From Betaproteobacteria bacterium (GTDB taxonomy: Bacteria; Pseudomonadota; Gammaproteobacteria; Burkholderiales; Ferrovaceae), in NCBI GenBank assembly GCA_018971415.1, contig JAGXAW010000002.1:9261-73260 (forward strand): 64,000 nt of DNA, written 5' to 3'. Position numbers and translations under genes: made by a program. Under the pieces are notes generated by a model. That model was given only the letters and a program-made list of their open reading frames with translations, was not told where the DNA came from and searched no databases. Positions 1 to 64,000 of the stretch are shown here, piece by piece. The number at the start of each line of letters is the position of its first letter. Positions within the stretch are counted from its first letter, which is position 1.

Positions 1-15
1 GATAATTCTTTTCAT
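1..15 (-). CDS. 5' end of a gene running off the left edge (MKRII...)
   Basis: ATG at 15-13 with SD GAAGGAG at 30-24; the start looks like a signal peptide; product cannot be determined. Confidence 0.5.
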
Positions 16-122
16 GGCAATAACTCCTTCAAGTTGGAAATATGATCGAGTGTCTTGACGACACCGTCTGCGAGCGCGTGAATCTTCACGCAAGCAAACG
101 GTTCGCCGATTACTGCTTAGGT

Positions 123-380
123 TTATTTCGGTTCGGCAGGTATGTGCCGAACGTTGCCTTTGGGGTCGATCCACAATATCGTTTTGGTTTCTTTATCCGA
201 TGGCGAAGCCCGTTCTTCCTTGGGCTGTAGAGTGGTGACCATGGCATTCGTAGACTTATCCACTCGAACCATGCCGAGCTTGGGATGGAGCCAGAAGTAA
301 GTGTTGTTGGTGTCGCTTGCCCGAGCGACCGGGATAATGGCAAGGGCTGCGGCGGCAGCCGAGAAAATAATGAGTTTCAT
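123..380 (-). CDS. Small secreted protein, unknown function
   Basis: Sec-type signal peptide (MKLIIFSAAAAALAIIPVARA); two W-x-x-P-K-(L)-G motifs; lies in the metal cluster. Confidence 0.75.
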   Translation of the reverse strand: MKLIIFSAAAAALAIIPVARASDTNNTYFWLHPKLGMVRVDKSTNAMVTTLQPKEERASPSDKETKTILWIDPKGNVRHIPAEPK

Positions 381-466
381 GATGTTCCCCTCAGAAAAAC
401 TCGAACTCAGGCGCGCACTACTGCATCACAGCAGGCGCGAACAAATTGGGTCTGACGTGAGAACGG

Positions 467-880
467 CTAGTTCAGCAGCCGAAGGAAGCGTAGATAGGGA
501 GGAGGACCACTGGCAGCAAGGACGAGTGTGGGCGTTACAATACTGGCAACATTCGCCGCTGTGAACGATGGCACACTGGTGGGAAGTACCGCCGGTGCAA
601 AAAGCGGCAAGTCAAACGTGTACTTCAGGGTATCCGAACTTTGTTCGCAGTGCATCATGCATGACTGCTTGTCTGGCGAGCCGTGACCTGCGCAAGGATC
701 GCCGGCAGACTTCATTTGCATAGCCTGTTCCGCCGGTTGCTGAATCGGTAAATAGCCCGAAACCAGGCAACCGCCTACCGCCACCCTGACCTGGATGAAC
801 AGGAGTGCAAACAAAACGAACCATGTCACCTTTTGTTTCGACGACGGGCTCAAGTTAAGGAAGACCGAAAGATAACTCAT
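467..880 (-). CDS. CopL/CzcI/DUF2946-like Cys/His metal-binding protein
   Basis: N-terminal hydrophobic segment, C..H..CxxHC cluster, Pro-rich end GPPPYLRFLRLLN typical of this group; true start may be GTG near 829. Confidence 0.65.
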   Translation of the reverse strand: MSYLSVFLNLSPSSKQKVTWFVLFALLFIQVRVAVGGCLVSGYLPIQQPAEQAMQMKSAGDPCAGHGSPDKQSCMMHCEQSSDTLKYTFDLPLFAPAVLPTSVPSFTAANVASIVTPTLVLAASGPPPYLRFLRLLN

Positions 881-936
881 ATATCACACTATAACATTAT
901 TTAAACTATATGGTTATTTGCTTAAACCTGACTTTC

Positions 937-1005
937 CTACCCAAATTCCTCATACTCAATCACACTATTAATATAACGCTTCTTCAGAATATCGAGTATC
1001 GTTTT
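937..1005 (-). pseudogene. Decayed SHOCT-domain gene fragment
   Basis: KTILDILKKRYINSVIEYEEFG aligns without gaps to KSPLEIVQERYARGEIDRDEYE of the intact gene at 1360; in-frame stops on both sides. Confidence 0.5.
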
Positions 1006-1359
1006 TCAGAGGCAGTTTCGATTTGGTCGCCAGCATTACCGCTGTATAGTTTCGTTGATGGAGAATTTATTTAACATGCAATGTTGCTTGTGACCAGGCT
1101 CGCGGGTATGTTTGGGATATTCAATCAATATACATAAAAATATTATCGCTGTCGCCATCGCTGCAAATGTTCTTCCAGATCGCCACCAGCCATATTAAGA
1201 GAATGCCATGTGCAGTTTTTCTTATTGGTTTCTTGATCTGTAGCACAACTATGGCGAGAACGATTCAAACAATTCGCGCAATGACAAAACGATATGTGTC
1301 CGATTCGTTAAGAATTCTGATTTAAGCCATGCGACATAGACGACATAGGGGAGGTAAGC

Positions 1360-1599
1360 ATGATGAATAATTGGAACGGTTTCTGGGGCTGGGGGATGGG
1401 CGTTGGTTTTATATTCATGCTGCTTTTCTGGGGATTTATCATTCTTGGAATCGCGGCGCTGATCCGATGGTTAATGACGCAGTCTTCAGGCCGTGAGGCG
1501 CATGAAAAGTCACCCTTGGAGATCGTGCAGGAACGCTATGCGCGCGGTGAGATCGATAGGGATGAGTATGAGCAGAAAAAGCGTGACCTTGCACCGTAG
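1360..1599 (+). CDS. SHOCT-domain small membrane protein
   Basis: GWGMG leader, one TM helix, C-terminal LEIVQERYARGEIDRDEYEQKK; strong SD GGGGAGG. Confidence 0.9.
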   Translation: MMNNWNGFWGWGMGVGFIFMLLFWGFIILGIAALIRWLMTQSSGREAHEKSPLEIVQERYARGEIDRDEYEQKKRDLAP

Positions 1600-1791
1600 G
1601 CATTGAAAACGCCTATCTGTTCCAATTGCAACACAAGTATCCGCTTTAACCAAAGATAGCCGTGCCCTTAACAACATTTGAGGCAGAGGGTGTCAGCACA
1701 AGTTTAAGCACTAATAATCTGGCTTCATGGAAGAAACGTCATTTATTTCGATTGTCCTTAATTGACAAGTGCAACCAATTAAGATCAAACT

Positions 1792-2175
1792 GTGCCCATG
1801 TTTTGCTTGAGAAGAAAATTCATTGCTGTATTGATGCTGCTGTGGCTGCCAGTCTTTACTGGTAACGCACTGGCGGCTTCGGTGTCCATGCAGCTGCATC
1901 CAGGCTCCTGCGAGGAAACAGCGGCATCACAGGCGATGCACGACAGGGGAGAACATCATCAGCATCACGGCGAGAAGCACGCTGCGAATGATGAATCAAA
2001 TCCTTCCTGCAATACTTGCAGCGTCTGTCATCTGGCGTGCACTGGCTATTTGGTCGTACCAAAAATAGAAATGGTCACTGTGCAAGCGACCGTACGCGAA
2101 ATCACCCCGTATCTGGTTGTTCCCTATTACATCACTTCCGCTCCTCTCGTTCCCCCACCTCTCGCCAGCGCCTAA
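1792..2175 (+). CDS. CopL/DUF2946-like metal-binding protein
   Basis: Signal-like N-terminus, His-rich linker, CxxCxxCHxxC motif, C-terminal PLVPPPL. Confidence 0.75.
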   Translation: MPMFCLRRKFIAVLMLLWLPVFTGNALAASVSMQLHPGSCEETAASQAMHDRGEHHQHHGEKHAANDESNPSCNTCSVCHLACTGYLVVPKIEMVTVQATVREITPYLVVPYYITSAPLVPPPLASA

Positions 2176-2403
2176 CGCAGGACGAGTACGTCTACTGATT
2201 TCATAGTCTGATTCTCGTCCGGCATTCCTGGCGGCCGCTATTGGCTGTCCGCCTGAATTGAATTGCAATTTTAGTATGACCAACATGAGAGCCCGATAAC
2301 TACGGCGATTGTATTACTCCCGCTCTGCCAGGAGTATGAACGGCTTACGAGTAAACGTTACCTATGAATATTTTCATGCACGAAACGAGGAAGATAAAAA
2401 ATT

Positions 2404-2613
2404 ATGCGGCAACATCAAAAAGGCGAAGTAATGTTGGCTGTGATGATTGTGATGATGGCAGTTGTCTGGATAGTCAGCGGACGGATGAGAGGAATGGGAG
2501 AAATGATGATCCGTGACGATCACTCTGAAAAACCGCCCACAACTCAGCAGCAGACCGAAACACAGGTACCGCCTGCGCATAAAGAGCCTACTGATGATCA
2601 GACCGGGCGATAA
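2404..2613 (+). CDS. Small single-TM Met-rich protein
   Basis: SD GAGGA upstream; hydrophobic Met-rich helix after a QKG motif. Confidence 0.65.
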   Translation: MRQHQKGEVMLAVMIVMMAVVWIVSGRMRGMGEMMIRDDHSEKPPTTQQQTETQVPPAHKEPTDDQTGR

Positions 2614-2630
2614 CCGGTCAGGAGAAAAAC

Positions 2631-3146
2631 ATGATTGAAGTGATTCCCAATTGGCATCCGGTTTTTGTGCATTTTCCGATTGCCTTTGCAACGGCGTCCG
2701 TTTTATTTTTTGTTGCCGCAAAATTTTTCAAGGGAAAAACTTTAGCTGCACAGTACTTTCTTGCAGGTCGTTGGTTGTTGTGGGGGGCGGCAATTTTTGC
2801 CTTTATAGCAGCGATATTTGGCTGGCTGGCGTTCAACAGTGTCAAGCATGACGAGACAGGACATCTAGCCATGACATTGCATCGAAATTGGGCGTTGAGC
2901 GCTCTTGTCGCATTGACACTGCTCGCGGCTTTGGACACTTGGTCGCGTCGATCAGCCAGGATACCGACTTGGGGATTCCTGATCTTGCTGATTGGCGCGT
3001 GGTTATTGGTAGCCAGTGCCGCCTGGCATGGCGGCGAACTGGTATATCGCCACGGACTGGGAGTAATGGCTTTACCCGATGTCCACGAAGAAGAAAATGA
3101 TGCAGACCATGATTCAGCCGGACATGAGCATACTCATACACATTAA
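2631..3146 (+). CDS. DUF2231-family membrane protein with His-rich tail
   Basis: HPVFVHFPIA motif, four TM segments, GGELVYRHG, C-terminal HEHTHTH; SD AGGAG. Confidence 0.85.
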   Translation: MIEVIPNWHPVFVHFPIAFATASVLFFVAAKFFKGKTLAAQYFLAGRWLLWGAAIFAFIAAIFGWLAFNSVKHDETGHLAMTLHRNWALSALVALTLLAALDTWSRRSARIPTWGFLILLIGAWLLVASAAWHGGELVYRHGLGVMALPDVHEEENDADHDSAGHEHTHTH

Positions 3147-3241
3147 AAATCTTGATTTAATAAAGGAGGTGTTTCACAAATAAAATTGCAACTAGATACT
3201 GAAGTTCCTTTTTTCATTAACTAAATTATTAGGAGAAAAAC

Positions 3242-3499
3242 ATGAACACGAAATCAATTTTACTTGCTGCAACCTTGGCCGCCTTCGCTGCTACCACTGT
3301 TTATGCCGCAGATGATGCAATGATGAAGAAAGAAGATGCCCCGAAAACGGAGAAGGTCGAAGCAAAAGCTCCTGTAAAGAAGCATAGTCATAAGGCAGAA
3401 AAAGGTACACCTGAAGCGCAATCCAAGGCAGGCAAGAGCCATCGTGAAACGATGGATAAAGACATGCCTATGCATGATCATACGCAGGACAGGCACTAA
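3242..3499 (+). CDS. Small secreted His/Met-rich protein (candidate periplasmic metal binder)
   Basis: Signal peptide ending VYA; HSHKAEKG and MDKDMPMHDHTQDRH motifs; SD AGGAG. Confidence 0.8.
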   Translation: MNTKSILLAATLAAFAATTVYAADDAMMKKEDAPKTEKVEAKAPVKKHSHKAEKGTPEAQSKAGKSHRETMDKDMPMHDHTQDRH

Positions 3500-3507
3500 G
3501 TAATGCT

Positions 3508-3544
3508 CCAGCGGGTGGCAGCACATATCCCTGTCACCCGCTGG
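3508..3544 (+). other. 14-bp GC-rich stem-loop between the small secreted-protein gene and copA
   Basis: CCAGCGGGTGGCAG / CTGTCACCCGCTGG (one G-T pair), 9-nt loop, no U-tract. Confidence 0.7.
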
Positions 3545-3613
3545 TCACGTTCATTAAATATTGAAGTTATATTTTGCAGGAAATGAAATTTAACTGAGTG
3601 CTGAATTCAATAG

Positions 3614-6025
3614 GTGAATGGCATGACAAACAATACTACTGATCCGGTTTGCAAGATGCAGGTCACCATAGGTGACGATACCCTGCATACCGATCATGCA
3701 GGCAAAAGGCATTACTTCTGTTCACAGTACTGTCAGGATAAATTCAATGCAAACCCTGCCGCCTACCTCACATCGCAGATTACAGTTCAGCAACAAAACG
3801 GTGTGATCTACACCTGTCCGATGCACCCGGAAATACGTCAGCCTACACCGGGCAATTGTCCCAAGTGCGGAATGACTCTGGAACCGGTAGAACCCACTGC
3901 AGTCAAGGCAACATCCACCGAGTACACCTGTCCCATGCATCCTGAAGTGGTGCGCAATGAGCCAGGCAACTGCCCCAGGTGTGGCATGACACTGGAACCG
4001 CGCAACGCCACGGCGGAAGACAATACCGAACTGAACGACATGACGCGCCGCCTCAAGGTCAGCACAGTATTAGCCACGCCCGTGTTCATCATGGCGATGG
4101 TTTCGGAACTCGCACCACAATTCATACCGGGCTTTATTTCGATGACCGCGTTGCAATGGCTGGAATTTTCTCTGGCAAGCCCCGTCGTGCTGTGGGGCGG
4201 ATGGCCGATCTTTCAGCGCGGCTGGACATCAGTCGTCAACCGCAGCCTCAATATGTTCAGCCTGATTGCGTTGGGTGTCGGTGTGGCATGGACATATAGT
4301 GTGGTGGCTATGCTATTGCCTGGGATCTTTCCGCCCGTGATGCGCAGTATGGGTGGAACCGTGCCGGTATATTTCGAGGCTGCTGCGGTGATCATGGCGC
4401 TGGTACTGCTCGGACAAGTGATGGAATTACGTGCACGCAGCCAGACTAGCGCTGCGATCAAACTGCTGCTGGGCCTGGCACCCAAATTTGCACGTATCGT
4501 GCGCAGCAATGGCAACGAAGAAGACATCCCGTTGGAACAAGTACAGCCAGGCGACGTACTGCGCGTACGTCCGGGCGAGAAGGTGCCGGTGGACGGTGTC
4601 GTGCTGGACGGCTTGAGTTCGTTGGACGAGTCCATGATTACCGGTGAGTCCATCCCGGTAGAGAAGACGACAGGTATGCGGCTTATCGGTGCCACCGTGA
4701 ACGGCACCGGTAGCCTACTAATGCGCGCCGAACGTGTCGGCGCTGACACCTTGTTGGCACAGATTGTACACATGGTGAGCGAGGCACAGCGAAGCCGTGC
4801 CCCGATCCAGCGCTTGGCCGATGTGACTGCCGGTTATTTCGTTCCGGCGGTGATACTGGCTTCGCTCGCCACACTGGCAGTATGGGGCATCTGGGGACCC
4901 GAACCGCGCCTGGCACACGCCATCGTCAATGCGGTGGCCGTGCTGATCATCGCCTGTCCATGTGCTTTAGGCTTGGCTACGCCGATGTCCATCATGGTCG
5001 GTACCGGACGCGGCGCGCAGGCCGGTGTGCTGATCAAGAATGCCGAAGCACTGGAAACCATGGAGAAAGTGAACACGCTGGTAGTGGACAAGACCGGCAC
5101 GCTGACTGAGGGAAAACCTAAACTAACCTCGGTCATCCCACTCTCTGAATATAGTGAAGGAGAAGTGCTGAAGCTGAGTGCCAGCCTGGAGCGTGCCAGC
5201 GAGCACCCGTTGGCCGCGGCCATCGTGAATGGCGCGCAGGAAAAAGGACTCGCCCTCGTAGCAGTGAACGATTTCCGTTCGATCACTGGCAAAGGTGTGA
5301 CTGGAATTGTCGAGGGTCGTGCAGTCGCGTTGGGCAACCTCAAATTACTTGAAGAATTGGGTATCGACGCGGGCGACTTGCCTTCATTTGCAAAAACACT
5401 GCGCAGCGACGGCCAGACCGTGATGCTGCTGGCCATCGACGGCAAGGCTGCAGGTCTGATTGGCGTGGCCGATCCGGTCAAGGCATCCACGGCGGAAGCA
5501 ATTCGTGCACTGCATGAGGAAGGCGTGCAGGTCATCATGCTGACTGGCGACAACCGCCTCACGGCAGAGGCGGTGGCGAAGAAACTGGGCATCGACCGGA
5601 TCGAAGCGGAAGTGCTGCCGGAACAGAAATCTGCCATCGTCAAACAACTGCAAGCGGAGGGCCGCATTGTGGCGATGGCGGGCGATGGTATCAACGACGC
5701 GCCGGCATTGGCACAGGCACAGGTCGGCATCGCGATGGGAACCGGTACTGACGTGGCGATGGAGAGTGCGGGCATCACGCTGATCAAAGGAGACCTGCGC
5801 GGCATCGTACGCGCGTTACGCTTGAGCCGCGCCACCATGCGCAACATCCGCCAGAACCTGTTCTTCGCCTTTATCTACAACGTGCTCGGCATCCCGGTCG
5901 CGGCGGGAGTGCTTTACCCGTTCTTCGGGTTGCTGCTTTCGCCCATTATCGCGGCAGCGGCAATGAGTTTCAGCTCGGTATCCGTGATTACAAATGCGCT
6001 TAGGCTAAATCGAGTAAAGATGTAA
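3614..6025 (+). CDS. copA: Cu(I)-translocating P1B-type ATPase with YHS and two YTCPMHP metal-binding domains
   Basis: DPVCKM..YFCSQYC (YHS), 2x YTCPMHP..CPx[32 protein letters not shown] and MSFSS. Confidence 0.95.
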
Positions 6026-6070
6026 GTGAATTTTTTTCAATGATGTAAACCTTTTTTGTAAAAGGAGAAC

Positions 6071-6322
6071 ATGATGGAACATGAGGAACATACCGGGCTA
6101 GACACACATCCTGCCCCACGCGGTTACAACTGGATTTTCATTGCATTCCTGGCAATTGCGGTTTTTTACCTGTTTACCGAGCACCGTGCCCATCTGCTTG
6201 GCGCATTGCCGTTCCTGTTGCTGTTAGCCTGTCCCTTGATGCATGTGTTCATGCACCATGGACACGGAGAACATGGCGCCCACGGCAGCCATGCTGAAGA
6301 TAATTCAAGGAGCGAAAAATGA
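6071..6322 (+). CDS. DUF2933-family small membrane protein
   Basis: EHRAHLLGALPFLLLLACPLMHVFMHHGHG signature. Confidence 0.85.
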   Translation: MMEHEEHTGLDTHPAPRGYNWIFIAFLAIAVFYLFTEHRAHLLGALPFLLLLACPLMHVFMHHGHGEHGAHGSHAEDNSRSEK

Positions 6323-6975
6323 ACTCTACTGAGAACGGATATGGTCTGTGGTCGCTGGTGATCATCAACTCGGCATTCTTTATATTTTTTGCCTTCAGTT
6401 TTTTCAAGCCGCAGTCGCAGGGCGACTGGCGCACACTCGGTCTGTACTCGGCCTTCATCGTAGCGCTGTTTACAGAAATGTACGGCTTTCCGCTGACCAT
6501 ATACCTGCTCTCTGGCTGGTTGCAGAGCCATTACCCGGATGTGAACTGGTCGTCGCATGATGCCGGCCATCTGCTGGAAATGATGTTCGGCTGGCGGTCC
6601 AATCCTCATTTCGGCCCATTTCACATACTGAGTATGGTTTTCATTGGGGGGGGTTTCTGGCTGCTGGCATCCTCCTGGCCAGTGCTCTATCGAGCGGTGC
6701 AACGCAACGAACTTGCAATCGCCGGACCCTATGCGCGCATCCGTCATCCCCAATATGTCGCTTTCGTGCTGGTGATGTTCGGTTTCCTGCTGCAATGGGT
6801 GACGATCATCACGCTGTTGATGTTCCCGATCCTGGTTTGGGTCTATGTGCGCCTGGCATACGCCGAGGAACGTGATTCCGAGGCCCGCTTTGGCACAAAG
6901 TGGCTAGAGTATGCAGCTCACACCCCAAGATTCGTTCCACGACGCACCCATTCGGGTGAGAAGGGGGTAATCTGA
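6319..6975 (+). CDS. Isoprenylcysteine carboxyl methyltransferase (ICMT/PEMT) family membrane protein
   Basis: GPYARIRHPQY, EER..ARFG..W..Y....PRF; ATGA overlap with the upstream gene. Confidence 0.9.
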   Translation: MNSTENGYGLWSLVIINSAFFIFFAFSFFKPQSQGDWRTLGLYSAFIVALFTEMYGFPLTIYLLSGWLQSHYPDVNWSSHDAGHLLEMMFGWRSNPHFGPFHILSMVFIGGGFWLLASSWPVLYRAVQRNELAIAGPYARIRHPQYVAFVLVMFGFLLQWVTIITLLMFPILVWVYVRLAYAEERDSEARFGTKWLEYAAHTPRFVPRRTHSGEKGVI

Positions 6976-6976
6976 A

Positions 6977-7675
6977 ATGCTTCCAGCAGGAGACAAATAC
7001 GTCTGGCTGGTTTGGGCGCTTGCTTTTCTCATTCCTTGGGGAGTGTTGTATGCGATCTTTCCTGAACCGCGCCGCGTCATGCTGCTAAGCAGTGTGCTGA
7101 CATCGCTGTTTGGTCTAACTGAACCGATTTTCGTGCCTGCATATTGGAATCCACCCAGCCTGTTCGATTTGGCCCAACGCACTGGCTTTGACCTTGAGAG
7201 CCTGATATTTTGCTTCGGCATCGGCGGTGTTGGCGCGGTGTTGTATAACGCACTGACCGCAAAACGCCTGATGCCGATGAACATGCATGATCGTAGCAAT
7301 CGGCGCCATCGCTTTCACCGACTTGCATTAGTCTCGCCATTTATTGTGTTCGTTGCGCTGTACTTCTTGCCCTGGAACCCGATTTACCCCGGAATAGCCG
7401 CAATGCTTGTCGGTGGAGTGTCTTGTGCGTTGTGCCGCCCCGACTTGGTCAAAAATACTCTAATCGGCGGGGCATTATTCACCGCTTTCTATCTGTTCTT
7501 CTTGGCTCTCCTGGAAACAATGGATCCCGGCTATATTGCGCGTGTATGGAATCTGCCAGCACTCAGTGGCGTGATGCTCGGTACTTTTCCAATCGAAGAG
7601 TTACTGTTTGGCTTTGGCATCGGGACTTATTGGAGCGGGGTATATGAACATATTACCTGGCACCGCAGCACTTGA
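6977..7675 (+). CDS. Lycopene-cyclase-domain-like membrane protein
   Basis: Multi-TM with two repeats ending in LES/PIEE..F.F-type motifs; no crt genes nearby. Confidence 0.65.
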   Translation: MLPAGDKYVWLVWALAFLIPWGVLYAIFPEPRRVMLLSSVLTSLFGLTEPIFVPAYWNPPSLFDLAQRTGFDLESLIFCFGIGGVGAVLYNALTAKRLMPMNMHDRSNRRHRFHRLALVSPFIVFVALYFLPWNPIYPGIAAMLVGGVSCALCRPDLVKNTLIGGALFTAFYLFFLALLETMDPGYIARVWNLPALSGVMLGTFPIEELLFGFGIGTYWSGVYEHITWHRST

Positions 7676-7728
7676 TTGAAAAATCAGAGTCTATTGTGGC
7701 GTATTGATTTCGTTATAGGAGATTCAGC

Positions 7729-8211
7729 ATGTATAAGTTAGTCAAAGATCCGGTTTGTCACATGGTAGTTCCTGAGACATCGTTTCCTACAGAGTATGAA
7801 GGTATTCGTTATGCGTTTTGTTCTGCTCAGTGTAAGGAACGATTTTTGGCAAACCCGCATTTGTACACTGGGTTGCCCGGTCAGAAGGCGCCAGCACAGC
7901 AGGGAAAACAGATTATTAAACGACGCAGTCTGGTGCTGTCAGTGCCACTTGATGCAAAGCAGGTGGAACTTGTAAAGAAAGCTTTGCTTGAGATGATGGG
8001 AGTAATTGAAATTTGCATAGAGGGCGACAAGATAGATATCCTGTATGACTTGATGCAAGTTACGGCCGAGCAAATAGCAGACAAACTGGCATTGATTGGA
8101 ACTGAACTCGGGGGCCGCTGGATGGACCGCCTCAAACGAGCATTTATAAATTATGAAGAAGAATGCGAAATTGGAAGCCTTGAGGTCGCAAATAGGAAAC
8201 GTTGTCACTAG
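7729..8211 (+). CDS. YHS-domain protein with HMA-like C-terminal half
   Basis: DPVCHM..YAFCSAQCKERF motif; SD AGGAG. Confidence 0.85.
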   Translation: MYKLVKDPVCHMVVPETSFPTEYEGIRYAFCSAQCKERFLANPHLYTGLPGQKAPAQQGKQIIKRRSLVLSVPLDAKQVELVKKALLEMMGVIEICIEGDKIDILYDLMQVTAEQIADKLALIGTELGGRWMDRLKRAFINYEEECEIGSLEVANRKRCH

Positions 8212-8324
8212 TACATTCGGGGACATGACCTTTAACATTGAGTTAATTTCCTGTATGTTTTTTTGACTTAATTATTCAGAATTCGCAATTCAAGCCGAAC
8301 CAATTGATTAGCTAGGCACCCAGC

Positions 8325-8606
8325 ATGAACCGCGCAAACCTTATTCGGCAGCTCACAGATCAATTTCATCTACTTACAGCAAAGGATATCGAGTTGTCCG
8401 TTCGCGCCATCCTGGACGAGATGGCGTGCTGTTTGGCCAAAGGTGGGAGGATAGAGATACGCGGATTCGGGAGTTTTGGCCTTAACTATCGTCCACCACG
8501 CAAAGGGCGCAACCCGAAATCTGGTGCATCTGTCATGATTCCAGCCAAGTATGCACCGCACTTTAGGGCTGGCAAGGAGTTGCGCGAACGGGTCGACATC
8601 AGTTGA
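8325..8606 (+). CDS. ihfB: Integration host factor beta subunit paralogue
   Basis: RIEIRGFGSF..NYRPPR.GRNPKSG..PHFRAGKELRERVD. Confidence 0.9.
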   Translation: MNRANLIRQLTDQFHLLTAKDIELSVRAILDEMACCLAKGGRIEIRGFGSFGLNYRPPRKGRNPKSGASVMIPAKYAPHFRAGKELRERVDIS

Positions 8607-9009
8607 TCAATAGGTGTAAAAAATAAATTAACTTCTTTGGTTTATTCCCGTGCTTATAGATGTTGAAACCTTCATCGGCTTAGGTTAATTTGATATATGG
8701 TGGGCAAGCGCGAAAAAAAATATTGTCGACAGTATTCAAGATGGGTAAAACAGACGCATGCCCATGTATTTATGCGGCACATCAGCAATAACAAACTATT
8801 AAAGCAGTAGAAACATGGTTGGGCGATCTCAAAGTAAAATCCCAAATAGATTTACAAATCTCACACCGCTGATTTAATTCATCACCGCTAGTTTAGTAAT
8901 GATGCGGATTTTGGCTTTCCCATTGTGGCATTTATTGGAAATTCGTTGGAAAAAAACAGCGCCTTCACAACTATTTTCAACTGTAATACACGTTCAAGGA
9001 GTTCTTCTC

Positions 9010-9483
9010 ATGAAAGTAGCTAAGAAGCGGAAGAGAAAGTTGGGTACGCTGGTCTCTGTGCTATCCGGCATCCCCAACATCTGGAGTGCCAGTTCCGTCA
9101 GAACCGAACCCGAGAAGTGGTTGGATAACTGGCAAGTCTATAAAACAATCAAGGCTAACATCCAGCCGGAACTCTTCGGCTACCACTTCGTCGGCCATGA
9201 TATTCGAGGTGGCCATGGTGCTGTTTCCAGCAAGATAGATAGGTTCGATCCTATAAAAATGTGTGGAGTCACCCTAAGCGGTCGTGTGTATCAGCTGATA
9301 GGTATGCCTGGGGTGAACCAAGACGCCCAATATACCTTGAACGGCTGGATCTGTAGAAACGAGGTTGTCATGGAAGATGCGACCGAAGAGTTCGTCCAGC
9401 ATTACAAAATCGATCTGGAACATGTGCGAAAAATGGATATCCGCGATGAGATGGTCTTGTCGCCTCATCGCAAGCAGACGTGA
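9010..9483 (+). CDS. Conserved hypothetical protein
   Basis: SD AGGAG before ATG 9010 (preferred over the 8899 start); HFVG..G.VSS.I..FD....GVT.SGRVYQL.G.PG motif that I recall from mobile-element hypotheticals. Confidence 0.7.
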   Translation: MKVAKKRKRKLGTLVSVLSGIPNIWSASSVRTEPEKWLDNWQVYKTIKANIQPELFGYHFVGHDIRGGHGAVSSKIDRFDPIKMCGVTLSGRVYQLIGMPGVNQDAQYTLNGWICRNEVVMEDATEEFVQHYKIDLEHVRKMDIRDEMVLSPHRKQT

Positions 9484-9714
9484 AGCTACGGCAATCATTA
9501 CCCCTGGTTTGGCTGAGTGAGTTGATACTCGCGCGACATCCTTAGGCTCTCATTCCTCAACCCCTTGGTAAGGCCGTCAATGCCGAAACGACACCAAGAA
9601 AGAACTGGTCTGCAGCTTTGAGGTAAGTTTGCCGGACTGGATCGCCGAGTCTTGTACCTAATAGTGTTTTTGCGGCATGCCAGCCTTATCTGTCCTTGTT
9701 GCTTTGGCCTCAAA

Positions 9715-9745
9715 AAAATACCCTCCTATTATTGGAGGGTATTTT
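9715..9745. terminator. Bidirectional intrinsic terminator-like hairpin
   Basis: AAAATACCCTCC-TATTATT-GGAGGGTATTTT, perfect 12-bp stem with A/T tracts. Confidence 0.7.
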
Positions 9746-9845
9746 ACGGTTTCCACACTTTATTTGAACGGCTCGGGATTACCCGGTTTGATGGAGGTAT
9801 CGAATCTTTATCAAACAAAGCGCTAAAGCGCAAAGGAGTAATCCA

Positions 9846-10335
9846 ATGAATAGTGTTCAATATAATCTAATAAAACACAAGCTTGGTCTGCTGAATCTTG
9901 CTGTAGAGTTAGGAAATGTATCCCGCGCCTGCAAAGTGATGGGTTTTTCCAGAGATACCTTTTATCGATACCAAGCAACTAGAGATGAAGGTGGTATTTA
10001 AGCATTAATTAATTCTAGTCGTAAAAAGCCAAACTTAAAGAATCGCGTTGAAGAGGAAACGGAGCGTGCTGTAACAGCCTTTGCTTTAGAGTTTCCTGCC
10101 TTTGGTCAATTACGTGCTTCAAATGAACTACGTAAACGAGGTATCTTTATTTCACCTTCGATGAGTTACAAAGTGATTTGGATACCTGCTTGCTTATTAC
10201 AATAACGATAGAACTTATCAAGGAAAGATGTGTAGTGGAAGAACGCCAATACAAATATTAATTGATTGAAAGGAGGTGTGGCATAATAAAGTTACAATGT
10301 TAAAGAATCAGGTTTAAACTGACAGTCACTTCTAC
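9846..10335 (+). pseudogene. Internally deleted, decayed IS481-family transposase
   Basis: N-terminal 105 codons (KHKLGLLNLA.ELGNVSRACKVMGFSRDTFYRY..., nonsense TAA at 9999) join near 10160 to the C-terminus (DELQSDLD..YYNNDRTYQGKMCSGRTP, frameshift and TGA); the DDE core is absent. Confidence 0.85.
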
Positions 10336-10464
10336 TAAATGAGCCAGAAGTCATATTGTGGCTTCAAAATCCGCTGACACTATATGCTATAAATAGCTTA
10401 GATATTGCACCTGTATATAAATAAAAGTAGCTGGGAGATAAAGAAGCTAAAAGGGTATTGATTG

Positions 10465-12003
10465 ATGGGCAAGGTGGAAAAAGATAGCAAAGAAGAACCA
10501 TTAGAGAAGCAACTCTGGAAAGCCGCCGATAAACTGCGCAAGAATATCGACGCCGCAGAATACAAGCACGTCGTGCTTGGACTGATCTTCCTGAAATATA
10601 TTTCCGACTCGTTCGAAGAGATGTATACCAGGTTGCAAATAGGTGAAGGCGAAATGGCCGGAGCCGATCCCGAGGACAGTGACGAATACAAAGCCGAGAA
10701 CATCTTCTTCGTGCCCCCCGAGGCGCGCTGGCCGTACCTTGTGGCCCGAGCCAAGCATCATGATATCGGTGGCCATGTTGATGCGGCGATGGATACTATC
10801 GAAAAAGAAAATCCGATTCTAAAGGGTGTGCTTCCCAAGGTGTTCGCGCGGCAAAACCTTGACCCCGCTAGCCTCGGAGGTCTGATTGACCTAGTGGGTA
10901 ACATTGCGCTTGGAGATGCCAAGGCGCGTAGTGCCGATGTGCTGGGACATGTATTCGAATATTTTCTCGGCGAATTCGCTCTGGCCGAGGGAAAGCAAGG
11001 CGGGCAGTTCTACACCCCGCGCAGTATTGTTGAATTACTGGTTGCTATGCTGGAGCCCTACAGAGGCCGTGTGTTCGACCCCTGCTGCGGCTCGGGGGGT
11101 ATGTTCGTGCAATCAGAAAAGTTCGTCGAAGAACACCAGGGTCGCGTCAACGACATCTCCATCTACGGGCAAGAAAGCAATCAGACCACCTGGCGGCTGG
11201 CCAAGATGAACCTTGCCATCCGTGGCATCGACGCCTCGCAGGTGAAGTGGAATAACGAAGGCTCCTTCCTCAACGACGCGCATAAAGACCTCAAAGCCGA
11301 TTTCATCATTGCGAACCCGCCTTTCAACGTCAGCGACTGGAGCGGCGAACTGCTGCGCAACGATGGCCGCTGGAAATACGGTGCACCGCCCGCAGGCAAC
11401 GCCAACTTCGCCTGGCTGCAGCACTTCATCTACCACCTCGCCCCCAATGGAAGGGCAGGCGTGGTACTCGCCAAAGGCGCACTCACCAGCAAGACCAGTG
11501 GCGAAGGCGAAATCCGCAAGGCGCTCATTGCGGATGGCAACCTCATCGACTGCATCGTCAACCTGCCCGCCAAGCTGTTCCTCAATACCCAGATACCGGC
11601 GGCGCTGTGGTTCATGAATAGAGCGAGAACCAACGGCCACCCGCGCAAAGGCGAAATCCTTTTCATCGATGCGCGCAACCTCGGCCACCTCATCAACCGC
11701 CGCACGCGCGAACTCTCGCACGAGGATATTCAGCAAATCGTCGATACCTACCACGCCTGGCGTACCGGCGAAGATGGCTATCAAGACGTTAAGGGCTTCT
11801 GTGCCTCCGTATCATTGGAGCGCGTGGCGGAACTGGACTACGTGCTTACGCCGGGCCGCTATGTCGGGCTGCCGGACGAAGAGGACGACTTCAATTTTGT
11901 TGAGCGCTTCGCGCAGCTCAAGGCTGAATTCGAAGCGCAACTGCTGGAAGAGGTGAAGCTGAACCAAGCCATCGCCGAGAATCTGGCGAGGGTGAAGGCA
12001 TGA
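10465..12003 (+). CDS. hsdM: Type I RM methyltransferase subunit
   Basis: [29 protein letters not shown] (m6A) motifs. Confidence 0.95.
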
Positions 12004-13136
12004 GCGAGTGGCGCACCGTTGAGCTTGGTGAGGTTATCAATTTCAAGAATGGCTATGCATTTAAGAGTGCGGATTTTATTGAGTCTGGCATTCCCGTCAT
12101 TAAGATAAAAAACGTAAAGCCAAATCGGGTGAATCTAGATGATCTAAGTTATGTTTCTGAGAGTGTCGCAGAGGGTAAAGAGAGATATCTCATAGAGCCC
12201 TCGGATATTCTCATTTCAATGTCAGGAAATCGCATAGATGGCTCGCCGGACAGTTGGGTGGGAAAGGTATCAAAATTTAGGCTGAAAGGGGCGTACCTAC
12301 TCAATCAGAGAGTAAGTATAATTCAAGCAAGAGATGGGGTTTCAGATCCCGACTTTTTGGCATACAGCCTGTCTGCGTGGGATACCCAGCAATACCTGGT
12401 AAACCACGCTAATAGTTCAGGAGGGCAGGCAAATATTTCTCCAGATATAGTCAAAGCAATGGAGATCGTTTTACCATCGCTGCCAGAACAAAAAGCTATC
12501 GCTACCGTCCTCAGTAGTTTCGACGACAAAATCGATCTGCTAAGCCGCCAGAAAAAAACCCTCGAAGCCATGGCCGAAACCCTTTTTCGTCAGTGGTTCG
12601 TGGAGGATGCACAGGAGGCATGGGATGAAGGGAAAGTTGAGGATTTATTTGTTCTGCAAAGAGGTTTTGATTTGCCTGCGCAAAATAGAACAGATGGTCC
12701 GTATCCCATTTATGCTGCCAGTGGCTACAGCGGTGGACACTCGGAATACAGAGTACAAGGACCGGGGGTAACTACTGGTCGTAGTGGACTACTAGGTAAA
12801 GTTTTTTTTGTGCTGGAAGACTTCTGGCCGCTAAATACTTCTCTATATGTGAGGGAGTTTAGGCGTGGAACACCGCTTTACTCATATTTCTTCCTCAAGA
12901 CACTGGATTTGAATTCTTTCAACGCTGGCTCGGCAGTGCCGACACTGAACAGAAATCATGTTCACGAAGAAAGGGTGTTGATACCTCCTGCTGATCTTAT
13001 CGCGCGGTTCGAAACGACTGCGTTCCCTTTATTCCAAAAAATTAGGCAGAATGAAAAGCAGATTAAGGGCCTCGAAAGGCTCCGCGATACCCTCCTGCCC
13101 AAGCTGATGAGCGGCGAGGTGCGAGTAGAGGTCTAA
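12000..13136 (+). CDS. hsdS: Type I RM specificity subunit
   Basis: Two TRDs separated by [15 protein letters not shown]; C-terminal [13 protein letters not shown]; ATGA overlap with hsdM. Confidence 0.95.
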
Positions 13137-13139
13137 ATC

Positions 13140-13961
13140 ATGTCCACATTAAAAGCCCACGAAAAAGTCATCTTCGAGAAGCTGTTTGACCGTGGTGGCT
13201 ATGTGCTGAACTTTAATGATCGCACCTATGCCGAATTCTTTCGGGAACACGGCATAAATATCGATGCAGATAAATATCGGGGTAACGGTTCGTCTAAGAT
13301 GAGGCGGCTGCGCGCATTCTGGGAAATTGAATCGGATGTGATTGTTGCAAAAGTTCTGACGGCGATGCTTGAGTATGCGTGTGCGGTCGAGAAAGTCGAT
13401 AGCGCTGATCGAACCAAAGCGATTTCAATTCTCAGTCGTCTATCAGGGAAAGCGCCGAATACCGAGCAATCTGTTCAGACGCAGGAAGAATTTCTCAGAC
13501 AGGTGTTTACCGACCTCAAGCTTGCAAGGCTAAATATTGATGCGCAGTTGCAGTCTGTCATTGAGCAGCGAATTGATGAAATTCACAGGTCGCTCAAATC
13601 TGAAGCAGCACTGGCGACAATCTTTTTGTGTGGCAGTACCTTGGAAGGGCTTTTGCTTGATGCGGCAACCAAACAGCCGCAGCAGTTCAATGCTTCCCAA
13701 TCAGCGCCTAAAGATAAGGATGGGAAGGTTTTGCAGTTGCATTCGTGGACGCTTGAAAACTTGATCAATGTGGCACATGAAGTCGGAATGTTATCGCTGG
13801 ATGTAAAGAAACATGGGCATGCGCTCCGAGACTTCAGGAATTATATTCATCCACGTCAACAAGCTTTCCAGCAATTCCGGCCTGACATGCATACGGCCAA
13901 GATTAGTTGGCAGGTATTGCAGGCAGCTATCGCGAATTTGAGTGGTCAGAGAAAGACTTGA
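13140..13961 (+). CDS. AbiJ-NTD3-like N-terminal domain plus HEPN-like C-terminal domain (candidate abortive-infection RNase)
   Basis: GYVLNF..RT..EFF...I.I....Y...G.SK..RLRAFW N-terminus; C-terminal G..LEG.L and LRDFRNYIHP. Confidence 0.7.
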   Translation: MSTLKAHEKVIFEKLFDRGGYVLNFNDRTYAEFFREHGINIDADKYRGNGSSKMRRLRAFWEIESDVIVAKVLTAMLEYACAVEKVDSADRTKAISILSRLSGKAPNTEQSVQTQEEFLRQVFTDLKLARLNIDAQLQSVIEQRIDEIHRSLKSEAALATIFLCGSTLEGLLLDAATKQPQQFNASQSAPKDKDGKVLQLHSWTLENLINVAHEVGMLSLDVKKHGHALRDFRNYIHPRQQAFQQFRPDMHTAKISWQVLQAAIANLSGQRKT

Positions 13962-13963
13962 TA

Positions 13964-14028
13964 ATGTCCAAGGTCACTGAATCCGCCATCGAAGACTTCG
14001 CCATCAAGCTGTTCGAGCGCTTGGGCTA
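13964..14028 (+). pseudogene. Truncated duplicate of the hsdR 5' end
   Basis: 13974-14028 matches 15887-15941 at 50/55 nt, all five differences synonymous; both encode TESAIEDFAIKLFERLGY. Confidence 0.9.
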
Positions 14029-14085
14029 TGGCCGCAACCATGTCCGGATGGCTACAGATTGTTGCCAACTGAAAATAGCCGAGAC

Positions 14086-14148
14086 GAATTGCAGGCGGAT
14101 TCAGTTGTCTGGTATTTTCGGACAACTGACGCAGACGGCAAGAGATAT
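14086..14148 (+). pseudogene. rhuM (RhuM-family) gene fragment
   Basis: ELQADSVVWYFRTTDADGKRY resembles the RhuM motif EL...SVV..FRTTA.DGK.Y; RhuM genes commonly sit in hsd operons. Confidence 0.6.
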
Positions 14149-14233
14149 GCGTTGGGGATTAACCCCCGTTCCAACTCCCGAGAAATGCTCGGCAATTCAA
14201 GTGGCTCCCGCACAGAAACCCTTCGCTTCAAGC

Positions 14234-14259
14234 CCAGAAAAATGCTATAGTTTTTCTGG
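14234..14259 (+). promoter_or_regulatory. Inverted repeat enclosing an extended -10 element upstream of the antitoxin gene
   Basis: CCAGAAAAA-TGCTATAG-TTTTTCTGG; TGnTATAGT at 14243-14251. Confidence 0.6.
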
Positions 14260-14268
14260 ATTTTATGT

Positions 14269-14892
14269 GTGTACGCTATCATGAAAAACATATCTGAAAC
14301 ATGCTTTTACTTCATTGTCGGGCACGGTAGGGGGTGGGCGTTTTCACCAAGTGATCTGGCGGGTCGGTTTTCGCGTCAGCAGGTGGATAGCCTGCTTTCC
14401 GAATTAACTCGGCAGGGTAAGATTCGGCGGGTGGCGCGCGGTATCTACGATTACCCGCGCTATAGTGAGTTGCTGAGAAAAATGCTGTCGCCAGATATTG
14501 ATCAGGTGGCAGCGGCTTATGCACGCAAGTTCGGCTGGCGCATCGAGGTGTCGGGTGAGTCTGCCCTTAATCTGCTGGGGCTTTCCACTCAGGTGCCGGG
14601 GCGTTATGTATATTTGAGTGACGGGCCGAACAAGCGGTACGAGGTGACGGGTGCGGAGTTAGAATTCAGGAAGTCGGTGTTGAAGGATATCGGATTCAAG
14701 TATCGCGAGAGTTCGCTGCTGGTGCAGGCGCTGAAGGCGCTGGGCAAGGAGCAGATAACAGCTGAGGTGATAGACAAAGCCCGCGCGCAGCTCGACCCCA
14801 AGCTGTTTGAAAAAATCCTGAAAGACACGCAGGGCGCAACCGGCTGGATTTACGAGGCGATCAAACAAATCTGCCGGGTGGAACATGGATAA
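14269..14892 (+). CDS. Type IV TA antitoxin, AbiEi-like (DUF6088-type)
   Basis: N-terminal wHTH (LSELTRQGKIRRVARGIY), ALNLLGLSTQVP; overlaps the nucleotidyltransferase gene; start may be ATG 14281. Confidence 0.85.
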   Translation: MYAIMKNISETCFYFIVGHGRGWAFSPSDLAGRFSRQQVDSLLSELTRQGKIRRVARGIYDYPRYSELLRKMLSPDIDQVAAAYARKFGWRIEVSGESALNLLGLSTQVPGRYVYLSDGPNKRYEVTGAELEFRKSVLKDIGFKYRESSLLVQALKALGKEQITAEVIDKARAQLDPKLFEKILKDTQGATGWIYEAIKQICRVEHG

Positions 14893-15877
14893 GGTCGCCC
14901 GTTTCGATATTCGTCAGCGCAGTGAGCTGTTTCGCGAAACCGCCAGCCTGATGAAAACCACGCCAGCCATTGTCGAAAAGGATTTTTGGGTGGTATGGGT
15001 GCTTGATAAGCTGTTCGGTGATGCGCAGTTGCGGCGGGTGCTGAAGTTCAAAGGTGGTACGAGTTTATCCAAGGCATTTGGTCTGATCGGGCGCTTTTCG
15101 GAAGATATCGACTTGATTCTCGATTGGCGTGAGGTGACAGGTGAGGATCCGTACCGTGAGCGCAGCAAAAACCAGCAGATGAAATTCAACGAGGCAACCA
15201 ACGAGCAGGCGGCAGCATATATTCGCGAGACGTTGTTGCCACAGGTGGCTGCGCAGGTTGATTCGTTATGCAGTTGCAGCATAGACCCGGGCAATCCGCA
15301 CTCTCTCAACATTCGTTACCCATCCGTCTTTTCCGATGCTTATTTGCGGCCTGAAATTTTGCTGGAGATCGGGCCACTGGCTTCGTGGCTGCCCTCCGCT
15401 GAGTTTGTGATTAGGGCTTATGCGTCACATCATTTTCCGGGCGTGTTCAAGCGTGCGGTGTGTCACGTACCCACGATATTGGCGAGGCGAACATTTTGGG
15501 AGAAGGCGACCATCTTGCATCAAGAGGCGCACCGGGCCGAGGATAGGCCGATGCCTCCGCGTTATTCGCGGCATTATTACGATCTGGCCTGGTTGGCGCA
15601 ATCCGATGTGAAGGCGGAGGCGCTAGCGGATATGGCGTTACTGGCGGAAGTGGTTACCTTCAAGCAGCGGTTTTACCCAAGCGCCTGGGCGAACTATGGG
15701 ACGGCGATGCCGGGTAGCTTCAGATTGATTGCTCCCGCATATCGGTTTGATGCGCTGCGGAAAGATTATCAGGCCATGCAGAATATGATTTTTGATCGGC
15801 ATCTTTCGTTTGAGACGATTATCGAAACGCTGACCGGATTGGAAACCGAGATCAACGCGCTTGGGGGCGGGGAATGA
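14885..15877 (+). CDS. AbiEii/AbiGii-family nucleotidyltransferase toxin
   Basis: EKDFWV, FKGGTSLSK, RFSEDIDL, TFWEKATILH, RHYYD. Confidence 0.9.
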   Translation: MDKVARFDIRQRSELFRETASLMKTTPAIVEKDFWVVWVLDKLFGDAQLRRVLKFKGGTSLSKAFGLIGRFSEDIDLILDWREVTGEDPYRERSKNQQMKFNEATNEQAAAYIRETLLPQVAAQVDSLCSCSIDPGNPHSLNIRYPSVFSDAYLRPEILLEIGPLASWLPSAEFVIRAYASHHFPGVFKRAVCHVPTILARRTFWEKATILHQEAHRAEDRPMPPRYSRHYYDLAWLAQSDVKAEALADMALLAEVVTFKQRFYPSAWANYGTAMPGSFRLIAPAYRFDALRKDYQAMQNMIFDRHLSFETIIETLTGLETEINALGGGE

Positions 15878-18800
15878 CTACGAGACTCACTGAATCTGCC
15901 ATCGAAGATTTCGCCATCAAGCTATTCGAGCGCCTGGGGTACGACTACATCCATGCGCCGGACATCGCACCGGATGGCAATACGCCGGAGCGCAGCCGCT
16001 ACGATGAGGTGTTGCTGACCGGGCGACTGGAAGCGGCGCTGAAACGCATCAACTCCAAGCTGCCGCCTGCGCTGCTGCAAGCTGGCTTGAAGGAAGTGCA
16101 GCGCATCCATTCGCCCGAACTGCTGGCGAACAACGAGGTGTTCCATCGCTTGCTGACCGAGGGCGTGCCGGTATCCGCCCACAATGAGGGTGACGAGCGC
16201 GGCGAGAGGGTGTGGCTGATCGACTTCTCTAAGCCGGAGAACAACGAGTTCGTCGTCGCCAACCAGTTCACCGTTATAGAGAACCACCAGAACAAGCGGC
16301 CCGACCTGGCGCTGTTCGTGAACGGCATTCCGCTGGTGGTGATCGAGCTGAAAAACGCCGTCGATGAAAACGCCACCATCAAGGCGGCGTATCAGCAGCT
16401 AGAAACCTACAAGCATGCCATTCCCGGTCTGTTTACTTACAATGCATTTGTGGTGATCTCCGACGGGCTGGAGGCCAAGGCGGGTTCGCTTTCGGCGGGT
16501 TATTCGCGCTTCATGAGCTGGAAAAGCGCGGACGGCAAGGCGGAGGCTTCACATCTGGTGAGCCAGTTGGAGGTGCTGATCAACGGCATGCTGAACAAGG
16601 CGACGTTGCTGGATCTGGTCCGCCATTTCATCGTGTTTGAGAAATCAAAAAAGGAAGATCCCAAGACCGGAGTGATCACGATCAGCACGGTGAAGAAGCT
16701 GGCGGCGTATCACCAGTATTACGCAGTGAATGCGGCGGTGGCTTCCACGCTACGCGCGGCGGACATTGCCGAGCAGAAGGTGGCGCAGACTCCGGCCAAC
16801 TATGGATTGCCCGGTGTGGCGCAACAGCCCAAGGGCGACAAGAAGGCCGGGGTGGTGTGGCATACGCAGGGTTCGGGCAAGTCACTGTCGATGGTGTTTT
16901 ACACCGGCAAGATCGTGCTGGCGCTGGATAACCCGACGATACTGGTAATCACCGACCGCAACGATCTGGACGACCAGTTGTTCGATACCTTTGCTGCTTC
17001 CAAGCAGTTGCTGAGACAGGAGCCGGTGCAGGCCGAGAGCCGCGAGCAGTTGAAAGACTTGCTCAAGGTGGCTTCGGGCGGGGTGATCTTTTCCACCATC
17101 CAGAAATTCCAGCCTGAAGAGGGCAATGTGTACGAGCAGTTGTCTAACCGCAAAAACATCGTGGTGATCGCCGACGAGGCGCACCGCACGCAATACGGCT
17201 TCAGCGCGAAGACGGTGGACGACAAGGATGCCAGCGGCGAGGTGATCGGCAAGAAGGTGGTGTATGGCTTTGCCAAATATCTGCGCGATGCGCTGCCGAA
17301 TGCGACCTATCTCGGCTTTACCGGTACGCCGATTGAAAAGACCGATGTGAACACCCCAGCGGTGTTCGGCAATTACGTGGACATCTACGACATCGCGCAG
17401 GCGGTGGAAGACGGCGCGACAGTGCGTATCTATTACGAGAGCCGTCTGGCGAAGGTTGGCCTCTCCGACGAAGGCAAGAAGCTGATTGCCGAGCTGGACG
17501 AAGAACTGGACCAGGACGAGCTGACCGAAACGCAGAAAGCCAAGGCCAAGTGGACAAAGATGGAAGCGCTGATCGGCAGCGAGCAGCGCATCAAGAACAT
17601 TGCCAAAGACATCGTGGCGCACTTCGAGGCGCGGCAGCAGGTGTTTGCCGGAAAGGGCATGATCGTGTGCATGTCGCGCCGTATTGCCGCCGAGCTGTAT
17701 GCCGAAGTCGTTAAGCTGAAGCCGGAATGGCACGACGACGATCTGACCAAAGGGGCGATCAAGGTGGTGATGACGGCGGCCAGCAGCGATGGTCCGATGA
17801 TGGCCAGGCACCACACCAGCAAGGAGCAGCGCCGCTCGCTGGCCGAGCGCATGAAGAACGACGACGATCCGTTCAAGCTGGTGATTGTGCGAGATATGTG
17901 GCTGACCGGTTTCGACGCGCCCTGCATGCACACGCTCTACATCGACAAGCCGATGAAGGGCCACAACCTGATGCAGGCGATTGCGCGGGTAAACCGGGTA
18001 CACAAGGACAAGCCGGGCGGCTTGGTGGTGGACTATCTGGGCATTGCTGCTGATTTAAAAGAAGCACTGTCGTTTTATTCAGATGCAGGTGGTAAGGGTG
18101 ATCCGACCTTAGCGCAGGAACAGGCGGTGAGCCTGATGCTGGAAAAATTGGAAGTGGTTTCGGCGATGTTCAATGGGTTTGCCTATGAAGATTATTTTGA
18201 AGCGGATACCTCGCAGAAGCTTTCGCTAATTCTGGCGGCGGAGGAACACATCCTCGGACTTGAAGATGGCCGCAAGCGCTACATTAACGAGGTAACGGCG
18301 TTATCGCAGGCATTTGCCATTGCCATTCCGCACGAACAGGCGATGGATACCAAGGATGAGGTCGGTTTCTTCCAGGCAGTGAAGGCGCGATTGGCCAAGT
18401 TTGACGGCACAGGTGAAGGACGCAGCAACGAGGAGATCGAAACCACTATTCGGCAGGTAATCGATAAAGCGCTGGTGTCGGAACAGGTGATCGACGTATT
18501 CGATGCGGCGGGGATTAAGAAGCCGGACATTTCGGTGCTGTCCGAAGAGTTTCTGGCAGAGCTGAAGGGCTACCAGCACAAGAACGTGGCGCTGGAGGTG
18601 CTGAAGAAACTGCTCAACGACGAGCTGAGAGTGCGCGCCAAGAAAAACCTGGTGCAGAGCAAGAGCCTGATGGAGATGCTGGAAAATGCCATCAAGAAAT
18701 ACCACAACAAGGTGCTGACTGCCGCCGAGGTGATGGAAGAGCTGATCAAGATCAGCAAGGAGATCGTCGCGTCGGACGCCGAAGCTTCGCATATGGGGTT

Positions 18801-19083
18801 GAGCGATTTCGAGTATGCGTTCTATACGGCGGTGGCGAATAACGATAGCGCGAAGCAGTTGATGCAGCAAGATCAACTGCGTGAGCTAGCTGTGGTTCTA
18901 ACGCAGCGGGTGCGCGAGAACGCCTCCATTGATTGGACGGTCAAGGAAAGCGTGAAGGCCAAGCTGAAGGTGATTGTAAAGCGCACGCTGCGGCTGTATG
19001 GCTATCCGCCTGACATGCAGTTGCTGGCGACAGAGACAGTATTGAAGCAGGCAGAAATGATTGCGGAAGAGTTAATTAATTAA
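15874..19083 (+). CDS. hsdR: Type I RM restriction subunit
   Basis: PD..LFVNGIPLVVIELK nuclease motif, HTQGSGKS, DEAHR, FTGTP, MWLTGFDAP, QAIARVNR. Confidence 0.95.
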   Translation: MTTRLTESAIEDFAIKLFERLGYDYIHAPDIAPDGNTPERSRYDEVLLTGRLEAALKRINSKLPPALLQAGLKEVQRIHSPELLANNEVFHRLLTEGVPVSAHNEGDERGERVWLIDFSKPENNEFVVANQFTVIENHQNKRPDLALFVNGIPLVVIELKNAVDENATIKAAYQQLETYKHAIPGLFTYNAFVVISDGLEAKAGSLSAGYSRFMSWKSADGKAEASHLVSQLEVLINGMLNKATLLDLVRHFIVFEKSKKEDPKTGVITISTVKKLAAYHQYYAVNAAVASTLRAADIAEQKVAQTPANYGLPGVAQQPKGDKKAGVVWHTQGSGKSLSMVFYTGKIVLALDNPTILVITDRNDLDDQLFDTFAASKQLLRQEPVQAESREQLKDLLKVASGGVIFSTIQKFQPEEGNVYEQLSNRKNIVVIADEAHRTQYGFSAKTVDDKDASGEVIGKKVVYGFAKYLRDALPNATYLGFTGTPIEKTDVNTPAVFGNYVDIYDIAQAVEDGATVRIYYESRLAKVGLSDEGKKLIAELDEELDQDELTETQKAKAKWTKMEALIGSEQRIKNIAKDIVAHFEARQQVFAGKGMIVCMSRRIAAELYAEVVKLKPEWHDDDLTKGAIKVVMTAASSDGPMMARHHTSKEQRRSLAERMKNDDDPFKLVIVRDMWLTGFDAPCMHTLYIDKPMKGHNLMQAIARVNRVHKDKPGGLVVDYLGIAADLKEALSFYSDAGGKGDPTLAQEQAVSLMLEKLEVVSAMFNGFAYEDYFEADTSQKLSLILAAEEHILGLEDGRKRYINEVTALSQAFAIAIPHEQAMDTKDEVGFFQAVKARLAKFDGTGEGRSNEEIETTIRQVIDKALVSEQVIDVFDAAGIKKPDISVLSEEFLAELKGYQHKNVALEVLKKLLNDELRVRAKKNLVQSKSLMEMLENAIKKYHNKVLTAAEVMEELIKISKEIVASDAEASHMGLSDFEYAFYTAVANNDSAKQLMQQDQLRELAVVLTQRVRENASIDWTVKESVKAKLKVIVKRTLRLYGYPPDMQLLATETVLKQAEMIAEELIN

Positions 19084-19089
19084 CTATAT

Positions 19090-19164
19090 TGTACTAATCT
19101 CGACTTGATCTGGCAGTCACTTCTACAAATTGGATAACTGTCAGATCAAGTCGCGATTAGTACA
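19090..19164. mobile_element. 75-bp IS481-derived miniature element
   Basis: TGT...ACA ends; 28-bp terminal inverted repeats (19090-19117 / 19137-19164, 26/28 identical); internal CTGGCAGTCACTTCTAC matches 10319-10335 of the IS481 remnant at 16/17. Confidence 0.8.
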
Positions 19165-19195
19165 TATAAATCATTAAAACCAGCATAACCACAAT

Positions 19196-20959
19196 TTAAC
19201 GCACTCTTGGAAACCTTGGCTTCTCAGTGTCAGTTGTTGACTCATCATCGTTAATTTGATGGTCATCTTGCTTCTGGGTCAATATATATTCCTCATCCTC
19301 AGCCATAGCTGCTAAAGTCTCTTCCCAACCAGCCTCAAAGTCAGGTACTGGGCTTAAATATTCATCGTAGAGATCATCATGCTGCTCTTCCTCTTGCTGC
19401 ACATGGTTACTATTTGATTCGATTCGACCTGATTGAGGAATAATGCTATGGGCTGCCTGAGCCGGAGGTGCACTATTAACTTCTGGGATTAATACTTTTT
19501 CTGGATTAACTAACTCTTTAGCCGGAGTTAAGGGAGGTTCTACTTCAACTCTTGACGAAGGATTAACTCTATTTTCATTTTGAGACGGTTTTGTCAATTT
19601 TACTGGCTCTTGTACTATTTGATTACCTTGTGAATTATTAAACCCTTTCAAAGGCTCTATAGGTTTTCCTGGAGCGTTATTTGCTTTATGGGAGGTCACT
19701 GGTATTACTTTATCGGTTGAGACCTGCTTAGAGCTACTGATCTCTGGTTTTGGGGTTGTTTTAGTCACTAACCTTGGTGTTTCAGGTTTGTTTACTTTGT
19801 TGGTGACTTTAGGAGCAATTTTTGGCTTTCTAGCTTTTAGAGGATTAACGCCAAATAGATCATCCAATACAGATCCAAAGAAGTTTCTAACCCCTCGAAA
19901 ACCCTCTTTTACGAACTCTGCAACTGGGGTAATAATATCTTTACCATCCACCTTCCCATGTCCTTCACTATAACGAGGTTGGTTTGCCGGAATATGTGGT
20001 TTTCTGGTAACGGCAGGATGAGTGGGCTTTGTTAAATTTTGCGTAACTATGGCAATTTCTGGCTGTGATGCTACTGCTGTAGGTTTTGCAGCAAACACTT
20101 CGATATTTTGAGTCAAATTAGAATGGGCTACTTGCTCATTATTGGCAGCCATTGGTTGAGGTTTTTGCGCATCGGCTAAAACCACTCCTTCAAACTGATT
20201 TTGCTTGTCTTTTAATTGATTTTTTTGTTGTTTTTCATGGATAGCTTGACGTCGTTTATTCCTTAAAACAACGCTTGCATAACGTTGACTTTCACCAGGA
20301 GACCTCCGTTCAATCGCTGTAGCTTTGGCCCCTACGTGAATTTGTGCTGGTTTATTAATTCCTCGAGCTTTGTTACTACGGTGGTCAACCCGTTCTTCAA
20401 CGCCTGCCATGTCTAAAAATAAATTGGTTATTTTTGCAAAATATTCACGCCAATACCCCACTTTCTTGGAATTCCTAACGTCAAGCTCTCTTGTCTTATT
20501 TGTGAGACCAGTATTGTCAACTCGGCGTGTTGTCATCAAGAGATGTACATGAATATTTCTTTGGTCACCTTTTTCATTGGCAAGATGAATATTGGCATCC
20601 ACTACTACTTGATGTTCTTCAATGAGTTTTTCTACTAGAACCTTAACTAATTCAATGTTTGTATCAAGAGGTAATTCACATGGCAAGGCATAACGAATTT
20701 CACGAGCAAGTGATGAGTTTTTTCTATTTTCAGCAGCTTCCGCTCCGTTCCAAAGCGCTGATCTGTCATAAACCCATTGGGGAGCATTGGCTGGCGCATA
20801 AATAGCACTAAAAACGACGCCCTTTTTAGAGGAAAAGTTTTTAACTTTATTATCCCGCAAACTCTTTATTGAAGTTCCAGAACGATATGCGGCTGCAACT
20901 ACGGCACTTTCATTTTTGCTACGTTGAATTAAACTCATGTTGAAAGAAAAACAGGTCAT
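19196..20959 (-). CDS. mobA: MobA/MobL (MOBQ) relaxase with long low-complexity tail
   Basis: SAVVAAAYRSG catalytic Tyr, LWNGAE..E.R.N...ARE...ALP.EL, H...NIHVH, VDHRS...GI...QIH.G. Confidence 0.9.
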   Translation of the reverse strand: MTCFSFNMSLIQRSKNESAVVAAAYRSGTSIKSLRDNKVKNFSSKKGVVFSAIYAPANAPQWVYDRSALWNGAEAAENRKNSSLAREIRYALPCELPLDTNIELVKVLVEKLIEEHQVVVDANIHLANEKGDQRNIHVHLLMTTRRVDNTGLTNKTRELDVRNSKKVGYWREYFAKITNLFLDMAGVEERVDHRSNKARGINKPAQIHVGAKATAIERRSPGESQRYASVVLRNKRRQAIHEKQQKNQLKDKQNQFEGVVLADAQKPQPMAANNEQVAHSNLTQNIEVFAAKPTAVASQPEIAIVTQNLTKPTHPAVTRKPHIPANQPRYSEGHGKVDGKDIITPVAEFVKEGFRGVRNFFGSVLDDLFGVNPLKARKPKIAPKVTNKVNKPETPRLVTKTTPKPEISSSKQVSTDKVIPVTSHKANNAPGKPIEPLKGFNNSQGNQIVQEPVKLTKPSQNENRVNPSSRVEVEPPLTPAKELVNPEKVLIPEVNSAPPAQAAHSIIPQSGRIESNSNHVQQEEEQHDDLYDEYLSPVPDFEAGWEETLAAMAEDEEYILTQKQDDHQINDDESTTDTEKPRFPRVR

Positions 20960-21060
20960 GATTTCTTACTCCTTTAATTAAGTTTTCATAAAAAAATATC
21001 AAATAAAATTTTCCGTAAATTTGACAACCATCTATCGCATTACTCATTGCATTCCCCCTT

Positions 21061-21080
21061 AAGTTTGCATAAGTGCGGTT
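21061..21080 (+). promoter_or_regulatory. Candidate (degenerate) MOBQ oriT nic region
   Basis: TAAGTGCG at 21070-21077 between divergent mobA and mobC-like genes; the canonical CCCT after the nick and a clean upstream hairpin are missing. Confidence 0.45.
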
Positions 21081-21210
21081 ATATCAATTAGCGATCCAAA
21101 ATAAATCTATAAATTGAATCGTTAAATCATGATACCATTAACGATATTAAAAATGCAATTAAAACAACAAGTTATACTAATTAAGTATATTTTTTTAGGT
21201 ACATTTTTGT

Positions 21211-21687
21211 ATGAGTAACAGACACAAAACAATAGAAAAAATGAACACAAAACCTCAAATTAAACGAAAGTCATTTAAAAAAATGTGTAATGAGTTAATT
21301 AGTGTTGAAAAGCGATTAAAAAAGATTACGGTTAAACAGGAACAGTTAAAAAACCAACGAGTTTTTATTGAGAAGGCTATTGAAATTAAACGAGATAAAA
21401 CCATCACGAGAAAATATGAAAAATTAGGTCGTCAGCTCATTGAAACCGCGAAATCCGATGCAAGGGTACGAGAACTACTTATCGACTTTTTTGAGTGCGG
21501 TTTTAACGGACTCCTGGGGCCAATGGAGAGCTATTTTCTTAAAGCTTCTTTTCAAAGTGAGATCGATCCAGACTGCATTGATCCCATTTCAGAAAAGGAG
21601 TTATATAAACTAACAATTACGCTTGGTAATGTGGCCAGTAAAACGTTTGTCAATTATGAGGAAGATGACGATAAGCTCACTAGATAA
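21211..21687 (+). CDS. MobC/MobS-like relaxosome accessory protein (putative)
   Basis: Divergent from mobA; Lys-rich coiled coil followed by TRK..KLGR.LI, reminiscent of the MobC TRRK.L.G motif. Confidence 0.55.
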   Translation: MSNRHKTIEKMNTKPQIKRKSFKKMCNELISVEKRLKKITVKQEQLKNQRVFIEKAIEIKRDKTITRKYEKLGRQLIETAKSDARVRELLIDFFECGFNGLLGPMESYFLKASFQSEIDPDCIDPISEKELYKLTITLGNVASKTFVNYEEDDDKLTR

Positions 21688-21704
21688 CCCAAATCAAAAT
21701 TATT

Positions 21705-21740
21705 AAAAAAAGCCTGCTGATCTTATCAATCAACAGGCTT
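21705..21740 (-). terminator. Intrinsic terminator for the HD gene
   Basis: AAGCCTG-C-TGAT / ATCA-A-CAGGCTT hairpin with an A7 tract on its left (U-tract on the minus strand). Confidence 0.65.
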
Positions 21741-21821
21741 AAACGACTTCTACAAATTGCATCGACTTCCCCCCCACTTACGACATATTCCCCTTACTGT
21801 TTTTCACTCTGTGTTGCACGT

Positions 21822-22838
21822 TTAACTTCCGAGTGAACGATACACTTGGGCGCGGTATATCGGATGAAAGTTAGAGCTCACCCTATCCTCATATTGATCA
21901 AACAAATTGTTGTGGACATCCACTTCACTGGAGAGATGATCTGCGGCTTGAAGTAACATGGCTTCTTGCAAAAGAGGACTGGGAATTCCAAGCCAAGGTT
22001 TGCCACCATAATGTGATGAAATACAGTGAATAATGTGCAGGAATTTGTTTTGATCGATTCGGTCGCTCAGGTTGCTTTGAGCCTCCCCTAGCATCATCAT
22101 TAAGAGCGTCTTGTGCCCTATCAATTTAGCGTGAGGTGTGCGGCAAATTACGGGTTGATCTTGACCTGAGGCTTGATAAAAGAACTCTTTGAATTTACCA
22201 GCGTCATGAATCAATCCTATGAGGATTAAAATTGACTGATTAACTCTTATTTGAGGGTCTTTGGCTAAGGCCATCATGATGTCGACCACATGCACAGAAT
22301 GGTCTAGATTACCTCCTAGGTAGTTGTGATGGTGATCTTTAGAGGAAGGCGTTTCACAATAGCGCTGAAAGAAGTCCTTTTGCCACATGAGCTGGTTAAA
22401 TATCAGCTTACAGTCCTCATCCATCTGATCCCAGTAGTTAGCCGCGTTTTTGAGTAAATAATCCCGGTAATTGACCCAACTGTTCGGGGCGGTCTTAAAG
22501 AGGTTAATGCTGGCATCAGGCTCTTCGATCACCTGCAATCCACCCTTTGCTAAATGGACCCAGTTATTCCTAAAGGTTAGCCTTTGAGGAGTTACCAGAT
22601 CAAACACGCTTACACCAGAATAAGATTGATCATTGTTCCAGCTCACAGATAATCGGCAATCCTGATGAAAGAGCTCTGCCTTATGAATATAACTGCCATC
22701 GTCCATTTTACTGGTACTGATCTCCACAACCCGAAATACCGAGGGTATGTCTTGATACACCCGACCTCTTAAATCATAGTCAATGATGTCTTCTTGATAA
22801 GATGCTTCTTCTTCAGGGGTTAATTTAATAATTGTCAT
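21822..22838 (-). CDS. HD-domain phosphohydrolase/nuclease (YhaM/TraI_2-like core)
   Basis: PSS..HHH.Y.GG...HS, LIHDAGK, SHYG, AADHLS; start at 22838 chosen from SD GGAG. Confidence 0.8.
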   Translation of the reverse strand: MTIIKLTPEEEASYQEDIIDYDLRGRVYQDIPSVFRVVEISTSKMDDGSYIHKAELFHQDCRLSVSWNNDQSYSGVSVFDLVTPQRLTFRNNWVHLAKGGLQVIEEPDASINLFKTAPNSWVNYRDYLLKNAANYWDQMDEDCKLIFNQLMWQKDFFQRYCETPSSKDHHHNYLGGNLDHSVHVVDIMMALAKDPQIRVNQSILILIGLIHDAGKFKEFFYQASGQDQPVICRTPHAKLIGHKTLLMMMLGEAQSNLSDRIDQNKFLHIIHCISSHYGGKPWLGIPSPLLQEAMLLQAADHLSSEVDVHNNLFDQYEDRVSSNFHPIYRAQVYRSLGS

Positions 22839-22911
22839 AATCTCTATCTCCATAATATATAATTGAAATGACATACCGATGAAATAACTGATATTCAGTC
22901 GATATGAATAA

Positions 22912-22940
22912 AGTTTATATGAAGTGAATATAAAAGTCAA
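22912..22940 (-). promoter_or_regulatory. Sigma70-like promoter for the HD gene
   Basis: TTGACT-17 bp-TAAACT on the minus strand. Confidence 0.5.
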
Positions 22941-22958
22941 GATAAATCTATTACGCCT

Positions 22959-23186
22959 ATGAAAATTAAAGACTCAAAAATCAAATGCAACCTATCTAGA
23001 ATGATGGGAGAGCGTAAATTAAAGGTAATTGACGTAGCTAAAAGCGTGGGTGTTCACAGAAACACTATTACCCTACTCTACAATGATGATGCGCAACTGA
23101 TTGAAATCGCCACATTACAAAAGCTATGTGAGCTGTTTAACTGCAAACCAGGGGATTTGCTTGAATATGTTCCGTCAGAGGAATAG
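22959..23186 (+). CDS. XRE/Cro-C1 family HTH regulator
   Basis: L...M.ER.L...DVA...GVHRNTI..LY......I....L.KLC..F.C.PGDLLEY. Confidence 0.9.
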   Translation: MKIKDSKIKCNLSRMMGERKLKVIDVAKSVGVHRNTITLLYNDDAQLIEIATLQKLCELFNCKPGDLLEYVPSEE

Positions 23187-23209
23187 ATTTAATTTTATCT
23201 GACTGCAAT

Positions 23210-23235
23210 CGTATAAAGTTTTAAAACTTTATACG
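23210..23235. repeat. Perfect 26-bp palindrome (candidate operator)
   Basis: CGTATAAAGTTTT|AAAACTTTATACG with no loop; abuts a TTTACA -35-like hexamer upstream of DUF2971. Confidence 0.85.
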
Positions 23236-23287
23236 TTTACATATATAGTAAGTACAAAGTTTAATCTTTTGTAAGTTAGAGAAAGCC

Positions 23288-23938
23288 ATGAGAGTTTATC
23301 ATTTCACAAACACAAATTATGGCATAAGCAATCTATCATTAAAACGCCTAAAAATCTCAAGATTCAACCAGCTTAATGATCCCTTCGAGCTTTTAGCGGC
23401 TGACTTACTAGACCCCAAGGATCGAAAAGTATTGAGTGAGTTCAAGAATAATCTGAATTTAACCAAGGGAGTAATATGTTTCAGCAGTTCATGGGGTAAT
23501 CCATTGCTCTGGGGACACTATGCAGAAAAACACTCAGGAATGGCTCTTGGTTTTGATGTTCCAGATGAATTTTTATTCGAAGTACATTACACAACCCAAA
23601 GACTAAAAGTAAAATTCGATCAAAAAACCAGAAAAATTGTTGACGGAGAACGGTTGATGGAAAATCTACTCCGAACGAAATTCATTGATTGGAAATACGA
23701 AGAGGAAAGACGAATGTTTGTTGATCTTGATCCGACTTCAAATGAGGGAGGGAGTTATTTTGCGGAATTCTCTAAGGAACTTGTATTGCGAGAAGTCATT
23801 TTAGGGTTGAAATGTGACCTACCAATTTATCGAGTTAGACAACTTCTAGAAGATGAGACTATTCCTGTCAGGGTAAAAAAAGCAGGAATGGCGTTGCGTT
23901 CTTTCAAAATTATTGAGGATCGTTCTGCGAGAGTATGA
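23288..23938 (+). CDS. DUF2971-domain protein
   Basis: YHFT, LNDPFE, CFS..W...LLWGHYA..H.G..LGF, K...W.YE.E.R. Confidence 0.85.
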   Translation: MRVYHFTNTNYGISNLSLKRLKISRFNQLNDPFELLAADLLDPKDRKVLSEFKNNLNLTKGVICFSSSWGNPLLWGHYAEKHSGMALGFDVPDEFLFEVHYTTQRLKVKFDQKTRKIVDGERLMENLLRTKFIDWKYEEERRMFVDLDPTSNEGGSYFAEFSKELVLREVILGLKCDLPIYRVRQLLEDETIPVRVKKAGMALRSFKIIEDRSARV

Positions 23939-24330
23939 AGAAAACCTAGGCGGAGATGAGGATACGGCACTAGGGAATACCATGATATCCAGTTAGGTCA
24001 CTCCACAACCAGAACCAAACCATACCAAAGATATGTGGCAAGACATAGAAATGGAGTTACTGCGAGTTTTTCTAAACTAATCAAACAAAAATGAATTAAT
24101 CAAATAACCTGTATTACTTGAAAAAAAACCTTTTTAATAATATTTAATTATTTTTATAATTCTGTAAGACAACATAAATAAACCCGAATATTGTATCCTA
24201 TACAAATATAAAATACTGTTTTGACTGACTTACAAAGTACCTAAAATTGTTAGGGCGATTCTATTTGTAATGCGAATAGTGCTCAGATTAAGATGATAAA
24301 GATAATGGGTGTTGGGAGGTTTAGCGACAG

Positions 24331-26244
24331 ATGTACCTTCGGACGGTGACATTGAAGAATACAGGGCCAATCGAGAGCTTCGATCTCACGCTCCCGTTCC
24401 AAGGCGAACAGCCTAAGCCAGTATTGCTAGTTGGAAAGAATGGTAGTGGTAAATCGACGGCGATCTCGTTTGTCGTTAACGCCCTGGTCGGTATGAAGCA
24501 GCATGTATTCGATGACATTGAGGTCGAGAAGGGACGGGTATATCGGATTCGCTCTCCACTCGCCATAAACGGTACTGCAGAATTTTATTTCGCGAGATTG
24601 GCTTTCGATAAAGGTGTGGTCCTCACCGAATGGCAACTCAACCGGCCAAAGACTGAATATGCCGACCCCAGTGCCATGCAAGCACTGGACCCTGCCTGGG
24701 ATCAACTCCCGGCTCATGAGACTAGCTTTTTCAATCTGAATATGGGCAAGCTTGCCGACGCCCGCCTAATGGAGGAAATGCTCGATAAGAATTGCTTGCT
24801 TTACTTCCCAGCTGATCGGTTTGAGCCACCCGATTGGCTAAATATCGAGGATCTCTCCTCTGACTTGAAGCTGCCCGAGCCAGAGCGAATGAAGGGAAGA
24901 ACAACTCGGCGAATATTCTCAAGGAATCGATTGAAGCCAACTCTAGACTGGCTGAATTCCGTCATCTTCGACATGATGGTCAGTGAGCATCATGAAAGGT
25001 TTGTCCCGATAGCACTTCCAGTTACCGAAGACTCACCGGTGCCTCAAGGTAATAATATCGTTTCAGTAAGAGTTAAGGTTCCCGGAAAAGCCCATGCCGT
25101 TTTTTCCTCTATTCAAGATGTTCTAAGGAAGGTCATCTGCGAGAAAGAGACAGACATACTACAACTCGGTATTGGGGATCGTAAGTCACGTATCATCAAC
25201 GCATCAGTGGTGCGCGACGGCACGCCGATTCGAGTCATAAAGGATCTGATGAGTCTCTCAGCAGGCGAAAGCGCACTGTTCTGCCTGTTCGCGTCGATTG
25301 TTAGAGATGCTGATTTGTCCAGTATGAGCTTTCATTCACCGGGCGAAATTGAGGGGCTGGTTGTCATCGACGAGGCCGACATGCACCTGCACGTTGGTCT
25401 CCAGTATCGAGTCCTGCCTGAACTGATCGCCCTGTTTCCCAAGGTTCAATTCATCCTCAGTGCGCACGCGCCAATGGTTGCCATTGGTCTGGAGAACAAA
25501 TTAGGGGAAGATAGCTACGAGATCATCGAATTGCCAGGTGCGACGCATATCCCGCCGGAGTCATATTCAGAATTTCGAGAAGCTTTCAACGTCTTTACCA
25601 AGACCAAGGCTTTCCATGAGGAACTTCTCATGGCAATTTCTTCGACATCTAAACCAATCCTTTTGCTTGAGGGAAAGTCAGATGCCCAATTGGTATCGAC
25701 TGCTTGGATAAAACTAAAACCAGGGACAACGATGCCTTTTGACGTTGTGCCCTGCGGGATTGAGCCAGATGAGGAGAAAAGGTCTGGTGGCGCAGGCATG
25801 CTACGCCGAACGCTGGAATTTCTCTCAGCAGTTACTGACCGTCCTTTGTGTGGCATATTTGACTTTGATAGAGCCGGCTACGAGGGCTTCGCGGGCCTCA
25901 ATAAACACGTTTTTAGCGCAGGCGTGGATGCAGAGCATAAATACCATGCTAAAAAGAAAGTGCACGCATCATTATTACCGGTCCTCACGGAGAGGTCCGA
26001 TTTTGTCAATACGGATAAACCTATCCACAGCTTTATGTCAATTGAGCATTATTTCGCTGACACTGTGCTGCAAAAATTTGGTTTTTCCCTCGCGCCAGTT
26101 GTCGCCGGATCAAAAGTGTTCGAGATCGACGGTACCTCGAAGCAGAAGATTGCGTTCGCCAATGCAGTCAATGAGTTTGACGTTACTGAATTCATGAATT
26201 TTCAGATTCTGTTTGATAGACTTAATTTCATAGGTTTTATCTGA
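24331..26244 (+). CDS. ABC-type ATPase fused to a TOPRIM-like domain (OLD-family-like nuclease)
   Basis: GKNGSGKS, LSAGE, VVIDEADMHLH, QFILSAH; C-terminal LLLEGKSD, GG, FDFD, SIEHYF. Confidence 0.75.
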   Translation: MYLRTVTLKNTGPIESFDLTLPFQGEQPKPVLLVGKNGSGKSTAISFVVNALVGMKQHVFDDIEVEKGRVYRIRSPLAINGTAEFYFARLAFDKGVVLTEWQLNRPKTEYADPSAMQALDPAWDQLPAHETSFFNLNMGKLADARLMEEMLDKNCLLYFPADRFEPPDWLNIEDLSSDLKLPEPERMKGRTTRRIFSRNRLKPTLDWLNSVIFDMMVSEHHERFVPIALPVTEDSPVPQGNNIVSVRVKVPGKAHAVFSSIQDVLRKVICEKETDILQLGIGDRKSRIINASVVRDGTPIRVIKDLMSLSAGESALFCLFASIVRDADLSSMSFHSPGEIEGLVVIDEADMHLHVGLQYRVLPELIALFPKVQFILSAHAPMVAIGLENKLGEDSYEIIELPGATHIPPESYSEFREAFNVFTKTKAFHEELLMAISSTSKPILLLEGKSDAQLVSTAWIKLKPGTTMPFDVVPCGIEPDEEKRSGGAGMLRRTLEFLSAVTDRPLCGIFDFDRAGYEGFAGLNKHVFSAGVDAEHKYHAKKKVHASLLPVLTERSDFVNTDKPIHSFMSIEHYFADTVLQKFGFSLAPVVAGSKVFEIDGTSKQKIAFANAVNEFDVTEFMNFQILFDRLNFIGFI

Positions 26245-26583
26245 AGAGCGAAAATTGTAGCACCATCATTCCGCACCTGCCGCGCTCCGCTTGCCTCCTG
26301 GCTCGTTCGGTTGGAAAACCGGTTGAGAAATTATGGGGATGAGATAAGATTGTCAAACCATACAGGAAACATTGCATGATGAGAATCATGCCAAGCAATG
26401 TGGTGCTAATTTTAGGTCATGTGGGATTAAAACACCTAATTTAAAGCTTTTATTAAGCTAAATTTATCTACTAGTATCGTTGGACAATCAATATAGCGTA
26501 TTAACAAAAATCTAAGAGTTTGCTTAGCGCTTCGGGCTTTTTTCAGTGGTGACTGGAGGCACTTGTTGTAAATCAACTGGCAT

Positions 26584-27546
26584 TTACATTTGCGGGGTTA
26601 TTCCTGGGATTGCTGCTTGGGCAGGAACTGCCCTAAGGACTTGCTGAATTCCAGCCATATGTACTGTCGCAACACCCGTGTGATTCTCAACTATCTTGCA
26701 TGCCGGCGACATAGAAAATGTGTGCATGTAAGCATGATGTACCGTCAAAACCAAGTCTTGCAGTTTTTTGTCATCTTCTAATTTGATTATCTTAAGTCCT
26801 ATTTCTTCACATTTGCTCATCGGTATGTGCCGCGCATGAGCAGCAGTTGCCGAATGGTCCCCTAAAAAATCAACGATCGCATGCGCAGTTATAACGTGTT
26901 CTTCCTGTGCATTGAACATGTTCTCACAAAGCCATCCATGAACCATGGTACGAGACCAATTTATGGCCTGAGCACATTCATTGAGGAATGATGGATGGTA
27001 CCGTGAAACAATTTGTTGCCAAAGAGGCGTGCAAGCAGGATCACGCTTAATACTCTCTACTGCCATCTGGAATTCATCAAGAACCCCTTGAGCCGGAACA
27101 CCGCTTATTTGAGGGTCTATTGGACCTAGGCTTGATTGTTTTCCCAGAACAATCTCCTTGGCCGCACAAGCAATCATTGTCCCAGCTGACATGGCAAGTT
27201 GAGGCACTATGACGCGGATATCTTTCCCGAACATTACCCACAGATATTTGACCAATGCCTCTGTGGCAGCAATATCCCCACCGGGAGTGTGAAGTATTAA
27301 GTCTAGACCTTTATCTCTATTCAGTTGATGAACAGCCGCCATGAACGCATTCATGTCGTCATCACCAACGCTCAAGTTTGGGGTAGATGGCGGTCGAAAC
27401 AGCCATCCGGAATAATACGCAATTACGTTTCTACCTGTGTGAGAATGTAATTGCTTGAGATATTTTCGCCGAACGACGTCTACAGCCTGCATGCCCGCTT
27501 GTTGCTTAGCGCCAATCTCTGAGAGTACTTTTCCCCACGCCGGCAT
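26584..27546 (-). CDS. SDH-family Clp-fold serine protease, cytoplasmic
   Basis: LDLILHTPGG, AMSAGT (Ser), GPIDPQ (Asp), H.RHI (His); no signal peptide. Confidence 0.85.
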   Translation of the reverse strand: MPAWGKVLSEIGAKQQAGMQAVDVVRRKYLKQLHSHTGRNVIAYYSGWLFRPPSTPNLSVGDDDMNAFMAAVHQLNRDKGLDLILHTPGGDIAATEALVKYLWVMFGKDIRVIVPQLAMSAGTMIACAAKEIVLGKQSSLGPIDPQISGVPAQGVLDEFQMAVESIKRDPACTPLWQQIVSRYHPSFLNECAQAINWSRTMVHGWLCENMFNAQEEHVITAHAIVDFLGDHSATAAHARHIPMSKCEEIGLKIIKLEDDKKLQDLVLTVHHAYMHTFSMSPACKIVENHTGVATVHMAGIQQVLRAVPAQAAIPGITPQM

Positions 27547-27547
27547 G

Positions 27548-27772
27548 CTATAAGGTCGATGTGTGTGATTGAATGGTCAGTCGAACATCGGGATCAATCA
27601 AAGAAAATCGCTCGAAAACATGGGACTTGTTTAATGGTTCTGCAACCGAAGACTTAAAGATGCGATTGTAATCGGCAACTAGATCTTCTGGAGAAATTGC
27701 CTTTTTCTGCTCCAAAGCACGAAAAGCTCCGAGCAATATATTTTCGTCAGCAGATAACTTTAGCGTATTCAT
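27548..27772 (-). CDS. Small hypothetical protein coupled to the protease gene
   Basis: 74 aa; TAG-C-ATG junction with the protease start. Confidence 0.6.
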   Translation of the reverse strand: MNTLKLSADENILLGAFRALEQKKAISPEDLVADYNRIFKSSVAEPLNKSHVFERFSLIDPDVRLTIQSHTSTL

Positions 27773-27897
27773 TAATCTTACCCAAAAATTTTAACTAACT
27801 TATAAGTAAAGTATAACGTAAAAATGCTAAAGTATTGTTGTGTAGTGCTTATAGCTTTAGAAAATTTGAGAATTACAGAGTGCGTGTTAAGGTGCTC

Positions 27898-28009
27898 TGT
27901 GGGTGATTATAGCTGCCTCAGTAATTGGGGAAAGAGCCCTACTTTTCCCCACACAAAACCCACACAAATTATTTAAACATTATATTTTTCATTTAAAATC
28001 AAATGGTTA
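27898..28009. repeat. Island-end signature: tandem CCCACACAAA repeats plus an IHF consensus site
   Basis: CCCACACAAA at 27948-27957 and 27959-27968, inverted TGTGGG at 27898-27903, AATCAAATGGTTA (WATCAAN4TTR) at 27997-28009. Confidence 0.55.
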
Positions 28010-28020
28010 TATAATTTATA

Positions 28021-28096
28021 TGGTGCCGACAGTAAGAATCGAACTCACGACCTTCTGATTACAAATCAGCTGCTCTACCATCTGAGCTATGCCGGC
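28021..28096 (-). tRNA. tRNA-Thr(TGT)
   Basis: Full 76-nt cloverleaf, anticodon loop TTTGTAA, TTCGA T-loop, encoded CCA. Confidence 0.95.
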
Positions 28097-28120
28097 CTAA
28101 AAAAACACAATTTTACCTGA

Positions 28121-28543
28121 TTACTTGACGATTGTCAGGTTAGGCCTGGATTTTTTATCACCTAAAGGAGTGTCTTGTTCAAATGCTGAGGGTTGCTCTA
28201 ATTCGCTGGATATTACATCTGATGATTCTTGCTCAACCTCTGCCTCAAAAAACATACCCTCTCCTGTTTCCTTAGCATAGAGTCCAGTCACAGCAGCCCA
28301 GGGTACACTCACTTCTTGAGATACCCCAGAAAAACGAGCATTAAATTGTATAAGATCGTTTCCCATTTGTAGTCCACGACTGGCACTAGGGCTAATGTTC
28401 AGAACAATTTGACCGTCTTTAACATACTGTAATGGAACCCTTGTGTTGTGATTGACTGTCACGTGGATCAATGGAGTGAGTCCATTGTCACAACACCATT
28501 CCCATAATGCTCTGGCTAAGTAAGGCTTGGTTGAGGAAGCCAT
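28121..28543 (-). CDS. sspB: ClpXP adaptor, stringent starvation protein B
   Basis: STKPYL.RA..EWC.DN..TP, IQFNARFSG, C-terminal RP.L.IVK. Confidence 0.95.
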   Translation of the reverse strand: MASSTKPYLARALWEWCCDNGLTPLIHVTVNHNTRVPLQYVKDGQIVLNISPSASRGLQMGNDLIQFNARFSGVSQEVSVPWAAVTGLYAKETGEGMFFEAEVEQESSDVISSELEQPSAFEQDTPLGDKKSRPNLTIVK

Positions 28544-28547
28544 GACA

Positions 28548-29147
28548 CTACTTCCTCATAGCCTTTTCAGCAGGCGTCATTGAATCAATAAATGCTTGTC
28601 TTGCAAAAAGTCGCTCTGCATATTTAAGTAATGGAGCAGCTGTTTTAGGAAGCGTAATTTCGTAATGTTCTAAACGCCATAATAACGGTGCGATAGTAAC
28701 ATCTAACATTGAAAACTCTTCACCCAACATAAACTTCTGTTTAACAAATACAGGAGCGATTTGGGCCAAGCTTTCACGAACAGCAGCTCGGGCCTTATCA
28801 ATCAGTTTTGCATTACCGCTTTCAATAATCGAAACCTGATTGAAAAGCTCTTTTTCAAAACGGAATAAGAATAATCTTGCCCGTGCACGCATTACAGGAT
28901 CTGCGGGCATCAATTGAGGATGAGGAAATCGTTCATCAATATATTCGTTGATGATATTTGATTCAAATAAAATTAAATCTCTTTCCACCAGAATAGGCAC
29001 TTCATTATAGGGATTCATGATGCCAATATCTTCTGGCTTATTAAATAAATCGATATCAATAATCTGAAAATCCATGCCTTTTTCGTATAAAACGATACGG
29101 CAACGGTGGCTAAATGGGCACGTGGTGCCTGAATACAGTGTCATCAT
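28548..29147 (-). CDS. sspA: Stringent starvation protein A
   Basis: MMTLYSG..CPFSHR, GST fold, PHPQLMP; follows petC. Confidence 0.95.
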   Translation of the reverse strand: MMTLYSGTTCPFSHRCRIVLYEKGMDFQIIDIDLFNKPEDIGIMNPYNEVPILVERDLILFESNIINEYIDERFPHPQLMPADPVMRARARLFLFRFEKELFNQVSIIESGNAKLIDKARAAVRESLAQIAPVFVKQKFMLGEEFSMLDVTIAPLLWRLEHYEITLPKTAAPLLKYAERLFARQAFIDSMTPAEKAMRK

Positions 29148-29174
29148 AAAATATTATCTCGTACTAGACGTTAA

Positions 29175-29927
29175 TTAATGTATATCTTTCCAATACTCTT
29201 TTTTCAGGGCATAGGATAAGGCAAAGCCTAAAATTAGGAAGATTATGACACCATATCCCATATGAATTCTAGTCTCTCTGGCAGGTTCTGCCATAAAAGC
29301 CATATAGTTTACAAGATCATAGATAAACTGATTATACTCCGCAGGCGTTAATTTCCCCGGTTTTTCTACAACCAAATCAGTTAAAGCCAAATGTTGAATA
29401 TCTTTTGTAGGTCCAATAACTTGTGTTCCTTGCAAGGCATATAGGACGTGAGGCATTGCAACATTGGGAAAAACAACGTTATTCCAACCTGATGGACGAG
29501 TATCGTCCTTATAAAAGCCTTTTAAATAAGAATATAACCAATCAGCCCCCCTGACTCTGGCCTCAACAGACAAATCGGGCGGCGCAACACCAAACCACTC
29601 GGTCGCGTCCTTCGCACTAAAAGCCACTACCATATCATCACTGATTTTAGAGCCAGTGAGAATAAGATTTTCTTCAATTTGCTGCTTGCTCAAACCAATT
29701 TGTTTTAATAAATCATAACGTACAAACTTAGCTCCATGGCAAGTCACACAGTAATTAATGAAATGTTTCGCCCCTCTTTGTAGGGAGGGATAATCTGTGC
29801 CATTGATACTGATATGCTGCAATGGAACCGTCTCCTCTGCCTCACAAGATAAATGGACAAAACCAACCGACAGTAATAACAAAAAAGGTAATATTTTTTT
29901 TAGCATTACGCTGACATTCCTTATCAA
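29175..29927 (-). CDS. petC: Cytochrome c1
   Basis: YCVTCHG heme motif, PPDLS, AMPHVL, C-terminal TM anchor; start may be ATG 29906. Confidence 0.95.
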
Positions 29928-31141
29928 GTTAACCTCTCAGGAACAGGTTTTGTTTTATCCCAACGACTTATCCACGGAAGCGAAAAGAAAAAACCAAAAT
30001 AAATAACAGAACACACTCTTGATACGGGATTCACATACCAAATCGTTGGGTTTTGTGTCCCCATGTAACCCAACACAAGAAATGCTGAAAAAAAGGCAAA
30101 CAATGCGGTTTTATAGAGCGTGCCACGGTAACGAATAGATTTGACTAGACCTCGATCAAGCCAAGGAAGTAGCAAGAAAATAGCTACCGACAACCCCATG
30201 GCAATCACCCCCAACTGTTTTTGTGGAATGGCACGCAAGATAGCGTAAAAGGGAGTGAAATACCACACGGGCTCAATGTGAGACGGGGTTTTTAAAGGGT
30301 CTGCAGGAATAAAATTGTTGGCTTCTAAAAAGTGGCCACCAAATTCTGGACTAAAAAACACAATGGCAAAGAAAACAATAAAAAAGGCCATTAAACCTAC
30401 TAAATCCTTAACGGTGTAGTAGGGATGAAAAGGAATGCCATCAAGCGGGATCCCCGTACTAGGGTCTTTTACTTTCTTGATTTCAATGCCGTCTGGATTG
30501 TTCGATCCAACGCTATGAAGTGCGACAATATGCAAAAATACCAAGATACATAACAACAAAGGAATCGCTATGACATGGAAGGCAAAGAAACGATTCAGTG
30601 TGGCGTCAGCTATCACGTAATCCCCACGAATCCATAAAGCAAGAGCTGGACTTAAGGCATCAATCAAGGACACAATGACTTGGGCACCCCAATAAGACAT
30701 CTGTCCCCAGGGCAGTAAATAACCAAAAAATGCCTCTGCCATTAAACAAAAATAAATTGCCATACCCAACAGCCAAATCAACTCCCTTGGTTTTTTATAC
30801 GAGCCATAGAGCATACCGCGTGTCATATGTAAATAAATCACAACAAAAAACATGGAAGCACCGGTAGAGTGCATATAGCGAATTAACCAACCATAATCCA
30901 CATCACGCATGATGTATTCCACTGAAGCGAAGGCCAACTTCGCATCAGGCTTGTAATTCATGGTTAAAAATATGCCCGTCACAATTTGCATAACGAGAAC
31001 AATAGTGGCTAACGAACCAAAGTAATACCAAAAATTAAAATTTTTGGGGGCGTAATACTCCGCCAAATGATCGCGCCATACAGACGTTAATGGAAAACGG
31101 TCATCTATCCAATGTTGTAGTCGTGATAATGTGGCCCTCAT
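29924..31141 (-). CDS. petB: Cytochrome b
   Basis: [25 protein letters not shown]; start 31141 chosen from SD GGAGAGG. Confidence 0.95.
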
Positions 31142-31142
31142 A

Positions 31143-31745
31143 TCAAGCCTCTCCTTGGTCATCACCAATCAGAATTTTTTTATTTGCCAGGTATTTGTAA
31201 GGAGGGATACGCATGTTAAAGGGCGCAGGAACAGCTTTAAACACCCTAGCAGACATGTCGTATTTAGATCCATGACAGGGGCAGAAAAACCCTCCAGGCC
31301 AATCGCTACTCATCCCATCAGCAGCGCCAACTTTCGTTTTACTGACAGGCGAGCAGCCCAAATGAGTACAAATACCTACTACCACCAAAATCTCAGGATG
31401 CGAACTCATAGATCGACTGGTGTTTTTACAATAAGCAGGCTGCTCAGAACTGTTAGAATCTGGGTCAGCCAAAAACTGCGTATTTTTACTCAATTGTTCC
31501 ATCATTTGAGTAGTACGATATACAATCCATATAGGTTGACCACGCCATTCTTGGGTGATCATCATGCCAGGCTCAAGAGATGAAATATCAACTTCAACGG
31601 GCGCTCCTGCCGATTTGGTTTTGGCGCTGGGTAACATGCTGCTAACTAAGGGAGTGGCAATTGCCGTGACGCCTGCAGCACCCATGGCGACTGTGGCACT
31701 TACCAGAAACTGACGTCTGCCAGAATTGGTATTATTTGAATTCAT
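31143..31745 (-). CDS. petA: Rieske iron-sulfur subunit
   Basis: Tat motif RRQFL, CTHLGC, CPCHGS. Confidence 0.95.
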
Positions 31746-31890
31746 AACAAATGACCTATTTAGGCTAATATAATGCAACTAAATTTCATTTTATCAGAAC
31801 AGTATCTTAAGCTTAAGTATCTTTTATGAAATTTAAGAAAAAATTCAATAACTTAAGAATCAATCTAAACTAATTATTACTTACACACTT

Positions 31891-33060
31891 ATGAAAAAAC
31901 TTTGGCTGGTGTTTGCGCAATCCGTTACTGTCTGCTTAGGGATTATTTTCATCATCAGTCTCTTTCGAAATGATCTGATTACACACGCTCCCGTATTTAG
32001 CTCTCTCAATTCAACGGCCACAAGTAAAGCAGCTCCTCCCTACTCATTTCGTATGGCCGCTAAAAAAGCCATGCCTTCAGTAGTGAACATCTTTACCACC
32101 AAAGAGGTCAGTAATCCACACAGCTCAATATTTCCTAACAATCCTGAGCTAAAGAAATTTTTTAACGATAACTTCCCAGCCACACCAGAAAAACAATTAA
32201 GCCTTGGCTCCGGTGTGATTGTTCTCGCACAAGGTTACATCTTAACCAATGATCATGTAATTGATGGCGCTCAGGAAATACAGGTTGTCCTGACTGACGG
32301 GCGCGTCGCTAAAGCCAATGTGGTGGGCACTGATCCTGAAACAGATCTTGCTGTTTTAAAAATAAATCTTAATAACCTGTCGCCTATTACGTATGGATCC
32401 TCAGAGAACGTGAGCGTTGGAGATATCGCCATCGCCATTGGTAACCCCTTTGGTGTTGGCGAGACCGTTACCATGGGGATTGTTAGCGCCCTAGGTCGTA
32501 ACCGTCTTGGACTCAATACCTTTGAAAACTTTATTCAAACCGATGCCGCCATTAATCCAGGTAATTCAGGCGGAGCGCTGGTTGACTCAAATGGTAATTT
32601 AATTGGTATTAATACTGCCATTTACTCTAAATCCGGTGGTTCACAAGGCATTGGTTTTAGCATTCCCGTTAGTACTGCCAAAAATGTTATGCAGGCAATT
32701 ATTGAACATGGCGAAGTGATACGCGGATGGATTGGCGTTGAAGCCCAAGATCTCACCCCTGAGCTCGCTGACTCTTTTCATTTACCGAGCACACAAGGGG
32801 CTCTCTTAGCAGGTATTTTAACCAACGGACCTGCTGATAAAGCAGGCGCCAAGCCAGGTGACATATTAATTGAAGTTGATGGACACGTCATTAATGACTC
32901 AAGGGATATGTTGAATCAAGTAGCGACGCTGACGCCAAAAACCAAAATAACCATTAAGGTATTAAGAAACGGTAGAACAATAACCCTGAATTTAACCGTT
33001 GATAAACGCCCGAAAGGTCACATCAAGAATCCAGAGGAACAGGACTCTCCTTTACCCTAG
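31891..33060 (+). CDS. HtrA (DegS/DegQ-like) serine protease with a single PDZ domain
   Basis: TNDHV, DLAV, GNSGG triad motifs; N-terminal anchor. Confidence 0.9.
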   Translation: MKKLWLVFAQSVTVCLGIIFIISLFRNDLITHAPVFSSLNSTATSKAAPPYSFRMAAKKAMPSVVNIFTTKEVSNPHSSIFPNNPELKKFFNDNFPATPEKQLSLGSGVIVLAQGYILTNDHVIDGAQEIQVVLTDGRVAKANVVGTDPETDLAVLKINLNNLSPITYGSSENVSVGDIAIAIGNPFGVGETVTMGIVSALGRNRLGLNTFENFIQTDAAINPGNSGGALVDSNGNLIGINTAIYSKSGGSQGIGFSIPVSTAKNVMQAIIEHGEVIRGWIGVEAQDLTPELADSFHLPSTQGALLAGILTNGPADKAGAKPGDILIEVDGHVINDSRDMLNQVATLTPKTKITIKVLRNGRTITLNLTVDKRPKGHIKNPEEQDSPLP

Positions 33061-33778
33061 GACTCATGCGACTTGCCGCAATGATCCCAACCTCGTAAAG
33101 AAACCAAAGGGGCAGGGCGAGAAGGGTTTGTGAAATGGCATCGGGCGGCGTAAATACAGCGCCCACGATAAAGGCCCCGACGATCACGTATCGCCTTGCG
33201 CCACGTAGCTGCGCAACAGACAATACCCCAAATTTAACCAATAAAATAACTGCCACAGGGGTTTCAAACGCCAAACCAAAGGCAATAAACATATTGATCA
33301 CAAAGCTTAAGTACTTGTCGATATCCGTCATAATCTCTACGCCTTGGGGCGCGGTATTGGCAATAAAACCAAAGACAAACGGAAAAACGCCAAAATAAGC
33401 AAATAACATTCCGCAATAAAATAAGCATGTGCTACTGACAATTAAAGGTAATGCCATTTTTTTTTCGTGAGAGTATAAGCCTGGTGCAATAAATCCCCAT
33501 ACTTGACTTAGAACATAAGGCAAAGCAATCAAAAAGGCCACCAATCCCGCAACTTTCATGGGTACAAAAAATGGCGTGGTTACCTCAGTGGCAATCATAT
33601 GGCCACCAATTGGCATTTTTTTTAATAAGGGCAAAGCCAACCAAGTATAAAGACGGTTAGCAATCGGCAACAGACATAAAAAAACAACAAATACCGACGC
33701 TACCGCTCTAATTAACCTTGTTCGTAATTCAATCAGATGCGTAATGAATTCTTGAACACCGCTACTTTCTTCTATCAC
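33023..33778 (-). CDS. tatC: Tat translocase TatC
   Basis: HLIELRTRL, FE.PV, TPPD. Confidence 0.95.
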   Translation of the reverse strand: MIEESSGVQEFITHLIELRTRLIRAVASVFVVFLCLLPIANRLYTWLALPLLKKMPIGGHMIATEVTTPFFVPMKVAGLVAFLIALPYVLSQVWGFIAPGLYSHEKKMALPLIVSSTCLFYCGMLFAYFGVFPFVFGFIANTAPQGVEIMTDIDKYLSFVINMFIAFGLAFETPVAVILLVKFGVLSVAQLRGARRYVIVGAFIVGAVFTPPDAISQTLLALPLWFLYEVGIIAASRMSPRVKESPVPLDS

Positions 33779-34266
33779 TTGGCCTCCGTGGGTGGCGTGT
33801 CATCCAGTGACAATGGGAATTGAGCGCTTTTAATGGGCTGACTTCGTGTGAGACTTTTCGCTCGAACACTGTAAGGATCACCTGCAACACCAACAATAGC
33901 AGTGGTTGCAATATCCAAGTTACGATAATTCGTTGCCACAGTCTCAGGTACCGCCTGAGCGGCTGAATGAATAGTATTGTCTACCGTTTCAACAGGGCTA
34001 TTTAAGAAATCACCGGTTTTTTCTTTGGATTGATTAAGTATCTCTTGCGCCTCATGTTGCGCATTTTTAATCTTCTCTTGAACTTCTTTTAGCTGTGCTT
34101 TTTCTAATTCAGTGTCAATTTCTCGTTTGACCGTTTCCGCATAACGTCTAAATCGTCCGAATAAAATTCCTGCACCTCGGGCAACACGCGGCAGCCTCTC
34201 AGGCCCAATGGCGATCAGTGCAACCAAGGCCACTAAAGCGATTTCGGAAAAACTATAATTAAACAT
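33775..34266 (-). CDS. tatB: Tat translocase TatB
   Basis: FSE...ALVAL..GPERLP.VAR. Confidence 0.95.
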   Translation of the reverse strand: MFNYSFSEIALVALVALIAIGPERLPRVARGAGILFGRFRRYAETVKREIDTELEKAQLKEVQEKIKNAQHEAQEILNQSKEKTGDFLNSPVETVDNTIHSAAQAVPETVATNYRNLDIATTAIVGVAGDPYSVRAKSLTRSQPIKSAQFPLSLDDTPPTEAK

Positions 34267-34292
34267 GAATTAGACAATACCAAGTAAGGGAA

Positions 34293-34541
34293 TTATGAGT
34301 GTTCTTTTGATTTATTCGCCATTTCTTGGTTAACTGTATTACTTGTCTGCTCTTCAATAGGCTTTTTTTCAGCAGTATCAGCATGTGAAGCAGTTTCGCC
34401 ACCTCCAGCCATACCCTCTTTAAAACTTTTTACGGCACCACCAAGATCTGAGCCAATATTGCGTAATTTTTTAGTACCAAATACCAAAACCACAATCAAT
34501 AAAATGAGTAGTAAATGTTGAATTGTAAATAAGTCACCCAT
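34293..34541 (-). CDS. tatA: Tat translocase TatA
   Basis: [24 protein letters not shown]. Confidence 0.95.
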
Positions 34542-34598
34542 GAATCCCTCCGCTATAAATAATAATTATTGATCCATTCTAAATGGTTAAGCTGTTAA

Positions 34599-34925
34599 CT
34601 ACAAACTTCCGCCACCCATAACATGGACATGCAAATGAAAGACCTCTTGTCCCCCTGCCAACCCAGTGTTAACTAGTGTTTTATAGCCATCAGGCAAACC
34701 TTCTTGTTTGGCAAGCTTCGAGGTCATTAACATCATTTTACCCAGCAACTGTTGATCTTCAGACTGACAATCCATTAAAGAGGAAATGTGTTTTTTAGGA
34801 ATAATCATAAAGTGAACTTTCATGTGAGGACGAATATCGTAAAACGCAAAAGTATCCTCATCTTCATACACTTTTTTGCTGGGTATTTGTCCTGCAATAA
34901 TCTTACAAAAAACACAGTCAGTCAT
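34599..34925 (-). CDS. hinT: HIT-family nucleotide-binding protein
   Basis: DCVFCKI, GQEVFHLHVH. Confidence 0.9.
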   Translation of the reverse strand: MTDCVFCKIIAGQIPSKKVYEDEDTFAFYDIRPHMKVHFMIIPKKHISSLMDCQSEDQQLLGKMMLMTSKLAKQEGLPDGYKTLVNTGLAGGQEVFHLHVHVMGGGSL

Positions 34926-34937
34926 GAATGCTCCCCC

Positions 34938-35258
34938 TTAACGTGATGCCTTCTCATCAATTCCCGAAATACCCTCTCGCCTTGCCAGCTCTGCCATAAC
35001 ATCATCCATTGATAAATCAAAATATGCCAACAACACCATCAAATGGAAACACAGGTCAGCACTTTCTTTAACAATTTCTAACTTAACGCCATCTTTCGCT
35101 GCAAGAATGGTTTCAAGCGCCTCTTCACCTACTTTACGGGTTATTGTATTTATACCCTTATGATACAAAGAGGCGACGTAAGAGGAGTCGGCTGAAGATT
35201 CTTTTCTGGCATTAAGTGTTTCAGTGAGTCTCACTAGGATATCTTGATAGCCGCTCAT
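34938..35258 (-). CDS. hisE: Phosphoribosyl-ATP pyrophosphatase
   Basis: SYVASL, KVGEEA.E, E.ADL.FH. Confidence 0.95.
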
Positions 35259-35653
35259 GATGACGATCCTTTTTTATAAATGGTTGAAGGCGCTTTTTTA
35301 ACGTCCTCAACTTCTAACCAGGTATTATTTTGCCATTTTTTATAAAAACAATGAGCTCTTCCCGTGTGACAGGCGATACCCCCAATTTGCTCTACCAACA
35401 ACAACAAAGTATCACCGTCGCAGTCGAGGCGAATTTCTTTTACTTTTTGAAAGTGCCCTGATTCTTCACCCTTATGCCACAGTTTATTCCGCGAACGAGA
35501 CCAATAAACAGCTTCACCTTTTTCAATGGTCATGCTTAGTGACTCTCGATTCATCCAAGCCAGCATTAACACTTGATGCGTATTTATATCCTGAGCAATA
35601 ACAGGAATCAAACCTTGATCATTCCATTGAACAGCCGATAACCAATCGCTCAC
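35255..35653 (-). CDS. hisI: Phosphoribosyl-AMP cyclohydrolase
   Basis: YWSRSR..LW.KGEESG, DCDGD, ACHTG..CF. Confidence 0.95.
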
Positions 35654-36414
35654 AATCTCACCTCGACACCATGGTCTCGTAAATACGTTTTGGCCTCTCT
35701 AACCGTATATTCGCCATAATGAAAAATACTGGCAGCGAGAACCGCGTCTGCGCCACCTAACTTGATCCCATCAACCAAGTCTTGGAGGCTGCCAACCCCC
35801 CCACTAGCAATAATTGGAATCCCCACTGATTCACTGATTTTTTTGGTTAGCTCAAGATCAAAACCTGATTTTGTTCCATCCCGATCCATACTGGTAATTA
35901 ATAACTCACCAGCACCCAATTGATAACAAGATAGTGCCCATTCAACAGCATCTAAACCAGTTTCTTTCCTACCACCATGGGTGAATACACCATACCCTGA
36001 GGGTGTTGCAGCACGTTTAGCATCAATCGCAACAACAATACATTGTGAGCCAAATTTTTGTGATGCCTCAAAGATAAGCTGAGGGTTCAAAATAGCGGCT
36101 GTATTGATACTAACCTTATCGGCGCCAACATTAAGAAGCGTTCTAATATCTTCTACTTGCCGTACCCCCCCTCCAACAGTTAAGGGAATAAATACCTGTG
36201 AGGAGACTTGCTCTATGATGGGGAGAATTAAGCCTCTGTCCTCAGAACTGGCCGTGATATCAAGAAAAGTGACCTCATCGGCGCCTTGCTCGTCATAACG
36301 CTTAGCAATCTCCACAGGGTCGCCCGCATCCTTAAGACCGAGAAAATTAATTCCCTTCACAACACGCCCCGCATTAACATCAAGACAGGGAATAATTCTT
36401 TTGGCTAAAGACAT
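35650..36414 (-). CDS. hisF: Imidazole glycerol phosphate synthase cyclase subunit
   Basis: [24 protein letters not shown]. Confidence 0.95.
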
Positions 36415-36420
36415 AATGGA

Positions 36421-37179
36421 CTAAATACTGGTCTTAGGTGGGTGCGACAAAGAGATAGCAAGCTGATTAGCCTCTTTAAAATTAAGCTTCCCTTCATAAA
36501 TGGCGCGACCCGTAATCGCTCCCATAATACCTTCTTCTTCAACCTCGCACAGCGCCCTGACATCATCAAGGTTAGATATGCCGCCACTTGCAATCACCGG
36601 AATAATGAGTTGCTGGGCTAGCGCTACGGTGGCTGGAATATTCACTCCGGTTAGCATTCCGTCTCGGCCGATATCGGTATAAATAATGGCTTCAACACCA
36701 TAATCTTGAAAACGCTTGGCCAAATCGTTCACCTCATGACCGGTCAGCTTTGACCATCCGTCCACAGCCACTTTTCCATCCTTTGCATCTAAACCCACAA
36801 TAACATGGCCTGGAAACGCGTCGCAGGCTTCATGTAAAAAACCAGGGTTTTTCACAGCAGCTGTTCCAATGATAACTTCAGTCACACCACTGTCTAGGTA
36901 ACGCTCAATGATATCTAAGTCACGTATACCACCACCCACCTGAATAGGAATATCACCATTAATTTCATCCACAATTTCACGGATTGCCCGTTCATTTTGA
37001 GGTTTACCAGCAAAAGCCCCATTCAAATCAACTAAATGTATGCGTTGTGCACCATTGTCTAGCCAATATCTGGCCATGGCAGCGGGTTCTTCAGAGAATA
37101 CTGTAGCTTCTTCCATTAAACCTTGTTTGAGACGAACGCAGTGCCCGTCTTTAAGATCAATAGCAGGGATTAAAATCAT
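36421..37179 (-). CDS. hisA: ProFAR isomerase
   Basis: [33 protein letters not shown]. Confidence 0.95.
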
Positions 37180-37185
37180 GATTAT

Positions 37186-37821
37186 TTAGGGCTTCCATTG
37201 AACAAAATTTTCTAATAAAGTCAGGCCTGAAGCGGCACTTTTTTCTGGGTGAAACTGCACAGCAAAAATATTGTCTCTTGCCACTGCACAGGTAAAGGAC
37301 TCTGGATAGCGGCTAATTCCACTTGCGATTGCCTCTTTTTCTCTCACATAATAACTGTGTACAAAGTAAAATCTACTTTGATTCGAGATGGATTTCCATA
37401 ATGGATGTTCCATAGATTGCTCGACTTGATTCCAACCCATATGAGGTATTTTAAGTCGGCTCCCACACTCATCAAAGAGTTGAGCCTCGTTAAAACGCAC
37501 CACATCACCTTTAAATACCCCTAAAGCGTGAGTGTTGCCCTCTTCGGAATGCTCAAACAGCATTTGTAAGCCCAAGCAAATCCCTAAAAAAGGTTTATTG
37601 TTCGCTACCTCTAACAGCACCTCTGTTAAGCCGAGTTGTTTAAGCTCACGCATACAATCTGGCATTGCACCTTGACCTGGAAAGACCACACGATCCGCCG
37701 TTCTAATCAGCTGTGGATCAGAAGTCACTTTAATAGACTGCAAGGGTGCTACCTGTTGAAGTGCTTTTTCTACGGAGCGCAAATTACCCATTCCGTAGTC
37801 AACAATGACAATTTCGCTCAC
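37186..37821 (-). CDS. hisH: Imidazole glycerol phosphate synthase glutaminase subunit
   Basis: DYGMGNL.SV, GICLG, PHMGWN, QFHPEKS. Confidence 0.95.
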   Translation of the reverse strand: MSEIVIVDYGMGNLRSVEKALQQVAPLQSIKVTSDPQLIRTADRVVFPGQGAMPDCMRELKQLGLTEVLLEVANNKPFLGICLGLQMLFEHSEEGNTHALGVFKGDVVRFNEAQLFDECGSRLKIPHMGWNQVEQSMEHPLWKSISNQSRFYFVHSYYVREKEAIASGISRYPESFTCAVARDNIFAVQFHPEKSAASGLTLLENFVQWKP

Positions 37822-37839
37822 AGTTCACTATCACTCTTA

Positions 37840-38427
37840 TTAAAGAGCCCCTTTGGTAGATGGAATAACACCAGCTATTCTTGGGTCATGTTCAGTGGCC
37901 ATACGAAGAGCGCGCCCAAAAGCCTTAAACAAGGTTTCAGCTTGATGGTGAGCATTACGCCCTTTGAGATTATCGATATGTAAAGTTATTTGTGCGTGAT
38001 TAACAAATCCTTGAAAAAATTCAAAGAACAAATCAACGTCAAAATCACCGATTCGTGCTCGGGTAAAAGGAACATCAAAAAACAAACCTGGTCTACCAGA
38101 TAAATCAACAACGACCCTTGATAAAGACTCGTCCAAGGGTACCATAGCAAAACCATAGCGCCTTAACCCTTGCTTGCTCCCTAAGGCCTGAGCGAGGGCT
38201 TGTCCTATAGTGATACCGATGTCTTCTACCGTATGATGTGCATCAATGTGAAGGTCACCCTGACATTGAACAGAAAGATCAATTAAACCATGCCGAGCCA
38301 CTTGATCAAGCATGTGATCAAGAAAAGCAATACCCGTGTTCAGGTTAGCATTACCTTGTCCATCTAAATTAATTTGGACACTGACCTGGGTTTCTAATGT
38401 GTTTCGTTTTACTTCAGCCGTTCTCAT
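37840..38427 (-). CDS. hisB: Imidazoleglycerol-phosphate dehydratase
   Basis: R.T.ET, HHTVED, N.HHQAE..FKA. Confidence 0.95.
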
Positions 38428-38430
38428 GGT

Positions 38431-39486
38431 TTAAGTTATTGATGACTTAAGTGCGTTTAAAAATAAAGTATTTTCTTCTTCTGAACCCACAGTGACGCGT
38501 AAACACCCTTTAAGGCTGCTGTGCGCATTATTTAAGTTCTTGATTAATATACCACGTTCGAGTATTCGATTAAACACGTCTTGGGCCTGCGCTACTCTTA
38601 ACAACACAAAATTGGCCTCACTAGGAAAAAGATGCACTTGATTTAATTGAGAAATTTCTCGAATTAAACGGCTTCGCTCAATTTTAATTTTCTCTGTTTG
38701 CGCTTTAAATAAAGCATAGTGTTGTAACAGTAGTCGAGTGGCTTGTTGATCTAAAACAGAAATATTGTAGGGCAAACGAACTTTATTAATTTCACCAATA
38801 ATTTCTACAGGACCTGCTAAAAACCCTAATCTAACCCCTGCCAAACCTAATTTTGATAAGGTACGCATAACAACCAAATTAGGAAATTGCATGAGTCGAG
38901 ATAACATCGAACGATCAGTGAAAGGAAAATAAGCCTCATCAATAACTACCAGCTTTTTACTTTTTTCTATCACGCTAAGAAGTGTTTCTTCATCAAAACA
39001 GTTCCCCGTTGGATTATTGGGGTAGGCTAAAAAAATAATTTCAGGCTGATGCTCCTCAATAGCTGACAAAATAGCATCTCGATCCAATGAAAAATCTTGA
39101 TTTAATCCAACGCCCACGTACTTCATGCCTACAAAGGTAGCAATCATTTTAAACATCACAAAGGACGGATCAACACCCATTACAACTGCATTGGGTTTGG
39201 CCACAGCCATGGCGATCATTTGAATAATCTCGTCAGAACCATTACCTAAAATGATTTCTGCTTGAGGATGAATGGAAAAGACCTGTCTAATCTCGTCTTT
39301 AACCAAGTTAGCGTTAGGATCTGGATAGCGGTTTAAAGCTAACGATGGAAGACTTGCAGCAAGTATTTCTTGTAATTCGGCTGGAAGAGGATAAGGGTTC
39401 TCCATCGCGTCGAGTTTAATTAAACCCTCTGCAGAAGGAACATGATAGGCGCTCAGTGCACGTATTTCAGGACGAATATAATCCAT
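38431..39486 (-). CDS. hisC: Histidinol-phosphate aminotransferase
   Basis: GNGSDE, PNNPTG, DEAY, RTLSK.GLAG.R. Confidence 0.95.
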   Translation of the reverse strand: MDYIRPEIRALSAYHVPSAEGLIKLDAMENPYPLPAELQEILAASLPSLALNRYPDPNANLVKDEIRQVFSIHPQAEIILGNGSDEIIQMIAMAVAKPNAVVMGVDPSFVMFKMIATFVGMKYVGVGLNQDFSLDRDAILSAIEEHQPEIIFLAYPNNPTGNCFDEETLLSVIEKSKKLVVIDEAYFPFTDRSMLSRLMQFPNLVVMRTLSKLGLAGVRLGFLAGPVEIIGEINKVRLPYNISVLDQQATRLLLQHYALFKAQTEKIKIERSRLIREISQLNQVHLFPSEANFVLLRVAQAQDVFNRILERGILIKNLNNAHSSLKGCLRVTVGSEEENTLFLNALKSSIT

Positions 39487-40793
39487 TATTTTTCCAAACG
39501 AAATTCAGCTGAGCGTGCATGTGCAACCAATCCTTCTCCATGAGCCAGTTGTGATGCTATATGTCCTAGCCTCTGAGCACCGCGTTGTGAGACGTGAATA
39601 ATACTGGAGCGCTTCTGAAAATCATAGACTCCTAAAGGGGATGCAAAACGCGCCGTTCTCCCGGTAGGAAGAACATGGTTAGGTCCTGCACAGTAGTCAC
39701 CGAGAGATTCCGAACTATACTGGCCCATAAAAATAGCGCCAGCGTGTTTGATTTTATCTAATAACTCTTCAGGATTCGCCACTGATAATTCAAGATGCTC
39801 TGGAGCAATATGGTTTGAAATAGTGCAAGCCTCTTCTAAATTTTCCACCAAAATCATGGCTCCTCGTGACCGCAATGAAGCACTGATTACTTCTTTGCGT
39901 GGCATGGTCTCTAATAAACGAGAGACAGACTGTTCTATCTGTTGCAAATAGTCAAAGTCAGGACACAACAAAATCGCTTGAGCAATTTCGTCGTGTTCAG
40001 CCTGAGAGAATAAGTCCATTGCTACCCAATCAGCCGGAGTCGTACCATCGGCAATAACTAAAATTTCCGAGGGTCCAGCAACCATATCAATTCCCACCAC
40101 GCCAAAAACCCGTCTTTTAGCAGCTGCCACGTAGGCATTACCAGGACCAACAATTTTATCTACTGCGGGAATACTGGCCGTACCATAAGCAAGCGCTGCG
40201 ACAGCCTGAGCACCCCCTACCGTAAAGACTTGATCAACCCCTGCCACATAAGCGGCCGCCAGAACCAAAGGATTTTTTATGTTATCTGGAGTTGGGACTA
40301 CCATAATAATTTGTCCCACCCCCGCCACTTTAGCTGGAATCGCATTCATAAGTACCGATGAAGGGTAAGCTGCTTTGCCGCCGGGCACATATATACCTAC
40401 CCTATCTAAGGGAGTGATCTTTTGGCCTAATACAGTCCCATCTTCTTCTGTATAGGTCCATCCTTCACTTTTTTGTTTTTCATGAAAACTTCTAATACGC
40501 TCAGCCGCAGTAGTCAGGGCGTATTTTTGAGTTTCAGAGAGCGCATCAAAGGCTTTTTTGCATTCTTCCTTAGACAACCGCAGTTCATCCACGTGATGAA
40601 TTTGACGTCGATCAAATTGCTCTGTGTACTCAATTAATGCTTTATCACCATACAATTTAACTTGCCCAACAATATCAGCCACTCTTTGATCTAAAGTTGG
40701 GTCCTGCGCCGCCTCAAAGGCTGTTAACCTGTTGAGCTGTACTAAAAAATCCTTATCTTTTGAATTGAGTTTTCGCATCATGATGTTAAACAA
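39486..40793 (-). CDS. hisD: Histidinol dehydrogenase
   Basis: [42 protein letters not shown]. Confidence 0.95.
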
Positions 40794-41430
40794 CCTGCAA
40801 AATTTGTCATTATGGGTTCAATCTCTTCGCGCTTGAGTTTCCAAGAGGCCACATTAATGACCAATCTGGCGCTGATAGGAGTGATCTCTTCAACGGCCTC
40901 AAGATTATTGGCTTTTAACGTATTACCACTACTCACCAAGTCCACTATGGCGTCAGCGAGTCCCGTTAAAGGAGCGAGCTCCATAGATCCATATAATTTA
41001 ATCAAATCAACATGGACGCCTTTTTGAGCAAAATGCTGTTGTGCTGAATACATGTACTTTGTAGCGACTTTTAATCTTGCACCACGCTTAATCATGCCCT
41101 GATAATCAAAACCCTTAGGCACAGCAACCATAAGTCGACAGCGTGCAATATTTAAATCAAGGGGCTGATATAAGCCCTCGCCGCCATGCTCAATTAGCAC
41201 GTCCTTACCTGCAATACCAAGGTCTGCGGCGCCATGCTGAACATAAGTGGGCACATCGGAGGCACGAACAATCACCAACCTAACCCGTGAGTTGTTGGTC
41301 GGCAGAATAAGCTCTCGTGAACTTTCAGGATCCACTAGAGGCACGATACCCGCTGCTTTGAGCAGAGGTTTTGTATCCTCAAAGATTCTCCCCTTAGATA
41401 GGGCAATGGTAATTCCGTCAAATACACTCA

Positions 41431-41431
<1 letters not shown>
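40778..41431 (-). CDS. hisG: ATP phosphoribosyltransferase, short form
   Basis: ALSKGRI, DVPTYV..G.AD.GI.GKD, GSMELAP. Confidence 0.95.
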
Positions 41432-42702
<1,271 letters not shown>

Positions 42703-42945
42703 TTATTTAAGCCCGACTTGCCATTGTTCTGGAGTCAATGTTTTCATTGAAAGAGCATGAATTTCTGCTCGCATCCTGTCCCCCAGTGCTTGATACACCA
42801 GTTGATGTTGAGCGATTTTTGATTTCCCAGCAAATTCTGCGCTCACAATAACTGCTTCAAAATGATGGCCATCACCAGCCACTTCCACATATTGGCAAGA
42901 TAAACCTTTCTCGATATAACCTTTAATTTCTTGGGGCGTAACCAT
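42703..42945 (-). CDS. BolA/IbaG family protein
   Basis: GDGHHF..VIVS..F.G...I..HQ.VY, IHALS.KT. Confidence 0.9.
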   Translation of the reverse strand: MVTPQEIKGYIEKGLSCQYVEVAGDGHHFEAVIVSAEFAGKSKIAQHQLVYQALGDRMRAEIHALSMKTLTPEQWQVGLK

Positions 42946-42957
42946 AATTACTCCTAT

Positions 42958-43713
42958 TTATCCTCGTAAGCGCCAACCACTTTTTAAAATGGATAGAGTT
43001 ATCCATAACAAAACCAAACCCACACCCCCGACAATCGTTAATGACAACCAGGGAGAAACGTCTGAATGGCTAAAAAAACCATAACGAAAACCATCTATCA
43101 TATACAAAAAGGGATTTAACCGAGAAATCGTATTCCATGGCGAAGATAAACTAGATATAGAATAAAATGCACCCGATAGAAATGTCAGCGGAACAATGAT
43201 AAAGTTTTGCCAAGCCGCCATTTGGTCAAATTTTTCTGCCGCAATCCCCGCAATGATCCCCAATGTTGAAGCCACAACAGTGGAAATACAGCCAAACAAA
43301 ATAATCCATAAAGGATTGGCAAACGGAAGTTTAAAGAAGAACAAAGACGTTAATAAAACAACCGTCCCTACAATCATACCCCTTATCATCGCAGCAACCA
43401 CGTAAGCCCAGTAAAACTCCAACTCAGACAATGGGGTTAGCAATATAAATACCAGATTACCAGTCACCTTTGATTGAATAAGACTTGATGAACTGTTTGC
43501 AAAAGCATTCTGTAACATGGCCATCATCATGAGGCCAGGAATTAAAAAAACACCGTAACTGACTCCGGGATAAATATCACTGTGTGTCGACAATACATGT
43601 GCAAAAATAACCAAATACAAAAGAGTAGACACCAAAGGAGCCAAAATGGTCTGGAAGGAGACTTTCCAAAACCTCATGATTTCTTTAATCAACAATGTTT
43701 TAAAACCTACCAT
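42958..43713 (-). CDS. ABC-2 type permease (YadH-like)
   Basis: Six TM segments, FLSGAFY, LNP..Y.IDGFRYGF. Confidence 0.85.
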   Translation of the reverse strand: MVGFKTLLIKEIMRFWKVSFQTILAPLVSTLLYLVIFAHVLSTHSDIYPGVSYGVFLIPGLMMMAMLQNAFANSSSSLIQSKVTGNLVFILLTPLSELEFYWAYVVAAMIRGMIVGTVVLLTSLFFFKLPFANPLWIILFGCISTVVASTLGIIAGIAAEKFDQMAAWQNFIIVPLTFLSGAFYSISSLSSPWNTISRLNPFLYMIDGFRYGFFSHSDVSPWLSLTIVGGVGLVLLWITLSILKSGWRLRG

Positions 43714-43715
43714 AA

Positions 43716-44447
43716 TTAACTTTTAACCTTTTCTTGCATAACAGAGACAAACACCTCTTCTAAAGATCCGGTAATACTTTCTTTAAGTAAATTTTCGGTG
43801 GTATCAAGTCTGATCAGATTACCTTTTTTCAAAATAGCAATTCGATTACACAAGGTTTCAGCTTCTTCTAGATAATGCGTAGTGAGTAAAATCGTATGGC
43901 CATCTTGATTGAGTCGCTTAATGAACTGCCATAGTGTTTGCCGTAACTCCACATCGACTCCAGCTGTCGGCTCATCTAAGACAATAACCGGAGGGCGGTG
44001 AACCAATGCCTGAGCAATGAGCACTCTTCTTTTCATTCCGCCAGATAAGGTCCTCATGTTATTCTCAGCCTTATCGCTAAGTTGTAAGTTACTTAAGATC
44101 TCATCAATCCAATCATCGTTGTTACTGATCCCAAAATACCCTGATTGAATCCTTAAAGTCTCTCGAACAGAGAAGAATGGATCAAAAACCAATTCCTGAG
44201 GAACCACACCTAAACTTTTTCTGGCATTTTTGTAATCTAAAGTCACATCATGGCCCATAACGCGTAAAGAACCAGCAGTTGGACGAGATAAACCTGATAA
44301 CAAATTAATTAAAGTGGTTTTTCCAGCACCATTAGGGCCAAGTAAGGCAAAAAACTCTCCCTGATCAATAGTTAAATCTATTGAGTTAAGAGCTAATAAA
44401 TGACCAAAGCGCTTTTCAGCGCCTCGAATTTCAATGGCTGGAATCAT
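43716..44447 (-). CDS. ABC transporter ATP-binding protein (YadG-like)
   Basis: [26 protein letters not shown]. Confidence 0.9.
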   Translation of the reverse strand: MIPAIEIRGAEKRFGHLLALNSIDLTIDQGEFFALLGPNGAGKTTLINLLSGLSRPTAGSLRVMGHDVTLDYKNARKSLGVVPQELVFDPFFSVRETLRIQSGYFGISNNDDWIDEILSNLQLSDKAENNMRTLSGGMKRRVLIAQALVHRPPVIVLDEPTAGVDVELRQTLWQFIKRLNQDGHTILLTTHYLEEAETLCNRIAILKKGNLIRLDTTENLLKESITGSLEEVFVSVMQEKVKS

Positions 44448-44461
44448 AGTAAACCAAAAAT

Positions 44462-44737
44462 TTATTTAAACAAAAAAGCAACACCGTATAGATCAGCAAG
44501 GGTTGTAAGGTTCACAGGAACCTGACTGAACGACAATTGTGTGTTCGCAGCTTCCGCGTCTCTTCTCCATTGTAAAATCATGGCAAGTGCAGAGGAGTCG
44601 ATTTCAGTTGTTTCAGAAAAATCAATTAATACATTATGTTGTTTAATTAATGAGGAAACCTCATCGGCTATCTTATTAACTGTATTAATTACAATAGCAC
44701 CTTTGGGTTTATATGCTTGAAAATCTAATGAATTCAT
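44462..44737 (-). CDS. mlaB: STAS-domain protein
   Basis: IDSSALA..L.W, LADLYGV; operon position. Confidence 0.85.
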   Translation of the reverse strand: MNSLDFQAYKPKGAIVINTVNKIADEVSSLIKQHNVLIDFSETTEIDSSALAMILQWRRDAEAANTQLSFSQVPVNLTTLADLYGVAFLFK

Positions 44738-45357
44738 TTTTTTTCAGCTAATTTACTTTTTTCTTGTAAGGCTTTAATTAACCCATCAACACCATTACGA
44801 ATAATTTGCTCGTTAAATTCTCCGCGATAATTCGTTACTAAACTCACACCGTCAACACGTATGTCGTAGACTTTCCAACCGTCAGCTTGTTTTTCCATAG
44901 CGTAATCAATTGGAATTTCGTTACCTCCAGATGGAACAATAACTGTATGCACAATAACATCTGCATCAGCCTCATCACTTGTTTTCTCTGAGCCCTTTAT
45001 CTGAACGATCTGATCTTTATACTGACTTAATGAAGAGGCGTAGGTTCTTACCAGAAGACTTCTAAAGTTATCTACCAACTGACTTTTTTGGCTATCATCT
45101 GCTTTCCGCCAATTTTTTCCCATTGCGAGGCGTGTCATACGAACAAAATCAAAATGAGGCAAAACCTTATCGTTAATCAACGCATAAGCTTTTTGTCGAT
45201 CGCCATTGCGTATGGCTTTGTCCGCTTTTAATGTGGCTATGACATCATTGGCCGTATTTTTAATGGTATCGGTAGCACTTGTCATACTTGACTGTGCGTT
45301 CGCCACTAGGGATAAGACAAACAGTAAGGAAATCCAACTTTTTGAAATCAATTTCAC
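44734..45357 (-). CDS. mlaC: Periplasmic phospholipid shuttle
   Basis: Signal peptide, F.F.RMT.LA.G..WR, WKVYD..V.GVSL..NYR. Confidence 0.9.
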   Translation of the reverse strand: MKLISKSWISLLFVLSLVANAQSSMTSATDTIKNTANDVIATLKADKAIRNGDRQKAYALINDKVLPHFDFVRMTRLAMGKNWRKADDSQKSQLVDNFRSLLVRTYASSLSQYKDQIVQIKGSEKTSDEADADVIVHTVIVPSGGNEIPIDYAMEKQADGWKVYDIRVDGVSLVTNYRGEFNEQIIRNGVDGLIKALQEKSKLAEKK

Positions 45358-45836
45358 TTGGCCGCTCCTTTGGTAGAGGAAGTATCTTGCGCTTTGTTAT
45401 ACAAAAACTGTCCAATAAGTTTCTCTAATACCACCGCTCCTTGTACCAACTTTATTTGATCACCGTTTTTTAAATACTTGTCATCGCCACCAGCATCAAG
45501 ACTGACGTATTGCTCACCTAAAATGCCAGAGGTCAAAATAGATGCTGAAGTGTCCACAGGAAATTTAAACTGGCTGTCGATAGCGAGTTTTACCTCAGCA
45601 TTGTATTGCTTGCTATCAAATTGAATAGCTTTAACTCGACCCACCAGTACTCCAGCGCTTCTAATGGGAGCTCTTTCTTTTAATTGACCGATGTTATCAA
45701 AATGAGCCGTCACAATATAAGTCTCATTACTGCTACTTAAATTCAAATTACCAACCTTAAAGGCCAGCATTAGAAAAGAAAAAAAGCCCAGTAATACAAA
45801 AATACCTACCCATAAATTGAGTGTACTTCGTTCCAT
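45354..45836 (-). CDS. mlaD: MCE-domain protein
   Basis: F.NIG.LK...P....GV.VGRV, T.G.LGEQY. Confidence 0.95.
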   Translation of the reverse strand: MERSTLNLWVGIFVLLGFFSFLMLAFKVGNLNLSSSNETYIVTAHFDNIGQLKERAPIRSAGVLVGRVKAIQFDSKQYNAEVKLAIDSQFKFPVDTSASILTSGILGEQYVSLDAGGDDKYLKNGDQIKLVQGAVVLEKLIGQFLYNKAQDTSSTKGAAK

Positions 45837-46631
45837 TTAATTCCATCCTTTCAACATAAATGCAGTAAGAACCAGATCCAGCGCCAAGACCGCTAATGAC
45901 GAACTAACAACTGTTCTGGTGGTTGCACCAGAGACTCCTTCGGCAGTTGGCGGGGCCTCATAACCTTCAAAAGTGGCTATCGCTGAAATAGCCACTCCAA
46001 ATACCAAGCTTTTAATAATGCCATTAACAATATCGTGTTCAAAATCCACTGCAGATTGCATTTGTGACCAGAAAGATCCGCTATCAACACCAATTAAAAC
46101 CACAGCGATTAAATAGCCTCCGATAATCCCCATGGCACTAAATAATAAAGCCAGTAGCGGAAGAGAGATTACCCCTCCCCAAAATCGAGGAGCAACCACT
46201 CGGGATATAGGATTAACCGCCATCATTTCCATGGCAGAGAGTTGCTCAGTTGCCTTCATCAGGCCAATTTCCGCAGTAATTGCAGAACCAGCTCTGCTGG
46301 CAAATAGAAGGGCAGAGACCACAGGACCCAGCTCTCTGACTAATGATAAAGCAACCAACACCCCCACACTGTCTTCAGAGCCGTAGCGCTGTAAGGTTTC
46401 ATGACCTTGCAAGCCCAACACCATGCCAACAAAAAGTCCAGACACTAAAATGATAATTAAGGACTGTACACCAGCAAAATAGACCTCTCGAATAGTTAGA
46501 GAAAAACGCTTAAAACTGGCCGCCGAATGGATCAATATAGAAAACAAAAAAGAGGCGATGGCACCAATTCTCTCAACAATTTTGAGAGTTCTATCACCAA
46601 CGATTCTGATTCCTGACACTATGTTAGTCAT
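45837..46631 (-). CDS. mlaE: Mla ABC permease
   Basis: RELGPV..ALLFA.RAGSA..AEIG.M...EQ. Confidence 0.95.
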   Translation of the reverse strand: MTNIVSGIRIVGDRTLKIVERIGAIASFLFSILIHSAASFKRFSLTIREVYFAGVQSLIIILVSGLFVGMVLGLQGHETLQRYGSEDSVGVLVALSLVRELGPVVSALLFASRAGSAITAEIGLMKATEQLSAMEMMAVNPISRVVAPRFWGGVISLPLLALLFSAMGIIGGYLIAVVLIGVDSGSFWSQMQSAVDFEHDIVNGIIKSLVFGVAISAIATFEGYEAPPTAEGVSGATTRTVVSSSLAVLALDLVLTAFMLKGWN

Positions 46632-46639
46632 GGCCGATA

Positions 46640-47440
46640 TTACCCACCCATTAGTTCTAAATCATGTTTTAATGATTGCGCTGGATAATGAAAAGGCATA
46701 GGCCCATCCATTTCCCCCCAAATAAATTGATGTACAAAGGGCAAATCTGACCCCCTAATCTCGTCTGGTGTTCCTTGAGCCACAATCACACCGTCTGATA
46801 CAAAGTAAATGTAATCGACAATCTTAAGAGACTCTTGCACATCATGCGTCACTAAAACCGATGTTGTACCCAATGTATCGTTTAACTTTCTGATTAATTG
46901 ACCAATCACCCCGAGAGAAATGGGATCAAGCCCAGTAAATGGCTCATCGTAGAGCATTAATTGAGGGTCTAGGGCAATTGCTCTGGCCAGAGCAACCCGT
47001 CTTGCCATCCCTCCAGATAACTCTGAAGGCATCATATGATGCATTCCCCTCAGGCCTACTGCGTTCAACTTTAATAGTGTTAAATCTTGAATGAACGTTT
47101 CTGAAAGGTCCGTATGCTCGCGCATCTGAAAGGCCACATTGTCAAACACTGACAGGTCTGTGAACAGTGCACCAAACTGAAATAACATACCCAGCTTACG
47201 ACGAAAACGGTATAACTCTGCCTGTGATAAATCGTTCAGTTTTTCACCCGCTACAGTTACCGTTCCTTCAGAGGCTCTTAATTGCCCTCCCATTAGCCTG
47301 AGCAGCGTCGTTTTTCCGCATCCACTTAAACCCATGATAGCAACCAGACTGCCCTTGGGTACAGTCAAATTGATCCCTTTTAAGACTAAACGTGAGTTAT
47401 AGCCAAAGTTTAGGTTCGCAATTTCAACAAGATTGGTCAC
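46640..47440 (-). CDS. mlaF: Mla ABC ATPase
   Basis: GLSGCGKTT, LSGGMARR, YDEPF.G.DP. Confidence 0.95.
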   Translation of the reverse strand: MTNLVEIANLNFGYNSRLVLKGINLTVPKGSLVAIMGLSGCGKTTLLRLMGGQLRASEGTVTVAGEKLNDLSQAELYRFRRKLGMLFQFGALFTDLSVFDNVAFQMREHTDLSETFIQDLTLLKLNAVGLRGMHHMMPSELSGGMARRVALARAIALDPQLMLYDEPFTGLDPISLGVIGQLIRKLNDTLGTTSVLVTHDVQESLKIVDYIYFVSDGVIVAQGTPDEIRGSDLPFVHQFIWGEMDGPMPFHYPAQSLKHDLELMGG

Positions 47441-47506
47441 AGTATTTAAGGATTACATTGATTAAAGCCTATTATTTTAAACCAGTTAATACGTTTACGT
47501 ACAAAA

Positions 47507-49480
47507 TCATTTGTCACCTTGTAACAGGTAATTCTCAGCGTGCGCCAACCTGTCTCTCGGGCCCAATAATACAATGACATCTTGAGCCAGTATTTGTGTT
47601 TCGGGCTCAGGATGTAAATTTCTGACACCATGTCGACGAATAGCCGTAATCTCTACCCCTTCGCAGCCGCGCATAAGATCTCTTAGTTTTCTACCCTTAG
47701 CAAAGGCGTTATCCATCACTAAAATGGAGATAAGTCTTGGTTGATCAACCTCATCAAGGTCAATGTTTTCATCACTCACTCCTCTAAAAAAACCACGCAT
47801 TAAGTGATATCGCTCCGCGCGTACCTGCCTAATTCTTTTGAGGACCTTAGAGAGCGGAATACCAAGCTCAAGCATGGCATGAGAGGCAAGCATTAGAGAA
47901 CCCTCTAAAATCTCTGGAACTACTTCTGCTGCACCTGCATTTTTGAGTTTATCAAGATCGGTATCATCATAAGTCCTAATAATGACTGGAATACCTGGTT
48001 CTAATTCTCTAACATGGTTAATTATGGCTAAAGAGACTGCCGTATCAGCAAAGGTAACAATAACCGCAGAAGCTCGGTGAACGCCGGCAGCAATAAGTAC
48101 CTCTCGACGGCTTGCGTCACCATACACAACCGACTCACCAGCAACGGCTGCAGCACGAACACGCTGCGTATCTTTATCAAGGGCAATCACCGCAAGAGAT
48201 TCTTGCTCTAAAAAGCGTGTTAAAGTTTGCCCGCTACGACCGTAACCACAGACAATCACATGGTCTTTTGAGCTATAGGTTTTAGCCGCCAATTGATGAA
48301 GCGCTACTGCACGCATTGACCACTCACTTTCGCAACAATATAAAACTATACGGTCACTCATCTGAATGAGAAGAGGAGAGATCATCATCGAAATAAGCAT
48401 TGAGGCCAACACGATTTGTAAAACTGCGTGAGGGATAAAATCAAAACTTTCTGACTGTGCGAGTAACACAAAACCAAATTCACCAGCAGGTGCAATGGCT
48501 AAAGCTGTACGTAATGAAACTGAATCTATGTTTCCCCACACTCGACTTGATACATAAGCTATCAGTAATTTAGTAATCATGATGATAGCTATACCCAGCA
48601 GTACCCAGAGTAGATTTTGAGCCACAATATGAATATTTAATAATGCTCCGATAGTGATAAAGAAAAGCCCTAATAAAATATCTCTAAAGGGTTTAATATA
48701 ATCTTCCACTTGATAACGATAATCCGTTTCAGAAATTAAGATGCCGGAGACAAATGCTCCTAAAGCCAAAGACAAACCGGCTTTTTCTGTAATATAAGAC
48801 ATACCTAATGTCACCAATAAGACATTGAGTAAAAAAACCTCAGATGATTTTTCTTTTGCGATCCAATAAAATAATTTATCAAGGATTTTTTTGCCTAATC
48901 CCAACATTAAAATTAAGACCAAAGTCGCTTTTAAAAAAGCCAAAGCCAAAATTTTGAATAAATAGTTGTGGGGAGCGGCCAAGGAAGAAATCAAAATTAA
49001 GAAAGGGACAACGGCCAAATCCTGAAACAGCAATATCCCCATAATTCTTTGGCCATGTATAGATTTCATCTCTAAACGCTCAGCAAGTAAGCGGGCCATA
49101 ATGGCAGTTGATGATAGTGATAAGGCGCCAGATAAAATCAAATTGGCTTGCCAAGATAACGAAATGGCGTAACCAAAACTAAAGAATACAAGAAAAGAAA
49201 CTAATAGTTGCGTGCCACCTAAGCCAAAAACAGTTTTTTTCATGGCAGCTAATTGTCCAAGACTAAACTCAAGACCAACTGTGAACATTAAAAAAACAAT
49301 ACCAAAGTTAGCAAGTTGAGCAGTCGTTTCCTCCTGCGGTACTAGACCTGTAGCATTAGGGCCTATAATGATACCCGCAAGCAGATAACCAAAGATGGGG
49401 GGCAGTCCTAGACGTTTACATAAAGAAACAGCTAGGATGGCTGAAATTAAAAGAATTAGTGTTAGGTTGAGCGAATCCAT
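47507..49480 (-). CDS. CPA2 monovalent cation/proton antiporter (Kef-like) with RCK_N and RCK_C domains
   Basis: LFQD, FF..IG, GEFGF, CGYGRSG, C-terminal TrkA-C. Confidence 0.9.
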   Translation of the reverse strand: MDSLNLTLILLISAILAVSLCKRLGLPPIFGYLLAGIIIGPNATGLVPQEETTAQLANFGIVFLMFTVGLEFSLGQLAAMKKTVFGLGGTQLLVSFLVFFSFGYAISLSWQANLILSGALSLSSTAIMARLLAERLEMKSIHGQRIMGILLFQDLAVVPFLILISSLAAPHNYLFKILALAFLKATLVLILMLGLGKKILDKLFYWIAKEKSSEVFLLNVLLVTLGMSYITEKAGLSLALGAFVSGILISETDYRYQVEDYIKPFRDILLGLFFITIGALLNIHIVAQNLLWVLLGIAIIMITKLLIAYVSSRVWGNIDSVSLRTALAIAPAGEFGFVLLAQSESFDFIPHAVLQIVLASMLISMMISPLLIQMSDRIVLYCCESEWSMRAVALHQLAAKTYSSKDHVIVCGYGRSGQTLTRFLEQESLAVIALDKDTQRVRAAAVAGESVVYGDASRREVLIAAGVHRASAVIVTFADTAVSLAIINHVRELEPGIPVIIRTYDDTDLDKLKNAGAAEVVPEILEGSLMLASHAMLELGIPLSKVLKRIRQVRAERYHLMRGFFRGVSDENIDLDEVDQPRLISILVMDNAFAKGRKLRDLMRGCEGVEITAIRRHGVRNLHPEPETQILAQDVIVLLGPRDRLAHAENYLLQGDK

Positions 49481-49506
49481 ACTAGGCTCAAGTATAATCT
49501 TAATTT

Positions 49507-50511
49507 ATGACTAATCATTCTATGAATACACACATATTTTCAGACCAAGACATCCTTGAACAGGCAAAATTGGTTTTACAAATGGAAGCTGAAGCCATTC
49601 AAGCCCTAAAATCACGTCTAAATGAAGATTTTATAGCCGCTCATCATCTCCTTATTAACTGCCAAGGTCGAGTGGTCGTTAGCGGTATGGGTAAATCAGG
49701 GCATATTGGGAAGAAAATTGCTTCTTCCTTGGCTAGCACTGGTACCCCATCTTTCTTCATGCATCCTGCCGAAGCAAGTCATGGTGATCTTGGAATGATC
49801 TTACCAAATGATGTACTCATTGCCCTATCAAATTCTGGAGAAAGTGAAGAATTATTAACCATTGTTCCTTTGCTAAGACGAAGAGGTACAAAGGTAATTA
49901 GTATCACTGGAAATAGTCATTCCCGCTTAGCGCGTGTCGCCGATGTACATATTAATGCTGGAGTAGAACGTGAAGCTTGTCCTCATAACCTTGCGCCTAC
50001 TACAAGCACGACAACTGTTCTTGCTCTTGGTGACGCGTTAACCGTGACACTTTTACGTGCTAAGGGTTTTTCTGCTGATGACTTTGCCAGAACTCACCCT
50101 GGTGGCTCTCTAGGGAAGCGGCTATTGTTATCTGTTGATGAGATTATGCATTCCGGCAGCCAATTACCCATTAATCATATTAATGATAATTTAATTACCG
50201 CACTTAAAACCATGTCCGAGAAAGCTCTTGGACTTACAGCCATCGTTGATGAAAACGACAGATTACTTGGTATCTTTACAGATGGCGACTTAAGGAGAAC
50301 TATTGAAAGATTTTCATCTAATCTGAGTCAGATGACTATTGGCGAGGTCATGACAAGCAATCCGATTTCAGTTGTTTCTGGATCACTGGCTGTCGACGCA
50401 GCAGAACTGATGCAAAACAAAAAAATATTTGGTATTTGCGTATTAAATAGAAAACAGCAGTTAATTGGTGCATTTAATATGCATGATCTTCTACGCGCAG
50501 GAATCGTATAA
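49507..50511 (+). CDS. kdsD: Arabinose-5-phosphate isomerase
   Basis: GMGKSGH, EA.HGDLG, APT.ST, HPGG.LG, CBS pair. Confidence 0.95.
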   Translation: MTNHSMNTHIFSDQDILEQAKLVLQMEAEAIQALKSRLNEDFIAAHHLLINCQGRVVVSGMGKSGHIGKKIASSLASTGTPSFFMHPAEASHGDLGMILPNDVLIALSNSGESEELLTIVPLLRRRGTKVISITGNSHSRLARVADVHINAGVEREACPHNLAPTTSTTTVLALGDALTVTLLRAKGFSADDFARTHPGGSLGKRLLLSVDEIMHSGSQLPINHINDNLITALKTMSEKALGLTAIVDENDRLLGIFTDGDLRRTIERFSSNLSQMTIGEVMTSNPISVVSGSLAVDAAELMQNKKIFGICVLNRKQQLIGAFNMHDLLRAGIV

Positions 50512-51048
50512 ATGACTACCGCACTAAAAACCTTGTCTCACAGAACAAAATTAATAAGACTAATCGGTTTTGACGTCGATGGCATCATGACAAACGGACA
50601 ATTACATTTTAGTAGTAACGGCGAAGAAATTAAGTCATTTCATGTAAGAGACGGATTAGGCATTAAATTACTACAACGAATTGGCATTGAAGCTTGTATT
50701 ATTACAGGCAGACAATCCAATATTGTTGAAACTCGCGCAAAGGAACTAGGGATTCATCTGGTGTATCAAGGTGTAGATGACAAATTAACTGTTTTCAAAC
50801 ACATCATTGATGAAAAACAACTGTCTTGGGAAGAGTGTGCTTATATGGGAGACGATTTACAGGACTTACCCATACTTAAAAGATGTGGAATTTCATTAAC
50901 TGTTCCAGAAGCACCTCCGCTAATTCGCAACCAAGTAGACTGGATTGCATCAATAGGTGGTGGTCAAGGCGCTGTTCGTCAAGCAGCTGAATTTCTATTA
51001 AGTTCACGAGGACAATGGCAAGAGGCTATTGCACCATGGCTCGTATAA
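50512..51048 (+). CDS. kdsC: KDO 8-phosphate phosphatase
   Basis: FDVDG.MT.G, ITGR, YMGDD..D, GG.GAVR. Confidence 0.95.
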   Translation: MTTALKTLSHRTKLIRLIGFDVDGIMTNGQLHFSSNGEEIKSFHVRDGLGIKLLQRIGIEACIITGRQSNIVETRAKELGIHLVYQGVDDKLTVFKHIIDEKQLSWEECAYMGDDLQDLPILKRCGISLTVPEAPPLIRNQVDWIASIGGGQGAVRQAAEFLLSSRGQWQEAIAPWLV

Positions 51049-51620
51049 TCCCTAATATTGAATCTTTAGGTCCTTTAATAGTTACCTTGCTAATGGCTTT
51101 AGTAACAGGCTGGCTGTGGCGTGTTGTTGAGCATAGCGGATCAAATGGAACAAATGTACGAGAACATAAGCCAGACATATTAATGAGTCAGTTTTTTGCC
51201 CAGCAACTGGATGATAAGGGTCGCATACATTACACCCTTAAGGCTAACCAAATGATTCACTACCCTGATGACAGTAGCTCATACTTTGACCGTGTGTTGT
51301 TTACAACCTTTGAACCCAAAGAACCACCGGTCACGGTACAATCTATTAATGCAGTACGCTTTGACAATCTTGATAAGATTGTCTTTAGTGGAGATGTGGT
51401 TGTGACAAGACAACCAACTATTGATCAACCAATAACCGTGTTAAGAACGCAAACTCTAACAGTATATTTAAAGAAAGGGATTGGCGAGACCGATCAACCT
51501 GTTGTTCTCAATTATGGAAAAAATATACTTACGGCTGCGAACATGAGAGTAAATACCAATACAAAAATTGCTGAATTTGGACATGCTAAAGCGATATATT
51601 ACCCAAAAAAATCTCATTAA
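51015..51620 (+). CDS. lptC: LPS export protein LptC
   Basis: Single TM plus beta-jellyroll; position between kdsC and lptA; start probably ATG 51036. Confidence 0.85.
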   Translation: MARGYCTMARIIPNIESLGPLIVTLLMALVTGWLWRVVEHSGSNGTNVREHKPDILMSQFFAQQLDDKGRIHYTLKANQMIHYPDDSSSYFDRVLFTTFEPKEPPVTVQSINAVRFDNLDKIVFSGDVVVTRQPTIDQPITVLRTQTLTVYLKKGIGETDQPVVLNYGKNILTAANMRVNTNTKIAEFGHAKAIYYPKKSH

Positions 51621-52182
51621 ATTTTTCTTACTTGTTTTGATGATTAGCTCAACACTGGCTAACGCAGAAAAAGCAGACAAAGATAAACCTATTAATGTTG
51701 AGTCCGACAAAATGACAGCGGATGACATTAAAAAGATTTCTTATTTTGATGGTCATGTAGTTATGACACAAGGCACTATCCGTTTAACGGGAGATCATGT
51801 CATCGTGTCAGAGGATAAATCAGGCTTTAAACATGCTACTGCTTATGGCGATCCAGTTGCGTTTAGACAAAAAAAAGAGGCCTCTGATCAGTGGGTTGAT
51901 GGTGTTGCACAGCATGTTGAATATGACGAGAAAATTGGACGTGTAGAATTATTTGATAAAGCCATTGTGCGTCAGGATAAAGACGAAATTAAAGGTAATT
52001 ACTTGTCCTACGACCTTAATTCAGAATTCCTCCAAGCTGAGGGAAAAGATAAAAATGATATAAAAGCACCAAAAGGAAGGGTGCATATGATTTTTAAACC
52101 CGAGGAAAATAAGAACACAAGTGCTCCAAAACCGTCTACTACAGCACCAACACTAAAACTTGATAGTGAAAGCAACCCATGA
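51568..52182 (+). CDS. lptA: LPS export protein LptA
   Basis: D...PI..ESD, GHVV.TQG, RV...F.P. Confidence 0.9.
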
Positions 52183-52901
52183 GCGAATTAAGAGTCGAAC
52201 ATTTAGTTAAAAAGTATAAATCTCGTGTTGTCGTAAAAGATTTATCACTTAATGTAAAGAAAGGTGAAGTGGTTGGTTTGTTAGGTCCTAATGGAGCAGG
52301 AAAAACCACGTGTTTTTATATGATCGTAGGACTTGTCCCGTTAGACGGCGGAGAAATTTTTCTAGATAAAACACGTTTGAGTTTACTGCCTATTCATAAG
52401 AGATCTCAACTTGGCGTCTCCTATTTACCTCAAGAAGCCTCAATTTTTAGACGCATGACGGTTGCTGACAATATTTTGTCCGTATTACAACTAAGAAATC
52501 TCAAAGAAGAAGAGTGTGCTGAGGAATTAGATAGTCTACTTGCCGAACTTCATATTTCACATTTACGCAATAATCCTGCAATTAGTCTTTCAGGCGGAGA
52601 AAGGCGGCGTGTAGAGATTGCTAGGGCACTAGCAACCAGTCCACGGTTCATTCTTTTAGACGAACCATTTGCGGGCGTTGATCCCATAGCAGTTATGGAC
52701 ATACAACAAATTATCCGTTTCTTGAAGAACAGAGGAATTGGCGTATTAATTACTGACCATAATGTACGCGAAACTCTTGGTATTTGTGATCGAGCTTATA
52801 TTATTAACCAAGGTACAGTGCTAGCCTCTGGTCGACCTGATGAGATCATTCATAACGAAAATGTGCGTAAAGTCTATCTTGGCGAACACTTTAAACTTTA
52901 A
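52179..52901 (+). CDS. lptB: LPS export ABC ATPase
   Basis: [35 protein letters not shown]. Confidence 0.95.
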
Positions 52902-52903
52902 GA

Positions 52904-54307
52904 ATGAAACAACATTTACAGCTAAAGCTGTCCCAGCAACTTACGCTCACCCCACAACTTCAGCAAGCCATAAGACTTTTACAGCTTTCAACAATTGAAC
53001 TTAACCAAGAAATTGAACAAGCACTTAACGAAAACCCTCTTTTAGAACTTGAAGAGTTAAGTGAGCCTAAAGACCGGTCAGATGAGCTTAATTCACAAGA
53101 ATCCACAATAGAAAATACGGCCAATGAGGAATCTTCTGATACAGAAGATTCATGGGAAAGTACTTCCGAGAGCGGTTCTGGAACACAAAACATTGAAGAC
53201 AATAAAAATGACTATTTTTTGGTTGAAGATAAACCCAGTCTTATTGATCACTTAAAAGAGCAATTACAATTATTTCCTCTCACCCAAAAAGACAAGCTTA
53301 TCATTAGTCAGTTAATTGCAAATATTAATGATATGGGTTACCTAGATGTTTCGTTAGAAGAGATAACCGAACAGTTTCCAGAAGAGATGGAAATTGATTT
53401 GGATGAAGTAAAAACCTGCTTAACGCTTCTGCAATCATTAGATCCAGCAGGCGTGGGTGCCACAACACTTGCAGAATGTTTAGAATTACAGCTCAATCAA
53501 TTACATAGTCAACATCCTCTTTATCACATCGCTCTTACAATTTGCAGAGATCATCTGTCTCTTTTAGCAAGTCATGACTATATAAAATTAAAAAAAATAT
53601 TAAAGATTAGTGATACGCAATTAAAAGATCTCGTCCAACTTATTACTCAGCTCAACCCAAAGCCTGCGGAACATTTTTTTCAGCAAGATACAAGATACAT
53701 AATTCCAGATGTTTTTGTTAAAAAACAAGGTAAAAAATGGGCTGCACAATTAAATCCACAGGTTTTACCGCGTTTAAAAATTAATCAACTTTATGCGAAT
53801 CTAATTCATAGTAATACAAACCATAGCTCGCTCAATAATCAACTTCAAGAAGCACGTTGGTTAATAAAAAATATACAACAACGTTTCGATACTATTTTAA
53901 AAGTATCTCAAGCTATCGTTGATGAACAACAAGATTTCTTTGAATTTGGAGAGGTTTCAATGAAGCCTATGGTACTCAAGGAAATTGCTGATTTGGTTGG
54001 TTTGCATGAATCAACTATTTCTCGTGTGACAACACAAAAATATTTATTTAGCCCAAGAGGAATATTTGAATTAAAATATTTCTTTAGTAGTCATGTTTCA
54101 ACAGACCAAGGAGGCATGGCTTCATCAACTTCTATTAGAGCCCTAATTAAACAGCTTATTAGTAATGAAAACCCAAAAAAACCATTATCAGATAATCAAA
54201 TTTCAGATATTCTGAATGAGAAAGGGATAGTTGTAGCTAGACGAACAGTTGCTAAATATCGAGAGTCCATGCAAATTTATCCAGCCAGCCAACGTAAAGT
54301 CATTTAA
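52904..54307 (+). CDS. rpoN: RNA polymerase sigma-54 factor
   Basis: TPQLQQAIRLLQLS, HESTISR, RpoN box ARRTVAKYRE. Confidence 0.95.
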   Translation: MKQHLQLKLSQQLTLTPQLQQAIRLLQLSTIELNQEIEQALNENPLLELEELSEPKDRSDELNSQESTIENTANEESSDTEDSWESTSESGSGTQNIEDNKNDYFLVEDKPSLIDHLKEQLQLFPLTQKDKLIISQLIANINDMGYLDVSLEEITEQFPEEMEIDLDEVKTCLTLLQSLDPAGVGATTLAECLELQLNQLHSQHPLYHIALTICRDHLSLLASHDYIKLKKILKISDTQLKDLVQLITQLNPKPAEHFFQQDTRYIIPDVFVKKQGKKWAAQLNPQVLPRLKINQLYANLIHSNTNHSSLNNQLQEARWLIKNIQQRFDTILKVSQAIVDEQQDFFEFGEVSMKPMVLKEIADLVGLHESTISRVTTQKYLFSPRGIFELKYFFSSHVSTDQGGMASSTSIRALIKQLISNENPKKPLSDNQISDILNEKGIVVARRTVAKYRESMQIYPASQRKVI

Positions 54308-54323
54308 TTATCAGGAGGATAGT

Positions 54324-54647
54324 ATGAAAATTAATGTTACTGGACAACACGTAGAAGTTACCCCTGCTATGCGTGATCATATTTCTGAAAAGCTACAACG
54401 TATAAAAAATCATTTCGATCAGCCTATAGATATCAACGTTATTCTAAAAATTGAAAAATTAGATCATCATATTGAAGCAAATGTTAGGGTTAACGGAAAG
54501 GATATTTTTGCTCAAACCTCAGGAACCGACATGTACATTGCTATCGACGATTTAGCGCATCTTTTAGATCGTCAAATCATTAAACAAAAAGAAAAAAATC
54601 AACATAACCGCGGTGGTGAAAGTATTAGACACCTGAATGGTGAATAA
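54324..54647 (+). CDS. hpf: Ribosome hibernation promoting factor
   Basis: TGQHVEVT.A, DMY.AID; SD AGGAGG. Confidence 0.95.
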   Translation: MKINVTGQHVEVTPAMRDHISEKLQRIKNHFDQPIDINVILKIEKLDHHIEANVRVNGKDIFAQTSGTDMYIAIDDLAHLLDRQIIKQKEKNQHNRGGESIRHLNGE

Positions 54648-54662
54648 CTGTTAGTCACCTTA

Positions 54663-55154
54663 TTGAAAATGGATTCCATTCAAAAACTTCTAAAACAAAG
54701 CCATGTCGTCGTAGACATGGAGGTAACAAGTAAAAAAAGGCTTTTTGAACAAATAGGTATTTTGTTTGAAAATCACAATCAGTTATCTCGAAGTTTAGTT
54801 TACGATGCTTTGTTTAATAGAGAAAAATTAGGTTCCACGGGGTTAGGGCATGGTTTTGCCCTGCCTCATGGAAGATTAAAAGGTTTAAAAAATCCACTCT
54901 GTTCATTCATTAGACTTAATAATTCAATCCCTTTTGAGTCCCCAGATGGTCAAAATGTAAAAATGGTGTTTGTTTTGTTGGTTCCTGATCACGCCAACGA
55001 ACATCATCTAAAACTTCTTAGTGAAATTGCTGAAATGTTTAGCGATGATGCACTCAGAGAAAAACTTGAATCTACTGATTCTGTAGAAGTGACTTTTCAA
55101 ACAATTATTGATTGGACCCCACATGCCAGACGTCAGCGTTCAACGACTCTTTGA
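54663..55154 (+). CDS. ptsN: PTS IIA(Ntr)
   Basis: RE.LGSTGLG.G.ALPHGR. Confidence 0.95.
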   Translation: MKMDSIQKLLKQSHVVVDMEVTSKKRLFEQIGILFENHNQLSRSLVYDALFNREKLGSTGLGHGFALPHGRLKGLKNPLCSFIRLNNSIPFESPDGQNVKMVFVLLVPDHANEHHLKLLSEIAEMFSDDALREKLESTDSVEVTFQTIIDWTPHARRQRSTTL

Positions 55155-56091
55155 TGAAAATCAAGAAAAAAACGGGCTTATCTGGCTAACCGACGGGAGC
55201 GGAAAAGAACGTGTAGTTCCAGTAGGGAGTTTAACTGATAGAAATGTAGGCGCAATTGCACATTTAAACTTAACCCATCCCCATCGCTTCCAAGTTTTAG
55301 GCCAAATGGAGTTAACTTACTTAAAAAGCCTAGGTAAAGAGCAACTTTCTGACGCCTTAAGTAGGCTCTTTTCTGATAATCTCACGGCTATTTTTATTGC
55401 CGAAAATGGAGAAGTATTTGAACCATTGAAAAAAATGGCTATTGATAAACAAGTGGCCTTGTTAGGTTGCTCACTCTCAAGCGCTGATTTGATCAATAAT
55501 TTAAATTATTACTTAAGCCAGGAGCTTGCGGAAGAGACCACCGTTCATGGTGTATTTATGGTGATTCTCGAAGTAGGTGTTCTTATTACGGGTGACTCTG
55601 CTGTCGGAAAAAGTGAATTGGCACTTGAGTTAATCTCACGCGGCCATGGCTTTGTGGCCGATGATGCTGTTGATTTATATAAAATTGGTCCTGAGACAAT
55701 CCAGGGAAAATGCCCACCAATGCTAAAAGACTTTTTAGAAGTACGTGGACTTGGTTTAATTAATATACGTTCCATTTTTGGTGAAACGGCTGTACGTCCT
55801 AGAAAAAATTTAAAGTTAATTGTTCATTTAGAACGTCCGCCTGGTGGCGATTTAAGTGCGTTTGAACGCTTACCAAGTCATACACCAACACAATCCATAT
55901 TAGGCATAGATATTCCAAAAGTGGTTTTACCCGTAGCTGTTGGAAGAAATTTGGCTGTTTTGGTTGAAGCCGCAACACGTAACTTTATCCTCATGCAAAG
56001 AGGGATTAACAGTACGCAGCAATTTTTAGATCGACAAAAGGAATATATGGGCGTGGATCTCTTTGATGATGACCAAAAGATTAATCAGTGA
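55123..56091 (+). CDS. hprK: HPr kinase/phosphorylase
   Basis: G.S.VGKSELALEL..RGH..VADD, LEVRGLG, GRNLA. Confidence 0.95.
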   Translation: MPDVSVQRLFDENQEKNGLIWLTDGSGKERVVPVGSLTDRNVGAIAHLNLTHPHRFQVLGQMELTYLKSLGKEQLSDALSRLFSDNLTAIFIAENGEVFEPLKKMAIDKQVALLGCSLSSADLINNLNYYLSQELAEETTVHGVFMVILEVGVLITGDSAVGKSELALELISRGHGFVADDAVDLYKIGPETIQGKCPPMLKDFLEVRGLGLINIRSIFGETAVRPRKNLKLIVHLERPPGGDLSAFERLPSHTPTQSILGIDIPKVVLPVAVGRNLAVLVEAATRNFILMQRGINSTQQFLDRQKEYMGVDLFDDDQKINQ

Positions 56092-56939
56092 CGATGATGA
56101 ATAACCATATTATTCTCATAAGTGGTCTTTCAGGCTCAGGAAAAACTGTTGCATTAAGAGCATTAGAAGACTCGGGCTTTTTTTCAATGGACAATTTACC
56201 CGTCCCTTTTGCTCTTGAGATCATCTCACGACTTATAGCCCGCGGAGAACACAAAATCGCTGTCACTCTAGATGCTCGAAGTGGTGAGGATATTACACAA
56301 CTTCCATTAACACTGAGCAAACTTAAAGAGAATAACTGGCAAGCTCATTTTATTTTTTTAGACGCCAGCGATAATGATCTTATTAGACGTTTTTCTGAAA
56401 CGAGACGCCCCCATCCTTTATCGGATGGCACTCTTTCAATTCTTGAATGCATTAGTACTGAAAGAGAACTCTTATCTGGTATTTCGGATATAGGCTATCG
56501 AATCGACACAACCCAAATTACACCCAATGCTTTACGTTCAAGAATTAAAAACTATCTGAATATTGATAACAATCAGTTAACCCTGTTCTTTGAATCGTTT
56601 GGTTTTAAACATGGAATCCCTCAGGATGCAGATTTTGTGTTTGATGTACGTTGTATCCCAAACCCGTTTTACGATCCAAAGCTACGCCCTCAAACTGGGC
56701 AAGATAAGGACGTTATCGACTTTTTAGAAAATGACTTACTGGCTCAAAAGATGTTTTCAGATATAAGCCACTTTATTCATAACTGGACGCATGCTTTTAT
56801 TAAAGACAATCGATCTACCTTAACCATTGCCATAGGATGCACTGGTGGACAGCATCGATCGGTGTATCTTGCAGACAAACTTAAAAATCACTTTAAAACC
56901 AATTTTTCGGTGCAAGTGATTCACCGAGAGTTAACCTAA
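56088..56939 (+). CDS. rapZ: RNase adapter RapZ
   Basis: SGLSGSGKT, RF.ETRR.HP, SFGFKHG, GCTGG.HRSV. Confidence 0.95.
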   Translation: MTMMNNHIILISGLSGSGKTVALRALEDSGFFSMDNLPVPFALEIISRLIARGEHKIAVTLDARSGEDITQLPLTLSKLKENNWQAHFIFLDASDNDLIRRFSETRRPHPLSDGTLSILECISTERELLSGISDIGYRIDTTQITPNALRSRIKNYLNIDNNQLTLFFESFGFKHGIPQDADFVFDVRCIPNPFYDPKLRPQTGQDKDVIDFLENDLLAQKMFSDISHFIHNWTHAFIKDNRSTLTIAIGCTGGQHRSVYLADKLKNHFKTNFSVQVIHRELT

Positions 56940-57964
56940 ATCAAATTATCCAGTATTTTCTTCATGGCAACGGGTATCGCCTTCAACAATATTTCATCTA
57001 CTGTTAACCATACTCCCTCGTTAAAGAGAGGAGCAAGCTGGTTGTTGGTTACATGATATTGTGCGACATTTAATTCAAGTGTTCGATGTGTAAGCTGGTG
57101 ATAAATAACTGGGTGTACTGCCTTCAACTTTCCCGTAATCTCATTGGCTTTTAACCAGTTCATCGTATCTATTGGATACTCAACCATTGGGAAAGCCCAT
57201 AAATCTCGCCATATGTTTTTCTTTCTTTTAATGATAAAGAATCTATCTTGATGCTCAAAAACAAAGACTTGTAATGGTAGACTTTGAGGTGGTGTTTTCT
57301 TTTTTCTTTCAGGAAAACTGGCGATCTGATTGTTTTTCTTAGCCTGGCATATATCCGTGAGTGGACACGACACGCATATAGGCTTTGATCGAGTGCATAC
57401 TGTGGCTCCTAAATCCATAAGACCTTGTGTATAAGCCACGATGTCTTGTTTAGGTAACAGTGACTGAGCTAAATCCCAGAGTTTATTTTCTGTTTCTTTA
57501 GCATACACATTTCCTAGAATCGTAAAACATCGTGTTAATACTCTTTTTACGTTTCCATCTAAGATAGGGAGTCTCTGATTATACGAAAAAACCCCAATGG
57601 CCCCTGCTGTAGATCGGCCAATTCCAGGTAGCAAAATACGCAGTTCTTGTTCCTTTGGAAACACTCCCTGATGGAGATTAACGATTTGTTGGGCTGCCTT
57701 ATGTAAGTTTCTCGCCCTTGTATAGTAACCAAGCCCCGCCCATAGTTCTAGAACTTGTTCTAAGTCGGCCTCTGCTAACTTATTTATCGTCGGAAATCGT
57801 GTCAAAAATCTCTCAAAATAGGTAAGAACAGTACTGACTTGCGTCTGCTGTAACATGATTTCTGAGAGCCATACGCGATAAGGGTCTCTTTGTCTTTGCC
57901 ATGGCAAATGGTGTCTTCCATGTTGTTTTTGCCACGTAATAACCAACTTAGAAAAATGAATCAT
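56936..57964 (-). CDS. mutY: A/G-specific adenine glycosylase
   Basis: WLSEIMLQQTQV, WAGLGYY.RARN, DGNVKRV, C..C...CP....C cluster. Confidence 0.95.
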   Translation of the reverse strand: MIHFSKLVITWQKQHGRHHLPWQRQRDPYRVWLSEIMLQQTQVSTVLTYFERFLTRFPTINKLAEADLEQVLELWAGLGYYTRARNLHKAAQQIVNLHQGVFPKEQELRILLPGIGRSTAGAIGVFSYNQRLPILDGNVKRVLTRCFTILGNVYAKETENKLWDLAQSLLPKQDIVAYTQGLMDLGATVCTRSKPICVSCPLTDICQAKKNNQIASFPERKKKTPPQSLPLQVFVFEHQDRFFIIKRKKNIWRDLWAFPMVEYPIDTMNWLKANEITGKLKAVHPVIYHQLTHRTLELNVAQYHVTNNQLAPLFNEGVWLTVDEILLKAIPVAMKKILDNLI

Positions 57965-57975
57965 GACTTTGCCTG

Positions 57976-58046
57976 AGCGGGTGAAGGGAATCGAACCCTC
58001 ATCTTAAGCTTGGGAAGCTTCTGCTCTGCCATTGAGCTACACCCGC
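57976..58046 (-). tRNA. tRNA-Gly(CCC), CCA not encoded
   Basis: 71-nt cloverleaf with anticodon loop TTCCCAA; 3' reads ...CCCGC-T-CAGG instead of TCCA. Confidence 0.9.
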
Positions 58047-58118
58047 AATGAATAATATTTGTTTATTTTATTATAGAATTAAGTCTTTAACTTTCTATCA
58101 TGCTAACATGAAAGGATC

Positions 58119-58319
58119 ATGAATATAATTGTTAACGGTGAAACAATCTCAATTGCACCGAATACCTCTTTAAGTAAAGTTATTGATACCTTAAACATAA
58201 AAAATCAACGCTTTGCTGTAGAGGTAAATGGTGAAATCGTAACCCGCTCAGAACACAATCACTATCAAATGAAAGAGAATGATAAGGTGGAAATTGTTGT
58301 AGCAGTGGGAGGTGGATAA
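58119..58319 (+). CDS. thiS: Sulfur carrier protein ThiS
   Basis: 66 aa, AVE.NG.IV, C-terminal VGGG. Confidence 0.95.
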
Positions 58320-58321
58320 TT

Positions 58322-59107
58322 ATGCGTACAGATCAATTTGTTATTGCTGGTAAAGAGTATCACTCAAGACTTCTTGTGGGCACCGGAAAGTACCGGGACT
58401 TCAATGAAACTAAAACAGCCATTGAAGAAAGTGGGGCAGAAATCGTCACCGTTGCTATTCGCAGAACCAATATAGGACAACATCCTAACGAGGAAAACCT
58501 TCTGGATGTGTTATCTCCCAAAAAGTATACTTTGCTACCAAACACCGCTGGATGTTATACCGCTGAGGAGGCGGTGCGAACCTTAAGACTCGCTCGTGAG
58601 CTGTTAGATGGGCACAATTTAGTTAAATTAGAAGTATTAGGAGACAGTAAAACGTTATTTCCAAATATGCCAGAAACCCTTATAGCTGCAAAAACGCTAG
58701 TTAAAGAAGGGTTTGATGTAATGGTTTATTGTAGTGATGATCCTATCCAAGCTCGGCAATTAGAGGATATTGGTTGCGCTGCTATTATGCCACTGGCATC
58801 TCTCATAGGCTCCGGAATGGGTATTTTAAACCCCTGGAATCTCAATATTATTATTGACCAACTCAAAGTACCTGTTATTGTGGATGCCGGCGTTGGGACC
58901 GCTTCTGACGCTGCCATTGCTATGGAACTAGGTTGCTCTGGGGTACTCATGAATACTGCTATAGCAAAAGCACAAAACCCAATATTAATGGCCTCAGCCA
59001 TGAAAAAAGCGGTGCAAGCAGGACGCGAAGCTTTCTTAGCAGGAAGAATGCCTAAAAAAACCTATCAAGCTGAAGCAAGCTCTCCAACAACTGGATTGAT
59101 CTCATAG
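58322..59107 (+). CDS. thiG: Thiazole synthase
   Basis: [26 protein letters not shown]. Confidence 0.95.
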
Positions 59108-59799
59108 TGAGTCATTTATCCATCGGACAACATATACGTAGTTATGTATTACGCCAAGGAAGGCTCTCTGCTGGTCAACAACGTGCAATTGACCAGTGGT
59201 TTCCTAAATGGGGAATAGTCTTTGCTAACGATAAAGGTACTTTATCCTTCAATGAAATATTTCAACGTACTGCCCCAACCGTCCTAGAAATTGGATTTGG
59301 CATGGGTGAGCCTACAATTAAAATTGCTAAAACTTTTCCTGACAAGAATTTCATAGCTATTGATGTCCATGGTCCAGGAATTGGAAACATACTTAAATTA
59401 ATCGAACAAGAAGAATTAACGAATGTTAGAGTTATTCGTCATGATGCAGTAGAGGTACTAAATCATTTCATTCCACCGCACAGCCTTGCTGGAGTTCATA
59501 TTTTTTTTCCTGATCCCTGGCCTAAGGCAAGGCATCACAAAAGAAGACTTATCCAAAAACCTTTTATCGATAAATTAACAGAGTACCTCGAAGAGGGTGG
59601 CTATATTCACCTTGCAACAGATTGGCAAGAATACGCAGAACAAATGCTTGATGTACTGTCACAATGCGATAAGCTTAAAAACACTACAACAGGCTATTCT
59701 GATCGACCTGATTATAGACCGTTAACCAAGTTTGAAAATCGAGGTTTGAAATTAGGTCACGGAGTCTGGGACATAATCTTTAGAAAAGAAAGCCAGTAA
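59107..59799 (+). CDS. trmB: tRNA (guanine-N7)-methyltransferase
   Basis: LEIGFGMG, FFPDPWPK.RHHKRR, ATDW, TKFE.RG; GTG start. Confidence 0.95.
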   Translation: MSHLSIGQHIRSYVLRQGRLSAGQQRAIDQWFPKWGIVFANDKGTLSFNEIFQRTAPTVLEIGFGMGEPTIKIAKTFPDKNFIAIDVHGPGIGNILKLIEQEELTNVRVIRHDAVEVLNHFIPPHSLAGVHIFFPDPWPKARHHKRRLIQKPFIDKLTEYLEEGGYIHLATDWQEYAEQMLDVLSQCDKLKNTTTGYSDRPDYRPLTKFENRGLKLGHGVWDIIFRKESQ

Positions 59800-60289
59800 T
59801 TCCTTCTTGCCTTAATAATTTCTTTTTTAACTCTGTACCTAGACCAAACCCACCTAATCTCCCACCTGAACCAACCACCCGATGGCATGGAATGATAAAA
59901 GGGAGAGGGTTTGCACCGCAGGCACTGCCTACCGCTCTAACAGCTTTATTGTGACCAATTTCATTGGCAATTTCTTGATAAGTTTTTAAGCTACCAAGTG
60001 GGATTCGAGAAATGGCTCGCCATACTTTTTGCTGAAATGCTGTACCTTCTAATCGATACTTTAAATTAACGGGATCAACAGGATTGTGGATAAGCTCTAT
60101 TATGCTCTCTGCCAAGTATTTAAATCGATTTGTATGGTTTAAAAAAGAATATCGTTTTGACAATGAGAAAAATAAGTCCTCTCGGCTCGCTTGTATGTCT
60201 ACTCTTAAGAGTGTTGTTTCGTCACTCACAATTCCCAAATAACCCCAGGAAGGTATCTTAGTCGTGTAGCAATGAAATAAATTATCCAT
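59780..60289 (-). CDS. ogt: O6-methylguanine-DNA methyltransferase
   Basis: GT.FQ.KVW, RAVG.AC..NP....IPCHRV. Confidence 0.9.
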   Translation of the reverse strand: MDNLFHCYTTKIPSWGYLGIVSDETTLLRVDIQASREDLFFSLSKRYSFLNHTNRFKYLAESIIELIHNPVDPVNLKYRLEGTAFQQKVWRAISRIPLGSLKTYQEIANEIGHNKAVRAVGSACGANPLPFIIPCHRVVGSGGRLGGFGLGTELKKKLLRQEGITGFLF

Positions 60290-60322
60290 ACTGATTAAAA
60301 GATTAAAACGTTACTTAGCTAC

Positions 60323-61465
60323 CTATAAAAATAGACCGATTAAATCATTTAAAAAAAGTTGACCCAGTTCAGTGGGATATAAGCTTTGATCGTCATAATT
60401 TATGAGTTTCTTCTCTACTGCTCTATCTAGTATAGGTTTAATAGTCTCCAAGGACATGCCTGTACGTTCTGAAAATAACGATAGTGAAAAACCTTGATTT
60501 AAACGTAATGCGTTCATCATAAACTCAAAAGGTATATTGTCATCACTGATAAGGGTAATTTCTTCAATCTCACTGACTGAGTCAATTGATGCCAAATAAT
60601 GATTTGGGTGTTTGATTTTAGCGGTTCTTATTATCTGATCCGGGAACGAAATTTTTCCATGTGCACCAGGACCTATTCCTATATAGTCTCCAAACGTCCA
60701 ATAATTGAGATTATGCTTAGATTGGCGATTGTCCTTTGCATAGGCTGAAACTTCATAATGAATGTAATTGTTTGACTCTAAAATTCTATATATTTCCCTC
60801 TCTATAAGATGAACAGCTTCTTGATCAGGCAATGTCGGGGGAAACTTATAAAATAAAGTATTGGGTTCAATGGTTAAATGATAAAAGGAGAGGTGATCTG
60901 GTCCAAAGTCTAAAACCTGCTGAAGATCTGCCAAAGACTCGTCAATCGTTTGTCCTGGTAAGCCATACATAAGATCACAATTTAAATTAGTAAATATATG
61001 ACGAGCTTCATAAATTGCCCTGATAGCCTGATCGCGATCATGTACACGCCCAATTCGTTGTAATAAATGGTCATGTAAGGACTGTATCCCTAAAGAAAGC
61101 CTATTTACTCCAGCCTCTTTAAATCCTTTAAATTTGTCCACCTCAAAGGTTCCTGGGTTAGCTTCTAAGGTAATTTCTGAATCAGGCAGAACAACAGACA
61201 AACTCCTTATACCGCTAATTAACTGATCAATGGCTTTGGCAGAGAGTAGACTTGGCGTTCCCCCGCCAATAAATATTGATCGTATAGGCCTACCCCAGAC
61301 ACGAGGCAATTGGTATTCGAAATCTTTTAGTAACGCTTTAACAAAAATATCTTCGTCAAGATTTGCTTTTAACTCATGAGAATTAAAATCACAATAGGGA
61401 CATTTTTTAATACACCAAGGAACATGGATATATAAGGATAACGGAGGTAAAGCTTGAAATATCAT
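60323..61465 (-). CDS. hemW: Radical SAM heme chaperone
   Basis: LYIHVPWC..KC.YCDF, GGGTPS, EANP, HN..YW. Confidence 0.9.
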   Translation of the reverse strand: MIFQALPPLSLYIHVPWCIKKCPYCDFNSHELKANLDEDIFVKALLKDFEYQLPRVWGRPIRSIFIGGGTPSLLSAKAIDQLISGIRSLSVVLPDSEITLEANPGTFEVDKFKGFKEAGVNRLSLGIQSLHDHLLQRIGRVHDRDQAIRAIYEARHIFTNLNCDLMYGLPGQTIDESLADLQQVLDFGPDHLSFYHLTIEPNTLFYKFPPTLPDQEAVHLIEREIYRILESNNYIHYEVSAYAKDNRQSKHNLNYWTFGDYIGIGPGAHGKISFPDQIIRTAKIKHPNHYLASIDSVSEIEEITLISDDNIPFEFMMNALRLNQGFSLSLFSERTGMSLETIKPILDRAVEKKLINYDDQSLYPTELGQLFLNDLIGLFL

Positions 61466-61469
61466 TAGG

Positions 61470-62075
61470 CTAGCTTTTGAAAAATGAATCGTCCTGTAAA
61501 TATTGGACGATATGATTGAGTGCTTTTGCTCGATGACTTAAGGTGTTTTTTTCTGCTGATGTAAGCTGAGCTGCTGTTTTTTGTAATACTGGCACATAGA
61601 ACAATGGGTCATAACCAAAGCCATTATCACCTGCTTTTTTATAGGCTATCTCACCATACCATTTGCCTATACTTATTATGGGATCAGGATCTAGCTCGTG
61701 ACGTATCAATACCATACAACATATGAAGTGGGCTTTTCTCTGAGTTTCGTCTTTTAACAGTTCTAAAAGTTTTTGATTGTTTTTATCATCTGATTTTTCA
61801 TGACCTGCATAACGCGCAGAAAAGATACCAGGCGCTCCCATTAGTTGATCTACACATAATCCAGAGTCGTCAGCCAAACAGGGCTGTTTGGTTAATCCTG
61901 AAACGTACCGTGCTTTAGCCAATGCGTTTTCAATAAATGTAGGATAAGGCTCCTCTGGTTCTGGAAGAGATAACTCTTGTGCGCCCACTACTTCAATATA
62001 CAACGGTGCAAGTAAAGAACGGATTTCCTGTAGCTTCCCTTGGTTATGGGTAGCGACAATAATTTGCTTAGTCAT
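61470..62075 (-). CDS. rdgB: dITP/XTP pyrophosphatase
   Basis: AT.N.GKL.E, DDSGL, GFGYDP.F, SHR..AL. Confidence 0.95.
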   Translation of the reverse strand: MTKQIIVATHNQGKLQEIRSLLAPLYIEVVGAQELSLPEPEEPYPTFIENALAKARYVSGLTKQPCLADDSGLCVDQLMGAPGIFSARYAGHEKSDDKNNQKLLELLKDETQRKAHFICCMVLIRHELDPDPIISIGKWYGEIAYKKAGDNGFGYDPLFYVPVLQKTAAQLTSAEKNTLSHRAKALNHIVQYLQDDSFFKS

Positions 62076-62076
62076 A

Positions 62077-62793
62077 CTACTTACCTAATGCTTTCTTTTG
62101 TAATTCAATCAATTGGTGACAGCCTGTTTCTGCTAACTGTAATAAACTGTCTAGATGATTACGGGTAAAAGGCTCTCCCTCTGCAGTCCCTTGTAACTCA
62201 ATAAATCGACCATCTTCTGTCATAACCACATTCATATCTGTGTCACAGCCTGAGTCTTCGTCATAATCCAAATCTAAAACTGGTTGACCTTGGTAAACAC
62301 CCACAGAGACGGCGGCAACATGTTGATAAATGGGACTTTTTGAAAGGATACCCTGTTTGAGTAGCTTATCGACGGCATCACGAAGAGCCACGAAAGCGCC
62401 TGTAATACTGGCAGTTCTTGTACCTCCATCGGCTTGGATTACATCACAATCTATATGGATTGTTCGCTCGCCAAGGAGATTCAGATCCAACACAGCTCGT
62501 AATGAGCGTCCAATCAGTCTCTGTATTTCTTGGGTTCGGCCTGATTGCTTTCCAGAAACAGACTCACGCTGCATCCTTGTATGAGTTGATCTTGGTAACA
62601 TGCCGTACTCAGCGGTTAACCAACCTTGGTTTTTACCCTTAAGAAATGAGGGAATTTTATCTTCAATACTCACCGTACACAAAACCTGGGTGAAGCCAAA
62701 TTCAACCATAACGGCCCCCTCGGCGTAACGGGTCGCTTGTCGTGTAAATTTAATGTCTCTTAATTGTTGAGCTTGCCGTTGACTTGGTCTCAT
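62077..62793 (-). CDS. rph: Ribonuclease PH
   Basis: [32 protein letters not shown]. Confidence 0.95.
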
Positions 62794-62845
62794 AATTGTT
62801 CCTAAGTGAGTTATCATAGACATATTATTCTTTTGTATAAACATT

Positions 62846-63721
62846 ATGGCTGAATCTTTACATAGTATGACTGGTTTTGCATCGGAAATCAGAGAATTAC
62901 CCTATGGTACTCTGTCTATCGATCTTAAATCCGTTAATCATCGATTTCTAGATATCCAAATTAGACTTCCCGATAGTTTAAGAAGCCTAGAGTCCGCTTT
63001 TAGAGAACGAATCAGTAAATCCTTACAGAGAGGAAAAATTGATTGCCGTATTGATTTAAGACTAAGAGATCAAGCTACCAACCCCACTTTACTGAATACT
63101 TCTGTACTAGAGCAACTTCGCTCAGCCAGTGCTGTAGTTCAAGAGGTCTTTACTGATGCAACTCCTTTATCTGTTCACGATATTTTAAAGTGGCCAGGTG
63201 TTTTTCAAGTGGATAACCCCATCACTGACCAAATTGAAAATGATGTTTTATCCGTTCTTAATCAAATACTGCTAGATTTAAGCGAAGCAAGAAAAAGAGA
63301 GGGCTCTCAACTAGCACTGTTCCTCAAAGAAAGAGTGTTGGCTATAAGGCAAATTGTCCTTGCACTTACACCTGAGGTCCCTCTTTTTGTAAAACAGTTT
63401 GAAGAAAGGTTAAAATTACGTTTTCAAGAAGCCTTAGGTAGTGAGCGTGAAGAAAGAATTTATCAAGAAATTGCTCTAATGGCTGCAAAAGTAGATATTG
63501 AGGAAGAAATTAGTCGACTTAATCTTCATCTTGATGAAACCTTAAGACTCATAGAGGCGGGAGGATCAATTGGAAAAAAACTTGATTTTCTCATGCAAGA
63601 ACTCAATAGAGAAGCCAACACATTAGGCTCAAAAGCTGTGGTAAACAAACTGTCTACCGGTGCTTTAGAGATGAAAATACTCATAGAACAAATGCGTGAA
63701 CAAATACAGAACATAGAATGA
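62846..63721 (+). CDS. yicC: YicC/YloC family endoribonuclease
   Basis: SMTGF, SVN.RFL, EE..RL..H, GKKLDFL.QE.NREANT, EQ.REQ.QN.E. Confidence 0.95.
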
Positions 63722-64000
63722 CAGGTCAAATTTTTATCGTATCCGCCCCATCTGGTGCGGGAAAATCAAGCTTAGTTAATGCGTTAATCCAGGATGACGA
63801 TCATGTTCGTCTGTCTATCTCACATACGACAAGACCTCCACGTCCCGGGGAGGAAAATGGTAGAGAATACTTTTTTGTTGACCGCGAAGCTTTTAACGCT
63901 TTGATTAAGCAAAATGTATTTTTAGAATACGCTGAAGTTTACGGTAATTTTTATGGTACCTCGGCGCAAGCTATCAGAGAGCAACTGTCACAAAACAAAG
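63718..64000 (+). CDS. gmk: Guanylate kinase (5' part; truncated by the window edge)
   Basis: [38 protein letters not shown]. Confidence 0.95.

Follow-up and report, generated by a model that had tools for sequence, protein, structure and literature searches.

The DefenseFinder catalogue contains a system label, FS_HP_SDH_sah, whose name combines a hypothetical protein (HP) with an SDH_sah protease (PMC13532340). In this type of unit a small hypothetical protein is encoded beside a PF01972 (formerly SDH_sah) protease, and mobile elements carry the two genes as accessory cargo. FS_HP_SDH_sah is said to have come out of a screen of PICIs by Fillol-Salom et al. (Cell 2022), and anti-phage activity has reportedly been observed for it. 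A ClpP-fold serine protease acting on a neighbour-encoded protein is represented by NfeD (1510-N), which cleaves the C-terminal region of its operon partner, stomatin. Linkage of a protease gene to a small partner, whose C-terminal tail is regulatory, is also a feature of the Pepco, EACC1 and CATASP modules (PMC12642450); in these modules a trypsin- or caspase-like protease is fused to a sensor, for example a STAND domain, and the partners form pores. A full-text literature search returned no published mechanism of, or mechanistic work on, a pair consisting of an SDH-type protease and a small partner, and no ClpP-fold protease toxin has been described in the literature searched.

We analysed such a pair in a 64,000-nucleotide stretch of contig JAGXAW010000002.1 (hereafter the window), assigned to a member of the Ferrovaceae. 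The ORF calls placed both genes where the initial annotation had put them, with the small ORF directly preceding the protease gene, and the further analysis upheld its description of a genuine two-gene unit in which a small partner accompanies a cytoplasmic SDH/Clp-fold protease. The features of the locus are as follows.

24331-26244, convergent with the pair: PtuA/OLD-like ATPase gene (context neighbour)
26584..27546, minus strand: gene of the SDH-type ClpP-fold serine protease (320 aa, soluble; PF01972, phrog_11747)
27545..27551, minus strand: TAG-C-ATG junction of the two genes (direct sequence reading)
27548..27772, minus strand: small partner gene (ORF call; 74 aa, pI 6.0, soluble)
27773..27843, minus strand: cassette-side leader with a possible, weak promoter (TTATAC-17-TAAAAT, read by eye)
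28021..28096, minus strand: tRNA-Thr(UGU), marking the island's variable end (ARAGORN and Rfam; context, outside the module)

A PF01972 protease gene with an adjacent, co-directional gene of a small hypothetical protein is the composition of FS_HP_SDH_sah, to which the window's pair is likened here by description, on gene composition. The earlier statement that no characterised system of such composition was known has therefore to be withdrawn. PADLOC gave no match for either protein, and the DefenseFinder profile of the hypothetical protein may miss the 74-aa form because the partner evolves fast. The window's copy differs from the catalogued system in its carrier, which is a mobilisable tRNA-Thr island and not a PICI.

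The larger gene product is an SDH-type ClpP-like serine proteinase (PF01972). It scored 77.4 bits against the SDH_protease model (gathering score 31.3), with residues 63-159 alone aligned, and aligned with phrog_11747 along its entire length (E 3e-94). Its homologues number more than 8000. All 40 of those compared begin with MPxW, which makes the start codon secure. The protein consists of a ClpP-like core (approximately residues 40-165) followed by a conserved helical C-terminal domain. It is strongly conserved over its whole length, with no obvious variable sensor region, and no sensor family domain was matched in Pfam or NCBIfam. Its score on the NCBIfam equivalog NF047768 (Clp_like_SDH) was 88.3 bits, below the curated cut-off of 250; a homologous protein of E. 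coli Nissle 1917, which PGAP names after this very model, likewise scored 85.5. Since both proteins fall far below the cut-off, the whole clade is a sister group of the core of the model.

The complete Ser-Asp-His set and the lack of an export signal noted in the initial annotation were both borne out. Residues S120 (in AMSAGT), H86 (LHTPGG), D144 (PIDPQ), H237 and H271 are invariant in the 35-46 homologues compared and are candidate catalytic residues, S120 being aligned with the ClpP nucleophile in a PDB profile search. Neither a signal peptide nor a transmembrane segment is present (maximum 19-residue Kyte-Doolittle score 1.46). The window's protease is predicted to adopt a ClpP/crotonase-like fold on the strength of a model of a 49%-identical homologue (locus L043), which stands in for it: the AlphaFold2 (AF2) pLDDT exceeded 90 over the protease, and in a Foldseek search the best PDB matches were ClpP structures (target TM-scores of about 0.6) and the best viral matches were “serine dehydrogenase proteinase” proteins of giant viruses. 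Judging from the five invariant residues and this predicted fold, the enzyme appears to be active.

Several other affiliations of the protease were considered and rejected. It is not a ClpP-related prohead maturation protease, for which the NF045542 score was 30.7 bits against a cut-off of 120; the island carries no phage structural genes, and the copies found in phages occupy moron slots beside other cargo. NfeD shares with it the ClpP class, a neighbour-encoded partner and a weak sequence match, but is membrane-bound, uses a Ser-Lys dyad, acts on a large SPFH partner and is not mobile; the window's protease has no transmembrane segment, scored 23.8 on NfeD1b_N (cut-off 40) and has no SPFH neighbour. 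Membership of the Pepco/EACC1 group was likewise dismissed, since the window's pair combines a ClpP-fold protease, with no trypsin- or caspase-like domain and no fused sensor, with a hydrophilic partner devoid of a pore-type segment.

The small ORF had been called an orphan, and this proved incorrect. Eighteen clusters show 68-86% identity to it, and a family profile retrieved 188 sequence clusters at 50% identity, which is a minimum size for the family; all of the members are 51-152 aa long and nearly all 51-110 aa. The dN/dS values of 0.19-0.42 against relatives indicate that the ORF is a real gene under purifying selection rather than a chance reading frame. Its nonsynonymous rate is nevertheless about 3.5-4 times that of the protease (dN of 0.42-0.56 versus 0.11-0.18); the dN/dS of the protease against locus L021, a near-identical cassette, is unreliable because the metagenome-assembled (MAG) contig which carries this cassette contains indels. 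Outside one motif the partners share approximately 20% identity where the proteases share 50-57%. This motif, the most conserved part of the protein, lies near the C-terminus and reads F-E-R-F-S-L followed by an S/T-rich tail (VFERFSLIDPDVRLTIQSHTSTL in the window), with the family consensus F-x-K/R-F/C-S/T-L ... hydrophobic-x-Y/I-x-S-x-S/T.

No match for the small protein, and no recognisable DNA-binding domain, was obtained with Pfam, NCBIfam or PHROG, and members of the family are hydrophilic (maximum 19-residue Kyte-Doolittle score of the window's protein 0.39). Modelled alone with AF2, the 74-aa partner forms two short helices (residues 12-22 and 28-39) and a coil (residues 40-74) at a pLDDT of 62-69 and a pTM of 0.29; the conserved C-terminal motif is thus predicted to be unstructured. 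The in-frame read-through fusion from locus L043 (protease-TAA-partner) folded in an AF2 run, its partner portion reaching a pLDDT of only 50-75. A joint MAFFT alignment of the small ORFs with a protease fusion scattered the small ORFs over the protease and was discarded.

The search for conserved pairs of a small ORF and an SDH protease, which the initial annotation had recommended, showed that the pairing is maintained in both cellular and viral genomes. Among approximately 46 usable genome loci, which span many phyla and the Methanosarcinaceae, a profile-positive partner adjoins the protease in 28 (upstream in 24, downstream in 4), and 9 further loci display the same architecture with an abutting small ORF. 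The protease is encoded by 280 viral contigs of IMG/VR. In 19 of the 80 viral loci retrieved a profile-positive partner lies beside it, and the partner profile found no match away from the protease among 18,285 ORFs of the viral loci. Of the remaining retrieved loci, 51 were inspected and 50 of these have an abutting small ORF, which is thus present overall in 69 of the 70 viral contigs with upstream sequence.

No conserved third gene was found near the pair, whose neighbours are unrelated between loci and include integrases, resolvases, methyltransferases, AAA_21/SMC ATPases, MADS genes and housekeeping genes. Because many loci lie among housekeeping genes, the association with defence islands is only moderate. 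The convergent PtuA/OLD-like ATPase gene of the window is not kept beside the pair elsewhere, which argues against a functional link, and in the sense that matters the protease has no ATPase partner, as had been claimed. The pair is a self-contained, autonomous and horizontally mobile module.

On the minus strand the junction of the two genes reads ...ACC TTA TAG C ATG CCG..., with one base between stop and start, and no purine-rich Shine-Dalgarno sequence occurs in the 15 nt preceding the protease ATG, exactly as first described. Translation of the two genes is, from this arrangement, probably coupled in the window's copy. The term “obligatory co-translation” used in the initial annotation is too strong for the family, because the spacing varies and the gene order can be inverted. 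A Ralstonia homologue has a TGA-CA-ATG junction, and across the family the stop codon of the small ORF ranges from about 60 nt upstream of the protease start to a 28-nt overlap with it; in some Firmicutes the order is reversed, with a good Shine-Dalgarno sequence (AAGGAG in locus L043). The leader contains an imperfect palindrome (27789-27816, including CTTATAAG). The TTATAC-17-TAAAAT site was not among the predictions of a promoter scan, and the promoter call is weak for this reason. An Rfam scan of positions 26200-28150 detected nothing beyond the tRNA.

The cassette belongs to a mobilisable, multi-defence island and is set back from the tRNA-Thr edge of this island by about 180-225 bp. Homology to the near-identical cassette L021 begins at approximately position 27794 and homology to a genome of the same genus (G002) ends at 27844; from these alignments the tRNA-side boundary of the foreign DNA is placed within the leader (27773..27843), 180-225 bp from the tRNA and outside the tRNA itself. 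No repeat of the tRNA-Thr 3' end of at least 13 nt was found in the window. The pair had been regarded as the last cargo before the att end at the tRNA: this is essentially right, in that it is cargo on the margin of a mobile island, whereas the att repeat was not found and the boundary does not coincide with the tRNA. In relatives the same tRNA-Thr site is occupied by an island with a P4-type integrase (G001) or by insertion sequences (G002).

The distribution of the pair points to mobility. It is absent from all 60 relatives examined, including three genomes of the same genus, and near-identical copies occur in unrelated taxa; L021, which is 93-97% identical, comes from a MAG contig with the label Thiobacillus. 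The Ralstonia pair forms the last cargo of a satellite-like element equipped with D5 primase and terminase genes. The pair of E. coli Nissle 1917 is flanked by Q and the holin gene in a lambdoid prophage, that of a Mu-like phage lies between C and the lysis genes, and that of Porphyromonas phages beside HicAB within the structural module; a Gordonia phage also carries the pair. Thus, the pair recurs in islands, prophages and satellites of many bacterial phyla and some archaea, with the partner usually upstream. Many prophage copies occupy late-operon slots, a placement also compatible with a phage-serving function.

The Nissle cassette (WP_001704134.1 and WP_223938292.1; annotation “SDH family Clp fold serine proteinase”) resembles that of the window in its protease, 50% identical over 271 residues (E 2e-101), in its moron position and in an abutting partner of 68 aa with the shared ...V-x-Y-S-x-S-T... 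tail. It differs in that F-x-R-F-S-L is missing from this partner, whose last residues are LYSY, and in the spacing of the genes, which is 12 nt if the MPNW start is used and 1 nt in the window.

How might such a pair work? Since it is the same kind of unit as FS_HP_SDH_sah, a role in anti-phage or inter-element conflict is, by analogy, the most likely one, and the window's cassette is most likely a further copy of the catalogued anti-phage module; defence or toxin-antitoxin-like logic, put forward from the outset, is still the most plausible reading. The near-universal dedicated partner, its conserved, predicted-unstructured motif and the invertible gene order suggest that the partner is a latch or a substrate of the protease, and the protease is most likely an effector latched by, or acting on, the small protein. 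The explanation which we consider, on balance, somewhat probable is that of a mobile module in which an ATPase-independent SDH-type protease is made together with a dedicated partner of about 60-80 aa, latched by it and freed by infection. We infer the binding, the latency, the trigger and the target as follows. Both proteins would be produced from one transcript, in the window's copy by termination-reinitiation at TAG-C-ATG. The C-terminal motif of the partner may hold the protease latent by docking on it, either as a substrate or as a pseudo-substrate. Infection would then remove, consume or displace the partner, and the freed protease would cleave its target, either a protein of the phage or a conserved one of the host.

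A plain toxin-antitoxin (addiction) module, in which the protease is a toxin cutting an essential host protein and the labile partner is an antitoxin, so that the island or prophage is stabilised and phage defence plays no part, is an alternative which we regard as unlikely. Like type II systems, the locus comprises two small, tightly coupled genes, of which the antitoxin-like one comes first, with an inverted order in some lineages, its distribution is patchy and driven by horizontal transfer, and the small partner is fast-evolving, partly disordered and labile-looking; copies also sit beside HicAB and integrases. The partner has two short helices only, and an imperfect palindrome lies in the leader. 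Against this reading, no DNA-binding antitoxin domain is recognisable in the partner, which has no match in Pfam, NCBIfam or PHROG, and the catalogue lists the composition among defence systems. The two readings are not cleanly separable, because many toxin-antitoxin modules double as defence systems. We attach equally little probability to a module serving its carrier element or phage by degrading a host defence protein or repressor, or by tuning lysis and lysogeny, with the small protein as an adaptor or specificity factor. The many copies in temperate-phage late regions (the Nissle Q-lysis, Mu-like C-lysis and Porphyromonas structural regions), the 280 viral contigs and the weak relation to phage ClpP-like maturation proteases fit this role; however, the same pair occurs away from phage genes in chromosomal islands, in archaeal genomes and in the mobilisable island of the window, defence genes encoded by prophages also occupy moron slots, and the catalogue files the composition under defence.

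It is very improbable that the small protein is a pro-peptide, cut by the protease at the C-terminal motif to release an effector or signal fragment, as in Pepco and EACC1. Modules of a protease and a small propeptide are an established defence logic (PMC12642450), and the linear motif near the C-terminus, strictly conserved and with an S/T-rich tail, resembles a processing site, but the partner lacks a membrane segment, whether hydrophobic or amphipathic, its variability outside the motif sits poorly with a conserved effector, and the protease has no sensor domain. Finally, an ordinary housekeeping peptidase lying beside a spurious or unrelated small ORF might be invoked for a few loci set among housekeeping genes and for the equivalog cut-off which was not reached. 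This explanation is effectively refuted, since the partner is conserved and specifically adjacent to the protease across phyla, and the pair is missing from all of the relatives and recurs nearly unchanged in unrelated taxa.

To conclude, the window contributes one ordinary instance, located where a multi-defence mobilisable island borders tRNA-Thr, to a very large protease family, which is spread across phyla and domains on prophages, satellite-like elements and islands, and for which we found no mechanism paper. The Nissle 1917 copy offers a tractable laboratory model. A bolder form of the latch explanation, which we consider possible though rather doubtful, is that of a sensor-less protease immune switch common to bacteria and archaea. 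The fast-evolving partner would itself be the sensor, its disordered tail plugging the protease; a phage factor would displace, modify or degrade it, and the protease would then cut a universally conserved cellular or virion target. If true, such a sensor-less latch would constitute a new mechanistic class of protease immunity, set apart from the systems based on caspase, trypsin or Lon.

The two-gene cassette of the window consists of a gene for a small partner protein and a gene for an SDH-type, ClpP-fold protease, and both were found on the minus strand exactly where the initial annotation had placed them. The features of this region are the following:

26584-27546, minus strand: protease gene, 320 aa (ORF reading; Pfam PF01972)
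27548-27772, minus strand: small-partner gene, 74 aa (ORF reading)
24331-26244, convergent, 340 bp from the protease stop: PtuA/OLD-like ATPase gene, 637 aa (AAA_21; PADLOC PtuA models, E 1e-24)
28021-28096: tRNA-Thr(UGU), then sspB, sspA and cytochrome bc1 genes
Other island cargo: copper ATPase; type I R-M operon with AbiE inserted; ORF at 13140-13961 (no match in the Pfam scan); MobA relaxase; HD protein; DUF2971 protein

Direct reading of the sequence showed the TAG-C-ATG junction and, ahead of the protease ATG, no purine-rich ribosome-binding site, as had been described. A hydropathy check revealed no hydrophobic segment in either protein. Just upstream of the small ORF, an imperfect 28-nt palindrome (27789-27816, including the perfect CTTATAAG) is flanked by a possible -35 (TTATAC) and a possible -10 (TAAAAT) and could be an operator; this TTATAC/TAAAAT site was absent from the list produced by a promoter scan. 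We also observed an exact 13-nt direct repeat, TACTTTTCCCCAC, which may be due to chance or represent a recombination scar. One copy (27526-27538) falls within the opening codons of the protease gene and the other (27940-27952) is placed in the native tRNA-proximal spacer, within a GGGGAAA...TTTCCCC hairpin.

The protease matched PF01972 (SDH_protease, ClpP-like SDH-type serine proteinase; 77.4 bits, gathering score 31.3), with weaker Pfam matches to NfeD1b_N and CLP_protease, and PHROG 11747 (unknown function) over its full length (E 3e-94); its score with the NCBIfam equivalog NF047768 was 88 bits, under the cut-off of 250. The MPxW start is present in 40/40 homologues, and the start codon is therefore secure. 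The invariant residues (window numbering) include H86 in LHTPGG, S120 in AMSAGT, D144 in PIDPQ, H237 and H271, and K284 and E287 are kept in at least 90% of the sequences. A profile search of PDB sequences yielded only distant matches (ClpP and NfeD 1510-N), with S120 aligned with the ClpP nucleophile; judging from the spacing, D144 probably stands at the position of the ClpP catalytic His. The AF2 model of a relative 49% identical to the window protease (locus L043) had pLDDT >90 across the protease, and Foldseek ranked ClpP first in the PDB; in BFVD, giant-virus “serine dehydrogenase proteinase” proteins came first, followed by ClpP-like phage proteases. Conservation of the C-terminal helical domain (approximately residues 165-300) equals that of the core.

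The small ORF had been regarded as an orphan, a view that is contradicted by the existence of a conserved family of 188 clusters, members of which adjoin the protease in 28 genome loci. A direct search with the 74-aa protein recovered 18 clusters (73-81 aa, 68-86% identity). We then surveyed 50 genome loci encoding a protease relative, from Proteobacteria, Actinobacteria, Bacteroidota, Firmicutes, Chloroflexi, Planctomycetes, Nitrospirae, Elusimicrobia, Deinococcales and Methanosarcinaceae; nearly all contain a same-strand ORF of 55-85 aa whose end is at most a few tens of bases away from where the protease starts. A profile built on the close relatives and iterated once recovered distant partners, and its top matches among 4094 ORFs all adjoin the protease. 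With the final version (30 sequences), 28 loci were positive, the partner being located upstream in 24 and immediately downstream in 4 (L043, L048, L029 and L049, from Christensenella, Agathobaculum and Clostridia MAGs, i.e. Christensenella-type and related Firmicutes); in L043 the partner comes with a strong AAGGAG site, and a single TAA separates it from the protease, in the same frame. Nine more loci have an abutting small ORF in a like layout, beyond the reach of the profile. In a search of 1.84 billion representative proteins, this profile identified the 188 clusters (E <= 1e-3), with few exceptions of 51-110 aa and with the match extending to the C-terminus. The consensus for the family is I-x-x-x-[YF]-K-K-[LF]-G-I-P ... 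P-x-Y-x-[ND]-P-x-x-F-A-x-x-F-[KE]-[KR]-[CF]-[ST]-[LI]-L-x-D-x-N-[IV]-x-Y-S-x-S-S, and the motif reads ...DLVADYNRIF...VFERFSLIDPDVRLTIQSHTSTL in the window's partner.

The search for conserved pairs of a small ORF and an SDH protease gave the same picture on viral contigs. The protease is encoded on 280 IMG/VR contigs. A profile-positive partner adjoins it in 19 of the 80 viral loci fetched, whose other 18,285 ORFs contain no match to the profile; an abutting small ORF was seen in 50/51 further viral loci, many with recognisable variants of the tail, e.g. GFEIYTGLDYSLKTAVSTNT or GVLYSYSTVS...LYSY. In Ralstonia pseudosolanacearum, an element with D5/PriCT primase and small and large terminase genes ends, directly beside core genes, in the pair: a 74-aa partner (43% identical) and, across a TGA-CA-ATG junction, a protease (79% identical). 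Porphyromonas gingivalis phages encode, within the structural region and next to HicAB, a 112-aa partner ending in ...FCQFSLYDYSGYETHTTSMIR and the protease, while in a Shewanella Mu-like phage the pair lies between the late regulator C and lysis genes. In Gordonia phage BeeGee (MW601219.1) it is situated between tail genes and the integrase; there the small ORF (L053:4830-5000, ending in ...SHVRYSTSATR), upstream of and abutting gp31 (SDH-type protease), is unannotated and stands in a 254-nt gap of the deposited annotation. E. coli Nissle 1917 carries a 68-aa hypothetical protein and an “SDH family Clp fold serine proteinase” (50% identical to the window protease) in a lambdoid prophage, where antiterminator Q and the holin gene flank the pair. 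The RefSeq start of this protease (WP_223938292.1; NZ_CP022686.1, L136:6237-6279) looks approximately 10 codons too short, and an in-frame ATG CCA AAT TGG (MPNW, the invariant N-terminus of the family) is found 12 nt past the small ORF stop.

The cassette is the outermost cargo of a GC-mosaic island that spans from the window start to ~27.8 kb, as the initial annotation had suggested in calling it the last cargo before the tRNA. Of two same-genus genomes compared at the tRNA-Thr site, G002 shares sequence with the window from the tRNA down to 27844 and G001 only to the tRNA 3' end; since the cassette homology starts at ~27794, the boundary between foreign and native DNA must be 180-225 bp away from the tRNA. 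A search of the window for an att repeat of the tRNA-Thr 3' end (13 nt or longer) was negative. At this site G001 (C1:548200-562000, L142) contains a P4-type integrase, a transposase, an OLD-TOPRIM ATPase (AAA_15 + OLD-like_TOPRIM) and a DUF2130 protein, and G002 (C2:269200-280534, L143) IS elements with ISL3 and IS30-like transposases; these varied insertions indicate an integration hotspot in the genus. The ATPase at 24331-26244 is not conserved with the pair elsewhere and is therefore probably an independent defence gene.

The 139 neighbouring proteins include integrases, resolvases, several DNA methyltransferases, a type I R subunit, AAA_21/SMC ATPases, MADS genes and plain housekeeping genes; they are unrelated between loci, which leaves the pair with no third component. 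The protease is absent from the 60 relatives examined, including three other genomes of the genus, and the cassette occurs at 93-97% nucleotide identity on a 2990-bp MAG contig labelled Thiobacillus sp. UBA2487 (L021), which together provide evidence for horizontal movement. The similarity begins 22 nt upstream of the small ORF (~27794) and forms three blocks split by small indels; this copy could reflect recent transfer, a mis-binned contig or decay. A full-length protease relative was found on only ~5 plasmid records.

AF2 modelling of the window's 74-aa protein (30-sequence alignment) gave helices at 12-22 and 28-39 (pLDDT ~76-81), with residues 40-74 as coil (pLDDT 62-69; pTM 0.29). The most conserved stretch is thus predicted to be unstructured in the protein alone, as is characteristic of a short linear motif that acts by binding, and the neighbouring protease would be the obvious candidate target. 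The natural in-frame L043 arrangement, protease-TAA-partner, was folded as a read-through fusion imitating a complex; confidence for the partner was only modest, in an output without contact data. Partner and protease identities co-vary across loci (Pearson r 0.72), and the partner diverges much faster (~20% identity where proteases share 50-57%). Against beta-proteobacterial relatives, dN is 0.42-0.56 for the partner and 0.11-0.18 for the protease, the partner dN/dS of 0.19-0.42 still indicating purifying selection.

A literature search found no published function of PF01972 proteins or of the pair. A PICI-borne “HP + SDH_sah” pair was reportedly shown to act against phages by Fillol-Salom et al. 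(Cell, 2022), a widely cited paper. The label FS_HP_SDH_sah (hypothetical protein + SDH_sah protease) exists among the DefenseFinder systems named in PMC13532340, so the statement that no characterised system has such a composition does not hold; judged by its composition, the window pair fits this definition. Conceptual neighbours are Pepco and EACC1, small effectors activated by a protease (PMC12642450), but their modules differ in the protease fold, in having sensors fused to it and in the kind of partner.

We slightly favour the view that the pair serves in conflict or defence, as a module of the FS_HP_SDH_sah kind. The simplest model that unites an apparently obligate pair, a very conserved enzyme that looks active, a fast-evolving partner whose sole conserved part is a linear motif near the C-terminus, predicted to be unstructured, putative co-expression (often through translational coupling) and carriage on mobile elements is a latch: the partner tail would occupy the protease, acting either as a pseudo-substrate or as a slow substrate, and loss of the latch during infection would free the protease. 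As a specific mechanism, this latch is rather improbable. The competing readings of the pair are a pure addiction module, a function serving the carrier phage, and a small partner that is a pro-peptide activated by cleavage.

The earlier interpretation is partly supported: it is retained with respect to a real two-gene unit and outermost island cargo, and abandoned with respect to an orphan ORF and to the absence of any known characterised system of this composition. To conclude, the pair belongs to a catalogued, mechanistically unexplained kind, of which the window copy is an apparently intact, otherwise ordinary example. The family as a whole merits experiment, for which E. coli Nissle 1917 is a convenient model.
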